A DNA stretch of 64,000 nt from positions 7,006,001 to 7,070,000 of the forward strand of contig OZ059894.1 in assembly GCA_964057225.1 (NCBI GenBank), in the 5' to 3' direction. Positions within the stretch are counted from its first letter, which is position 1, and each line of letters starts with the position of its first letter. Origin of the DNA: Auanema rhodensis. Taxonomy: Eukaryota > Animalia > Nematoda. The notes beneath the pieces are model-generated. The model saw only the letters and a program-made list of their open reading frames with translations. It was not told where the DNA came from and ran no database searches. Positions 1 to 64,000 of this stretch are shown here, in pieces. The position numbers and the translations under genes are program-made.

Positions 1-807
1 TTTATCATCATCTCACTTTCTTTTCTTTTAAGTCTTTCTTCTCCTTCTTCTCTTTACTTCTCCTTTTCTTATACCCCTCCCCCCACCATCTACCTCAAGG
101 ATATTGAAGAGGTGAAAAAGAGAGAATGATTTCACTAATAGATAATATCATTAAATGTGAATGTTGATAGACACAGAGGGCTAAGCGAGCTGACATTGAA
201 AATTCGAGTTAAGGCTTGAAAGATGATAATCGTTAACAACATCATACTATCTCGGATTCTCTTCTCCTTCAGAATATCTAATGTCGATCATTTTAAACAA
301 TCGTCTTGTACTTTCATATTGTTTTTATTCTCTTGTCAAACTTTCTTCAAGTACGTTATTGACTATGAGAATGTTCCAGTGCGTCTTTAGCATTGAATCA
401 CAATCCTTGTCTTCTAATAAGTAAACTAAAGACTTTAACCTTTTTTAATGATTATGAGCATCTTCTTCATCTAATTAACTTATTAAGATGATATGTGAAA
501 CCGTAAGTTCTGCCATTCATATCATTATTGAATAAACTTTTTCTTTTCTATTCGTTTTGCTTCCTTTCCTATTAGATATAAGCCAGTTTATTGAAGAAAA
601 AGAAATCAATCGAGTTCACCGTTGACGATGTGATTCTTCTTTGTATATGCCTTTTCATCCTGTTAACATATCTGGCTTTTGAATGTTAAAAATTCTGTCT
701 TTATGTGTTTTTAGTTGCAAATTGTTTAGTGATTGTTAAGGATTTTTTCATTTTCTAGGCCAAATCCTTGTAACTATAACTAACTTCTATGTTCCTACTC
801 TCTCTCG

Positions 808-810
<3 letters not shown>

Positions 811-858
<48 letters not shown>
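811..858. repeat. (CT)n microsatellite
   Basis: About 24 TC units. Confidence 0.95.
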
Positions 859-860
<2 letters not shown>

Positions 861-2883
861 AATTTTCTTTTTTCTCTCTAACGTAACTCTCTCTTTTCTT
901 ATTTCATATTTGTATGTATTATATATTTTATTATTTTTATAATCATAAATTTATAATTCGAATTGATTCTGCCAAGCCAGTTGGTTGAACCTGATCATGA
1001 TGGCTGAATAAAAAACAGAAATTTGAACAATAAAAACAAAAAATCGTAATATGAAATTAAAAACTTTCCGTTTAGATACTTGGTCTTCAGACTCTCAAGA
1101 TCTGCCCTCGACATTTTTTGATTTTCGATTGTTTTGTTTCCAATATTGGAAAGTCTACTCTCTTTAGAAATAATTATTTGGACTTTGGCCATTTAGATTA
1201 TCAAGTTTTTGGTTTTTTCGCTTAAAGTTATCTTATATATAGTTGGTCTTGATAAAGCTTAGACGCATTTTATTACTTTTCTCTTCTATTAGGTAATATC
1301 AAATAAAGCAGCATATTTGCTTTTTAAATTTCTTTTCTTTCAAATCTAAGCCACATTACTTTTGTTTATAAAAATTCAGAAAATCAAAGTTTGGGAAAAT
1401 ATTTGGAGTCATTATATGAAGAGATAGTGCCAGTTTTCTTCTATTTTTGTAGAAACATTGAACATTTTCTAGCACTTTGCCTTTTAAATTCTATATTTTT
1501 TCATCTATTTTTGATATTTTCTTTGAATTTCTGTAATTGACCTTAGGTACAATTTGCATAATGCTACGTGAAAATGTCTAAAATGATCGGTTGAAGTACG
1601 ACCATTCTCGTAGTATAAAGACACAGTTATTCTTCTCTGTAACCTTCTTTACTTCCCTGTTTTCTCTCTTTTCTTTTTTTCTCTTCTCTCTCTTCCTCTC
1701 TCTTCTCTTCTCGATTCCACTCGTTATACACTATCTGCTTACCTGTTTTAGTCTTTACCAAACCTAGTATTTCTAGAGATTTTCGTAATACTAGTAGTAG
1801 TCGCAAGTTGATGCATAGGAAAACCTCATAGGATTTTCATCGACGTATTTCAGAATAAATGAAGTCTATTGGAGACCTTCCGTTTATTATATATTTGTTT
1901 ATAATCAACATAGTAAACCAGTCCCAGTTATATTGCTGTCGATTAGCTTTTCGTCATTGCCATTCTCTTTTTCCCTTTTCTCTCTTATATCCTTCAATCT
2001 TATTCCCTTTCAATATAACCTCGTCTCTTCTTTTAAAATTCCATTTTCTTAAGTCTTCTACTTTCTTTTCCATCACTATCCTCTAATATTTGTTTTTCTT
2101 GCTAAGGACTCGCGGAATCTGAACATCATGTATGGATATGATGAAGCTTTAGACATCTTCTGATCAGATATAGCAGTGTATAGAGTTTGCTCTTAAATTT
2201 GCAGGTGTTGTATCCTCCGATGATTGGTAGTCTCGAAGCTTTTCTTTTCTTTTTTTCCCTTTAAGATACATCTTCTCTCCCGGTCTGTCCTCACCCTTTC
2301 AATAAGGAAAGACAGAAGTTCAAGGATTGCCAGACCTTTTTTATAAACTTCGCTTTTCTTTTTCCTATGTTGTCTCTCTATTTCTACCGCTCTCTCTCTT
2401 TGTCTCTTTCTCTCTTTATATATTTGGCATATTTTTATTTTTCTCTTCTTGTCCTTGTATAATCAGTTTGGCACTTGTGACACTACTGTTACGAATTATT
2501 TCTTTTGTGGCGCTTAACAAACAGTCAAAACATTTTTCCCAAAAAATATGCAAAAAAAAGTGATTAGAAAGAAAATCAATGGGAGCCAGATGTAGTAGAA
2601 ACCCTAACCGAAATTCTGTCGTTTTCGATGAACTGCCTCGACCGATCATCTTGGTCTCAGCAAACTATTCAATTCGTTTCCATTGCTTTTATATCATTTT
2701 TATAAAGATTTCGTTGCAGTTTATTTGATTTTGCGCTCGAACCGTTTCTTTCTACCTTATTCAGTTAGCAACTCTTCATGCATCACCGATGATTCCGTGC
2801 CCCGGAGGTTAAATTAGCTAATGAAGAGAGAAGCTTCTTCCTCTGTCTCTCTTTCTCGCTAAATTTACCTAACGATCTGTTAA

Positions 2884-2914
<31 letters not shown>

Positions 2915-5629
2915 TTCTCTTTCGGTTCATACCCCCTGTTGTTCACTCTCTTCTCACATACTGTCTCTCTTCATTTCATACTATATACTTTTATCTCTCT
3001 ATGCTACATTCTCTGTTTATCTGACCAACATTGTTCTGCCATTGTGCCGGAAAACAGGAAATGTCTTCCGGTCCGGCAAGCCGTCTCTACACGTCCTGCC
3101 TGAAATTAGATCTATCCAATTGAAAACTGCGTAGAAAGTCATATGTTTGCTTATAGTAGAATCGAACACTGTCTTTTCGTAGATTTCTTAAGAATTGAGA
3201 AAGAAGAGATGCCCTAGTGTCAGCTATACAAATTCAAGCAAACGAGAAAAAGTCTCCGACTTCAAGCTTATAAGGAAATTTGGTGTGCTTCCCTATCTCT
3301 GAATCTCTTCATTGTGTGAACATTCTGTCAGCTTTTCTTCTTGGTATCGACTCTCCTTCTTATACGTATTGTGAAGGTGTCGTTGTCATCATCATTGTCA
3401 TTCTTCTGCACTCGAAAAACTCTTTGCCTTTCGCAGCTTCAATCTTGAAGCTCGTTCTGCACCCATGGTTCTCTGACTCATTCATACATATCTCTCACTT
3501 TTTTCCATTTTCGTTTACAACTCAACTCAATTTATTTTTTAATCATTTTCTCATTTCTTAACATTATTTATAACGAAAACCTTTGCTCTTTCAGCTGTTA
3601 TTAACAGCAAAATATGACCGAAAAAATTTTATTTTTCTTCAAATATGTTTGTGTTTTTCCATTTTAAACTTTTTTTTATTTGATTTGTAAGTACAATTTT
3701 TCTTCTTTTTTTTACGCATATTTCTTGAAAACTATCGAAAACGCAACAACTGAAGATCCAATGTTTTTTTGGTTTTGACTATATTGTTAATCCCTGTTTT
3801 ATTTTTTTCAAACTTTACCAGAAGCTTTTACATAGTTTCCAACATCAGTAGTTGAAAACGTTTTTTATCTTTGGCTCTACACAACATTTATTTCAGCCTT
3901 TCTTATCTCTACAATAGCTCTATTAAAATGAAATGTTTCAAGCAATTTCTTGAATATTCACGATTTTCCTTAAAAAAAAGAATTGTATTACATAAACGAT
4001 TTGATGACGACCTTTTTAAGTTGAAAATCCAGATTGAAAGCTAATGAATTAGCTGTGTGGTGTAATGATATCGCATCTTGTCAGCTTCACATACATCGCT
4101 ACACACAACAGCGTTTTCAGACTATTTTTGACGTTTTTCTCAAAAAAAAAGAAGAAAAGAATTATTCGAATATAGTGATTGCGATTCGTATACATGTGGA
4201 TTGATTTTCATTTATTTCATTCATATGTTGTATTTTCAATTACTTTCAAGCTCGTGTTACTATTGTCAATGGATGTGTTACTTAGGAAAACAACGTCAAT
4301 TCATCAGTATGAAATTCATCAGTTTGAAGCTGATGTTGTTGACTCGAGTATTCTCTATACACAACTTCTTACATTCCCCTATCTTCTCTATTTCTTTCCT
4401 TGTTTTGGAAGAAAATCGTTTTTTTTTCTATCGCCGTATCTAAGCAATAGTTTTTCTACAATCCAATGAGTTTCTGTTTTGAAATCGAAATAGAAACTAA
4501 TATTTCAGATTTGCTTTTATATGTTTCACTTCCACCTATATCGTATTTTCAAACGAAAATCTTTTTTTTTTTAAAACAAGTCTTTGTGATATTTATATGT
4601 TTTATGATGGTAAATCTGACACTTTTTCATATAAATCTTTTTGAATATTTCATTCATGTCCTCTTTCATGTCTCTCTCTTTCATGTCTCTCTCTCTCTCT
4701 CCTTCTATAAGCCTTCTACCACTTCTGTTACTATTTCGTACTTGTGTGTCACTTTGTTTAGCCGAGTTGAATAATTCTGATGGCAACAAGCCTTTGTCAA
4801 GCCACTGACCACGTTTACCATTCAAAAGCTTTATGCCTAGTGTAAATGGGGACAACTGATGTGGTACCACTTCAGTACATGTGTCACATCTCCCATGTAG
4901 TAAGCTGAGATTCAAAGCTTGATCTATATAATTTAATATCCAGTCCATTTATTTGAACCAGATCAAACATACTCCGAGCATTGACATACTGCTCTCTGAG
5001 TAATAATGTCCAAGCTATTTACAACTTCATATTTGCAATATTCAAGAACTCATCCGAATAGCTTTCAACATATATTCCGGTTTCTTCTTCGAGTTGTTTC
5101 TTCTTAGTCAGAAGCGCTTCCTGTTTGCATCATCATCGTAGACGACGTAGCCGTGTTGGACCACGTCGTTGATGATGATGCTATAGTTGATTCTGTATTG
5201 ATGTCGTTCTTCATTTTTCTTTTTTTCCTTTCATGTCCAATCGTCTTTTGAATGAATGTCTTCAATGGCTTGTAAACATATGACTTCATATGTTTCCTTA
5301 CTTTGATAGTTTTGTTTCCGTGAACCAGCTATACTAAACTCATGTTAAATTTCATTAATCTTCACATTCCATCTGTTCATTTCATCATCATACAGTTGCA
5401 TCTTTCTCCTCATATTTCATTGAATACTTTTAGTAACACGTATGCTGTTGCTTGAGTATCTATCAGACAATTTATTTTCTTCTATTTTTTTGAACAATTG
5501 CTTCAATTATATCTCATATTACCACACTAAAATTACAATGCTCTTCTTCTTAGTTGTTTTACTCATTACTCATTTTATTTATGTTTTTTTTTCAGCTGAA
5601 CAACTTATGTTACCCGCACATGACGTCAC

Positions 5630-5896
5630 ATGTATCTACATCTAATATTTTTATTTTTTTGTTCACCTCTTCTAGTATTCTCAAATCCGTCACCTCAAGG
5701 TATGTTCCTTTTACGGAAACTGCAACTTTTCAAATCAAATACGGTGTATATGATTTACGTATAATCTATATATATATATAGGAAAACATTGAAAAAACCA
5801 ATTCAAATTCTCGTCTTATCTGCCTAAAGTAGTCTAAAGCTTTTTTTAGCAAATCAAATCCAACATTAAGCTGAAACTAACCAGGTTTTGTATCAG

Positions 5897-5928
<32 letters not shown>

Positions 5929-8145
5929 TTTAATTCGATTAGACTACATTTACGTTGATTTTTGGTGTCTATATATGTATGTATATATATATATATATAT
6001 ATATACATGTAAATACATATATAAGTATGCATGTATATTCATATAAACTAAGCTATTCAGTAAATAAAGTTTTTACTGATAAAGTGAAAGTGAGAAAAAA
6101 AAAACTTATACACATACATATATATATAGAATTATGATATAGTTAAAATTATGTAATATTGATAACATTATAAAGCATAATATTTATTTTTTATTTAAAC
6201 ATTTCAGCTCCCCGACCAGGAGTTGACTTTCTCGGACCATTATGGCTACCCCGCACCTATAAAATCACATGTTGTCGAGGTGGTACACCAACAGCCGAAA
6301 ATGTCAATGTAAGTACATATTTTATGTAATAATACTATAGTTTATATCGATATATTGATATTGTTATCTATATTTACTGTTAATGCTTTAGCTGATCACA
6401 AATTGGACTGAAACTGTCTCCGACTATGCTTTTGATGAAAAAACAGAAACCGGTGAGAATCAGCATTGTCGCGTATATGAGGTTGGTTAGTTGAGATATC
6501 ATTAAAATATATTCTTTGTCATATCTTCATTTCTGCCAATTTATTTGTAACAAATATCATTGTGGAATCTTGTTTATTCGAACTTTTTATTCAGTTCTTA
6601 TAATACAACCGATCAACATGTCACTTTTGCTTTAAAATGAAACACTTTTTCACGTGAAAATGCATAATACATTCACGTATTATTCAAATTTCGTGTAATT
6701 TATTTAAAACGTTTTCATCACGACAGAGTTTGAAAAACAGTAACTAATTATTTATAAAATTATGTTTTGAAAAACATTTTATATTGTAGGGATCTTTCCT
6801 GTTATCGGCAACTGCTTTATTCAACTACAGTTTCCTAGGCTACGGAGTTCAGTGCAAATGTCCAAGTACAAAGCTATATGAAATATATTTTATTACATAT
6901 TGAATATTGTTTAGCAAATCAAATACCTCTCGATAGACATTGTCGACAATTAGCGCCATGCCTAAACAATGGATATCGCTCACAATCTCTAGGTGGCCTA
7001 TGTGCTTGTTCTGAGCCATACTTTGGGGAGTTTTGCGAAAAAATGTGTGATCAGGGACAAACTTTGAAAGGTAATACCTATAAGTTAACCTATATTAGAT
7101 GTTAAATGTTTGTTTATTATTGTACAAATATGTATTGTGTTGTAGGTGTTGATGGCCGAAGCTACTGCAGCTGTCTACCGTTTTACCAGGGAGAACGATG
7201 TACTGAGATGGTGTGCTTGAATGGCGGTAATATTATTGAATTTGTTATTAAAAACTGAATTTTAATAATTTTAGGAGTTAATATTAACGGCAGATGCTCA
7301 TGTCCACCGACATATCTTGGATATCATTGTGAAGTTGATTCAAATCGAACTGCGAACAATGCAAGATATAACAGATATGGAGAGGTACGAAACATTTTCT
7401 TCTGTTAAACAATGGAAGAATTTTAAAATGACTGAAATTAACTCTTCGGTTTCAGACATCAGAAGTCTTCAGCCGTGACGTATCGGGTACTGTCTTCAGT
7501 CTTGTCATGATTGTCGTCTTAGTAGTGTCTATGTACTTACTCATGAAACATCGAATGCAGGTAGATATTTCTCTTTTATCCGTTTGAACAAGCTCATATA
7601 ATATTTCAAAACAGGTCCAATCTCGCTTCTCATCGGGACGACGAGATGATTTCTTACGAGCAGCTGCGATCTGCGGTGGAATGCCACCCAATTCTAGGGG
7701 TGTAAATGGACGCTTTGGTCCATTCATAGCAAATGGTATCGAAGGTCCACCACCATATGTAGCCACAGGTTCCAGTAAGTTCTTGTACTGATTTGTTGGT
7801 TATGCTTGATAACTATTTCAGCATCAAGATCAAACGAAGTACTTCCACCATTACCCACATACGAAGATGCTACTAAGGATCTTCCATTGAGGCAAATCTG
7901 AATTCTGACTTGATTCTCTAACCCATTTATCATACAGGCCGTGGACATCTAGTAATACAGCAACTCAGTCAACAGAAGTCACGCCAGCAACTGAGCCATC
8001 AAGTTCTTCCTCGGCAACTTCAGATGAAGTTTCCACATCCACATCAGAAGAGCCTCAACCCGCTTCTGGTGAAACACCGGTGATCGAAGAAAATAATGTA
8101 GATGCCAAGCTTGATCGAAAGGTCAGTAGTCGACGAAGCGTCTAG
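5630..8145 (+). CDS. EGF-like repeat type I transmembrane protein (multi-exon); possibly the orthologue of C. elegans T25F10.3
   Basis: TTTCAG acceptor at 5595 and ATG at 5630. Signal peptide MYLHLIFLFFCSPLLVFS. Spliced exons give EGF-like repeats (CLNNG..CACSEPYFGEFCE; CSCLPFYQGERC; CLNGG..CSCPPTYLGYHCE), a TM segment (VFSLVMIVVLVVSMYLLM), cytoplasmic PPPY and LPTY motifs and a Ser/Thr-rich tail ending RRSV* at 8143-8145. The last intron (7892-7937) is GC-AG. Orthology is recalled, not searched. Confidence 0.85.
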
Positions 8146-11100
8146 TCATATGAGAACGGTATTTTCTTCACATTTCATCTTTATGATTTTCTTTTAAAAT
8201 TTTTATAATAACTAGGCTTATAATTTGTTTTTTTTTAATATTCTATCTAATGAAATACATTATTATATGTATATATTAGTACAGAAATATTCTACAACTT
8301 CTAGATCATATTAATCTATCTTTTCTTCTCAATTTTCCATATTTCTGTATTTTCCTTGAAACAACGAAACATAACTTTTTACTTGCCTTGTATTCTATTA
8401 ATTGATTTTTTAAAATTATTGTATTATTTCCAAATAATTCTAGTATCGCTAGGATATCAACTTTCTTTATTCTTTTTTTTTCTATCAAGCCTATTGTCGG
8501 TCACTTAAATGCTCATTCATGATCTTTCACATGGTTTTTACTGTTGTTGATTAAAATTTTCACAGTTGTATATAATACAAATATATAAAATAAATGTAAC
8601 AAACTTACATTTTGTTTTCTTCTTCTTACAGTCTTGTTCCATGAAATTGGGACATTCGCGGGACCTGAATATATTTTCATTGGATATATACTATATGAAA
8701 TAAAATTTACAAATTTTTTTTGTAGTTTGGAAGGGTTTTCTGGCGCCTTTGAGTTGTGGGCGTCCTAATTTTATCGCACAGGATTGTATAAATATAATAT
8801 ATATTTATAAAAAGAAAATATTAAAGTTTTAGATTAAAATTTAAATTTTGGGAATAATTTGCATATTCAAAAGTTTACGTGAACAACGTGTAACAATAGA
8901 TTTCTACTTCAATGATTCAAGGTCAGTGTTATAGTAAACGGAGAAGAAGCTTGGGAATCCCGAGACTTATGCGCTTCTGTTTGTTCTGTTTCTCAAAGAC
9001 ACATCACGCTACCAGGACTACATTGAAGGTATTAGGATATGAAATAACAGATTATCAATGAAATCTATAATTAACCAATCAAATCTTTAAATTTTCTTTC
9101 TTCTTCTTTCAGAAAAAAATCTTTTTTTCTTTAATTCTCATATGTTAAACTTCAAATCTATAACCCAGCAATAGGTGTAACGAAGGTTTTTTGATTTGTT
9201 GATCTTCGTTCCGAAATGGAAGTGAACATACATATCACAACTCAAACATTATTTTAACCTTTTTTCTTTTTTATTCCAATCAGTCTATGACACAAGCTTT
9301 CTTTCTTATTTTGACTGAAAACTAGTCAAGTCAGCTGCAAGATCACTCTAATCCAGATTATGGTCATTTTGCACTTAGACGTCAAGTCAAGTTTCAACTA
9401 GCGCATATTGGGATCGTGTGGGTGGCTTCTTCCTTCTTTCTTCACCTCCCACGTGGATTTTTTTCCGTTTTCGTTGTGCTGACGATCATAAAGGATTATA
9501 CCTAGCGTCGGTACAGTAATCTTCTAATCAAACATTGTAAAAGATTGCTACGAACTGTTGAGTCTCTGATCGTATTAACTCCTGCTGGTATCTCAGCTAC
9601 TGCTCTTTTTATTCCTTAAATCTGCTATTTTTTGTTGTTTTTTTTTCAAAAAAATGTTGAGGAATTTTTGAAAGTCATTACATATTATATGATTTTTATA
9701 TTTTTTCTTTCAAATGTTAGTTGTATAGCTACGAATTTAGGAATATTTTATAGAATACTGTCTTATAGATTAAAATAGAATTAACAATTTAAATGTTTTT
9801 GAATAAGATTTAGAAAATTAAATTAAAAGAAACATTTATGTTTTTGAATTTCATGAAAATCAATGCACTCTTTGATAACTCTAAATGAACTTCTGAACAA
9901 TATATCTCAGAGAACTCGTAATGCTGATCCTTCAAGCATCTTTTGTTTTCTTATTATCTGATTATTATATATTTAATATAATTTTCTATAACATTCAATA
10001 AATATATTTAAATCAATAGTTTGAAAAAAAAATATTTATTTCTATGTATTCTATTGAAATCCTAAAATATTCCTATTTCTCATTAATTTTTATGATGAAT
10101 ATCATTGAAATTCGTTCGTTTTTTATATTTTTCATTTTCAAAATTAAAATCTGTTCATCTAACTGTATAGAAACAAATCTAAAATTGTTTTTTCTTTAAA
10201 GTCAGAAAGATAGAAATTTAATTTAGTTGGCTGATCAGCACATAGCACTCAATTGACAAATGACAATTCGTGATCATGTCGACAGTTTTTCCACTTTACA
10301 CTTCTTTCAACTCACGCAAGCATTTCAAAATCATTTAATAGCTATATCCTCTATTTGAACTTTTAAAGAGTTAAGTATTATAGCCTTCTAAGAAGTTATC
10401 CAAATTTTGAAGTCATTTTTGCATACTTCAAAGTAAGCAGCCTGCTTCAGAGTTTTGGTGACAGATCTGGAAATTCGTTTTGTTTTCGCCAACTGTTAGA
10501 ATCGAAACATATGTCTCGTTTATCTTATAAGTTAGACAGGATTGAACAGCGAAGAGAATGAGGGAGGGAAAGAGAAATTTTTAGCAAAGAAAAGGACAAT
10601 TAAGTCGAATTTTGATAACTATCTGGCCACACTTGTACTTTAACTCAGCCTACGAGGGGGGTTGTGTGGGGTGGTGGAAATTGAGATTGGAGAGTTGACA
10701 TGGGATCATTATCAGCTTCATTAACATGTACAGTAATGTTTTCTGTGTTCTATTCTTGTATGTTTTCTTTAAGTGTTATAATATGATTCATATGATTAAC
10801 AATTACTTAGAATAGATGATTCATACTATATGTATGAATCCAAAATTGAACAAGATGTAGTGAAGTTCGATGACGATGATGTAATCAAAATGCAACAATC
10901 TGAAGAGTAAACTGCATCGAATCATTAATCAGTACGTATTACCGGAATTTCGCATTTTGTGCAGCTATTTCTTCATTTTGCGAACATTTCGATGTTAGAC
11001 TGTGGAAATAACAGCCAAAGCTCATTCATTTCTCAATTGATTGGATCGTAAGAGATCAGATTTCATTTTATTAAGAGCAAAAACATGAATAGCATAACAG

Positions 11101-14100
11101 CTAAACAACTAATAAAATTTGAATGAGACTAGCCTAATATGATTAGATGATTAGTGAGTATATTCAATGTATATGAACAAGAAGCTTCTAGATGCCTCTT
11201 GCAGCTTTAAATGATGGAGTGAAATTTGATTTTGCGTGACTTCAAGTTCAACCTAGTTCAGAGTGATGATGTGTATCTTAGGTAGTAAACAACATTCGAG
11301 AAAATAGTTTTAACAAAACAAATTATTTTTCTTCTTATCCGTAGATTCAGGAACAACCATCATCATTAGACATCGCCTTCTGATAACTGAATCATAGTCA
11401 GTTGCCATTGAAATAATTGGTTATTGATTTTTATCCTTTATTTTAAAATTTAAACTTTTTTTATTTGTGAATTAGATAGATTAGAGGAATAATAGAAGTA
11501 CAGATCTTCACTAGTCTTAAGGTTTCGTTGAGAAAAATCCTATACATGAGAAAATGAAGAAAGAATGTGACGTTTTATGAGAACATGACAATGATGGTGC
11601 ATGTGAGTGAAAGGAGTGAGGAATTAGAGAAAAGGGGAAAATGAAAAGTAGAGAGAGAAACGAGATTCATATAATTAGAATTAAAGAGAGAAAGGCAAAT
11701 TGAGAGAAGAAAGAGAAAAAAGAAGATTTCAAAAGTTCAACCGTTTCATGCTTCATGCAATTTTGAAATAAAGAATAGTATTGTACGTGAAAGAAATAAT
11801 ATGCTTATGTAAAATTACGTGAAATATTACGTGAAATTTGTCCTTAAACATCAAGTAAACAACACCAGAAATCGTTTTTCTAAAAATCAAAAAAAAAAAG
11901 AAAAGATTTCAGTCATCAGTAGATGTGTACATTCTAAAAGGGCAGATTAGAATCTTGACATTGGAACATCTGCTAATGCATACTTTCTCTATTAGAAACA
12001 ACTGTAAAATCATATTTGGATATTTCCCCGATATCATTGAGCTCTATTACGCCTTGTCCTCATTTCAGCAACCGTTTTACTGCCGTTTTTTGGCCGATTT
12101 TTTTCAAAATCATCAGCACTATTCTTCAACGTTATCTAGTAATTTAGACTCATTGCCATCTGGGGTTAGTTTCTATCTAATCCTAATTCAGAAAAATTTA
12201 TTCTCATCTACCGTATACTCATCAAAATGTTTCTCCCCCTCTCTCAGTTTCGATATGTTTATAAACTTACAGATAGAGTTTAACCTTTTTTTTAAATAAT
12301 TAAAATAAACTGTGTCCAGTGAAGCATAAGGCTTCAATCCTTTCGTATCCAGCATCATCTTTTATCTGCTGAAGTTGACTTCAATTAATCAGGCAAGTCG
12401 ACCACTCCTCCTGGCTTTTCACGATCGATTGATATCGAACAAATTACTACTATTATTTAATTTTTTTCTCTTTTTTTTTTCAAATTTACTCACCATTTCT
12501 CTATTTTGAACTGAATTTACTTAAAAAAGGCTGAACTTTTTGTTTGTTTTTCCTTAATGAGCTCTTAAACCCATCATATCCCTTCGAAATTTTTCTTTTA
12601 AAAATCAGTAAGTACAGTAACTTCATAGAATAATCGAGAAAAGCAGTTGGAAATTAAGAAAAATATGAAAAATAAAAGAGAAATATACTTTGTGAAATTC
12701 CTTCTGATTTAGCTTGCAAATGCTTTGTCTCGCTGAAGCAACATATCATTGTTTTATTGGATTCGATAAAAAGTTCTAACGTCGAAGTGTTGTACACTTC
12801 TATGCTCTTTTCTGATGAATTTACAGAAAAAATTGTCTAAAAACCTAAATAGCATTCAGACTGATCTATCTATTTTCTCCTCTAGCTGCTCCAAACTAAA
12901 TTTGGTTGACAACAGCGTCTCTAAGCATATTCAGCATGCTTAATAATACATATAGATTTGATGTAATGATCGTATTCTTCGTCTAGACACCTGTCTTCCG
13001 AACTATTAACATCCTAGACCTCTCATGCAGTTTTAGTATTGAATCTGGATAGCATACAATGAGTCAAAGAAAATTGCTATCACATGTAACTGTACTTGTG
13101 AAATCTACAAATCCATCAGCCTCTGAATCTTCATTTCTTGTGTTCCTGTTCAATTTCTTTCTCTCCTCTCCTATTCTCCTCGTCGTTTTCGCTCCTTTTT
13201 CACCTTCTGTCTCATTTTTTTGTCAGCACCTGCACAATCTGTTCCGTCTGAGGCAAACGAACACGATTAATCACTGTTAGATGAGTATTGATCTGTTCAA
13301 ACATAGCTAGCGACACATATCTTCCTTTTGATACGTTACTTAACTTTTTTTCCAAAATTTTTTCTGAATACATTAGCTGTTCAAACATTCGTTTGTTATT
13401 GAAATTTAACTATTTTCACCTTTTCACATCTTTTTTTTTTCAAATATTCAAATGTCTTCAAGAAGAAAAACTGCTAGATCCGAAGTGATACACAAAATTC
13501 TTCTGTTTTCCAAAAAATAGAGACATCCAAGACTTTGAAGATTGCTATTTTTCGATTTTTCTTAGTTAAGTTCTAAATATAATCCGACAGCGATTCTCAT
13601 GACCACGTGTGGTTGCTTCCGGTCTAATGTAAGAAAAAAATTACAAGACTCAGAGAGCTATTAGCCAGCATATCAACTTATTCTGCTATGTTATCTGATT
13701 GGATGAACATTTTTTTTGTTTCCTTTTTACGTCATTCATGTCATCTTGTGTCCTCGTTCAGCTTTTCAACCTGTAAATACTCTCATTTATCTCATTTTCT
13801 TCAAGCTTCTCCTTCTTCCTTCCATCTTCTTGCTTCTAATTTTTGACTCCTCCCAATCTTAATCAATCGATTACAACTCATCGACATCACAATTTATCAG
13901 ACAGAGACGAGAAGGAGAAGAAGAAGGAAAAGAAGAGCTAAAGGAATAGCACGAACCAGCAATCTCTAGATCTAGATGTCCGTCTTATCATCATCGTCTT
14001 CTTTCTTCTCTATCTGCGTATTCTTCTTTTTCATCCTATCTGGTCATTTTCACCGTAAGCTCCGTGAGCTATCAAAAAAAAATTAAGAATAGCCAATTTC

Positions 14101-17100
14101 AAAAACTTTTTTATGGTCAATGACATCAATGCTATTTGCTATCCTTAGCATCGGCCTTTAACAAACCCATTGCTTGTTTCTCGAAAATTCTTTGAACTCA
14201 TGGAAGCTCGAGAAGTTTCTACCTTGACACCTGGAGCTCATTTGTCAAATTTTCGAGAATATCAATTCTCACAACATCGGAGAGCATGAAAACCTGTTTA
14301 TCATACGGTTTTGTATTCTGGCCAGGATCATGCTAATGGCACGATAATGAAAAGTTTTCGAAGAATACATGTTCAAAGTCGTTATTTCTCTCTCCCTCAA
14401 GAACAGCTACATTTTCCAATTATTTTCGCCTCATTTGCAGATCGAACAATTCATACTTCTTCGGCTAACCTTTTATCTTATTCTAGCTGTAAAGACTGTT
14501 TTCGGAAACAAAAAACCATTGCAGATGAATGGCTTCTGTTCCATTCGTTTCGTACCACACCAACACTTCCCTCCCCCCCCCTTAACAGCATGTTGGTTGT
14601 CATCGTCATTCAGCTCTACGCCTAACTTAGGTAATTTTTGATCTCACCATACTACATATCAAAATTATTTTCTTTGCTTGTTCCCTTCAGAACATTGTGG
14701 GTTTTCTCTATTTTTCTTCAACTTAAATATAGAATTGTATTTCTTTGGAATAAAAAAAAATGTTTTTGATGTTATAAAAGAGATGGCGTCTTCCGATTAA
14801 CTTCTTTTTCATTCTCTGTTTTTCCACCCACCTACATCCTGTCTTCTTACTAGTTGAGGTCCAAGAACGTTTCATTCGCGATTCTTCATATACTATCTTC
14901 TGTTTGGATACCATCATAGGATTTCACCTTGTTATCGTACTGGTTTTCAGATAATTAGTTCTAATACCTTCAAAACTCGCAACACTTACGTATCGCGCTT
15001 ATACAATAGCTCTTCGGTCTCTTCACTTTGCTATTGTCCATCTGATCGCAGTTTTTTTGATCTTTTCATATTTTGTAATCAGTCTAACAAACAGCTTTTC
15101 ATGTCAGAAAGACAACTAAGCTCTTGTTCTCAAAGGTTTTTGTCTATCAAAGCATACGGCATATCACGTGCTTCATGAACAGCTCAACTCTCCACTATTC
15201 TGACTTACATTTCAAGGTAGCACCTAACCATTTTGTAAACTTTCAAACTTAAAATATAGAAAAGCATGCTGATTATCAAAGTTCAAATGCCTTTGTTGCT
15301 CTCTCAATATCAGCCTGTAACATAATACACAAAAAATGAAAAAAATCGTGTTTTCCTCTCGATTTTCCTGTAGCTTTTAAACAAGAAAAAGCATTGATGA
15401 CGACCCGATATTCTTTCTTATCTTTTCTGCCAAATTGAAACATTTTTTCAAAGTGCAATTTGGAGATCTGTTTCCATGAAATGAAGAAATGCCGCCTGTC
15501 AACGTGGTCTTGGCCACAATGTTTTCATTTTCCGGTCTTCATGTCTTAACATTTATTTTACTGTCCGCTTCTCATCATTTCCTCAATCCTTTTTCCTATC
15601 TTCTACTTGATTTTTTGTTTGTTTCTCTAAATCTCTCATTATTCGTCACACTCAGACATGTGTCCGTTGCTATTTCTGATCTAGCCGTTCCGTACTTTCT
15701 CAGCACTTCCATGTAAAGCGAAAGACACTGATCACGTGAATCTTTGCTATCTTCTGTCTATTCGCCACATATTGCCTAACAATACTCTAAATTCATACTC
15801 TCATCTGCTCTTGTTCGTTTCTCTTAGATCGGGTTTCGTGGAGTCAGCTGCAACGAGCAACTCTCCTCCGACTTCTTTGCAAACGAGAAAACGACCCAGC
15901 TTGGTAGTTATTTACAGCCGCTTTCTGTCTCCCTTTTTTTCTCTCACCAACTTCTTTATCGTACCTCTCCTCAACCTCACCTCGTTATCCTATCATTCCC
16001 TCTGTCCCTCTTTCTCCCTAATTCCTCCAATTTTGCACCTTTCCTTCTGTCCATCTTATAACGACTAGCACTCAATTATTCTCTCTCAACATTCATGTCT
16101 GGAAAAAAAACGTGTGAAACATTTTCTTCCTAAAATGTAATACACGTATTCGTCTCATGCTCCACGGAAGTTCTTTCGGAAATGAATTTTGCAGCCGTTT
16201 TGACTGTCAAATCGCGCTCGTTGCTTATCTGATGATTTTCACGAAGCCTTCTGGTAATTCATATAAAACAATATGAAGAACGGCTCGCTATTTTTTCGAA
16301 AGGAATTTAATTTTTTATCCGACAATTCCGTTGCACATATCTGGATGATCTGTATGGTAATTCCTATTTTGCAACTTTGAACAGATCCCAAAGCTTTCAA
16401 AAAATCCTCTTCGTCGCATTATCTGCTCATTGTGACGTCATTTTTCATTATTTCATTGACGCAGATGTACAACCGAGATTTCAAACTGCAGCTTGAGAAT
16501 CTAAAAAAGGTATCGCTAGGAAGTTCATTCTGTTTGACGTCACTTTCAGCTTTATGCGCCTACTGTCTTGTCTCTATTTCATTTAGTACATCGCTTTAAT
16601 CATGCTCTTCTTTTTGGGTGACGTACAGCTGCAGACAACGGACCTCCCCCTCATGGAAGAAACCAAATCGCATCGCTCAGTCACTCTTCGTTCTCATAAT
16701 AACACAGCTAACTTATATTATCCTTCCTTTCTCATGCATATAAAGGTCTGATCACGAACTATTGTGATTATTAAAAACATCGCTCATTGCATTCTTGGTC
16801 TCTAGACTAGCAACTCCTTTGTGATATGTTCCATCGCTTCAACTTCTGTTTTCAAATATCATATCTGCTCCTCTTCCTCTCTTTATGAAATGATAATCTC
16901 TATGAAGTTTTGGTCATACTTCCTCGGGCAAGGACCGCAGTCAGAATTTCTGAGGAATGGTTGGAATGCGGCGGCTCTTGGGTTCGAGGATACCTATTGC
17001 CTCCTATTTTCTTTGTGTTAAAAGCGGACGCCGAAAGCGGATCATTTTCTAGACAGAGTTAGTGGCATCATGTCCGTCCAGCTGTTCACGTGACACCCTA

Positions 17101-17281
17101 GAAAGAAATAAAATGAAATGAAACTTCGAGTTCGTCATTGTTTTTTTGTCATCATTTATCATTTATTTGTATGATTAGAGATATTATATTACCCTAATAA
17201 TACAGAAAATTCTCATTCAATAACCAATAAGTAATGATCATTACTGATCAAGAACACAATTAATGCGTGCTCTATTTGAAA

Positions 17282-17296
17282 CACGTGAGTCACGTG
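17282..17296. promoter_or_regulatory. Composite E-box / AP-1 / E-box element upstream of dbl-1
   Basis: CACGTGAGTCACGTG; identical copy at 31791-31805. Confidence 0.5.
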
Positions 17297-19125
17297 CTTC
17301 ACGGACAAAAACTTCATTTTTATTGTTAATCAAGTTAAAAGGCGGTTGTTCTTACACTTTTATATACGAAACTGTTGCTGTTCATTCAATTAAAAGAATT
17401 ATTTTTTTTTTATTATTTATCTAAGTAAGTTTTGTTTTTTAAATTTTTGATTTTAATCATTTTTTATTATATACGTGCGTAGATTGAATTTCTAAAACAT
17501 TCCCTCGTGTCAAACAATAATATTTTTCTAAACAGTTTTCAATGATAGCCAATTTAATATGCTCCTGGTCAAATTTAAAACATAAAATTAGCTCGGGCCA
17601 ACATACCATTGAAGCAGATTTCTATTGTTGTTCTAATACATTAGATATTTTACAATTCTGCGAACATCATTTTTTTTATTTCTAAAATGACCTCCTTTAT
17701 TTGCATGAGCCTTTAAAGGCGCCTCTCAGTTAGAAAAAATGTCTGAGTATAGTCGTAAAATCGTTCGACTACCGTAACCTTTAATAAACCAGATTTTAAA
17801 ATTATTCTTAATCCTTGAATATTATAGCTTTCAATTATTTTAAATTATGTAACATTTTCTCGATTGTTTTAATCTTATAAGCATTTCTCTTATTTCATAG
17901 TAATATTCAAAAAAATCATCGTAAAAAAAATTGCTCGTCCATATACACTTTGAACTGTCCAGAAAGTGTAATGTGTCAAAAATGTATTTTCAATTTTCTT
18001 ATGTTTAAGTTTTACTAATTTATTTTTATCTTTTTCCTATTTATATTATTTTATTAGCTTTCAGAAAATGCTTGTTTTGATTACCATTATTACTAGTTAT
18101 TCGTTCATAGCTTTAATATTAATTTGCACAATCCCTTTTCTAAATCATATAACTCTCGTTTATCAGTCATGCCGTTGGTGGTGGTGGTCGTCTGTTTCTC
18201 TGATGTATCCAATATCCTTTGAACCTGCCGCTGTTAGCAAGTGACTGACAGACCTGTGTATTCTATTTTTCAAAGCTTTTCATTTTCTTAACTCTTTAAT
18301 CGCATCTAATAGCATAATAAGTTGAGCGTTTAACTCATATACCCATAATACAGCTTACTCTATTAATAATATTATAATATATTTTTTTAAAGTTGTACCT
18401 TGCCGTTTTTTATTTTTATCCATGCGCTCATAGTTAGCCAAGTGACAATTCCCTGAACACAAATCATTTTTCGACCTAAAACTTTTCAAACTTTTCATTC
18501 TCTAACATAATACATCTTGAATTCTTCTATACATATGTGGTCAAATCCCCCTGGACATATTAAGTTCCTTCGATTGTTGTTGACCCTTAGCCGATAATCC
18601 ACTGTGTTTTAGTAAGTCAGTTTTTCTAAAAGTAAGGGTTATTCATATTGAATTATAAGTCAGTTTCTCAAGCCCCTGACTGTTGTTTCACTCTCTGCAG
18701 TACTCATCAAAAGTTATTCCTTATCCTATAATTTGTTTTTTTGCTCCATAAACTTCTCTTTTTTTTCTATTTGGAATTAATCATGCCTTGACGCTCTTTT
18801 CCATTCAATTACCTACGTGCACATTTTCTTTTAAACTTTGTATTAATCATACTTTATGAAACATATGATCCAACAAAACACCCTGGGAAAATTTGTTTGA
18901 TCTTCACTTACTGACCTGTTAACGTAGAAAATTTCAAAATTGGTTTTGATCATGTTGTAAAAAAGATATATGATTCCTTCTTTTCTCTTTATTTTTATTT
19001 ATTTTATGTTGTATGTCTGAACTAATATATGTTTCTTTACAGTCGAGTTATTACTTCCGTGATGCGGTTATGAACTATTCCAACCGTGGCATCATCTTCC
19101 TCATGTGTGCTACTATTAGTACAGT

Positions 19126-20648
19126 ATGATATTCTGCCCCCTACGACTGATTACTCTGCTCGTCTGCTCCCTGCTTCTCTTTTCACCCTCTTCTTACTGT
19201 GCTCTCTTCACTTCAAAAGAAAAAATGTTCATCAAAAAAGGTATTCAACGTTAATATTTCCTCTTATTATGCTAAATCATACTTAGGTCTTCTTCAAAAG
19301 CTCGGCTTTAATGAGAGACCTCATCATACAACTCCTGTACTACCTATACCTGACCATATGTGGCAGTTTTATAGGGATGTTATAGATGAAGAAAATGATT
19401 CAGATTGGATCCGTCATTACTATCCTACTGTGAGTTGTCTTCTCATCACAATGTTGTTACTTATTGTTTCAAAAACATACATCGTTAGATTCCATTTTGA
19501 TGATCATGCTTTTCAGAAGATAATTGAACAAAATTCTGGCTTATTATTGTCGTACAATTTGTCACTATCAGTGCAGCATGAGAACCAGTTGGAAGCCGTA
19601 CGTAAGGCTGAGCTTAAGATCAAACTACAAACTACCAATCAGCAACAGCAGACGAGCAGGCATGTCAGCCTGTTTGTTGTTTCTAAAAATGGAGGTGTAA
19701 GTGTACTTAGTTTCTTTGAATTTTCATAATAATATGCCTTTAGAAAAACCGATTACTCGACTCAAGGCCGATCGAACCCTCGTCAGGGACCCACAATTCG
19801 GATGAAGTCCGATACATGGATCTGGATCTGACCCAAGTCTTATCCTCTTCAACTCCAAGCACAGTAAGCTTTGACTTATCATTTTGCCCTAAAAATAGAA
19901 TTACTAAAAATAAGTATAACTTTGGTTTTGTATAGATTGACTTGTTGTTGGAGCTTCCCCCGGAGACTTTTCTCTACTCCACCCCCTCACACTCCATTTC
20001 CAGTATTCCGTACTCGAAACTTCAAAGTGCGGCTCTTGTGATTCAAAGGTTCTTTTTAACTTTCAAGTTGTACCTGTAAAAAAATTTTTCTTAGTGAACT
20101 TAGAGATCCTACTCGCGTACGACGGAAAAGAACACTTCGAAGACGTAAGGGACGGAGACAGCATCGTGTTTCAATGGAGAGTAGCTTATGCCATAAAAAA
20201 GAGCTATATGTGGATTTCGAAGAGTTAAACTGGCAAGATTGGATCTTAGCACCAAGTCATCAAATTAACATCTTTTTAAATTAAATATACATGATTTCAG
20301 AAGGGTATCACGCCGGTCAGTGTAGCGGTGATTGTGCGTACCCAATTCCTTCGTATTTAAACGCCACTAATCATGCGATTATTCAGTCATTACTGCACTC
20401 GCTCAATCCACAGGTTTTTATAGTTTTCTCTTAATTCAAGATAATGTATCTCTGATGAACTCATGAAATGAATTATAGATTCCTCCACCTTGTTGTGTTC
20501 CGACGCAAACGAACACTCTTGCAATTCTGTATATGGACATAGATAATAGGTTTCTAATGAAGTTCAAAATTGAGTTTAATTCTTTATTTTTAGAATCACA
20601 ATAAAAAAATATGAAGACATGCGGGTTGAAGCTTGCGGGTGTCGCTAA
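19126..20648 (+). CDS. dbl-1: BMP2/4/Dpp-type TGF-beta ligand DBL-1 (multi-exon)
   Basis: Signal peptide MIFCPLRLITLLVCSLLLFSPSSYC, prodomain (LLQKLGF..IPDHMWQFY) and furin site RVRRKR. Mature cystine-knot domain [64 protein letters not shown], very close to C. elegans DBL-1. Confidence 0.95.
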
Positions 20649-21599
20649 TATATGAATATTCGTGTCCTGCTTTGAAGAAGTACTCAAGCATTCAATCTGT
20701 AGGATGTCTTCATCAACGTGGTCACACACGAACTTCCCAATTCAAAACGGAACGGATAATGGAGGTCCAGCTATTTGGAAGGACTGTCTATCTGTCATTA
20801 CCGTCGCCTTCTTCCTTGCCATTCACTAGTTTCATCAACGGGTTGCCCAATTCCAATTTCTAAATGTTTCCTTCTTTGTTTCTTCTGGTATTATTGAATC
20901 CCATTTTTCGTCTCCCTCCTCGTCTCACCAAATGGTAGCGTGGCTTTTTTAGTTTTTTCTTTTTTTTGCTCACTCTCACTCTTTCTTATTCGTAAAGTTC
21001 AAGCTTTTAACAAAGTTTCTGTCCATCTGAACGTTATAACTCAAAGTTGTAAAACAGTTTTGTCGCTATTTGAGTATATTTTCACAGAATTTTCCTTTCA
21101 TTTAATAATATTGGATGAAGAAGTTTAATTTAGCAAGTGATCTCAATAGATTTCTGTTTATTTTCATGAAGTTAATAGTTTACCATGTTTAAAAGACATG
21201 ACATTTTAAGATACTTTTAGTTATTAATTATGTATTTTTTATCCTCCTTGCTATTCTCGTCACATACTGCGTCGTTAATTTGCTATGGCGTCCGGTGTCT
21301 ACTTTCTGATATTTTCTCAGATTTTTCCATTCTATCTACGGTCACTGCTCATCATCTTAGTCCGTGAGATATTTGTGCTTAATACATTTTTGATTTTTGT
21401 CTTTTATCATCCATGAATTTGCGTCTGTTTGTCTGTATGCACTGATCAGCTACTTTATCTTCACGTACTGTGGTAACTTTTCAAATTATAATATATTAAT
21501 TATAAAAGATTACAAACTTTCAATTGGTTTGAAAACTTGTTATAACTAGTAAAATCAAGTTGGGAATCAAAATCTATTATTTTGTGGAAACATATTCAG

Positions 21600-21956
21600 G
21601 GATACTAAGTTTTGTGGTATTGTGATGTCATCAAGCTCTGCTCGACTATTCTGCCCAGCAACGTCAGACAGGTATGACGTTGGCAGCATCTGCATTGTTC
21701 TCTGGTTTGCACCAAGTGGTATCTGAGAAACAGGAAGCAGAGCAAGGTGTGGATAGTTTGATCGTTGTAAGACCTGAGCGGTAACTCTTTTGAAATTTGA
21801 ACCATTGGCTGATCATCTAAAGAAGATCGCATGTGTGTATGGAGTGTGTGGATAAGCCTATGAAAATGATAAAGCGATCCTACCTGTGGAGGTCAGCTGC
21901 AACAGATTGTAGCTTATTGTCGGTTATATTGAAGTAGGGGTTACACCGAGTTTTTT
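21600..21956 (+). ncRNA. Candidate structured ncRNA with an H/ACA-like 3' domain (snoRNA/scaRNA-like)
   Basis: GC-richer island with several helices. Hairpin 21803-21862, H box AAATGA 21864-21869, hairpin 21878-21939, ACA 21943-21945, then T6. Confidence 0.45.
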
Positions 21957-24884
21957 AACTAGTTGCATGAACAGATTTTAAGTTTTAAAATAAAATGAAG
22001 ATAAAGTTTAAAAATGAACAGCATATTTCTAATTTATAAATGAAATATAAATTCTATTAAACATAATATTTAATTTGTTTTATTTATCAAACAGTTATGG
22101 GGACATAGGTAACAGAATATTTTAAATGTTCTACAATAAGAATTCATTCAGGAATGTTGTTTTTCTGGTGAAGTTGCATAGAAATTATCTAAAATTTCAC
22201 ATTAAACAAGATATTTAGCCTTCATATATCTCACTTGAATAACTTCAACCCGTGTCAACTACTATTTCAACTTTTTTTGGGTTGTAGTCAGCGGTAGCAT
22301 ATAATAGTTTCTTCTTTTTATCTTAGCTCAGATATATTTTTTCGAAATTACTACTTTATGTTTTTGTTTTTCGAATATTTAGAGCTGGGAGACTTTTAAT
22401 TTCATTTTTTATTTTCATAAGAAAATTTGACTAGCCTTTTCATACTAACGCATCGAAAAAAACGCTGAAAGCCTGTCTCTTTGCCTACCAAAAATGCTAT
22501 AATTGGAAAATAAAAATTGAATTATTTGTTTTCGATTTCCTACGGCTGAGTGGATAAATGTAAGTAAAATTGGAAGTTCTCCTTCATTTAACTCTCCCCC
22601 ACCCCGACGAAAAATGAAATAAAATTAAGATGAAGCTGTTGTATCTGATGTTATTGATTATTAAAAAAAAAGAAAATAATTTTCAAACACAAAGCTGTAA
22701 TATGTGGTGAACACGTGTAGTTATTGTCTGACGTGTAGTAAGGCGAATCAGCTAGATTAATATCTCGTCATTGTATTGCGTCCAACCACTTCCGTTTAAC
22801 ATAAAACTCCAGATCGTGGTATCGTAAACCAAGAAATTTTATGTAAAACTGTTGTATGCTGAAACATACATATAATTCGTCACTATCTAGTAGTGCTGCC
22901 CATTATCGCAAAGTATAATGCTCACTTTCTTTTTTTTTGACGAATAAGCTAATCAGCCAACTCAATTATATAACCATATAAGTATTTTAATAGCTCAGGC
23001 AAAATTCTCAAAAGAGAATCCTAAGTAGCTGTAAGCATGATGGTGACAGACAGAAAAAAACCCTTTTTTGAAGATGAATATCTAAAATAGATAGTTGTAT
23101 ATTATGCTTTACGGATTAATGCATAATTCCGTGATTAATTTCGGCAAGATATAGTGGAGTAGCAGCGATACGGGCACAAGAGAACTCGAAAGTGATACTT
23201 ATAGTCAACGACATGTCATTCATCAAAATATTTTGTAATCACTGTTTTCATTTAATCATGTTTTGTATGATAAAGCGAATTGGCTACTGCTGCTACTACA
23301 GACCATAAAAGCCACATATTTTCTTTTATTTTTTGATTTTCCTGTCATCCTCATGTTACATAATAACATGATTAGAATGAGCCATAAGTCAAAATAATGT
23401 GACATCCCGAACATGAAAACGAGAAATGTTGCCCCAAAATATATAATATTATAAAGAAAAAATGCGTTGAAAGTTTAAAGATGATTCTTTACACGTTTTT
23501 TTTCCAAAATTTCGTGACATTCTCCTTCTTTCTCCATTTGGAACGAAGTATACTTGAAGCTATTGTAAAATGGATGAAAGTTGGAGGCATCATTCAAGCT
23601 AAAAGGTTGTCGATCTTTTCTATTCATGTTTTTTTTTCGGTAATTTGAATCCAGAACACGAACTCAAACATGCTGTTGATGGAAAAATAATGTTCCTTTT
23701 AAAAATTTACAGATTGCCTAATGAATATGATACAAAATTCAATTGCTTTTTGACGAGTTCATCTCAACATTGCTGAGCTCTAGATGAGTTCTATCTCAAT
23801 ATTCCTAGAATCCCTTGGAAGTCAGAAACAGGAATCGTGAAGAAAAATGATGAGAATTTATTTCATTTGATCGATTTCTTGGCTTCATTGTCTTTTTGCG
23901 TTCAGAGCTCTTATGCAAACCATATGCTTGATTCAAAGCAGTTTCAAGCTGAAGAAATTAAACCAAGAGGGATATTAAAGCTGATTCTAATATGGAAATG
24001 CTACAGCTATAACCATCACAAACTTAATGCCGGTTTTTTCACTTTCCCACCACACTCGAAAAATCAGTTATTTTCCGATTACTATTGTTGATAATCATCC
24101 GAAATATTCATAATAATCATATATCATCCGGTTCTTATAACAAGTCAATACCAATGTGCCTTCAATATTTTTGCTATTTATTTGAATATTATTTATATTT
24201 TTTATTATATTATATGGTTTGATTAAAAGTAAACATGATAAAGTACCATATAATCTACTCCAAATACACATATAATCTTAATACCACAAATATAATATTA
24301 ATAAGAGATTTTTTTTTTGTTTTCTCTTCTATCGACTACCGGAAATTGATGTTTCGAGAGAGCATGGAATACGAGATCAACATGAAGCAACATGGGAATA
24401 TTTGGTTTTCAAAGTTTATTCCTTATTTCTTCGTTAGACGTTTTGCTTGCAGTAGCAGAAGAATTGAGATGAATGTATATCCATTTCGTTCAGCATAGAA
24501 GAAAAGGGAAATTATAATTACAAGGAAAGTGAGAAAAAGAGAAAAGAAACTAAAGGGAAAAACGAGAAAAATATATAGAGAGTGAGAAAGAAAGACAGGG
24601 AATGAGAGAGGAAGAGAGGGAGATACAGAAAGAGGGAAAGAGGGAGAGAGAGAGAGGTAAACAGAGAAGAAAAGACTGAGAGAGAGTCAAAGAATTCATT
24701 CTTATGATTAATTCTCTGTTGCAGTCGTTGTGCAGATGAAAGTGCTTAGACGATTAGCAGATGTCTATTGGGGCTAGAGTTAATTGGAAAGATAGACACA
24801 GCTAACAGAGCTTATTCCATTTCCTAAGCTATCATTCCGATATGCCCAGAAGAAGAACTGAGATAGATAGATAGATAAGGCAAT

Positions 24885-24899
24885 GAGAGAGAGAGAAGG

Positions 24900-24934
<35 letters not shown>
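24885..24934. repeat. (GA)n microsatellite followed by a G run
   Basis: Interrupted GA repeat, then about 10 G. Confidence 0.9.
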
Positions 24935-27900
24935 TAGAAAAATCAAAGAGATATATTAAAGAAAGGTGGTCATAAAGAATGTGAAAAGTGGACAGGGAGG
25001 TAGAGAAACATGGATAGTTGATCTTACCTTTTGCTCCCCATTTGGTTTCCTTTATATATGTATATTTTGCTCTTTTCTTGAAACCTGCTCTGTTTTCTTC
25101 ACTATAAACGTGTATTCAGAATGTGTATATAGACATATTTTCATCGTTTCCATTTAGTTTCTAGTTGAAAAATCAATGCATCTACCATAACAGTGTATAG
25201 TATAGAAGCGTTTTGTACGGGATAAGCTGCGAACTCACTTTATTTTCGTATTAATAGATATGACAAACGAGATAAATTGTTTTGGGACGATCATTGCATA
25301 AATTTATCCTATAAAAGGACAGCGACTTCATTGAAATGAGTTTCTGACGACACAACTGATGGCTTTTTCAGCTGTTATGCTGAATCCTAATTTTACTTTT
25401 CTGCTTCAGAAACTGCTGTCCATGTTGCTTGTTCAAGCTTGCAGCAACAACAGTAGAAGAACTTTAGCTAGTTGTGCATGCTAGGGGAACTTAGGGTTTC
25501 TGGCAATTCAGAAAGCATAAGGCGATGATGTGTATGATTATAGATGAGCAAATTGACGAAGAGAAGAAACAGCTGGACGTCTGATTACTTCCTTGATGCT
25601 GTAGTCTCGGACATCCATTTTAGTCATGAAGCAGTTTCTGCTTCAGTTACATATATCAGAATTTCTGAGATGACTTCAATCTGTTCATGCAGAAAGCCAC
25701 GTCCTGCTTTGATTTTTTGAAAAATTTAGTGAAGCTGACAAAGTTCAAAAACACAAACAACTATGAAAAGGAACTAGCTAGCTGTTTAACTAATAGGTTC
25801 AGCTGTAAGTGGTTTACTTTTTTCAGGCTCAATTTGTATAGAGTTCAATTCAATATGAAATATTGACTCTATTCTTTCTCTCCTCCCTCATCCCTCTCTT
25901 TTAACTTTTCCGAAGCTCGTCAATTCCGGATTTGGTACGAGTGATAGTTTTATAAGGTGTAACACATTTGAACCTCCACATCTATGAACAACGTTGTGAC
26001 CGTGAAGTACTGGTCAATAGCAACTTTATTCAGAAAAAGTGCGAAAGAACATTGAAATTGGAAAAACGTACAACGGAAGAAAATCTTTTGAACTAGTTTA
26101 ATAGTCACGGGGAAAAAATTCGTTGGCAGTTTCATCAGCACGGCGGCAATGTTCTTTGAATGTTCCCCTTGAGGTAACCTAATCAGCGTGTAGTACCACT
26201 CTCATATTAATCATGAACGACGTTGCCTTTCTTCTCCTAGTAGCTAATCATCTTTTTTCTTTTTGAACCCAGTCATTGTCGCCTTGCCCGTTCACTCCAG
26301 AAACATGTGGTTAGTTACTATCTCATCGAAAGACCACAGATTAAGTATTCGGACAAGTCATTTTCTTTTGGCCATCATGTCTGACAACTATATTCACTTT
26401 TTTGTCGTATTCCCTGCTTCTGACCACACCCCTTCATCAAAAATGAATATGAATATGGCCTTACCCCTAGTTTCATTGATTAGCTGTCTTTTCATCAACA
26501 TCGTTTAACAACGGATATGAGACGTGGATTATATGAGTTTGAAACCTTTTATGTACCAATATGTTCTCAGATAGATTGAGATTGTTGATGTCTCGCAATT
26601 TAATTTATTTGCTTATTCCTCCAAGAGTTCATTGGCAAATGAATTGGCTCATTTCGATCACAATATTGCATTTATTCATTAAAATCGCTTAAACATTGTA
26701 GGAAATTTTGTTGCTTTTAGTATCATTGTAGACTGCTAGTTGAAAAGTTATAGTGGAAATAATAGCAGTTGCTGTAATCGGAAAGAGTAGTAATAAAAGT
26801 CAATATAGGACTATATCAACTAGCAACATCATCGAATGACAATCGATACTCCAGAACAACAAATCTTGAAGAAAAAACAACAATAAAGGAGAAGGAAGAC
26901 AAAGACGGCTCCAAAATAACACAAAGACGGAATAACGCCAGTGAAGAGCAGGCAGATAACGAAAGACACATACTCCTGAATGGCGGCTTGTAAAGAGATG
27001 GAACTCCGCATAACTTGTATCTATTGTTGCTGTTCCTTAAGTACATGTTTTTCTAGTGAAGCTCACTTTTTTGAGTTTATATTTTTGTAAGAAGACCTCA
27101 CTTCAATTGATCTATGACTATGGTGTGGTTTGATTACCAGCCATTTGCTCGATCATCTTCTAGCTTGCAGTCAACCAACCCCAAACATCTAAGGCCTGTT
27201 TTTCACTTTTTTCTTTTGGCTCCTTCTTTTTCATTTCATCCTCTTCTTCCGCTTACCAAAAAATTCAAGAAAACATCTATAGTTTGGTGATTTTAGCTCA
27301 AGTTCTCTTGACATGATCGCTAAACTTATCAGCAGAAAAAAAAACATACAATTACAACAGAAAACAGCCATAAACAACTAAGCTAAAAACACGACAATTT
27401 CAAGAAAGAAAACTTTAGAAGTTCATCTGATGAAATATGCCGGACATTGTTCAACATATGGGAAAACTGTGCAAACTTTCGTCTCCTTTTCTGGATCACG
27501 AAAACAGCAAATATCATACTCTTTGCTACTTTCAAACAATCCTTCAATTACATTTTCCCTGATCTTAGAATGAAATCTCAATAACAGATTCGGCCTAATC
27601 TGCTCCGATGAGAGAAGCCGTGTTTGATAAATACACACGTCCAAATCTTCATGATTTCGTCATTTCAATACTATAGATAGCCAACATGATATTGAAAATC
27701 CGTCCCTTATCCACCCTTCATGCTTCTTGCTGATTTAGTGTCGATTTTCAACCTCGAGCTGTTCAGAAGCTTGGCAGTTTTCAAGCACAAAGTATCCTTT
27801 CCATATTTTAAGATTGCATCAAACGCACAAAGAAGTATATGTACGAAAAAACAAGTGTTCTGGCGTATGAGAAAACTGTTTATCCACAAATAAAATATAG

Positions 27901-28498
27901 AATGATAATAAAGAAGCAAGTGTGCGGAAAGGACGTAGAGGAACAATGTATATAAAACACAAAAATCTTCAATACCGTGAAGTAGGTAGTATGAGTAGTG
28001 GTAGTTGTGTAGACATCTATTCATATCCAAAAAACGGGACCGGAGAGACAGAAAGAATTTAGGAGACAGAAGCGATAGAGACAGACTACGTGACACTTCT
28101 TCAAGTATAAATATAAGCTAAACAAGCGTTATCTAAGCAAAAGGAAAGTCTCACTTAGTTCTCGATACCCTACCACCAAGTGTCCTATAGAGAACAGCAT
28201 CATAGTAGGTAGAGCTTGAGGAAACGGTTCACGGGCAAGTACGAGACGCGAAGTAGAGCTGAGGGACATACAGAAAAGAGCAGTAGCCCGTCCCTACTTG
28301 GAATTGTACCGAACTGGGACGGTGGAGATGGAGAATCACTGGAGAGACAGAAGCAAATAAAGAAAATGAAGTTTAGTCAAAACTGTTAATTTAAAATTCT
28401 TTCGGAAGATGTACAGAGGTGGAAATAATTGGGGTGGTTATCGATATATAATAATATAAAATAATAAACAAGAAACACAGATAAACAGTTATATCGAT

Positions 28499-29333
<835 letters not shown>

Positions 29334-31790
29334 TATGTATTATAGGGTGACCGAAGTTAGAGATCAGAAGACACGTAGAAAAATTTGTTGGAAGAGAACC
29401 TTGAGACAGTGGAGACTACCTGAAATGAGTATATGAGTAAAACAATACCGAAAATATACGCCCAAAGAATGAAGAAGAATACATTAATAAAATAAACAGC
29501 AACAAAATTAAAAACAAATCTGGCTCGAAGTGTAAGAATGAAATTAAGAGTCAGGTTCTTATTTTTCAATTTATGGACAGATAGGTAGAAATTGCGAAAA
29601 TATAATACTACCAGAACTAAAGGCTTGTATTAAGAACGTATGACTTTGAAACAAAATTACGGCCCCATCAACTTGTACCGTGATTTAATTGTGTGATTCA
29701 CTAACGATGTCGACAAAAAACCTGCCCTGTTAACAGGGCGGGACGAGAAGGAAATAGAGGGACAGATATTTGGGTCAAAAAGCGTAAAAAGAAAAGTATC
29801 TAGCCTAATACTGGTAGGGAAGTAATCGGTACACAAAAATGTAAAGAAGGTGAAATATTACGACGAAGGTTAAGTGAAAATAGATGGTATGTATGGCAGG
29901 GCAAAAGAATGTTGACTGCATTAGCGAAAGAGCGGAAAGGGCTCTTTTTTACTTTCAAGCTCCTGCGACGCAGAACGCCTCGCGTGCATACTGTAGTTAA
30001 CATTAGTCCATTGCTCAGACGAAAATATTTGAAAATGCCATTCAGCTATTTAGCCGAGTCACAGTACAGTCATCAATAGAAAATGCGGGCAACGCTGAAC
30101 ATGGACAGTGACTAGATATATAGACGTTAAATTCAAAGCAATTCTCATACCAGTGTACAGGTAGAATGGTTACGAAACATTATGTAGATGGTTATACGAC
30201 AAAGTATTAAAAACCGAAATTTTAAGATTATGTGACAGATGAAAGATCACGACTCTGCGCTATAAAGCCGTTATGGTGAGAGAACTTTTTATTGTAATTT
30301 CTAGCAATCAAAGGTTGTAATTAATGAACTATTAGTATCTCGATTATTTGTATCTCGATTTTCTATGCACCCAAACAGCTTTTTTGCAGTTAACTGAAAG
30401 AAAAACTGTTCTTATAATCTGAAAAACATTTTGAACAACTAATTTGGAAAACAATTACGGATAATAGAACAAAACGTTGGTAAACGATCTACACTTTATT
30501 AACCGTATGATTTCCCGAGTATTTACAGTTTCATGTAAGGCGACAGAAGTGTAATAAAAATGAATTCGAGAGAAATTGAGAAAAGAAAACTCTAGCAGAC
30601 TTAGATATTGACAAGGGCACGTATACACTTCTCATTTCTTCCTCATACTGGCAACTTTAATCGATTGCCAGCCATATCCTCATGCTTAGCCGATGTATCG
30701 AAGTTGTCGGCTGACAGCAGAGAGTAGAACAAGCGAAAAACTGAGACAAGAAATACACAGTGAGCACAAAACAATGTCAATTCCCGGAATATTGTGAATA
30801 ACTTTATAGCAAGTTACTATTTTTTAGTTTTTTGCTATATATCATTACTGCATACGGGCCTACAAAAAACAAATTCCTAGCCAGTACGGGTGGGGGATTG
30901 CAGCGCTCAGGTGTTCGAACTAATATTTTGCGAATTTTCTAGAATTGAGAAAGATTATGCAAAGTAGTGAATGGAATCGATTACAGTCGACTATAAGCGA
31001 AAGGGTTCAGTAAAATATTGAGAGGTTTCATGTTCATTTCTTTTCTTACGTCCCAATTTAATTTCAAAAGTTATTTAATTGTTTTAAAAAGGATTAGACT
31101 GGGACATGGTTACGCTAGGCAGTTATAATCAATTAAATCAATAAGATTTTTGTTTAAATATGTTGGCAATTAAATCTGTATAGTTGGGCGATCTGAGATA
31201 AAAAAGGAGTTGGAAATCGGATAATACGCTGGAATAAAAAAATTAATACTGATAATCCTTCGAAACTATGAAGTTTAGTAGAAGTCATGAGGATTCAATA
31301 ACTATTTAAAATTTTAAAGCACCGTTCATCAGATAAATGGAAGTTTGAGCTTCAAAAAGTTTTAAACTGCTAGAACTATCAAAAGTTGAAAAAATAAAGC
31401 AGTTGATCTTCTCAAAATACAAAAGTTCGGAACAAAAAAAAATAACAAAATAATAGAAAACAAGAACGAGAGGCATGCGAAGGGTTGGTTGATCAGTGGA
31501 TCAAAGCCATCATGTTGTTATTGCCAATGTAGCAATTTGAAAAAATTCAACTATCTCACAATTCAGTGGTGCTACAGCAGTTGATTCAGGCTGAATTATG
31601 GACGTCAGGAGAGAAAATAGGTTGCATGGGATCCGATTATAAAAGCAGTTTTCATATATATTCCGTAGAAAAACGATGTGTGCGAACTACAGGAGAAAAA
31701 GAGAAGTCAAATACATACACATAGATCGCAACTACAACCACTCTGAATGACCCGTCATGACAAAATAACAAGGTTGTGTCATCAACAGCT

Positions 31791-31805
31791 CACGTGAGTC
31801 ACGTG
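31791..31805. promoter_or_regulatory. Composite E-box / AP-1 / E-box element upstream of cmd-1
   Basis: CACGTGAGTCACGTG; identical copy at 17282-17296. Confidence 0.5.
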
Positions 31806-32119
31806 GACGTAGCTTGTTCACGCGTTTACCTAAGAGCACGATGCAATCGATGAACAACAGAAATGTTTCCTAAGTGAACAAAACGGTCATTGTAGACAAA
31901 TATACCATACAATGCTCAAATATTTTAATAGCTACGAATATGTTGATAAAACGCTCAGCTATTTAATAGCAACGGCTGTCATTATTCCGCTGCAATGCTG
32001 TGCGCATTGCGCGGCGCATTCAATAGATAGCGCTACCTATCTTATTACATAATGCTATCACCATGGTGAATAATACACCACGACCACCACCACTAGTAGC
32101 TCCAGCACCACCAACACTG

Positions 32120-32143
32120 CTACTACTACTACTACTACTACTT

Positions 32144-32174
<31 letters not shown>

Positions 32175-32189
32175 CACTACCACTACTAC
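32120..32189. repeat. (CTA/CCA)n trinucleotide repeat
   Basis: ctactacta... tract; it produces the spurious poly-Leu ORF 32063-32281. Confidence 0.92.
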
Positions 32190-33986
32190 AATCATCACCA
32201 CAACTGCAACTACTACCGATGGCGCTGGCGCAACTACTGCCGAAAATTACAACCAGAACGCCAGCATTATTAGGAAAATAGAAGAACGAAAACGTAACTT
32301 AATAATATAAATGATGACAACTAATAGATAGAAAATGATAGTTGCAATCTTGTCTCCAGTTTAGTCATACCGGTGAAATAGGTCTGGTTGTAAAACCAAA
32401 ATTTTGCGGTTTCAGCCACCATCTTGGGTCAAAAACTTCTTGATGTTATTTTACGACAAGACGAACAAACAAAAAGCAGCAATGCTTCTGAAGAAAAGCA
32501 GCAACAGCAGCCACATCAGCCAAAGCCACAACCAGAAGATAGACAGAGACAAACAATGGCTGTATGAAAGGGGTTGTTAGGAGTGAAGAAAAAGAGAGGG
32601 ATAGAACGAAAGGGGAATAGTCATATTGGCGAGCGGTCATGCACAGCCTAGGGCTCGATTAGTGTGTGTGGGCTCAGGACCGAAGTGTATACGCATTGTG
32701 AGAGCGATTATTTCCTGCAATTATGGAATATAACAACAAGATCTGGAGCTTGCAGGAACATACGCATAGGAACAACATCCCATCCGACACCAGTGGCACG
32801 TCACTGGTCCGATTGCGTCTGGTTTTTATACGAAATAAAGACATAGGCACAAAGTGCTAGAAGAAAAAGAAATGAAAGAGTCAGCTGCTATGAGCATCGA
32901 GGCAAATTGGACAACAGGGGCAGAGATCACAAGTAAATTTCACGTAAAATCATTTTTATGTTTGGAAGATAGCTTGAAAGTGGAGAAAGAGAGAAAGAGA
33001 AGGAAAGTGGAAGAAAGAGAGAACGAAAGAGACGAATGAGAAAAGAGATAGATAGCCATTACCAGCAATAGATGATAGTTTATGCGTACTTGCAACTTCA
33101 ACAGCCCAAAGAAGAAGAATTAAAGCAAGAAATATAATTACGAAATCATAATCGAATTAACCAGGAACTTAAACAGCAATTATCAATTATTTCTTTGAAA
33201 TGATTTGCATAGTATTACTGATTATTATTGACAAAAGAACAGTAATACTCTTATCGTTTCTAGCACAGCATTGATAAGAGGGTCCAAAGAATTCTTGTTC
33301 TGAAAGATCTACGAGCCTCTAGGGGACTATCTACAGAGAGAAAAATGCGATGAACCTACATAATAGCAGCACAGAAAGATATACATAGTGAGAGAATGAA
33401 GGATATTTAATGAAACAAAACGCCTCGTAAGACGATAGATGTAGAAGGGAACACATATACAAAGACCAATGCAAATCAATGAAGCTCAACGTGGTTCTCA
33501 TTGCAAGAAGAATTTTCAATTTAAGCGGATAGCTATGATTCGCAGAAAAAAGAAGTACGTTAGCTGCGAGAAATCCCCCAGATTTCAGAACAGCAAATAG
33601 ACAGTGCAGTTATATGAGAGAGCGAGTGAATGTGGACGAGAGGCTAAAAAGCGCGGTAGAGAATGTAAAAAGACATCCGTATTCAACAGGTATAACAGAG
33701 AACCGAATGGTTTTTTCATCTCTCTTTGAACGTTCATAATGCGTGGCTGTTGGCCTCTAGTCAGCGAATCAGGCGGGAATTTTTCATGAAAAATTGAAAT
33801 TTGGAATAGGTGTTATGTCATAGTCTAACGCTGGCTGATGAAGACAATGCTAAGCAAAATGGTAAGGTTTTCGTTCATGGGTGGTTTACAGGACAAAAGA
33901 GGATGTGAACGGAAATGTTGAGTGTATGAGTATATGTGTATGCGTATGCTCGTAATGTCCTCAAGCAAGCAGTAGCTGACTAACAT

Positions 33987-34068
<82 letters not shown>
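33987..34068. repeat. Compound trinucleotide repeat (CAG)n(TAG)n(CAT)n
   Basis: Directly visible; it produces the poly-M/poly-L ORF 33825-34304. Confidence 0.95.
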
Positions 34069-36629
34069 GAGGCTGATGAGAAGTGGATGGGAGAGAGTCG
34101 AAAGCTAGCCGGAGGGCAAGACAAGAAAAGAGAGTGCATACGGGTATGAGAGAGTAGAAAGAGGATCATAGTGTGAGAATAGTAGAGAGCCCAATCACTA
34201 CTGAAAAATATCACAGCTTTGACTTTTGGCAGCAAGGAATACGGCTCTTTGGGCAAAAGTCCTTGTAGAGAAAGGATTAAATGCGAAATTGGTGGAGAAG
34301 CCAAAATCTGAAATTAGAAATTCTATGATTGGGAATAGGCAGTTAACGGATATATAACGAAAACGAATAACAGTTAAAGCGAAGGGATTGTTGAAATAAG
34401 CTCGAACGTGAGAACAAACGAATGGACCTGAGCAGATGAGCACGTGCGCTAGCCTCAACAAGGCAGCGTGATGCCAGTGTATCGAGGGTGGAGAGAAGAG
34501 GCCAGTCAGCCATCAGGGTAGAGATAAAAGGGTAGAAAGAGAATAAGACGGATGAACGACGAGCAAGAATAAAATGACATGAGAGACGCAGACGAGCATA
34601 GAAGAAATACAGAAAAAAGGAGAGAGAGTGCCTACGGCGGCGGGTGCGTCCCCCCGTCTCCAGCAAGCCCCACACATAGCCAGAATGGAGGCGGAGTTAG
34701 GGGGCGCAGCCTGGCGCATTGCGCGCGCAATGCGCCGCTGTTCCGCGGCTGAATATCCCCCGGAGACTATCCTACGGTAGACACGGCGAAGGAATAAAGC
34801 GGCGTCGTCGTCGGACGGGGAAGGCAACAAGGTTGAAGACGAGAACAGCGGCAAGTCGATGCTGTTGATAGTGATGATGGAGATGATATGAAAATGCACA
34901 TACATATATGTATGCATATATGTACAGCAAGTGAGTCAGCTAGATGTAGGTTGTGATGCACATATAATGGCAGAGAACAGGCGAAGAAAAAATTGACGGC
35001 GCAGTGTAGAAGAGGAAGAACAGCATAGCATGATATGAGTGATCATTGGTTTTTATCAGAAGTAACTTCAGAATTTAACGAATTTGAATCATAAGGGGTT
35101 ATTGTTGTTTTGGAACATTCGGAATGAAGACATCAAGCAACAGGGATGTGTGTTGAATCAAAAATCATGATGACATACATATACCAAGTAACATGTTGTT
35201 AGTTCCAGCATTGACATTGTGAACAAGAAAAAGTGAACAATATAAACATGCTCCCCGATTCTGATGATTCAAGCTGAAATACCAGATTTTGGTTATCATT
35301 CTGCCGGGGCATGAACTTAGGACGCATCTCACGTAACAAGATTTTCAAGGAATGAAAGCCTCTAAAGCTACAAGCGGTCAATGTTCTCATATTAGTTTCC
35401 GATCTGTTTTCACGAAACATGCTGACAGAATGAGAATGAGCAGTGAGAGAGGGAATGATACACATAAACTCACAACACGAAGGAAGCAATACACCACACG
35501 TACCCGATGTTTCTCGGTTTTTCTTTAGCCTCACGTTAATTCTCTCGCATTTTGTTATATTCTCAATCAAATCAACTCTTCTTCTTTCTGAGATTTCTCT
35601 CTCTATCTTATTCACATTTATTTTCTTTTTTCATCCCTTTTCTCTTTTTTTTTCACCTGAATCCTAAACTCATTTTCTTCTCGATGTATGAGGGATGATA
35701 GATAGAAAAAAGAACTCGGAAATCAGGATGTGGTTCTAACCTTCCATCTTGATAGAAATGAACCTATCTCTCCCTCTTTCTCGTTCACTTCCTCTCTCAA
35801 TCTTTTACTCGCTATGCCAGTATCTTTGTCTTCGACTGCGTAGCTTCTTCTCCAGGGGCATGTGTGCTTTCCTATGATTAGCAAGGACGAAAACCCGATA
35901 ATGGAGAGATAAGCAGTTTTTGAAATAACAAACGAAAGACAAGAAAAAGGCTTATAAGTGTACAGACTGAAATGATAAATTACATGAAAATAATGAATTT
36001 CATTAGATAGTGGAAAATTCATTGCGATCATGAATTAATGAAAGGCTGTATCTTGCGCGAAGTAGGGGGAAAGAGAGTATTCCTGAATCTATAGGAAGAG
36101 CAAGTAGTAAAAGCATTTCAGAAAAGCGAGAAGGAGCAAAATGCAAGTGAAAGAATAAGAAGAAGAAGAATGAATGAAGACTGGTAGGAGGAGAGTTGGG
36201 GAGAGCTGAAGCAAAGAGACAAGAATTAAAAGAAAATGTAATTGAAGCCAATGAGGTATAAGGAATAGCTGGTATAGTTGTCGTCTGCTATTGCCACTCT
36301 ACTCTTGAGAGCAATTATATTTACATATATGGAGTATGGGAAGAAAAAGGAAAACCGAGTGGATCTAGGTGAACAGAGAGACTTATGAAATATGGATGGC
36401 TTTTTTCTGAGAAAGTATCCAAACAAATAAAAGTGTCGAGGCAATTTCTCTAGTCTTCATCTACTTTTGTTGAATATATGTATAGATGAAGCATGTTGGA
36501 CCACACTCAAACTCCCTTTTTTCCTTTGGGCTGATCTTCCTTCGTCTCGCTCTTGTTCGTGCTCCTTCAATATCTTTCTTTCTCGCATGCTCATTTATTC
36601 TTTTTGTCTATATTTCTCTCACTACATAA

Positions 36630-36632
<3 letters not shown>

Positions 36633-36684
<52 letters not shown>
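36633..36684. repeat. (CT)n microsatellite
   Basis: About 26 TC units. Confidence 0.95.
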
Positions 36685-36689
<5 letters not shown>

Positions 36690-39600
36690 ACCTCCCTTAT
36701 TCATCCTCACTTATGCCCCTCTTCTATGCTTGTGAAATTGCGGTCAATAATAATTTTGTATTCTGGAAGAAAACAACTTTTTCGCGAATTGTCAAATGCA
36801 GTTTCATTGGTAGAAACTTGGGTAATGCCTAGGCTTTAAGCGATTGAAACTGAGAACTACTTGCATCAGTGCATTCCATGACCATATTTCTTAGCTACAT
36901 GTGTTTTCGGCTAGTCTATTTCTAAGTCTAAAGCCAGATTCTATACAGCTCATTGTAGTTTATTACAGCTGAATAAGATAGAAAAAACTAGGAAGATACA
37001 ATGTTAAGATAGTGAGAAAAAGAAAAGAAAGAGAAAACTAAGTGAACTGGAAGCTAAACGAAAGCTTTCCCAGAATGGTATCTAAACAAATGGATGGATA
37101 GCTGTAATCCAAAAGTTTTGCTGAGCTCGTGTTCGCTGAAGAAGGCTGAAGAAAAAAGTAAAAAAGGATATGGAATGAGTTATTGAACGAAGAGGACAGA
37201 GTTGACAAGTCACATTCATGGAAACAGGCCAAAAAGGAAACGTGGGACCAGCACCCTCACACCGCCCCCTTAAGGGACCCAGACCCATCGGTCATAGTCC
37301 AGGAAGGAAATTCTGGAATATGAAGAATGGAACGATGAGGAAACGTAGAATGGAATCTAAGAATGTCTGAAATTCCACGAAAATTCGTGGTGTTAAAACG
37401 AAAAAAATATAAAAGAAACAATTGAGGTGAGATTTCACGGAAGGTATTCGAGTCAACAGATTAACTTTAGGTTGTTCTATTGGCTGAAAAGCCAATAGAG
37501 CGATAAGTGCTTAACTGTACGACGTTGGGACCACAAACTTATAATCGACATCATCTGACACGTTACAAAAATTTTTAAAACTTTTATAATCTGAATTGAG
37601 CATATTCCAGCGCAACAACGGCGCAACAACTGGCGCATATGACGCGATCAAAAAGTATGTAACATTAGCCATATATGATATGACGAAGAACGTGAGAAAG
37701 AACTGAAAATTGAAGAGATAGAAGACTGGAGGCAAAAAATTAATCTGATAAGAGGAAAAGTGGGCGAAGAACACGATTGGGAGAGCAAAAGTGGAGGGTA
37801 TGTGTATTAAAGGAAAGCGAAAAGAAGAGAGAAAAATAGCGAGAAAGAGAGTAAAGGCAGAGGGAAAAGAAAGATAATGTGGGTGAGGGGAGCAAAAAGA
37901 TAAAGTGAAAACAGGTGGACGATTGAGAGGTTGCCATGATGGAGACAATTAACAGGAAGAACAGGGGGATGGAAGATGGTCTAGTAAAAGTACAAGAATA
38001 TATTAATATTGTAAAAATGAAACCTATGGTTATCAATATTCTTTAACGATTTTCAAGTGCTGATCCGGGTGAAACTTTCTTGAATATGCAATCCAAACAT
38101 GTTTTTAACAGTTCACTCGTATCAAAGGTTCTCTCTCTTTCCCTCTCTCTCTTTCTCCCCCCCCCTCTCTCTCTCTCTCTCTCTGTGATCATTTTCACTC
38201 TTTTTTTAATTTTTCTCTCGATTCCATGTTGCTTCTAACTCTTCATCTCTTTCTTCGTCCCCATCAGTATGGCAGCTTAGTTGCTAATCCTCATTCTCAC
38301 CTGCGTCAGAGCAGCCGGTGTGTGTTGAACATGTTCGCTCAATTATGCATGGATTTTGTAAGCCCAAAAAGAAATTGATGAAAAACGAAGCCATTGGCAC
38401 TCTATTAAAACACAAAAAGACAGTAGATTGAATTGAATAAGCTATAGAGTATGATGGACGAATTGAATCTGGGACTGAGTGACTGAAAATGTATGCTAAA
38501 GGAATACATAGGACTGTTAGAGAGCGAGAGCAAGATAGAAGAGAAAAAGAAAAAAGACATAATCATGCTCTAGAAGTCTAGAAAAGAATTGAGATATTTG
38601 GGTACGATTTGCCACCTGAAACAGCTGAACTAACAAAGCAATATTTGTCGTTTGAGAATTGACTGTCAATCGAAGTGAATTAGAAATTGCTTGTGGGGCT
38701 GTAAGAGATTGATGATGTAGCTTGGGCAGTCGGTGTGATAGTCATTTCGGTTTTCATTTGATATGACACGTTTCTTATGAGTTTCAATAGGATTATCACA
38801 ACGGAAGGTTAAAAAGTTTAGAGAATGATAAGGACTAAACCAAGTAAGAGATAAGAAAATACAACATTCGTACATGTAGAAGCAATAGCTTATATAGATT
38901 TCTAGTTGGAGCTTTTACAAACTATGGATGCATCATCGTGCAAAGATTTGTTCCTTCTTTGAACGTGCTCCTCCTTCATCTTCTTATCTTGATTTGTAGT
39001 TTTTCCGGAAGACTTTCTATCTAGACATTTTGAAGTTCCGATTTATGCCGGAAATTGGAACACGAGTCTTTCTGCATTTCAAACTATATCCTATGCTCAA
39101 AACTTGCATTATTACGATTTTCCTGAAGCCATTCATTCGTACGAACACAAGCACTTTTACTTCATAGATGACTGCCAGTTTTTTTTCCTCAGAATATTCT
39201 GACACCAAATTCCGGCATGCTCATTAGGTGGAAAGGGGAAAGAAGAGGGTGGTTTAGAATTGAAAAGAACGTGCTCTCTCGTTCGAAGAATGTTGTAGAA
39301 CATGAAGGAAGTTTATAAATCGGAAAGAACAAGCAAGAAAAAATCACTGTGCTTATACGAATGCTTTTCTATCTAAGACTTCAATTTGTTCATTCTTTTC
39401 TTTTACTTTTTTCTCCTTTTGATACTTCTTTCCAATTCAAAATCTACAATTTAGTTCATACGAAGTGAAAAAAAGGAATTTGATGGAGTTTAGAAAGAGG
39501 AAGATAAAAAAACGAAAAATAGATGAATAGCGTTAGAACATGAGAAGGATAGACAGTGAAAGAAAACAGAAGTAAAGAAAGAGTATAGAAGTGGCCAGAC

Positions 39601-41920
39601 AAGGAGTGAGAAAGAGCCTATTTCGACTAACAATGTGTGTGTGTACATGTGTGTGTGCGTCTGTGTGTCTGTATGTGTACATATAAGATATATTCCAAAA
39701 TACTCCAATTCGTGTGGAGATTTGTCATTTAAGCAAGAAATCAAAAGCAATGGAATGATGTGGATGGCTACCAAATACTACGGCAAATCTACTACGAAAG
39801 ACTAGCTTCTTGCTGTTTTACGTAAAGTAGTTATCCCAGAGAAATTCAAAATCCTCCTTTAGCCCTCTTTAATTGCTTTCGAAATACATTAAAACACAGT
39901 TAGTAATTAATACTACTAATCATGTTAGTTTTTAAGTACAATGAAGCTTAAAAAAAGCGAAAATACTCTTCAGACTTTGATCAAGCTTATTCTTAAAATG
40001 TTTCCACGTTTTCTGCACTACGTCGTTGAAGCATTTTTTCCAATTCTAGCTTTTTCTCAATTCTAATTTATGTTTCGGATATGTCTGGAAGTGATATATA
40101 TGAAATGAAAATCTAAACACATGAAACGAAAAGAAAAATGCTACGTAAGTTGACACTCCGTGCACATTTTGAGAAATTATTCGAACTCGATGAGCGATGT
40201 ATCTCACGCGATGAGCTGAAACGAAAATGTTTTGGGTTCCCGGTGTCAACGTGCACAATGACTTTTCATTCAAAAAACATATATTATATGATATATATAT
40301 ACATCCAAATATATCCAGGCATCGGAGAATAAAGTAATAGAAGTAAGCTTCAAGTTATTACCAAAATTTGTATACAAATCGAAGATAAGCTTTTGTTCAA
40401 CGTACTTGCCTCTATAAAATACTTAAGAACAGTAATTTTCAATATGAGGAAAGAGATAGAAGGTTAGAAACAACATATTTTCTTTTTTCTCTCTTGGTTA
40501 CTTCCTTTCTTCTTTCTCATTTTCTCTATAGCCTTTCTTCTTTCTCTCTTATTTCCTCACTACTTCATTTTCATTTTCTTTTTTTTTCACTTTCCCCCTC
40601 TCCTCTCCCTCTTTCTTTTTCTCTTTCTCTCTTCACATTACTGGATCTTATTGGGCTGTGTTCTGTCCAGTCTATTGTGTGGCAGAAAATATTCAATTAG
40701 ACGTGGTTCAACACACATACATATTTCGTAGAACAAAATTTCCAAAAAAAAGAGTAAGATATGACGAGGATTGAAGAGTATGAGTTCAAAAAACGATGAA
40801 ATCGAAGATGAATAAGGCGATAGTCAAATTAATGATCGAATGTTTAGGTTCTAATGTTGTCGTTGAAGTTTATTTCCTGTTGTTTAGCATGATGTCCTTC
40901 ATCGTATTAGAAGATTCTAAGAAAACATTCTGTTCTGAATTGTCTATCAGATCAAGTAACAGTATACTGCTGAGGATGTAGACTTTAGTTTATTATTTGG
41001 AGATTATATTACTTCAAATGATGAAGTAAAGTCAATTAAAAATTGCGTTAGACCGGAAATAGTCCGGAAGAAATATTGAGAAAGATGAAAGAAAATTAAA
41101 AGGTTGCGATCAAAGTGAAATAACATTGGCAACATTGGGTAAGAAAGAAAGCACGTGTTCATCTTATTTCAGATGAAAATATTATATACATGTACATGTA
41201 CATATATATATGTATGTATGTATTAATATCGAATAGTATAGTAGATAATTAATTATTATTTTAAAAATTATCAAAGTTTAATGAATAGATGAAGAAGTAA
41301 GCTTGAACAAATAAACGATTAAACATTGTTTCTTTATGAACAAAGCATGAATAAAACAAAAAAATGTTTGAACAGATAATTCCAAAAATTAAAAACAAAT
41401 ATATACACATAATCAAAGAAAATGATCACATTGATCAGTAGCCGAATGAAATTATAAATTTGTTAATAAGGGTGGAAACAATTTTTTCTCTTGTCGTTCA
41501 AAACTGAACGTGAAAACTTGAACAGCTTTCAGACAAGTTGTATTAGGAGTGTAATGTAAGAACAGACAATGTATTACTGCATTTTCTATTCAGGGGTTAT
41601 ATATATATATATATATACATGAAAATAAGTATAAATAAATAGAGAATTGAAGAAATATCAATGGGCTGCTCCAATCATGATCGTAATAATTTCAGAAGAA
41701 AAAAAATGATTTTCTTTCAAAATGAAATTTGCAAAATTGATAGTTGGTGAGATTTATGCTGCACAATGCTCTACTACTGCATATAACACAGCAGTAGAAC
41801 AGCATTAATCTAATTTGTAGATAATATCTGAGTATGTGTATGCGAATATGAGTATATCTGTGTGTGTATGTGTGGATATATAGCCACCTAAGGTTGAGGC
41901 GATTTTAACTTTTCCATTAT

Positions 41921-44900
41921 TTAAAACTGGAAATGTTGACCCATTGATTTTCTATATTTAGATATTTCAATTGTATATCTGTTTCGAACAAGCTGAATGA
42001 ATGCCAGCACAGCACAACATATGGATAATGCATTAGAAAAGCAGAGAAAGTATAACCATGCTGTTAAGTTGTCTGTTGTTGCGCAGTAGTTGTCGCTGTT
42101 TGACGTTATGCTATCTGTATCTTCTAACATATTCGTCTGACGTTCATGATCTGAAACAGTTATTAGTTGAGATGATATTTTCAAGTCAGAAAAAGAGCTT
42201 TTTCATTCTTAATTGGAGAACTGTGCTTATGTGCTGGAACTAATGATGATGAGATACTAGCACGAACTCATACATCCTCATTGGACTTTCGGAATAATAG
42301 TTTAACAGCAAAATTAATTAATCAAACAAATAAATATTATTGGACTATATATACGTGAGAATTCAATTTGGAATTTTTTTTGAAAACTTTTCAAAGCTTT
42401 TTGTATTGAATAATTCAAGACAATAAGCAAAAATATTAACTTCAATTTTTGCATTTATTCTTGAGCTACGAAAAATCTTAAAACTTGAGACGAATTTGCA
42501 GAAGAACACAATGGAAATTATGTAGCTTGACTAGAGTAGGCTGTATACGACTGAACGTAATGGGAACAGAAACGTTATGAGCAGTAGTAGTCAAGCTTTT
42601 TTTGTAAAAGTAGGTTTGAGAACCGAGAAAACCTGATGCCGCAGGCAAATTGACTAAATTGTTTGACTTAATTGAGTGGAAGACGGGTGTTTATCAAGCT
42701 GTGAAAACTTTGTCTCAGCCCTCCCATCATGTTTTCTTTAGAGAATCTTAAGAACTAGTATCAAATGTATTAAAGTAATTAAGATAGCAGAAGAAGACGA
42801 TGTATGTATTGAGAAAAAAGAAAAGAAAACCTACCTTCAGGAACAAATAGATCGTTGGAAGAAATGGATATGATACGGCCAGTTGATACATTTTCATTCA
42901 TAGCTGATGGATATGACGATTGACGATGTTGTTCCGATGACGAGAGCAGTCGATGTATTCGCAGAAGTCTCTCTTCTATAGGTACATCATCCGACAAATC
43001 ACGTTTTTGCGGATTTTTTGGACATCTAGGTGGCTGAAATATAATATATTTTTTGTTTTTTTCCCTATATTATTGTTTTAAACAATTTGAACTCACTATG
43101 CTTTTTTGGCAACTTGCGTCATTACGATGACATAAAGCTAATAAACAATTGAAATGAACTCGTTTAGATTTCGAAATTCTGAAAAAAATAGAAAAATAAA
43201 TAGAATACGTATTAAACCTAACCGAAAAGCTTTGGCTGGAGCAGTTGCAATAGCATTATCCAGATCATACTCAGGATGTGGCAAAATGTCTTCATCCATT
43301 GAACATCTGCAAAAAAAATTTGTTTTCCAATTCAATTTGCAATGCTTTGATAGAAATTATGAATACGAGCAGAATATGGTATGCGACCGCTCATCACGTT
43401 CAAAATATTGAAAATAAATTAAAAAAATGTTTAAATATTGTCAAATAAACATGAAATTGAATGAAATAATTTTATATTTGTCATCATCAACTTACCCATC
43501 TTCATCTATGATCATATAAGATTTGTCGATTCCATTATGAACATAACATCGATATATTTTAAATAAATATTCATTGTTAGAACATGACCAACGATGATAA
43601 ACCTATATAGAGAAAAAATATATATAAAATTACCAATTTATTTATTCTGATTTAATATTATAAATTATTATAAATATTTTAAAAGCAAACAAGATCTATT
43701 TTTATTTATGATATATCATATTTAAATATAAAAAAGGGATATATATATATTATATATCTGCAAATGATTATAGTTTGTTCAAATCCATTCGACACAAAAA
43801 AGGAAGTTCAAAAATGATAATTATGTAAATTATTTTTCGATTATCAGGTTTTAAGCATAGTTTTCAAGGGTTTATGGGTTTTAGCATAGCTCTCGAGCCA
43901 TAATCGATGTACTTCTTCGAACATTTTTTTTCATTGAAAGACGCCTTTTTCATTATTTTAAGCCTGAATATCTTTAAAATACACTTCGTATTTGTTTTTC
44001 ATAATTAATTTCTAATGATTACGGAATTTAAGCTTAAAAATCATTATTCGACTCATAAAAAATAATTAGATTATTGAATTTAGCTGAAACCGATAATCGT
44101 TTGCAAGTATATTATATATATATTCTTATATGATATTTATCTTTCCTCATCTAATTCAATTTATAGATTTTACTATACTACACGCATAGATTTACTTGAA
44201 TTTTCTCGAAATATGAACAAACCATATCACCAACACTAGCAGATTGTGTTGTTGGACCAAGTGTTTCATGACTGTGAAGAGAATATTTGCAAACAGGTAA
44301 AGATGAAATGTTCATCACAGGTGACGCATGGAAATCGCTGAAAATTCAGTTTATTATATGATAAATTGAAAACAAAATAAGTGGCCAGATAAATTAAATG
44401 AAATTATTTTACATATTTATTAGGAAAGTAAGATAATTTTTCTTTTTTTTCATCTGTTATATGTGAACAATTGTGACTTACGCGATATCATAATACGCTT
44501 CCACAGTTGTATTTTGCTCATTGTAATGACAAACAACATCAAATATTTTATCTTCTTCTGTCAACTGATCATATGACCAACTAAGAACAATTCTAAGACG
44601 ATATTCCACCGCTGAGTTCTATAAATTACATTTTTTTATAACTTTGTTCCAACTTAGATACAATCTGAATCTATTATGTTGTTAGTGATTACTTACACCT
44701 GCTCTCTCTAACTCTATCTTTCTCCTTATCTCTCTCCCTCTCCCTCTCTCTTTCTGTTGTGTTTAAAGTTTGAAACTGAGGCTCAATATCTTTCATTTAT
44801 CTTTTTCCGTTTCCTTGCCGAAAATTAATGATAGCAATTTGTAGTTACAACTTATATCTCTCTCAAAACGCTTTGTGTCTTTAGTTTGAGAAGTTGGGAA

Positions 44901-45464
44901 TGTTTCAGCCAAAATCTTACCAATCTAACTGTTTCCACTCCACATGGTCCATTAATATCGGTTATGAATAGACTTGGTGTTATCTCCTGTAGTTAAAGAT
45001 TTGATAAGCACGAAGTTAAGTTTTTTATGCAAAAAATGGTGAAGAGGGACTTACTTTGGTTAGGAACTGAATGCATTTGCTATTTTTCTCTTTATGGGAA
45101 GCATATATTCTTCCAGACATTGGACGATTCAAGATGAGACCAATTCGGCCATTTGAACATACAGCACCAATATCAGAATCTAGGATACCTAAATAATAAA
45201 TAATTATTAATATTCTAAGTTAAGCGTACCTTTCTTCAAAAAAGTAGATTTCATAGATGTTTTCATTAGGGCTAACTTTGTTGGTTGTCTTCTTCTGAGT
45301 TGATAGAATCGAGCTTGTGTCAAAATATTCGGAGTTAATTTTATCAAATCATTTTGCTCTATGTTATTCTATAACAAATTTTAAATATTTCTTTGTTGAT
45401 ACTGATGTCAAACCTGAGCTGAAAGCTTAACTAATAGAATAAGAATTGTAGTAAAGTAAATCAT
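41921..45464 (-). CDS. Cuticlin-like ZP-domain transmembrane protein (cutl family)
   Basis: Spliced model: signal MIYFTTILILLVKLSA; ZP-N (AVCSNGRI..GRIYA..KC..GPCGV..DKIFDVVCHY); ZP-C (PVCKYSLH..VGDMVYHRWSC..IYRCYV..IIDEDGCSMDEDILPHPEY..AKAFRI..VHFNCLLALC..C..PPRC); furin site RKKR; TM (WLYFLCFSNALSICCAVLAFI); short tail ending GQHFQF*. Confidence 0.88.
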
Positions 45465-47707
45465 TATGTTCAATCTTCGAACTCAAATACTCATAGCCTT
45501 ATTGAATTTTTAATAACTGTAAAAGTTATAGATCATTTCTCATAATATTGACTAAAATATAAGTTGAAGAAGAAGAAACATAAATGGATTTTCAAGGGGA
45601 AATTTATATATGTGTTGTATGAAAACAGAGCTTTAATTAATTATACTTATATTTCCTGATTACTGATTTGTTTTTGATCACATATTCTGGAATTTTAATT
45701 ATTTTTCCGACTTAATTTTTTGAAGAATTTAACTTTTTATTTTCTTCTGCGTCACAAGAACTAAAACTTTTCTGGGGAGGTTGCTAAGGAAACGATAGAA
45801 AGTTTACAAAATATAATTTTCTCATAATATTTAACGATACCCATTGGGCGAAAATGGAGGAGCAACATATTCTAAAGGGGTTTTCAAGGATATTTTATGT
45901 TTAAAAATATTTGTACATGAAGAAACAAATGAATTGTGTCTAGAATGTGAAGCGTGCAATTTTAGGCAACACGTGCATATGAATGTGAGATCAGGAGAGA
46001 GACTTAACGCTGACTGAATTAGTGGACAACGTCCAGATGATGTTTGGCCCAAACGGTCAAAAGTTATTGGAATGATTGAGACAGAGTAGTTAAGCCTATG
46101 ACTTCTGGATGTAAACTTCACAATGTCATGGAAACAGTAAATTCACCCAAAAGAGAAAAGGGGCAAAGATTAATTGTATTGGAAATAGAAATTAACATAG
46201 TTGGCATAAATGAAAGGAGCATTTTTCTCGAATGAAGAACAAATTGTCGGTGGATAGTCAAAAAAGGATAGATTCATAAGATATGGTTAAGATTATCTCG
46301 TTCATTCGTAGCATACGAGTTGTTCTTTAAGGACAGGAGTCAAGTAGTATGACCAGAGAAGTACTATCTCTATGCATGATTGAGAGTCTTCATTGTAACA
46401 GAAAATGACGAGAGTGAGACCTGGTGGTATGTTCTTCGATATTCAACAAGTGAATATGACAAGTGATCAGAATGAAACGTGGTAGAAGAAGTAGGGGAAA
46501 ACGCCTCACCGTACTAATGTTGAAGGAGGAAAAACGTTCCATATACACAGACAGAACTAAATGTGTTCATATCGGGAAAATAATAAGAATTTCAGGAAAA
46601 AAGGGCAAGAAAAGTCTTTTCTCAATCACACATGAACCACCAATTTCGTGCAACGTCCTCAATTTCCTCTTTCCTCACTGATTAGGCAGGTGTCAGTTTT
46701 AACAAAACAAATACAGGTCAAACACAAGTTCAGATTGCAAGAGAAAAATGTTCCTCACACGTCTCTGATATGAGAAAAAACGTTGACGATATGAATATTC
46801 TTTAACTATTCTTAGTTTAGCGAAAGTATTCAGATTGAAAACTTGACGATGGTACCAAATCTACAAATGTGGTGGTCAGTCGTCAGGTGATTTGTGCTTT
46901 TTTTGTACAAGAAATAACAGATCTGAACGATTTCGGAGTCCGTGCGCTATTTTGAATAATAGCTTCTACACTTTTTTTCTCTTTTTTTATCCGAAATCTG
47001 TACCATTTGGGGGCTATTCGAATTGCTTCTATTCTATTGTTGTGACGGTCAGTTAGTATAAGTTTGAAGTAAAAACTATATTTGCCTCTGAAGGATAGCT
47101 AAATGGAACAGTACTCATGCAAACGATACAGATTTGTAGTTGAAATGACCTTAAAACTAAGTAAAATCTTATATATGTTCTTTTATTTTCATAAAAATAA
47201 TTAATTATAAATGATTAACTATATTATAATATATTTATTTATTTATAATAATTTATAAGAAGAATGTATTAAAAATATATATAGTATCTATTACCAAAAT
47301 ATTTTTCATTATATAAATTAATATATTAATATTATATTATAAGATAATTGGTATAATATATACTTGTTCTGATTGTATTGGCCTTGATTTTTAAAAATAA
47401 GATATACTTATTTATACATATGTGTATGTATTAAAGTACTTGATATCTTATCTAAATATTATAACAATACTATTTGTTTTTTGATTATTTTAGTACATTT
47501 GTTCCTAAAAAAAACGTTATGACAAATAGGAAAGTGCAACCGCTCATTTCTTCTGAACAACTAAAAAGGGAAAGTGGTGGCTTGTTACTGTTCACTTGAT
47601 TTATGTGAATTACACGTATCTCACGTAAACACAATATTCTATTTTTGAAACAATACCATCATTTGTTCATATAATTGACAATAAATAACTACAGTAAAAA
47701 GGAAAGC

Positions 47708-48736
47708 TTAAAGAAGTGTATGTGTTTGATTCAAAAAATAAAGAAGCATTGCAATAGCCTAAAATGAATAAGAGCTAATAGAAACATTTTTTTGAATGCT
47801 AATAGTAGAAATAATTGAAAGGCGTGTCACTTCAAGGCAGGATCGAGTAACGGATCCTGAACAGTTCATCCAACTAGTTACAGATGCTATGTATATGTCT
47901 CGAAATGTTTCCAAATCTTGGTCAAGTACGCTTAGTAAATGCTGTAAAGGTAAACAATAAAACTTGTAATAGAATGAATAGTGAGTATTGACCATAAAAT
48001 ATTTCATCTTCATGTATTATCTTATAATTTATTATATATGATATCTTATTTCTCACAATAAGTAATAAAGTTCAGTTAAACTTAAATAGTTTGCAACCAT
48101 TTACATCACTCCTTGAATTGAGATCAATGGTATTCATCAATTTGAATCCTTTCAATGAAGAGAATTAAAATTTGCAGAAAATTGCAATAATGTACATCTT
48201 AACCGCGTCGCATTTGGAGGATGATGATAACATTGTTAGCAAACCAGTTTATTTTTTGAAGTTGATGGCAGCAACATAAAAGGACAAAAGTGTAGTCAGT
48301 TTGCTCGCGTCCTACCCTCTCTCTCTCTTTTCATCCGAAAAGTTGCTGTTGATTTCTCTTACTCAAAAATTCCAACAAACCATGTTTCTTTGCATCTTCA
48401 CTTAACCAAATAATATCTAAGTCTTCTGATATGAAAACATTTAAACTCTTTTCACTACTTCTGAAAACGTGTAAATGTGCCGCTTATAATTTCGTGGAAA
48501 ACACATATCTTTATAACTTTTCAGAGATCAAAAAATCAAAATACTTCATACTTCTGTTTATCAACACTCAAATATTCCATTTTGATATATTCTTTATAAG
48601 ATCTATGTTCACTTCTTAGGAATGTATATACCTATCTATTATTTAGTCAATACGTTTTATGAACAAACCAAATGACTCCGTCGGTTTTCTTAGATAGATG
48701 TTTGGCAGTTTTCCTTCTTGTTCGATCAATAGCCAT
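47708..48736 (-). CDS. Hypothetical multi-exon protein, divergent from mdh-1 (5' end uncertain)
   Basis: Phase-compatible exons with GT..AG introns give ..SLNVFISEDLDIIWLSEDAKKHGREQTDYTFVLLCCCHQLQKINWFANNVIILQMRRGFKLMNTIDLNSRSDHLLSVLDQDLETFRDIYIASVTSWMNCSGSVTRSCLEAIAMLLYFLNQTHTLL*. The start codon is not securely placed. Confidence 0.55.
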
Positions 48737-49530
48737 TTGATTTTGTGCGCCAAGTGTGAACTAGCTAATGTTGATTATTCAGGTGATCACGAATATCACT
48801 ATCACAGCTTTTTCCCAAAGATCATACAATGATTATTGTGTCAAGTAGGCTATAAACTATAAATGGGTAGATATGTTGTTCATATTTTCGATTCTGCGTC
48901 TCTATCGTGTTCGAGATAGGCAGAACAGCATGTGCCATTCGAATATTACACCCTGCGAGGTCACTCCTCAATCACACAATCTTTTTTGAAATGATCTTTC
49001 TATTCCTTCTAGTCTGCTGCTCAGAAAAAGCAGATTTCTAATCACTATTGGTGCTGCAAAAGACGGGGCCCCAGTAGTTTCCCCATTTGCCGCTTAAAGA
49101 AATTTGAATTGCTGGGCTTTCTGCTTGCATTCAACCTCGGGCCACGTTCGCCGAAAAGTGTTTGTCTAGCTTGTTTTTGAAATTGATTTTTTCAATTCTC
49201 TGTCATGTTCTCCTCAGAGTGTTTAGATTATAATCTTTATTTCGTCGTTTAATTAAAGACAATTTAAAACTACTTGAACAAGAGTTCGTTTTTTTTTGCA
49301 TGTGTGGCAATTTGATGTGTTGATTCTCCATACTGTTTAGTCGGGAATGCTAATACGTGCTAGAGTGTACCCGTTGTCTATCGATCTGTTTGGTTTTTTT
49401 TGATAAGGCACTTCAATAACAATCAAAATTATGTTGGTGACTGACCAGATTTTATTGTTTCTCTCGCTCATTCTCTTTTGCTCAGTATTTTGAATATTTG
49501 GTGCAATTAACGCTCTGTTTTGTTTAAGTC

Positions 49531-50950
49531 ATGTCTGCTCCTCTTCGTGTTTTGGTTACTGGCGCTGCTGGACAAATTGGATACTCTTTAGTCCTTCAAA
49601 TTGCTAAGGGAGAAGTTTTTGGAAAGGTTTACCTTTATTCAAGCGTGATAGAAAATTAAATAATTATTGAAGGATACCCCACTCACTCTTGTTCTTCTTG
49701 ATCTCCCACAATTCGCCCCTTCCCTTGAAGGAGTTGTTTTCGAGCTCCAAGATTGCGCTTTCAAGACCCTTCATGGTAATTTTTGTGTGAAATTTCTAGT
49801 TTCAATCTTCCTCTTTTTTCAGGAGTAGAGGCCGTCACTGATGTTAAGGATGCTTTCACCGGCATCGACTATGCTTTCCTTGTTGGAGGTTTTTCCTTTA
49901 ATTAAACGATCCATTAAAAATTTTTTAATTTTTTAGCTATGCCACGTAAGGAAGGTATGGAACGCAAAGACCTTCTTGCCGCTAACGTAAGAATTTTCAA
50001 GAGTCAAGGAATGGCTCTTGCTGAGTTCGCCAAGCCAACCACTAAGGTTTCAATTCTTACATTATATGAAAATCTAAATGACCTGAGTTTAGGTCATTGT
50101 TGTTGGAAACCCAGCTAACACCAATGCTTACATTTGTGCCAAGTATGCCGCCGGAAAAGTTCCAGCTCGCAACTTCTCTGCAATGACTCGTCTTGATCAT
50201 AACCGTGCCAAGGGACAAATTGCCCTCAAAGCCCAAGTTCCAGTCGGAAATGTTAAGAACGTTATCATCTGGGGTAACCACTCTAGCACCCAATTCCCTG
50301 ATGTTAAGCACGCTAAGGTCATTAAGGGTTAGTACGTCATCAGTATATAGCATATTAGAAATTTAAATTTAGGAGGAAGCGAAATTGATGCTTACGCCGC
50401 TGTCAACGATGCTGCTTTCTTGAAGGGAGACTTCATCTCTGTAAGATTCATTCTGGAAATTTTTATAAGAATTTTGTTTAGATTGTCCAAAAGCGTGGAG
50501 CTGCTATCATCGAGAGAAGAAAGCTCTCTTCTGCTATGTCTGCTGCTAAGGCTGCTTGTGATCACATGCATGACTGGCACTTCGGAACTCAACCTGTATG
50601 TTATCATATTAAATGAAGTTTTAATTCGAATAATGTTTTAGGGAGAGTGGGTTTCCATGGCTGTTCCATCCGACGGAAGCTACGGAATTCCAGAGGGACT
50701 TATGTTCTCTTTCCCAGTCACCATCGATGCTAATAAAGTAAGTTGTACATGACCTGTAACTAATAGTAAGAAATTGTTTCAGGAATGGAAGATTGTCCAA
50801 GGACTTGAACTCGATGACTTCGCTAAGGAAAAGATTGCCCTCACCACCAAGGTGACCCATTCATATGTTATTTACCAATTATTTTTCTTTCAGGAACTCC
50901 AAGAGGAAAGAGACGATGCCCTCAAGGCTTGCGATGGAGCCAACATGTAA
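49531..50950 (+). CDS. mdh-1: Cytosolic malate dehydrogenase (MDH1), 10 exons
   Basis: [76 protein letters not shown]; ends ACDGANM* at 50948-50950. Confidence 0.97.
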
Positions 50951-51621
50951 AGTGTTTATAATATTCTAGTATTGTAACTTGTTCTTGTACCCTTCTCGTT
51001 GTCTTAATCATCGGTTCTCCGGGTTAGATGTTCTGCTTGTAACTTTTTAGATGTTTTATCATATCGTAAGAATTTTATATATAAATAATTAGTTTGGTCT
51101 TTGTGTAAATAACTTGTATAAACTGCGTATTGCGAAAAGTTCTATCTTACAGGAGCTTCAGTTATTTTATTGAAGTATAAATCATATTCCTGATCACTGA
51201 CTATTCCTTCATTTTTCTTATTATAGTACTACGTTTCAATATTATTAAGGAAATTGCCTCTGCTATATTATTGATGAAATACGTATCTTGAAAGAAATAT
51301 CGAAAGCATTTTAAGTCTGACCTGTATGTGAGCTACATTCTGTATGAATTTCGCACGACCAGAAATCGGCCTTTTTTGGACTGAAATCCCGTTTTTTTTT
51401 CTAGTCATGTTTCTTTTTCGTCTCTCAACCAGTCTCATATTCCTCAATTCCTAGGTTTTACAAATCTTGAATGACTGTGTTTGATGTCACTATTCGGTTA
51501 TCCACCTTTCTAATATATATACAAATGCGTTTCAATTTTCTCAATATAAGCATGTATTCAAGAAAGAGCTTTATTATCATGGGAAAATACCATTTCCATG
51601 ATATTATCATCTGAGGAGAAT

Positions 51622-51956
51622 GGCCTTGTGCTCCGATTTGTTGTCGGCACATGAGCGTGCTCACGACCCAAAAGGAAGATTTTACATTAGATTGAGCCTG
51701 ATGGGGACGCGTCCCAATCTTGCACGTTGATTAAGATAAATCAGAGGGTACCATTCTATATGGCCGACTGATGTTTGATGACCTGAACGTAGGTACGACG
51801 GTGGTACAAGACGGATATATCGATATTTGAAGTATCCCATTCATCGTTTTCATTAATTTTTCTTGGCCGAGGTTGTCCCCATTTGTCCGATGTCCCCAAT
51901 ATCGTTCGTGGCTTGCCGGCTAGGACCTAGCTGAGTCGCATATTCTTTGCAAGGCC
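51622..51956 (+). ncRNA. Candidate structured RNA or structured non-coding exon between mdh-1 and dpy-11
   Basis: Closing helix GGCCTTG/CAAGGCC with many internal helices and no long ORF. A GTAAGG donor follows at 52018. Confidence 0.35.
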
Positions 51957-52281
51957 TATTTCATTTTTTCCAAACTTCCTTTTTCGTCTAACGATCATTT
52001 GATTGTCTTCGTTTTTGGTAAGGATTAGAGAGAAAGAGAGAGAGATAGAGAGAGAGAGAGAGATAGAGATAGATAGATAGAGGTGGTTGACACTATAAAC
52101 GGATATAACGAGAGAAAGGTAAAATACTAAGAATTGAAATATGATTATATAAAGAGAAAGGGAGAGATAAACAATCTATCTACGCATTTGATTTCAGAAT
52201 AATGAAATATAGGTAAAGTTAAAGAGGTAACGAACTTCCTTGACATTTCACATATTTTTCAGACGAAGATTAATCAAGGAC

Positions 52282-52473
52282 ATGCAGATTAGTTTTCAAC
52301 TCCTCCTACTATCCTGTTCATTTGCTTTCGTTCTAATTCATTCCTTACTTATCACTGGTCTTGAAGTTAGTGCGTATGTGCTTCCTCATCACTGTGCTGA
52401 TGAGTATCCAGGATCTGGGCAAGGGGTCAACCTTGACCCGCATCGGCTCTGCCCCTCTCGTGCCTACAATTGA
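52282..52473 (+). CDS. Putative 63-aa secreted peptide with two cysteines
   Basis: TTTTCAG acceptor at 52262, then MQISFQLLLLSCSFAFVLIHSLLITGLEVSA (signal-like, ending V-S-A) plus YVLPHHCADEYPGSGQGVNLDPHRLCPSRAYN*. No homologue recognised. Confidence 0.5.
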   Translation: MQISFQLLLLSCSFAFVLIHSLLITGLEVSAYVLPHHCADEYPGSGQGVNLDPHRLCPSRAYN

Positions 52474-53051
52474 CGGACACACGGAACATCAGTGAAGATG
52501 ATGGCCGTTGGTTCCTCTTCTTCTTTATTCCTATTACCTGTCACACTTTGGATCTTGTTTTGCAGTTCGATAGATCTTTTATATTGGAAGACCAGTACTC
52601 ATTATATTAATTGTACCGACTATTCAATATAGAGATTTACCTTCAGAAACTCCAGGATCATTATTCTTTTTTCAGATACTTCTTTTGCCTTTCTCTTAAG
52701 TATTTGCCGTTACACTTTTTTGATATTATACTTTTCGCTCCTTATCTTTTAGTTTTTACCCTCTCCTATTTCTTATTCCCTCAGCTTGTCTCTTCACAAT
52801 TTCTCGCATTTTCGTTCTCCAAGCAAGTTCAGACACTATTCACACCGTCCTTGTCGGCCGTTAGACGACGTGTCATTATGCCTGTTGCTGGCTTGTTGAC
52901 CAGTTGCTTGACCATTTCATCCATGTTGAGACCTGGATATCCGTTCCCCATTGATTCATCACATCATCCTACATTTTTCTTTTGAACTGTATTGAGATTG
53001 ACTACATTTCTTTCGTTTTTCAAAAATATTTACAAATCTATGTTTTAGGTA

Positions 53052-54531
53052 ATGCGGCTTCTTCCTTTGGTTTTCGCCTTAATCTGTACTGTCTCAGCTG
53101 CTGGGAAATCTTCCCGAGCTTTGATTTCGCTCAATGAAGACAATTGGACCGAAATCATGAAGGGAGAGTGGATGGTTGAATTGTGAGTTGGATGTTTTCT
53201 TGTTTCTAGCGTTCCTAGACACATTGCGGGTTGACCTTAAAAAGCAAATTCTTCCCTTCTCTTCTTTCTTCAGCATAGCAAAATGATTCTTATGTTAACT
53301 TATGTGATTCTGTTTGTTTACCAGTCGGAATTTCGGAATCATAAAGTCCCAGTTTATCTAGTTAAGAGATTTTTATCGACCATGTAGCCAATATAGTCGT
53401 TTATATAGTTTAGCCTGTGAACAGTTTTTTCTCCAACTGTCATATAGAACTTTGAGAGATAGTGATCGACGATTTACTGCGTTAAATGAAAATGTGGTTA
53501 AGTGAAACAGTTTTTTTTTGCATCAGAATCCAATTTCAAGTTCTCTATTTGCCTTCATATTTCATATAGTTTCTTATTTTCTGTTTATAGCCATGCTCCC
53601 TGGTGCCCAGCTTGCAAGGATCTTCAAAAGGCTTGGAACGCTTTCGCTGACTGGTCTGAGGATCTCAACATTAAGGTTGGTAACAGATCATTTCATTAGA
53701 AGTTCTTTGATGCCCAGTAGATGGAATGACGATACGAGCTTAAATGCTTGCCGACCGATTGTAATCTTCTCTTCTTCCAGGTTGGAGAAGTTGATGTTAC
53801 TATAAATCCAGGACTTTCTGGACGCTTCTTGGTTACTGCTCTCCCCACTATCTATCAGTAAGATATATCAATTGGTTCTGTTTAATTATAAGCCTTATTT
53901 TAGTGTAAAGGATGGAGTTTTCCGTGTCTACACCGGATCCCGTGATAAGAATGACTTCATCTCCTTTGTTGAAGACAGAAAGTGGAGAGCCATTGATGCT
54001 GTTCCTGATTACAAACACCCCAACAGCAAGCAGTAAGTTATAATTGTTTTTGGGCAGTGAAGTTAATTTTAATTAATTTTAAGAATGGCTGTTGTTGCTG
54101 TCTTTTTCAAGCTCTCTATGGCTGTTCGTGATCTCCATAACCATCTGGTCGAAGACCGCGGAGTCCCATCCTGGGCTTCTTATTCTCTTTTCGCTGGAGT
54201 CACTCTCGCTCTTGGGTGCATTTTAGGCTTTGTACGTTCATTTCTAATTTTGAAAGTTGATTTACGTTTCTTGTTTTAGTTCATTGTTCTCATCATTGAC
54301 CAAGTTTTCCCAACTGGCAAACGTGTAGCCCAACCAAAGAAGGATGCTAAGAACGGAACTGCCAAGAAAGGTACGGTTTATTTGAATTATGTCTCGATTA
54401 ATACATTTTTTCGATACAAATAATTGTATTTATATTTTGTTTTTTCAGAGCAAAATGGAGACGCAAAAAAGAAGGACACCGCTGCCTCCAAGGAGAAATC
54501 TCCCAAGGCTGAAAACAAGAAGACGAAGTAA
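53052..54531 (+). CDS. dpy-11: Transmembrane thioredoxin TMX1-like protein DPY-11, 7 exons
   Basis: Signal peptide, EWMVEFHAPWCPAC active site, GLSGRFLVTALPTIYH, TM (LFAGVTLALGCILGFFIVLII) and a lysine-rich tail ending KKTK* (ER-retrieval KKxx). Confidence 0.95.
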
Positions 54532-54862
54532 ACCCCTACCGACCAATATAGATCTCGAAATATTATGATTTTTTTATCACATTGGGTTCCGTTTTGGAGG
54601 TAGAGTGCTCTCCCACGAACATAATTTATTTTCGTCTGTGTTTATTATCTGTTGATTTTTCTTGATTCCTTGTTAGTCGCTTAAACATTTCAGATGCAAA
54701 CGTGGAAGAGATCCAGAGTTTATTGATAATTGATAATTATTTGCTCACGTTGTGTTGTAAATGTATTCCATAAATATTCAAATAATTAGTTCATTAAGTA
54801 TAAAAACAAATAGCAGGAGAGAATAGTGAAGAAATTGAGAAAAGAGAAAAAACTGTTTGGTA

Positions 54863-55976
54863 TTACGAACTTTTGATCAAAGCCATAGCTGCAAAGGAGC
54901 TGTTGTTCAGTTTTTCCATCAGATGTTTGCAAGCGGCTCCAGCATCTTTCACTAATGTATCAGTGCCAGTTGGTCCAATCAACCGTGGGAATGGAGCACG
55001 CGAATCTGGAAGAACAGTATATATATTTGCCAACTATACGCTATGAATTAAAAAATCAAAATTATTTTTACAAGAAAACAAAAACGGTATTGCGTACGTT
55101 AACGTGATTTTGAAAAAGTTAATTTTAATACGAATAAATGGAGAGAACGGTTGTTCATGGACGTGATATAAGTAAAAACAGAACTAACCAAGTTCATACA
55201 AGTTGCCATTCTTGTTTACATAGCAAATGAAATGATGTTCAACGTTTTCAATTTGAGCTGATTCTCCTTGCTGAGCAGCTTCAGCATGAGCCGCAGCTAA
55301 TGCTTCATCTAGAAAAAAAATAATTAAAGCAATAAAAGCCAAATGGATTCACTTTTGGCTAATAGATCAGACCGATCTTCAATTCCAGTGGCTTTAGCAG
55401 ATTGTAGCCATTGTGCAAAAGCATCGGTTCCTATAATAGGTACCATGAATTGTAGATGTTATAACAGATGTTATACCCGGATCAACAATTCCTTCCAAGT
55501 TGGCGAGAGCGTGGAACAGAGCAAACGTTCCACAAGCATTGGAAATCTTTTGTTTCATGAAGAATACTTCCGGATAATCTGTTTTTCCTTCCTTTTTCAA
55601 TTCTTCATAAATTGGATGCATAATATCATCAACCTGACATTAGAAATTAGTTAGTAGAGTTTCTAGTCGATACTATATGTAAGTTTGTGAGTAACATATC
55701 AACTATTTACTGCTTAATAGTATTTTTACTCAAAGAAAAGTAGGCACAAACCTTCTTATACTCAGGGAAACACAAGATCATGGCAAGTTGTGGCTTAGGC
55801 ACAAATTGAAGCACTTCATCATCGAAGCTGAACACGTCTATGCATTCTACTCCTTTCACTCCAATTTTCGATAGGTACTGAAAGCAAGAACATAGAAGGC
55901 TTCATTATATCACTTGATTTACCGGATTAATGGTCTCAGGGTTGGATTCCAATGGGGACCAAACAAATTCAGACAT
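54863..55976 (-). CDS. Ubiquitin C-terminal hydrolase (UCH-L1/L3 family, peptidase C12; ubh-1/2/3-like), copy A
   Basis: MSEFVWSPLESNPETIN..FFMKQKISNACGTFALFHAL..EHHFICYV..LYELDSRAPFP..SFAAMALIKSS*. Catalytic Q, C, H and D are intact. Confidence 0.93.
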
Positions 55977-55987
55977 TTTCACTGTAA
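55058..55987. repeat. Inverted repeat arm 1 (~930 bp, UCH copy A exons 1-5 with introns)
   Basis: Reverse complement of 57783-58713. The ORF track shows identical mirrored ORFs (55343-55654 / 58116-58427; 55394-55621 / 58149-58376). The only difference noticed is a 1-nt poly-T length change. Confidence 0.95.
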
Positions 55988-57277
55988 CACAACGATTCTG
56001 TGATTATTATAAAAATATAAGTCATATGAAATAAAGATGGTTAACGAATATTTTAATAATGAAAACGAAGCTGACAATAAGTAATATTGAAAATATCTGA
56101 TTAAATATAATCAGTAATCAACTTATAACTTAAATTATTCAATCTTGGACCGAAAATTCACAAGAGGTGTAAACAGAGCAGACGGCTGAAAGAGTGACCA
56201 GCTATTCGACCACAAAAAGCCGGGGCTGAACCAGAGGTTACATAAATGAAAAAGAAAGACAAAGCTGGTAGCGACTGGCACAATCGATAGCCAGCAGGCG
56301 GAACCATCCAATTAAAGAGATAATTAAAATCATCAACAGTCTCTTTTTTTTCATTTCGTGACTACTTCATGAGCACGAACATATTGATGACATTCATAAA
56401 GCAGGTTGCATAGATATAAAGATATGCATGTTCTCATAGAAGAAATATACTATGAAAGAACGGAAGTTATTCATCGAATTCTCAACAATTTGACAGGGTT
56501 AAAATTAGTAATATGCTGATCGTGCTGAATGATACTATACACAATGCTAAGATGAACAAGATCATATACAAACGGGCATCATATTTGCTAAAATTTCGAA
56601 ATAGCTATGAATTAGCTTTATTTACAATTAAATTAACTCGATAAAATATATAGTCAGAACAAGAGTCTTTTATTTCTAACAAACGATTCACAAAAATTAG
56701 CATAAACATAAAAAAAACTGTCGTTATTGGCTATTAGTAGCAGCTCATTTTAGTATTTTCTTTCACCAGAGGACGGTTGTATTTTCATTCGTTTCAAATA
56801 TAGAAAGCAGTTCATATCTAGCAAATCATGCAAAACAATTTAGAATTTTTGCCAGAATCAAAACCGAGATTTACTCGTGTAATGTAACTGTGTTCATAAG
56901 GATATAGAAAAGGGGCCTGCAATTATCATCCTTACAGAAATTCGAGAAAGATGCTCCAATTCAAAAAATTCGCTCCATTACGGCAGTGTCATAGCTATTA
57001 CTTGATCATTTATAACTTTATATGGTTAAGTTGTTGAAGGCTGACCAAAAATAAGCAGACAACTAATTTTTCATGGTTAAAATTGTTAATTTAGATGATG
57101 GCTATAGGAAATTTTGTGCCCATTCATTACACCCCTCAGGCAATAAACAACTTCAATTTCACTACTACAATGTATTCTTTTTTAAAGTATCAGGCTATAT
57201 TAGAAGGGTATGTAATAATTTGAACATTATATAATTTTTAATTAAAAACAATTGAATAGCTATATATACATTTAAAA

Positions 57278-57278
<1 letters not shown>

Positions 57279-57342
<64 letters not shown>
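57279..57342. repeat. (TA)n microsatellite in the spacer between the UCH inverted repeats
   Basis: About 32 uninterrupted TA units. Confidence 0.95.
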
Positions 57343-57347
<5 letters not shown>

Positions 57348-57782
57348 GTAATTTATTCTGATCATGACCAGATACTGGATCACTAAGTTTCATATCTGTC
57401 CTTCTGTTCTCAAAGTTACATGACTTTACCTCCTACATGATGATGTGATTTATATAATGTATTGATATTTATGTGAATATGAGTAGTATTGACTTACCAC
57501 TATATTAAAAATCATTGTGTTAGACATGAATTAATCAGTTGGAGTGAGCATGTTTCTCACGTTTGATCCCGTCAGTTTGATTTCTCTAGGAAAAGTCGAG
57601 AAGGATTAATTAATATTATCGAAAAAAGGACACTACTAATTGATCATAAATTAGGACGTGAGAACTGTTCCTGCTATATATACATATGTGCTGTATCCCG
57701 AAATATATTTCTCAAAATTTTGAAACTATTGTAACTAATTAACTTATATCTGTTGCTCTTGTCTTGTTGTTTGAAAGCTTAA

Positions 57783-58713
57783 TTACAGTGAAAATGTCTG
57801 AATTTGTTTGGTCCCCATTGGAATCCAACCCTGAGACCATTAATCCGGTAAATCAAGTGATATAATGAAGCCTTCTATGTTCTTGCTTTCAGTACCTATC
57901 GAAAATTGGAGTGAAAGGAGTAGAATGCATAGACGTGTTCAGCTTCGATGATGAAGTGCTTCAATTTGTGCCTAAGCCACAACTTGCCATGATCTTGTGT
58001 TTCCCTGAGTATAAGAAGGTTTGTGCCTACTTTTCTTTGAGTAAAAATACTATTAAGCAGTAAATAGTTGATATGTTACTCACAAACTTACATATAGTAT
58101 CGACTAGAAACTCTACTAACTAATTTCTAATGTCAGGTTGATGATATTATGCATCCAATTTATGAAGAATTGAAAAAGGAAGGAAAAACAGATTATCCGG
58201 AAGTATTCTTCATGAAACAAAAGATTTCCAATGCTTGTGGAACGTTTGCTCTGTTCCACGCTCTCGCCAACTTGGAAGGAATTGTTGATCCGGGTATAAC
58301 ATCTGTTATAACATCTACAATTCATGGTACCTATTATAGGAACCGATGCTTTTGCACAATGGCTACAATCTGCTAAAGCCACTGGAATTGAAGATCGGTC
58401 TGATCTATTAGCCAAAAGTGAATCCATTTGGCTTTTATTGCTTTAATTATTTTTTTTTCTAGATGAAGCATTAGCTGCGGCTCATGCTGAAGCTGCTCAG
58501 CAAGGAGAATCAGCTCAAATTGAAAACGTTGAACATCATTTCATTTGCTATGTAAACAAGAATGGCAACTTGTATGAACTTGGTTAGTTCTGTTTTTACT
58601 TATATCACGTCCATGAACAACCGTTCTCTCCATTTATTCGTATTAAAATTAACTTTTTCAAAATCACGTTAACGTACGCAATACCGTTTTTGTTTTCTTG
58701 TAAAAATAATTTT
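57783..58713. repeat. Inverted repeat arm 2 (~930 bp, UCH copy B exons 1-5 with introns)
   Basis: Reverse complement of 55058-55987. Confidence 0.95.
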
Positions 58714-58862
58714 TAGACTCCCGGGCACCATTTCCTCGGTTAATTGGAGCTACTTCAACTGATTCATTGGTGAAAGATACTGGAATAGCTTGTAAATACC
58801 TAATGAAAAAACTGCAAAAATCGTCTTTTTCTGCTATGGCTTTGATCAAGACGCTGTTATGA
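57794..58862 (+). CDS. Ubiquitin C-terminal hydrolase, copy B
   Basis: Exons 1-5 match copy A in inverted orientation. Distinct last exon DSRAPFPRLIGATSTDSLVKDTGIACKYLMKKLQKSSFSAMALIKTLL*. Confidence 0.92.
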
Positions 58863-59153
58863 AAAATAATTAAAACACTGTGAAATGATTTATTATACGA
58901 ATATATGTCTACTCAACAAGAATATGATACTTGTTCACGAAAATTCCTTGATAAGATAACATTTTTTCCGATATGTTGTTAACTACTCACCCCATGCTCT
59001 ATATGAGATTTTTGATTCAAATAAATATTACATTTACATTATTCTCCTGTTTAAATGTCTGAAGCTTTAAGATGATATCTTTTGGGTGATTTCAACTTTT
59101 TCTTCTGATATCTGATATATTTCGTTGTTTATTTTGGTAATTTTCCAGTTGCG

Positions 59154-60098
59154 ATGTCTGAAGTCACTTGGCCAGCTTTAGAATCCAACCCAGATTCCAT
59201 CAATTCCGTTCGTTTGCTTTGATGAATGACTTAATATCTGAGAGATTTACAGTTCCTTACTCGTATTGGAGTATCGGGAGTTGAATGCGTAGATGTTTAT
59301 TCTTTTGATGATGAAATGCTTGCCTTCATCCCGAGTCCACAATTAGCATTGATTCTCTGTTTTCCTTCTGATCAAGTTTGTTTCATGAAAGGTGGGAAAG
59401 GAAGAGCAATCATTCTATATCCAGGCTGCCGACTATATGGCAACTATATATAAAACTATGGAGGAAGAAGGACGTGGTAAACAGGACGACGTATTTTTTA
59501 TGCAACAGAAAATTGAGAATGTATGCTATCGTTATAATTTATGAAGATAATTTTCTATATGTAGGCTTGTGGAACATTTGCTCTGTTTCATTCTTTAGCT
59601 AATATGGACAATGTTGGTCTAGGTTATTCATTGTACAATACTGTGTTTAAAACATAGCTATTTGATAGGTGACGGTCCTTTCAAAAAATGGCTTGATGAA
59701 GCTAGAAGTAAGCCAGAAACGGAAAGATCAAATTTGCTGGCTTCAAGTAACCTTGGATTTAATAGTTCAAAGATTTACTTTCTCTCTTCAGATAATGAAT
59801 TAGCTGCAGCCCATGAAGAAACTGCTGCTAGAGGTGAGACTGAACAACCTGACAAGGTTCAATACCACTTCATTACCTATGTTGCCAAAAATGGAAATCT
59901 CTATCAGATTGGTAAAGCTCGTGTGAAAGTGGAATGTCTGACTACTTCAATTTAGACTCGTCTGCTCCTTTTCCTCGCTTAATTGGACCCACAACCTCAG
60001 AAACTCTTGTGAAAGACGCTGGTAAAGCAGTTCAAGAATTGGTTGATATTATTCAAACCTCCTCCTTTGCTGCTATGGCTCTTGTTGGAAAAGAGTAG
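59154..60098 (+). CDS. Ubiquitin C-terminal hydrolase, copy C (diverged paralogue)
   Basis: MSEVTWPALESNPDSIN..FFMQQKIEN|ACGTFALFHSL..QYHFITYV..LYQIDSSAPFP..SFAAMALVGKE*. TTCCAG acceptor 5 nt before the ATG. Confidence 0.93.
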
Positions 60099-60900
60099 CA
60101 GGCCTAGTTGTCTCGTTTTTTTGTGATACGGCGGATTGTTATCTACTATATCCGATAAATATGAATCTTTGTCGTATTTTCCGTTTTCTTCTCATATGAT
60201 TTTCTTCTTCTTGTTCTATGTCTTGTTCATGATGTCACTAAATCGTTTCTGTTATCTAGGTGCGACGATTTTGCGAAGCTCACAATCATCTTGTAACTGT
60301 TGTGATTATGTGGTCGGTGTATGATGAATCTGCAAATGATCTGAGTCATATAACCCGAACAAACACCACGTGATCTTTGGATAACTGGTTTTGGTTTCAT
60401 ATGGAATTCTGCATAACTTCTGTGAGTTGCTTCTCTGGGCCTTTCGCTTGTGATCCAACTTGGAGTTATCACGTGCGATAGCGATGATGATTAGTGGGAG
60501 GGGACAGCCCCTCCTTTAGGCCAAGCAACGCTCACTATCATCAGTATCTGAATCTGACGACGACAGCGTATGGTTGAAAACGGGTTCTCGTGCCACCATT
60601 TAACGTCTGTATTTCTCTCTCTCTCTATTTCTTTTCGTCCCTTGAAGGAGACTCTTTTCATACTTTATCACCAACTTATACGTTTTCCTATTGTCTTCTC
60701 GCAGTTTGACCATTGTTTTTTGCACTCGACAGTCTTTCATGTCTCCGTCTCTTCCCGTTACTATTCAGCTTACTTGTAATTGCCAAAGAGACGTTTCAGT
60801 TTTGTTACCACGACCTCTTGCCAGAAGCATTGTTCTTCGTTGTCATGATTGCTCTCATTTTCTTACATGTTTTTAAATTTTTGACGCGTGCTGCTTCCAG

Positions 60901-61447
60901 ATGAAACTGTCATCGTCTTTGAGCACTTTAATAAGCGAATGGGTGGCTCTCCAAAAGTCACCAGATGCTAAAATATCTTCACAGTCTTCCAGTGATATAC
61001 GACAAGCTATAGCTGAAGAGAAGAGAGATTACTTTCAACGAATGAAAGAAGAGGTATTAGCCTATAGTTTGTATAATAATCTTATTAAATGTTCTCGATT
61101 TAAGACTCTATCAGCCCCACCAAGATCTAGATGTGTTTCGGAAACTCATGCTGCAAACTACGACAATGATTCCACAATACCTATCGGGGGTAGATTGCGT
61201 GCCAGTTCAATGCGAACTGAAGTTCGTCCACACAGCATGCTCGAAAGAATTCGAAGCAAAATCAGTCCATCCAGAGAAAAAGATGTATGTTTTACCTTGA
61301 TCATTTAATCATTTTTAATTTTTATTGAACTATTCATATTCCTTCATGTTCTAGGTGATCGATGAAGAAGATGAAGTTGCAGAATTAGCTCGTAAATGCT
61401 CAGTTATTACACAACCCAGAAACACATTGAATATCGTAATCGTCTAA
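60901..61447 (+). CDS. Small hypothetical protein (~140 aa, 3 exons, Ser/Arg-rich)
   Basis: TTCCAG immediately before ATG 60901. Exons 60901-61053, 61105-61284 and 61355-61447 are in frame: MKLSSSLSTLISEW..DYFQRMKEE|TLSAPPRSRCVSE..RLRASSM..SPSREKD|VIDEEDEVAELARKCSVITQPRNTLNIVIV*. Confidence 0.65.
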
Positions 61448-61749
61448 ATCTTCCAGAATGAAAGACGAATCTGTTTATTCAATCTCATGTAATTACCTGA
61501 TCTCGTTTACATATTCTTTTTCTCAGATATATAAAGCAATTACCTTCTTCATTTCCTGTTTTTTTCATTGCTGTTTGGTTTGAAAACTTATTGTCTTATT
61601 TAGAGACAAGGTGGTTAATATGCCATTGAATATTTGAATAACTATCTCATATTTTAATTTTTTTTCCGAAACATTTACTATTATTAATATTCATGTATTA
61701 TTGAATATCTGTTTTAGTTCTTATATTTGACTCCCCAACAGCTTAATTG

Positions 61750-63747
61750 ATGTCGGTTGTACCTCTCAGAATTGCCATTATAACAGGTTATTCTTCAACA
61801 AAAATTATTGTAAATTATAAGTTTTTTTATTCAATTTCTATTAAATAATAAAAATTGAAGATTTATTGAATTATTAGTTGTATTCGATTGTTTAGTCAGC
61901 GACACACGTGATGAAAAAAGTGATTTGACGGCTCCTGCTGTTAAATCCTGTATCGAATCTAGCTTGTAAGTTGTGATTGAAATGGTCAAAACACCAGAAT
62001 TCATATGAAAACATTTTTTTGAATGAAATTTTCACGTAATTCTTTCAACTTCAGCCCGGGCGAGCAAAAGGTTGAATTCCAATATGATATCGTAAAGGAC
62101 GAGAAAGATCTGATTGTGGAGAAATTGAGGAATTTTTCAAACAATTCGGGTTCGTTTTCTTTGTCTCTGGACCACCATCAAGGTCTTCGTTATTGATTTC
62201 ATCGATAAAACTATGTTTCCCGAGATGATATCCAGCCTGCGGCAGCACGTACCTGATTTAGAAACGACATCGTTTTGTTTTTTGATGTTTGAATATTCGA
62301 CGTCTTGAATAATCATCATATTAGCAGCAGCTATAACAACTCACAAAATTAATTGTTTGTTCTTTAGACTTGATTTTAACTCTGGGGGGTACCGGCTTTT
62401 CATCTCGTGATGTTACTCCAGAGGTAAGACAATTTTTGAAAAACGAAAGCATGTTGCATGTTTCATCTTTGAACTCAGTCAACGTGAGTTTAATTAATTT
62501 ATTTTTGGCTTAAGGCGACATTAGAAGTGGTTGAACGTCGTTGCTCTGGTTTGGAAATTGCTTTGCATACACGTTCTTTGGAAGAAACTCCAATGGCTGC
62601 ACTATCACGGGCTGTTGGTAAGTGGATGTTCAATGATTCAATTATGATGTCAAAATTGGGTAATATGCCATTAAAGAAGTAGGGTACCAGTATAATAAAA
62701 AGGGAGAAATAAATGAGATATTTACTTTCAACAAACTATATAGAATATAAATATTATCTGCTGAATAGTCTGCTGATGAGAACTTTTTGAAATTTACACT
62801 TAGTGATTACAAGGGCAGGAAAAAAGCAAAATTTCATGATATTATAATACAGTTATACACTAGCAATAATAAATCCCATCAATCACACATGCGTTTCAGC
62901 TGATAAAACATGCACTTCGATCATATATCGAATTGCAAACTTATGCAATAAGTCTTCAATATAGGTTGTAAGTCAGAAATTCATATGCCCTCTAGTCGAA
63001 CGACATATTATGGACATCTAAGTTGTAATCATATAATTTATTATTGTTTTTGAGTTCAATATCTCTGAACTCTATCTTTCATGTGTTGGTATAGAAATGA
63101 GATGAAGGCAAAATGAATTTTAGACTAATTTTCCAAATTTCAAATTTGCAAAAATCTGTATTCTTCTTTTTTTCTGTTTTTACATCTAATTAAACCTCAC
63201 TAGTTAGTATTTTGTTTTAATATTTTTGTTTTCAGCTGGTATACATGGACGTACTTTAATTGTTAACTTTCCTGGAAGTCCTAAAGCAGTGCCTGTAAGT
63301 TATTTTGCAAATTCACAATAATATTATATAAAAGTAACTTAAATTGTGAAAGTGTTGTTGGGCAAACACCATTTTTTTCGAAAAAAAAAACCAATCAAGA
63401 TTCTAATCAAAACGTGAAACGTGAAGCTCGACCGCTCGCTAGGTTATGTCTCATTTTCATGCGTGTGATAACAAGGTGCGGTTGTAATCATAACCCAGGG
63501 TTGTTGCATTCCATACTCAGTACGGTAATATACTAACTGTCACTGTGTACTGTAGGCTCCAAATGGCTTTTAACATTACACTGTAGTTTTGAAACAATCA
63601 TTGAAAACTCTTATGAATAACACAAGTCTTCTATTTTATATTTTATAGTGTTATTGGAATGTACTGAAGCCCATTCTGGGTCATGGAGTTAGATTACTGC
63701 GTGGAGACGATGTTACCGCTGATCATGCACTGCAATTGTCCAAGTAA
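61750..63747 (+). CDS. moc-2: Molybdopterin adenylyltransferase (MogA / gephyrin G-domain), 7 exons
   Basis: MSVVPLRIAIITVSDT..D..IVKDEKDLI..DLILTLGGTGFSSRDVTPEAT..TPMAALSRAVAGIHGRTLIVNFPGSPKAV..VLKPILGHGVRLL: the standard MogA motifs. Confidence 0.9.
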
Positions 63748-64000
63748 ACGATGTCATCGAACCAGACGTTTTTTCATGATTGCAATATTTATGTGTGACC
63801 ATATAAGATATTTAAGTGTTGAGAAGAAAAAAAAAGTTTTTTCCAAACGTACTGTGTTATCAAAATGTTGTTTCTCTCGATGTTTTTGACAGTAGACATG
63901 CAATTTGATATTCATATATCACTAGAAAAGAAGAAATAACGGATTTTTGGTCAACACCACAAAAAAAAAGAAAAATGCATCTGTATATACAACTACAGTA

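What the first reader, a model, noticed from the sequence alone, without database searches (positions are those of the whole stretch)
54863..58862. Head-to-head UCH pair: near-identical 930-bp inverted arms, different last exons, invertible 1.8-kb promoter spacer
Seen: 55058-55987 and 57783-58713 are reverse complements including introns (one poly-T difference noticed). Identity starts exactly at the trans-splice-like acceptor (TTACAG) and stops inside the last intron, 3 nt before the end of copy B's intron. The last exons are clearly diverged paralogues (..GPTGTDTLVKDAGAACKHLMEKLNNSSFAAMALIKSS vs ..GATSTDSLVKDTGIACKYLMKKLQKSSFSAMALIKTLL), and the upstream regions are unrelated. So an old duplicate pair has been homogenised recently over exons 1-5 only. 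The spacer holds a (TA)~32 tract, a known cruciform-forming fragile sequence. Inference: arm-to-arm gene conversion made a chimeric enzyme; crossover between the arms would flip the spacer and swap which promoter drives which C-terminus.
Basis: partly seen in the sequence, partly recalled or inferred. Interest (0 to 1): 0.75.

Follow-up and report, generated by a model that had tools for sequence, protein, structure and literature searches.

The report
Gene-converted mirror pair of UCH genes
Two neighbouring mirror-image copies of a ubiquitin-recycling enzyme gene in an Auanema-like roundworm are letter-for-letter identical except for their last exon, through copy-correction (gene conversion), a well-known process; nothing yet shows that the DNA between them flips.

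Summary
Arms 55058-55987 and 57783-58713 are exact reverse complements (930/931 nt, no substitutions, one A8/T9 run difference), separated by a unique 1,795-nt spacer with a (TA)32 tract. Each arm carries exons 1-5, introns 1-4 and 131 nt of intron 5 of an intact six-exon UCH-L1/L3-type gene (A on minus, B on plus).

The last exons are 75% identical (dS 0.87, dN 0.19). The 5' and 3' flanks are unrelated.

New here:
- A third, diverged UCH gene C lies 291 nt downstream of B and probably forms an operon with it.
- B's last exon groups with one Auanema sp. JU1783 paralogue, not with A's. The pair is therefore probably older than that species split.
- The direction is unresolved. The exon 1-5 tree and A's composite intron 5 lean towards B as donor.

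Best reading: non-reciprocal homogenisation (gene conversion or concerted evolution) between old inverted paralogues, stopped at the edge of homology and at a 49-nt intron heterology. This kind of event is well described in Caenorhabditis.

Spacer flipping is mechanistically sound but cannot be tested from one assembly. The scan has already noted similar gene-bearing inverted repeats elsewhere in this genome. Interest is modest.

The parts
54863..55005 (-). Gene A exon 6 (last exon, with stop): diverged from B's last exon
   Evidence: Gene model with acceptor TTCCAG. 75% nt and 74% aa identity to B exon 6, dS 0.87, dN 0.19. Corresponds to the C-terminal ~47 residues of UCH-L1, by homology with B's last exon, which aligns to UCH-L1 178-223.
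55006..55057 (-). A-private 52-nt tail of intron 5, absent from B (49-nt heterology at the tract end)
   Evidence: Its length is that of one ordinary tiny intron at this locus (44-49 nt).
55058..55987 (-). Arm A: TTACAG acceptor, 5-nt leader, exons 1-5 (55923-55976, 55752-55877, 55477-55633, 55353-55430, 55189-55308), introns 1-4 and 131 nt of intron 5
55102..55154 (+). ACGT-box / Inr-like / CGGTTGT cassette inside intron 5, antisense to gene A, pointing into the spacer (mirror copy at 58617-58669 on minus)
   Evidence: Pattern search: 6 matches in the window against 0.12 expected. Spacing check. Function untested.
55988..57782 (.). Unique 1,795-nt spacer between the two 5' ends (divergent promoter region)
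   Evidence: Single copy in the 181-Mb genome. No ORF over 62 aa, no tRNA, no Rfam hit. No decayed internal palindrome.
56745..56780 (+). Candidate transcription-start cassette (TCATTTT with CGGTTGT, C at +28), putative +1 at 56747, facing gene B
   Evidence: 4 of 14 CGGTTG sites in the window have TCA[TG]T at the exact distance. A lead from earlier notes; no RNA evidence.
57279..57342 (.). (TA)32 microsatellite
57783..58713 (+). Arm B: TTACAG acceptor, exons 1-5 (57794-57847, 57893-58018, 58137-58293, 58340-58417, 58463-58582), introns 1-4 and 131 nt of intron 5
   Evidence: PF01088 on exons 2, 3 and 5.
58717..58862 (+). Gene B exon 6 (last exon, with stop)
   Evidence: Groups with Auanema sp. 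JU1783 paralogue 'a'.
58863..59153 (+). B-C intercistronic region: AATAAA at 59021-59026, acceptor TTTTCCAG at 59141-59148
   Evidence: Read. 291 nt from stop to ATG. SL2 RNA genes are present in the genome.
59154..60098 (+). Gene C: third, 'type 2' UCH gene with seven exons (59154-59207, 59253-59375, 59425-59520, 59565-59622, 59669-59746, 59792-59911, 59956-60098)
   Evidence: PF01088 hits. Model built. 56% aa identity to A/B over exons 1-5. Sister to Auanema 'c' (99/96).

Best explanation
A and B are old inverted (head-to-head) paralogues of a UCH-L1/L3-type deubiquitinase. A non-reciprocal recombination process copies one arm onto the other: interlocus gene conversion during double-strand-break repair, either as one long recent tract or, more likely, as repeated events (concerted evolution). 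This has made or kept everything identical from the edge of homology (the TTACAG acceptor 12 nt before the ATG) to a 49-nt heterology near the end of intron 5. That heterology acts as a 'terminator'. The 143-146-nt last exon beyond it, flanked by unrelated 3' DNA, has escaped and diverged under purifying selection. The two proteins therefore share an identical catalytic body (Cys and His, plus the Asp at the exon 5/6 junction) and differ only at 12 aligned positions, plus one extra C-terminal residue in B, in the ~47 residues after the catalytic Asp. B sits in the ancestral slot upstream of the type-2 gene C and is the likelier donor, with A the likelier chimera. Shown: the anatomy, the identity step, the absence of other donors, and the tree discordance. 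Inferred: the repair mechanism, the direction, and the barrier role of the indel.
For: Perfect 930-nt arms that include 396 nt of intron and leader, against dS 0.87 in the adjoining exon. 5' and 3' flanks are unalignable. Only A, B and C (plus one distinct locus on contig C7) carry PF01088 in 181 Mb, and C's last exon is further from both (62% and 61% nt), so there is no third donor. In the last-exon tree, B+Auanema_a has 100/93 support; A+B sister gives AU p=0.051; Auanema a+b sister is rejected at p=0.018. In the exon 1-5 tree, the arms group with Auanema_a at 99/93. A's intron 5 is B's intron minus 3 nt plus a private 52-nt piece the size of a normal intron here. The type1-then-type2 tandem order is conserved in hookworms, Angiostrongylus and Caenorhabditis, which places B in the ancestral position. 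The one homopolymer difference shows that the arms were not simply copy-pasted by the assembler. Literature: Caenorhabditis conversion tracts span 12-2,958 bp, often include introns, occur in inverted adjacent pairs such as the hsp-16 modules, and can be halted by 'terminator mutations' (PMC3966223).
Against: No read-level data, so exact identity could be slightly overstated by polishing. The tree evidence rests on 49 columns and a single outgroup species with both paralogues. AU tests are borderline (0.051; 0.058-0.059 for the exon 1-5 alternatives). Raw identity of the arms is higher to Auanema_b (81%) than to Auanema_a (68%), which on its face would suggest the opposite direction, although Auanema_a is simply fast-evolving (30 private changes). 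A 930-nt tract is at the long end for Caenorhabditis. The tract end inside an otherwise unalignable intron is not collinear between A and B, which fits a microhomology junction as well as a homologous one.
Confidence: 0.78

Rival explanations
1. One-off non-homologous replacement. A replication template switch or break-induced copy (FoSTeS/MMBIR-type, or synthesis-dependent repair closed by microhomology end-joining) pasted 930 nt of one gene over its inverted paralogue. This is not classical homology-bounded conversion.
For: Identity runs without decay to both edges. The 3' junction lies 3 nt from B's exon 6 but 52 nt from A's, so it is not collinear. A's intron 5 looks like donor intron plus its own intron. 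Exons at about 75% identity would be poor substrates for a single homologous event.
Against: The 5' edge coincides with the end of all homology, and the 3' edge with a heterology; ordinary conversion kept up since duplication predicts exactly this. No junction microhomology longer than a T-run can be shown. The outcome is the same as conversion and cannot be told apart from one sequence.
Confidence: 0.12
2. Assembly or polishing artefact. The arms are really a few percent diverged and were homogenised by consensus polishing with multi-mapped reads, or the inverted copy is a fold-back chimera.
For: Exact identity over 930 nt is what collapse would give. Earlier notes report many exact inverted repeats in this assembly. 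No reads are available.
Against: The structure lies 7 Mb inside a large contig with no Ns. The arms are short enough to be spanned by any long read and are anchored by a unique spacer and unique flanks. The boundaries respect gene structure, and beyond them lie homologous but 75%-identical last exons, which no fold-back artefact creates. The arms differ by one homopolymer length, so they were called independently. Polishing cannot erase the roughly 25% divergence expected from the last exon.
Confidence: 0.06
3. One reading: the locus is a natural toggle. Crossovers between the arms recurrently invert the spacer, so both orientations segregate and the two promoters are swapped between the A tail and the B tail (plus gene C).
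For: Intrachromatid NAHR between inverted arms inverts the spacer. In primate X palindromes about half of spacers differ in orientation between species, and one is polymorphic at 18% (PMC8327919). The arms here are perfect, and the only recognisable start cassette in the spacer faces one way.
Against: No observation of a second orientation. The arms are 930 nt, about ten to a thousand times shorter than the palindromes where toggling is documented. Break repair in nematodes mostly ends without crossover (own knowledge). No recombinase or other switch machinery is present in the spacer.
Confidence: 0.1

Closest known systems
Interlocus gene conversion between adjacent Caenorhabditis paralogues (hsp-16 inverted modules, hsp70 inverted pair, col-12/col-13, fog-2/ftr-1; Semple & Wolfe 1999 as reviewed in PMC3966223)
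   Same: Closely spaced paralogues, head-to-head orientation allowed. Tracts include small introns. The identity block is far above flanking divergence. Tract length lies within the reported 12-2,958 bp. The tract is halted where homology ends or at a terminator mutation.
   Different: A different gene family and a different genus. The tract covers the whole gene body except the last exon. The pair seems older than a species split, yet has no substitutions at all.
Sex-chromosome palindromes of primates with arm-to-arm conversion and spacer inversion (PMC8327919, PMC8600007)
   Same: Inverted arms kept near-identical by conversion around a unique spacer. NAHR within a chromatid predicts spacer inversion.
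   Different: Arms there are 8 kb to over 1 Mb and hold whole genes. Here the arms are 0.93 kb and end inside the gene, so the product is a pair of partly identical, partly diverged genes. The location is autosomal or unknown, and no inversion has been observed.
UCH-L1/UCH-L3 (peptidase family C12; C. elegans ubh-1/-2/-3)
   Same: A single domain of about 225 aa. PF01088. QxxxNACGT cysteine motif, HF histidine, LDS aspartate. Tail of the FSAxAL type.
   Different: A three-gene local cluster with one inverted member. No biochemical data for either tail variant.
fog-2/ftr-1-type paralogues with a shared body and a novel C-terminus (PMC3966223)
   Same: Paralogues identical or similar over the 5' exons and different in the C-terminal exon, with conversion acting on the shared part.
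   Different: In fog-2 the new C-terminus was recruited from unrelated DNA. Here both last exons are homologous and conserved (dN/dS about 0.2).

Membership tests
Peptidase C12 (UCH-L1/L3 type deubiquitinase) | Match to Pfam PF01088 above the curated cut-off | tested here: met
   Exons 2, 3 and 5 each score 35-42 bits (cut-off 27), covering profile positions 14-54, 69-103 and 137-177. Searched exon by exon only.
Peptidase C12 (UCH-L1/L3 type deubiquitinase) | Catalytic Cys in the NACGT motif, preceded by the oxyanion Gln | tested here: met
   Exon 3 aligns to human UCH-L3 residues 68-104, with the MKQ.ISNACGT block conserved.
Peptidase C12 (UCH-L1/L3 type deubiquitinase) | Catalytic His and Asp | tested here: met
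   Exon 5 aligns to UCH-L1 137-175, including the HF histidine. Exon 6 aligns from residue 178. The Asp of ELD-S is the split codon at the exon 5/6 junction and falls at UCH-L1 position 176 by register.
Peptidase C12 (UCH-L1/L3 type deubiquitinase) | Ubiquitin C-terminal hydrolase activity | not testable with these tools
   Needs a Ub-AMC or similar assay of both proteins.
Interlocus gene conversion tract | Run of identity far longer than flanking divergence allows, extending into non-coding DNA | tested here: met
   930 nt with no substitutions, including 396 non-coding nt, against 75% identity and dS 0.87 next door; P about 1e-116.
Interlocus gene conversion tract | Phylogenetic discordance: the flank shows paralogues older than a speciation while the tract shows them identical | tested here: inconclusive
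   Last-exon tree: B+Auanema_a 100/93; A+B sister AU p=0.051; a+b sister p=0.018. Suggestive, but based on 49 columns and one comparison species.
Interlocus gene conversion tract | Identified donor and recipient | tested here: inconclusive
   In the exon 1-5 tree the arms group with Auanema_a at 99/93, but the alternatives are not rejected (p=0.058-0.059). The composite intron 5 of A hints that B converted A.
Interlocus gene conversion tract | Arms confirmed by independent reads | not testable with these tools
Invertible DNA segment / NAHR toggle | Inverted repeats flanking a unique segment | tested here: met
Invertible DNA segment / NAHR toggle | Both orientations observed in reads, isolates or sister species | not testable with these tools
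   Only one assembly is available.
Invertible DNA segment / NAHR toggle | Dedicated recombinase, as in programmed switches | tested here: not met
   No ORF over 62 aa in the spacer, and nothing recognisable in it.
Nematode operon (B-C) | Same strand, roughly 100-400 nt between cistrons, poly(A) signal about 100-130 nt before a trans-splice acceptor | tested here: met
   291 nt from stop to ATG. AATAAA at 59021-59026 and acceptor at 59141-59148.
Nematode operon (B-C) | SL2 trans-splicing of the downstream gene | not testable with these tools
   SL2 RNA genes exist in the genome (4 over the Rfam cut-off), but no RNA data were available for gene C.

The most novel reading that the evidence does not exclude
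The locus is a recurrent inversion toggle. Crossovers between the perfect 930-nt arms flip the 1.8-kb spacer, so wild populations carry both orientations. The single recognisable start cassette (putative +1 at 56747) then drives either the A-tail enzyme or the B-tail enzyme plus gene C. A related possibility is that the inward-facing antisense cassettes in intron 5 of both arms produce hairpin RNA across the repeat.
Probability: 0.1. Interest if true: 0.55.

Novelty: new member of a known kind. Interest (0 to 1): 0.3.

Why it matters
It is a clean, fully resolved example of partial concerted evolution. The catalytic body of two deubiquitinase paralogues is held identical, while only the C-terminal 47 residues and the regulatory DNA are free to differ. 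The tract ends map to the nucleotide: one at the edge of homology, the other at an intron heterology. The apparent orthologue of B's tail in Auanema sp. JU1783 has lost the catalytic cysteine. The locus could therefore show how conversion protects, or resets, a paralogue that elsewhere decays into a pseudo-enzyme. For annotation it is a warning: dating this duplicate from whole-gene Ks would make an old pair look newborn. None of this changes current understanding of gene conversion.

Tried and rejected
- **Third-donor hypothesis** (one last exon imported from another UCH gene): rejected. DNA, Pfam and protein searches of the whole 181-Mb assembly find only A, B, C and one distinct locus on contig C7. 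C's last exon is more distant from both.
- **Young whole-gene inverted duplication**: rejected by dS 0.87 in the last exon and unalignable flanks.
- **Spacer as transposon, gene or RNA**: single copy, no ORF, no tRNA, no Rfam hit.
- **Decayed palindrome inside the spacer**: none.
- **Sister-species synteny**: Accession numbers suggest the three Auanema sp. JU1783 genes share one 1.11-Mb contig but are not neighbours. I could not verify this.
- **More 'a-type' tails in other species**: a tail-only word search returned only the two Auanema proteins.
- **Neighbouring ORFs**: no Pfam match.
- **The sigma-70 promoter scan** is irrelevant to a eukaryote and showed no enrichment.
- **Joined protein**: the joined (spliced) protein was never sent to any search or folding tool. 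All searches were exon by exon, by reference. Joined translations were used only inside local scripts, to check the gene models and to build alignments and trees. No structure prediction was made for that reason.
- **Organism**: the contig is nematode, not human.
Full report
**Observation**

The window belongs to a 181-Mb, 112-contig nematode assembly (contig C1, 7.006-7.070 Mb). Its closest proteins are from Auanema sp. JU1783, which agrees with earlier notes that call this an Auanema-type worm. It is not human.

The repeat finder reports two abutting inverted pairs, 55313-55987/57783-58457 and 55058-55320/58451-58713, both 100% complementary. They form one arm pair of 930 and 931 nt. The only interruption is a homopolymer difference: A8 at 55313-55320 against T9 at 58450-58458.

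A global alignment of the two gene regions shows the identity profile:
- identity is 50 of 50 in every window across the arms;
- it falls to noise upstream;
- downstream there is a 49-nt gap, then about 75% identity over the last exon, then noise again.

More sensitive local alignment finds no residual similarity in the 5' or 3' flanks and no decayed palindrome in the spacer. The spacer is 1,795 nt and single copy in the genome. It has no ORF above 62 aa, no tRNA and no Rfam match. It holds (TA)32 at 57279-57342. This is the only inverted repeat of 120 nt or more in the window.

**Anatomy**

Both copies are intact six-exon genes with GT-AG introns. A lies on the minus strand (54863-55976, 225 aa) and B on the plus strand (57794-58862, 226 aa).

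I searched the exons one at a time, by reference:
- Exons 2, 3 and 5 each pass the Pfam cut-off for PF01088, Peptidase_C12.
- Exon 3 aligns to human UCH-L3 68-104, including the NACGT cysteine motif.
- Exon 5 aligns to UCH-L1 137-175, with the catalytic His.
- Exon 6 aligns to UCH-L1 178-223.
- The catalytic Asp is the codon split across the exon 5/6 junction.

The arms therefore encode the whole catalytic body, and the last exon encodes the 46-47 residues after the Asp.

The joined protein was not sent to any search or folding tool. Joined translations were made only in local scripts, to validate the models and to build alignments and trees.

A Pfam scan of the whole genome finds PF01088 only in this cluster and at one other locus on contig C7. 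Within the cluster there is a third gene, C (59154-60098, plus strand, seven exons, 223 aa). It is 56% identical to A/B over exons 1-5.

C starts 291 nt after B's stop codon. An AATAAA lies at 59021-59026 and a TTTTCCAG acceptor at 59141-59148. The genome has SL2 RNA genes and a large SL1-like array. B and C are therefore probably an operon. This is inferred; no RNA data were available.

In trees, C is sister to a third Auanema gene and belongs with the 'type 2' UCH of Caenorhabditis. A and B belong to 'type 1'.

Several lines show that the same-strand order type 1 then type 2 is old:
- fused gene models in Necator and Angiostrongylus have type 1 at the N-terminus and type 2 at the C-terminus;
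- the two genes have adjacent locus tags or accession numbers in Ancylostoma and two Caenorhabditis species.

So B occupies the ancestral slot and A is the inverted extra copy.

**Age of the pair**

The last exons of A and B differ at 25% of nucleotides: dS 0.87, dN 0.19, ratio about 0.2. Both are therefore constrained and old. The arms have no substitutions in 930 nt, 396 of them non-coding.

With a C. elegans-like mutation rate (own knowledge, about 2.7e-9 per site per generation), the arms were last identical less than about 6e5 generations ago. The last exons parted on the order of 1e8 generations ago. This is a rough inference.

Auanema sp. JU1783 has three UCH-L genes on one contig, here called a, b and c.

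*Last-exon tree* (49 columns):
- B's last exon groups with Auanema a (100/93); A is next and Auanema b is outside.
- Forcing A+B to be sisters costs 13.3 lnL (AU p=0.051).
- Forcing a+b to be sisters is rejected (p=0.018).
- B and a share derived residues (two Lys, Ser, and the ...IKTL end) that A and b lack.

The A/B split therefore probably predates the split from that species. The support is borderline and comes from a single species. No other a-type tail exists in the protein collection.

**Direction**

- In the exon 1-5 tree (181 columns), the arms group with Auanema a (99/93) and b lies outside.
- The alternatives are not rejected (AU p=0.058 and 0.059).
- Raw identity is higher to b (81%) than to a (68%), but a carries 30 private changes.
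- If the ancestor had two type-1 genes (A/b and B/a), the arms are B-type. B was then the donor and A is the chimera.
- The structure of intron 5 points the same way. B's intron 5 (134 nt) looks complete. A's (183 nt) equals B's minus its last 3 nt, plus a private 52-nt piece. That piece is the size of an ordinary intron at this locus, where other introns are 44-49 nt.

I rate B to A at roughly two to one. It is not settled.

**Mechanism**

The best explanation is non-reciprocal homologous repair between inverted paralogues, that is, interlocus gene conversion.

The 5' limit coincides with the end of all homology. The shared TTACAG is a motif both genes need, so identity there says little about the true tract end. 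The 3' limit coincides with the 49-nt heterology. Beyond it lie only about 145 nt of homology next to unrelated DNA, which is a classic 'terminator' situation.

The Katju and Bergthorsson review documents the following for Caenorhabditis (PMC3966223):
- conversion tracts of 12-2,958 bp;
- frequent inclusion of small introns;
- conversion in head-to-head pairs such as the hsp-16 modules;
- the idea of terminator mutations.

I cannot say whether one long recent tract or continued homogenisation since the duplication produced the present state. Continued homogenisation seems likelier, because exons only 75% alike, separated by unalignable introns, would be poor substrates for a single event.

The main mechanistic rival is a one-off microhomology-mediated replacement (template switch). 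The non-collinear 3' junction favours it, but it gives the same product.

**Artefact check**

The structure lies deep inside a large contig without Ns. The arms are short and anchored by unique sequence. The boundaries respect the gene structure. Diverged homologous last exons lie just outside the arms, and the arms differ in one homopolymer length. A fold-back chimera or a collapse does not produce this pattern. Polishing could hide a handful of real differences but not the step from about 100% to 75%. Read-level confirmation was not possible.

**The flipping idea**

Crossover between inverted arms on one chromatid inverts the spacer. In primate X palindromes, spacer orientation differs between species in about half of cases, and one spacer is polymorphic at 18% (PMC8327919). 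The deduction is therefore sound.

Here, though, the arms are only 0.93 kb, only one orientation is seen, and there is no switch machinery. The idea is untested, not supported. Because of gene C, a flip would re-promoter a probable two-gene operon.

**Promoter cassette (a lead from earlier notes)**

Following earlier notes on this genome about an ACGT-box / initiator-like / CGGTTG cassette, I checked the window.
- There are 14 CGGTTG sites, and four have TCA[TG]T exactly 27 nt upstream.
- The full pattern occurs six times, against 0.12 expected.
- One such cassette lies in the spacer on the plus strand (putative +1 at 56747), facing B.
- A one-mismatch copy lies inside intron 5 of both arms, antisense to the UCH gene and pointing inward.

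Its meaning is open: an antisense transcript, a distal promoter for the opposite gene, or a hairpin RNA.

**Comparison and verdict**

As an enzyme, this is an ordinary UCH-L1/L3 family member (membership features met, activity untested). As a genome feature, it is a new example of a known kind: gene conversion between adjacent inverted nematode paralogues. Other follow-ups have already met this kind elsewhere in this genome.

What is a little unusual:
- the tract is clean, and it covers the whole gene except the last exon;
- the pair is apparently old;
- Auanema's counterpart of B's tail has lost the catalytic cysteine (from a deposited gene model I could not check at DNA level).

Interest is modest (0.3).

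All three word searches and the one representative search were used.

Noticed in passing
window 59154-60098 (+), with the intergenic region 58863-59153: A third, diverged UCH gene (type 2) lies 291 nt downstream of B. It has a poly(A) signal about 120 nt before a trans-splice-like acceptor, so B and C are probably an operon. The type1-then-type2 tandem order is conserved in hookworms, Angiostrongylus and Caenorhabditis.
   Followed up: partly
window 55102-55154 (+) and 58617-58669 (-): Intron 5 of both arms holds an ACGT-box / Inr-like (GTTAATTTT) / CGGTTGT cassette with the exact 27-nt spacing of this genome's putative start cassettes. It is antisense to the UCH gene and points into the spacer. 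It could give antisense or hairpin transcripts, or serve as a distal promoter for the opposite gene.
   Followed up: partly
window 56745-56780 (+); also 6611 (-), 17343 (+), 63479 (+): TCATTTT followed by CGGTTGT with the C at +28 recurs at 4 of 14 CGGTTG sites in the window. The copy in the spacer faces gene B, about 1.04 kb upstream of its acceptor.
   Followed up: partly
protein P0003 (Auanema sp. JU1783, CAI4225104.1): The Auanema paralogue whose tail matches B's has HTDSV in place of NACGT, so the catalytic Cys is lost. It also carries 30 private substitutions in exons 1-5. It is a candidate pseudo-deubiquitinase, or a faulty gene model.
   Followed up: no
G000 contig C3, about 6.74-7.10 Mb: A large tandem array (51 or more scored copies) of full-length SL1-like RNA genes. 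All score just under the Rfam gathering threshold (54-62 bits against 75).
   Followed up: no
window 58019-58136 and 55634-55751: Intron 2 of A and B is 118 nt, more than twice the 44-49 nt norm at this locus. Its content was not examined.
   Followed up: no
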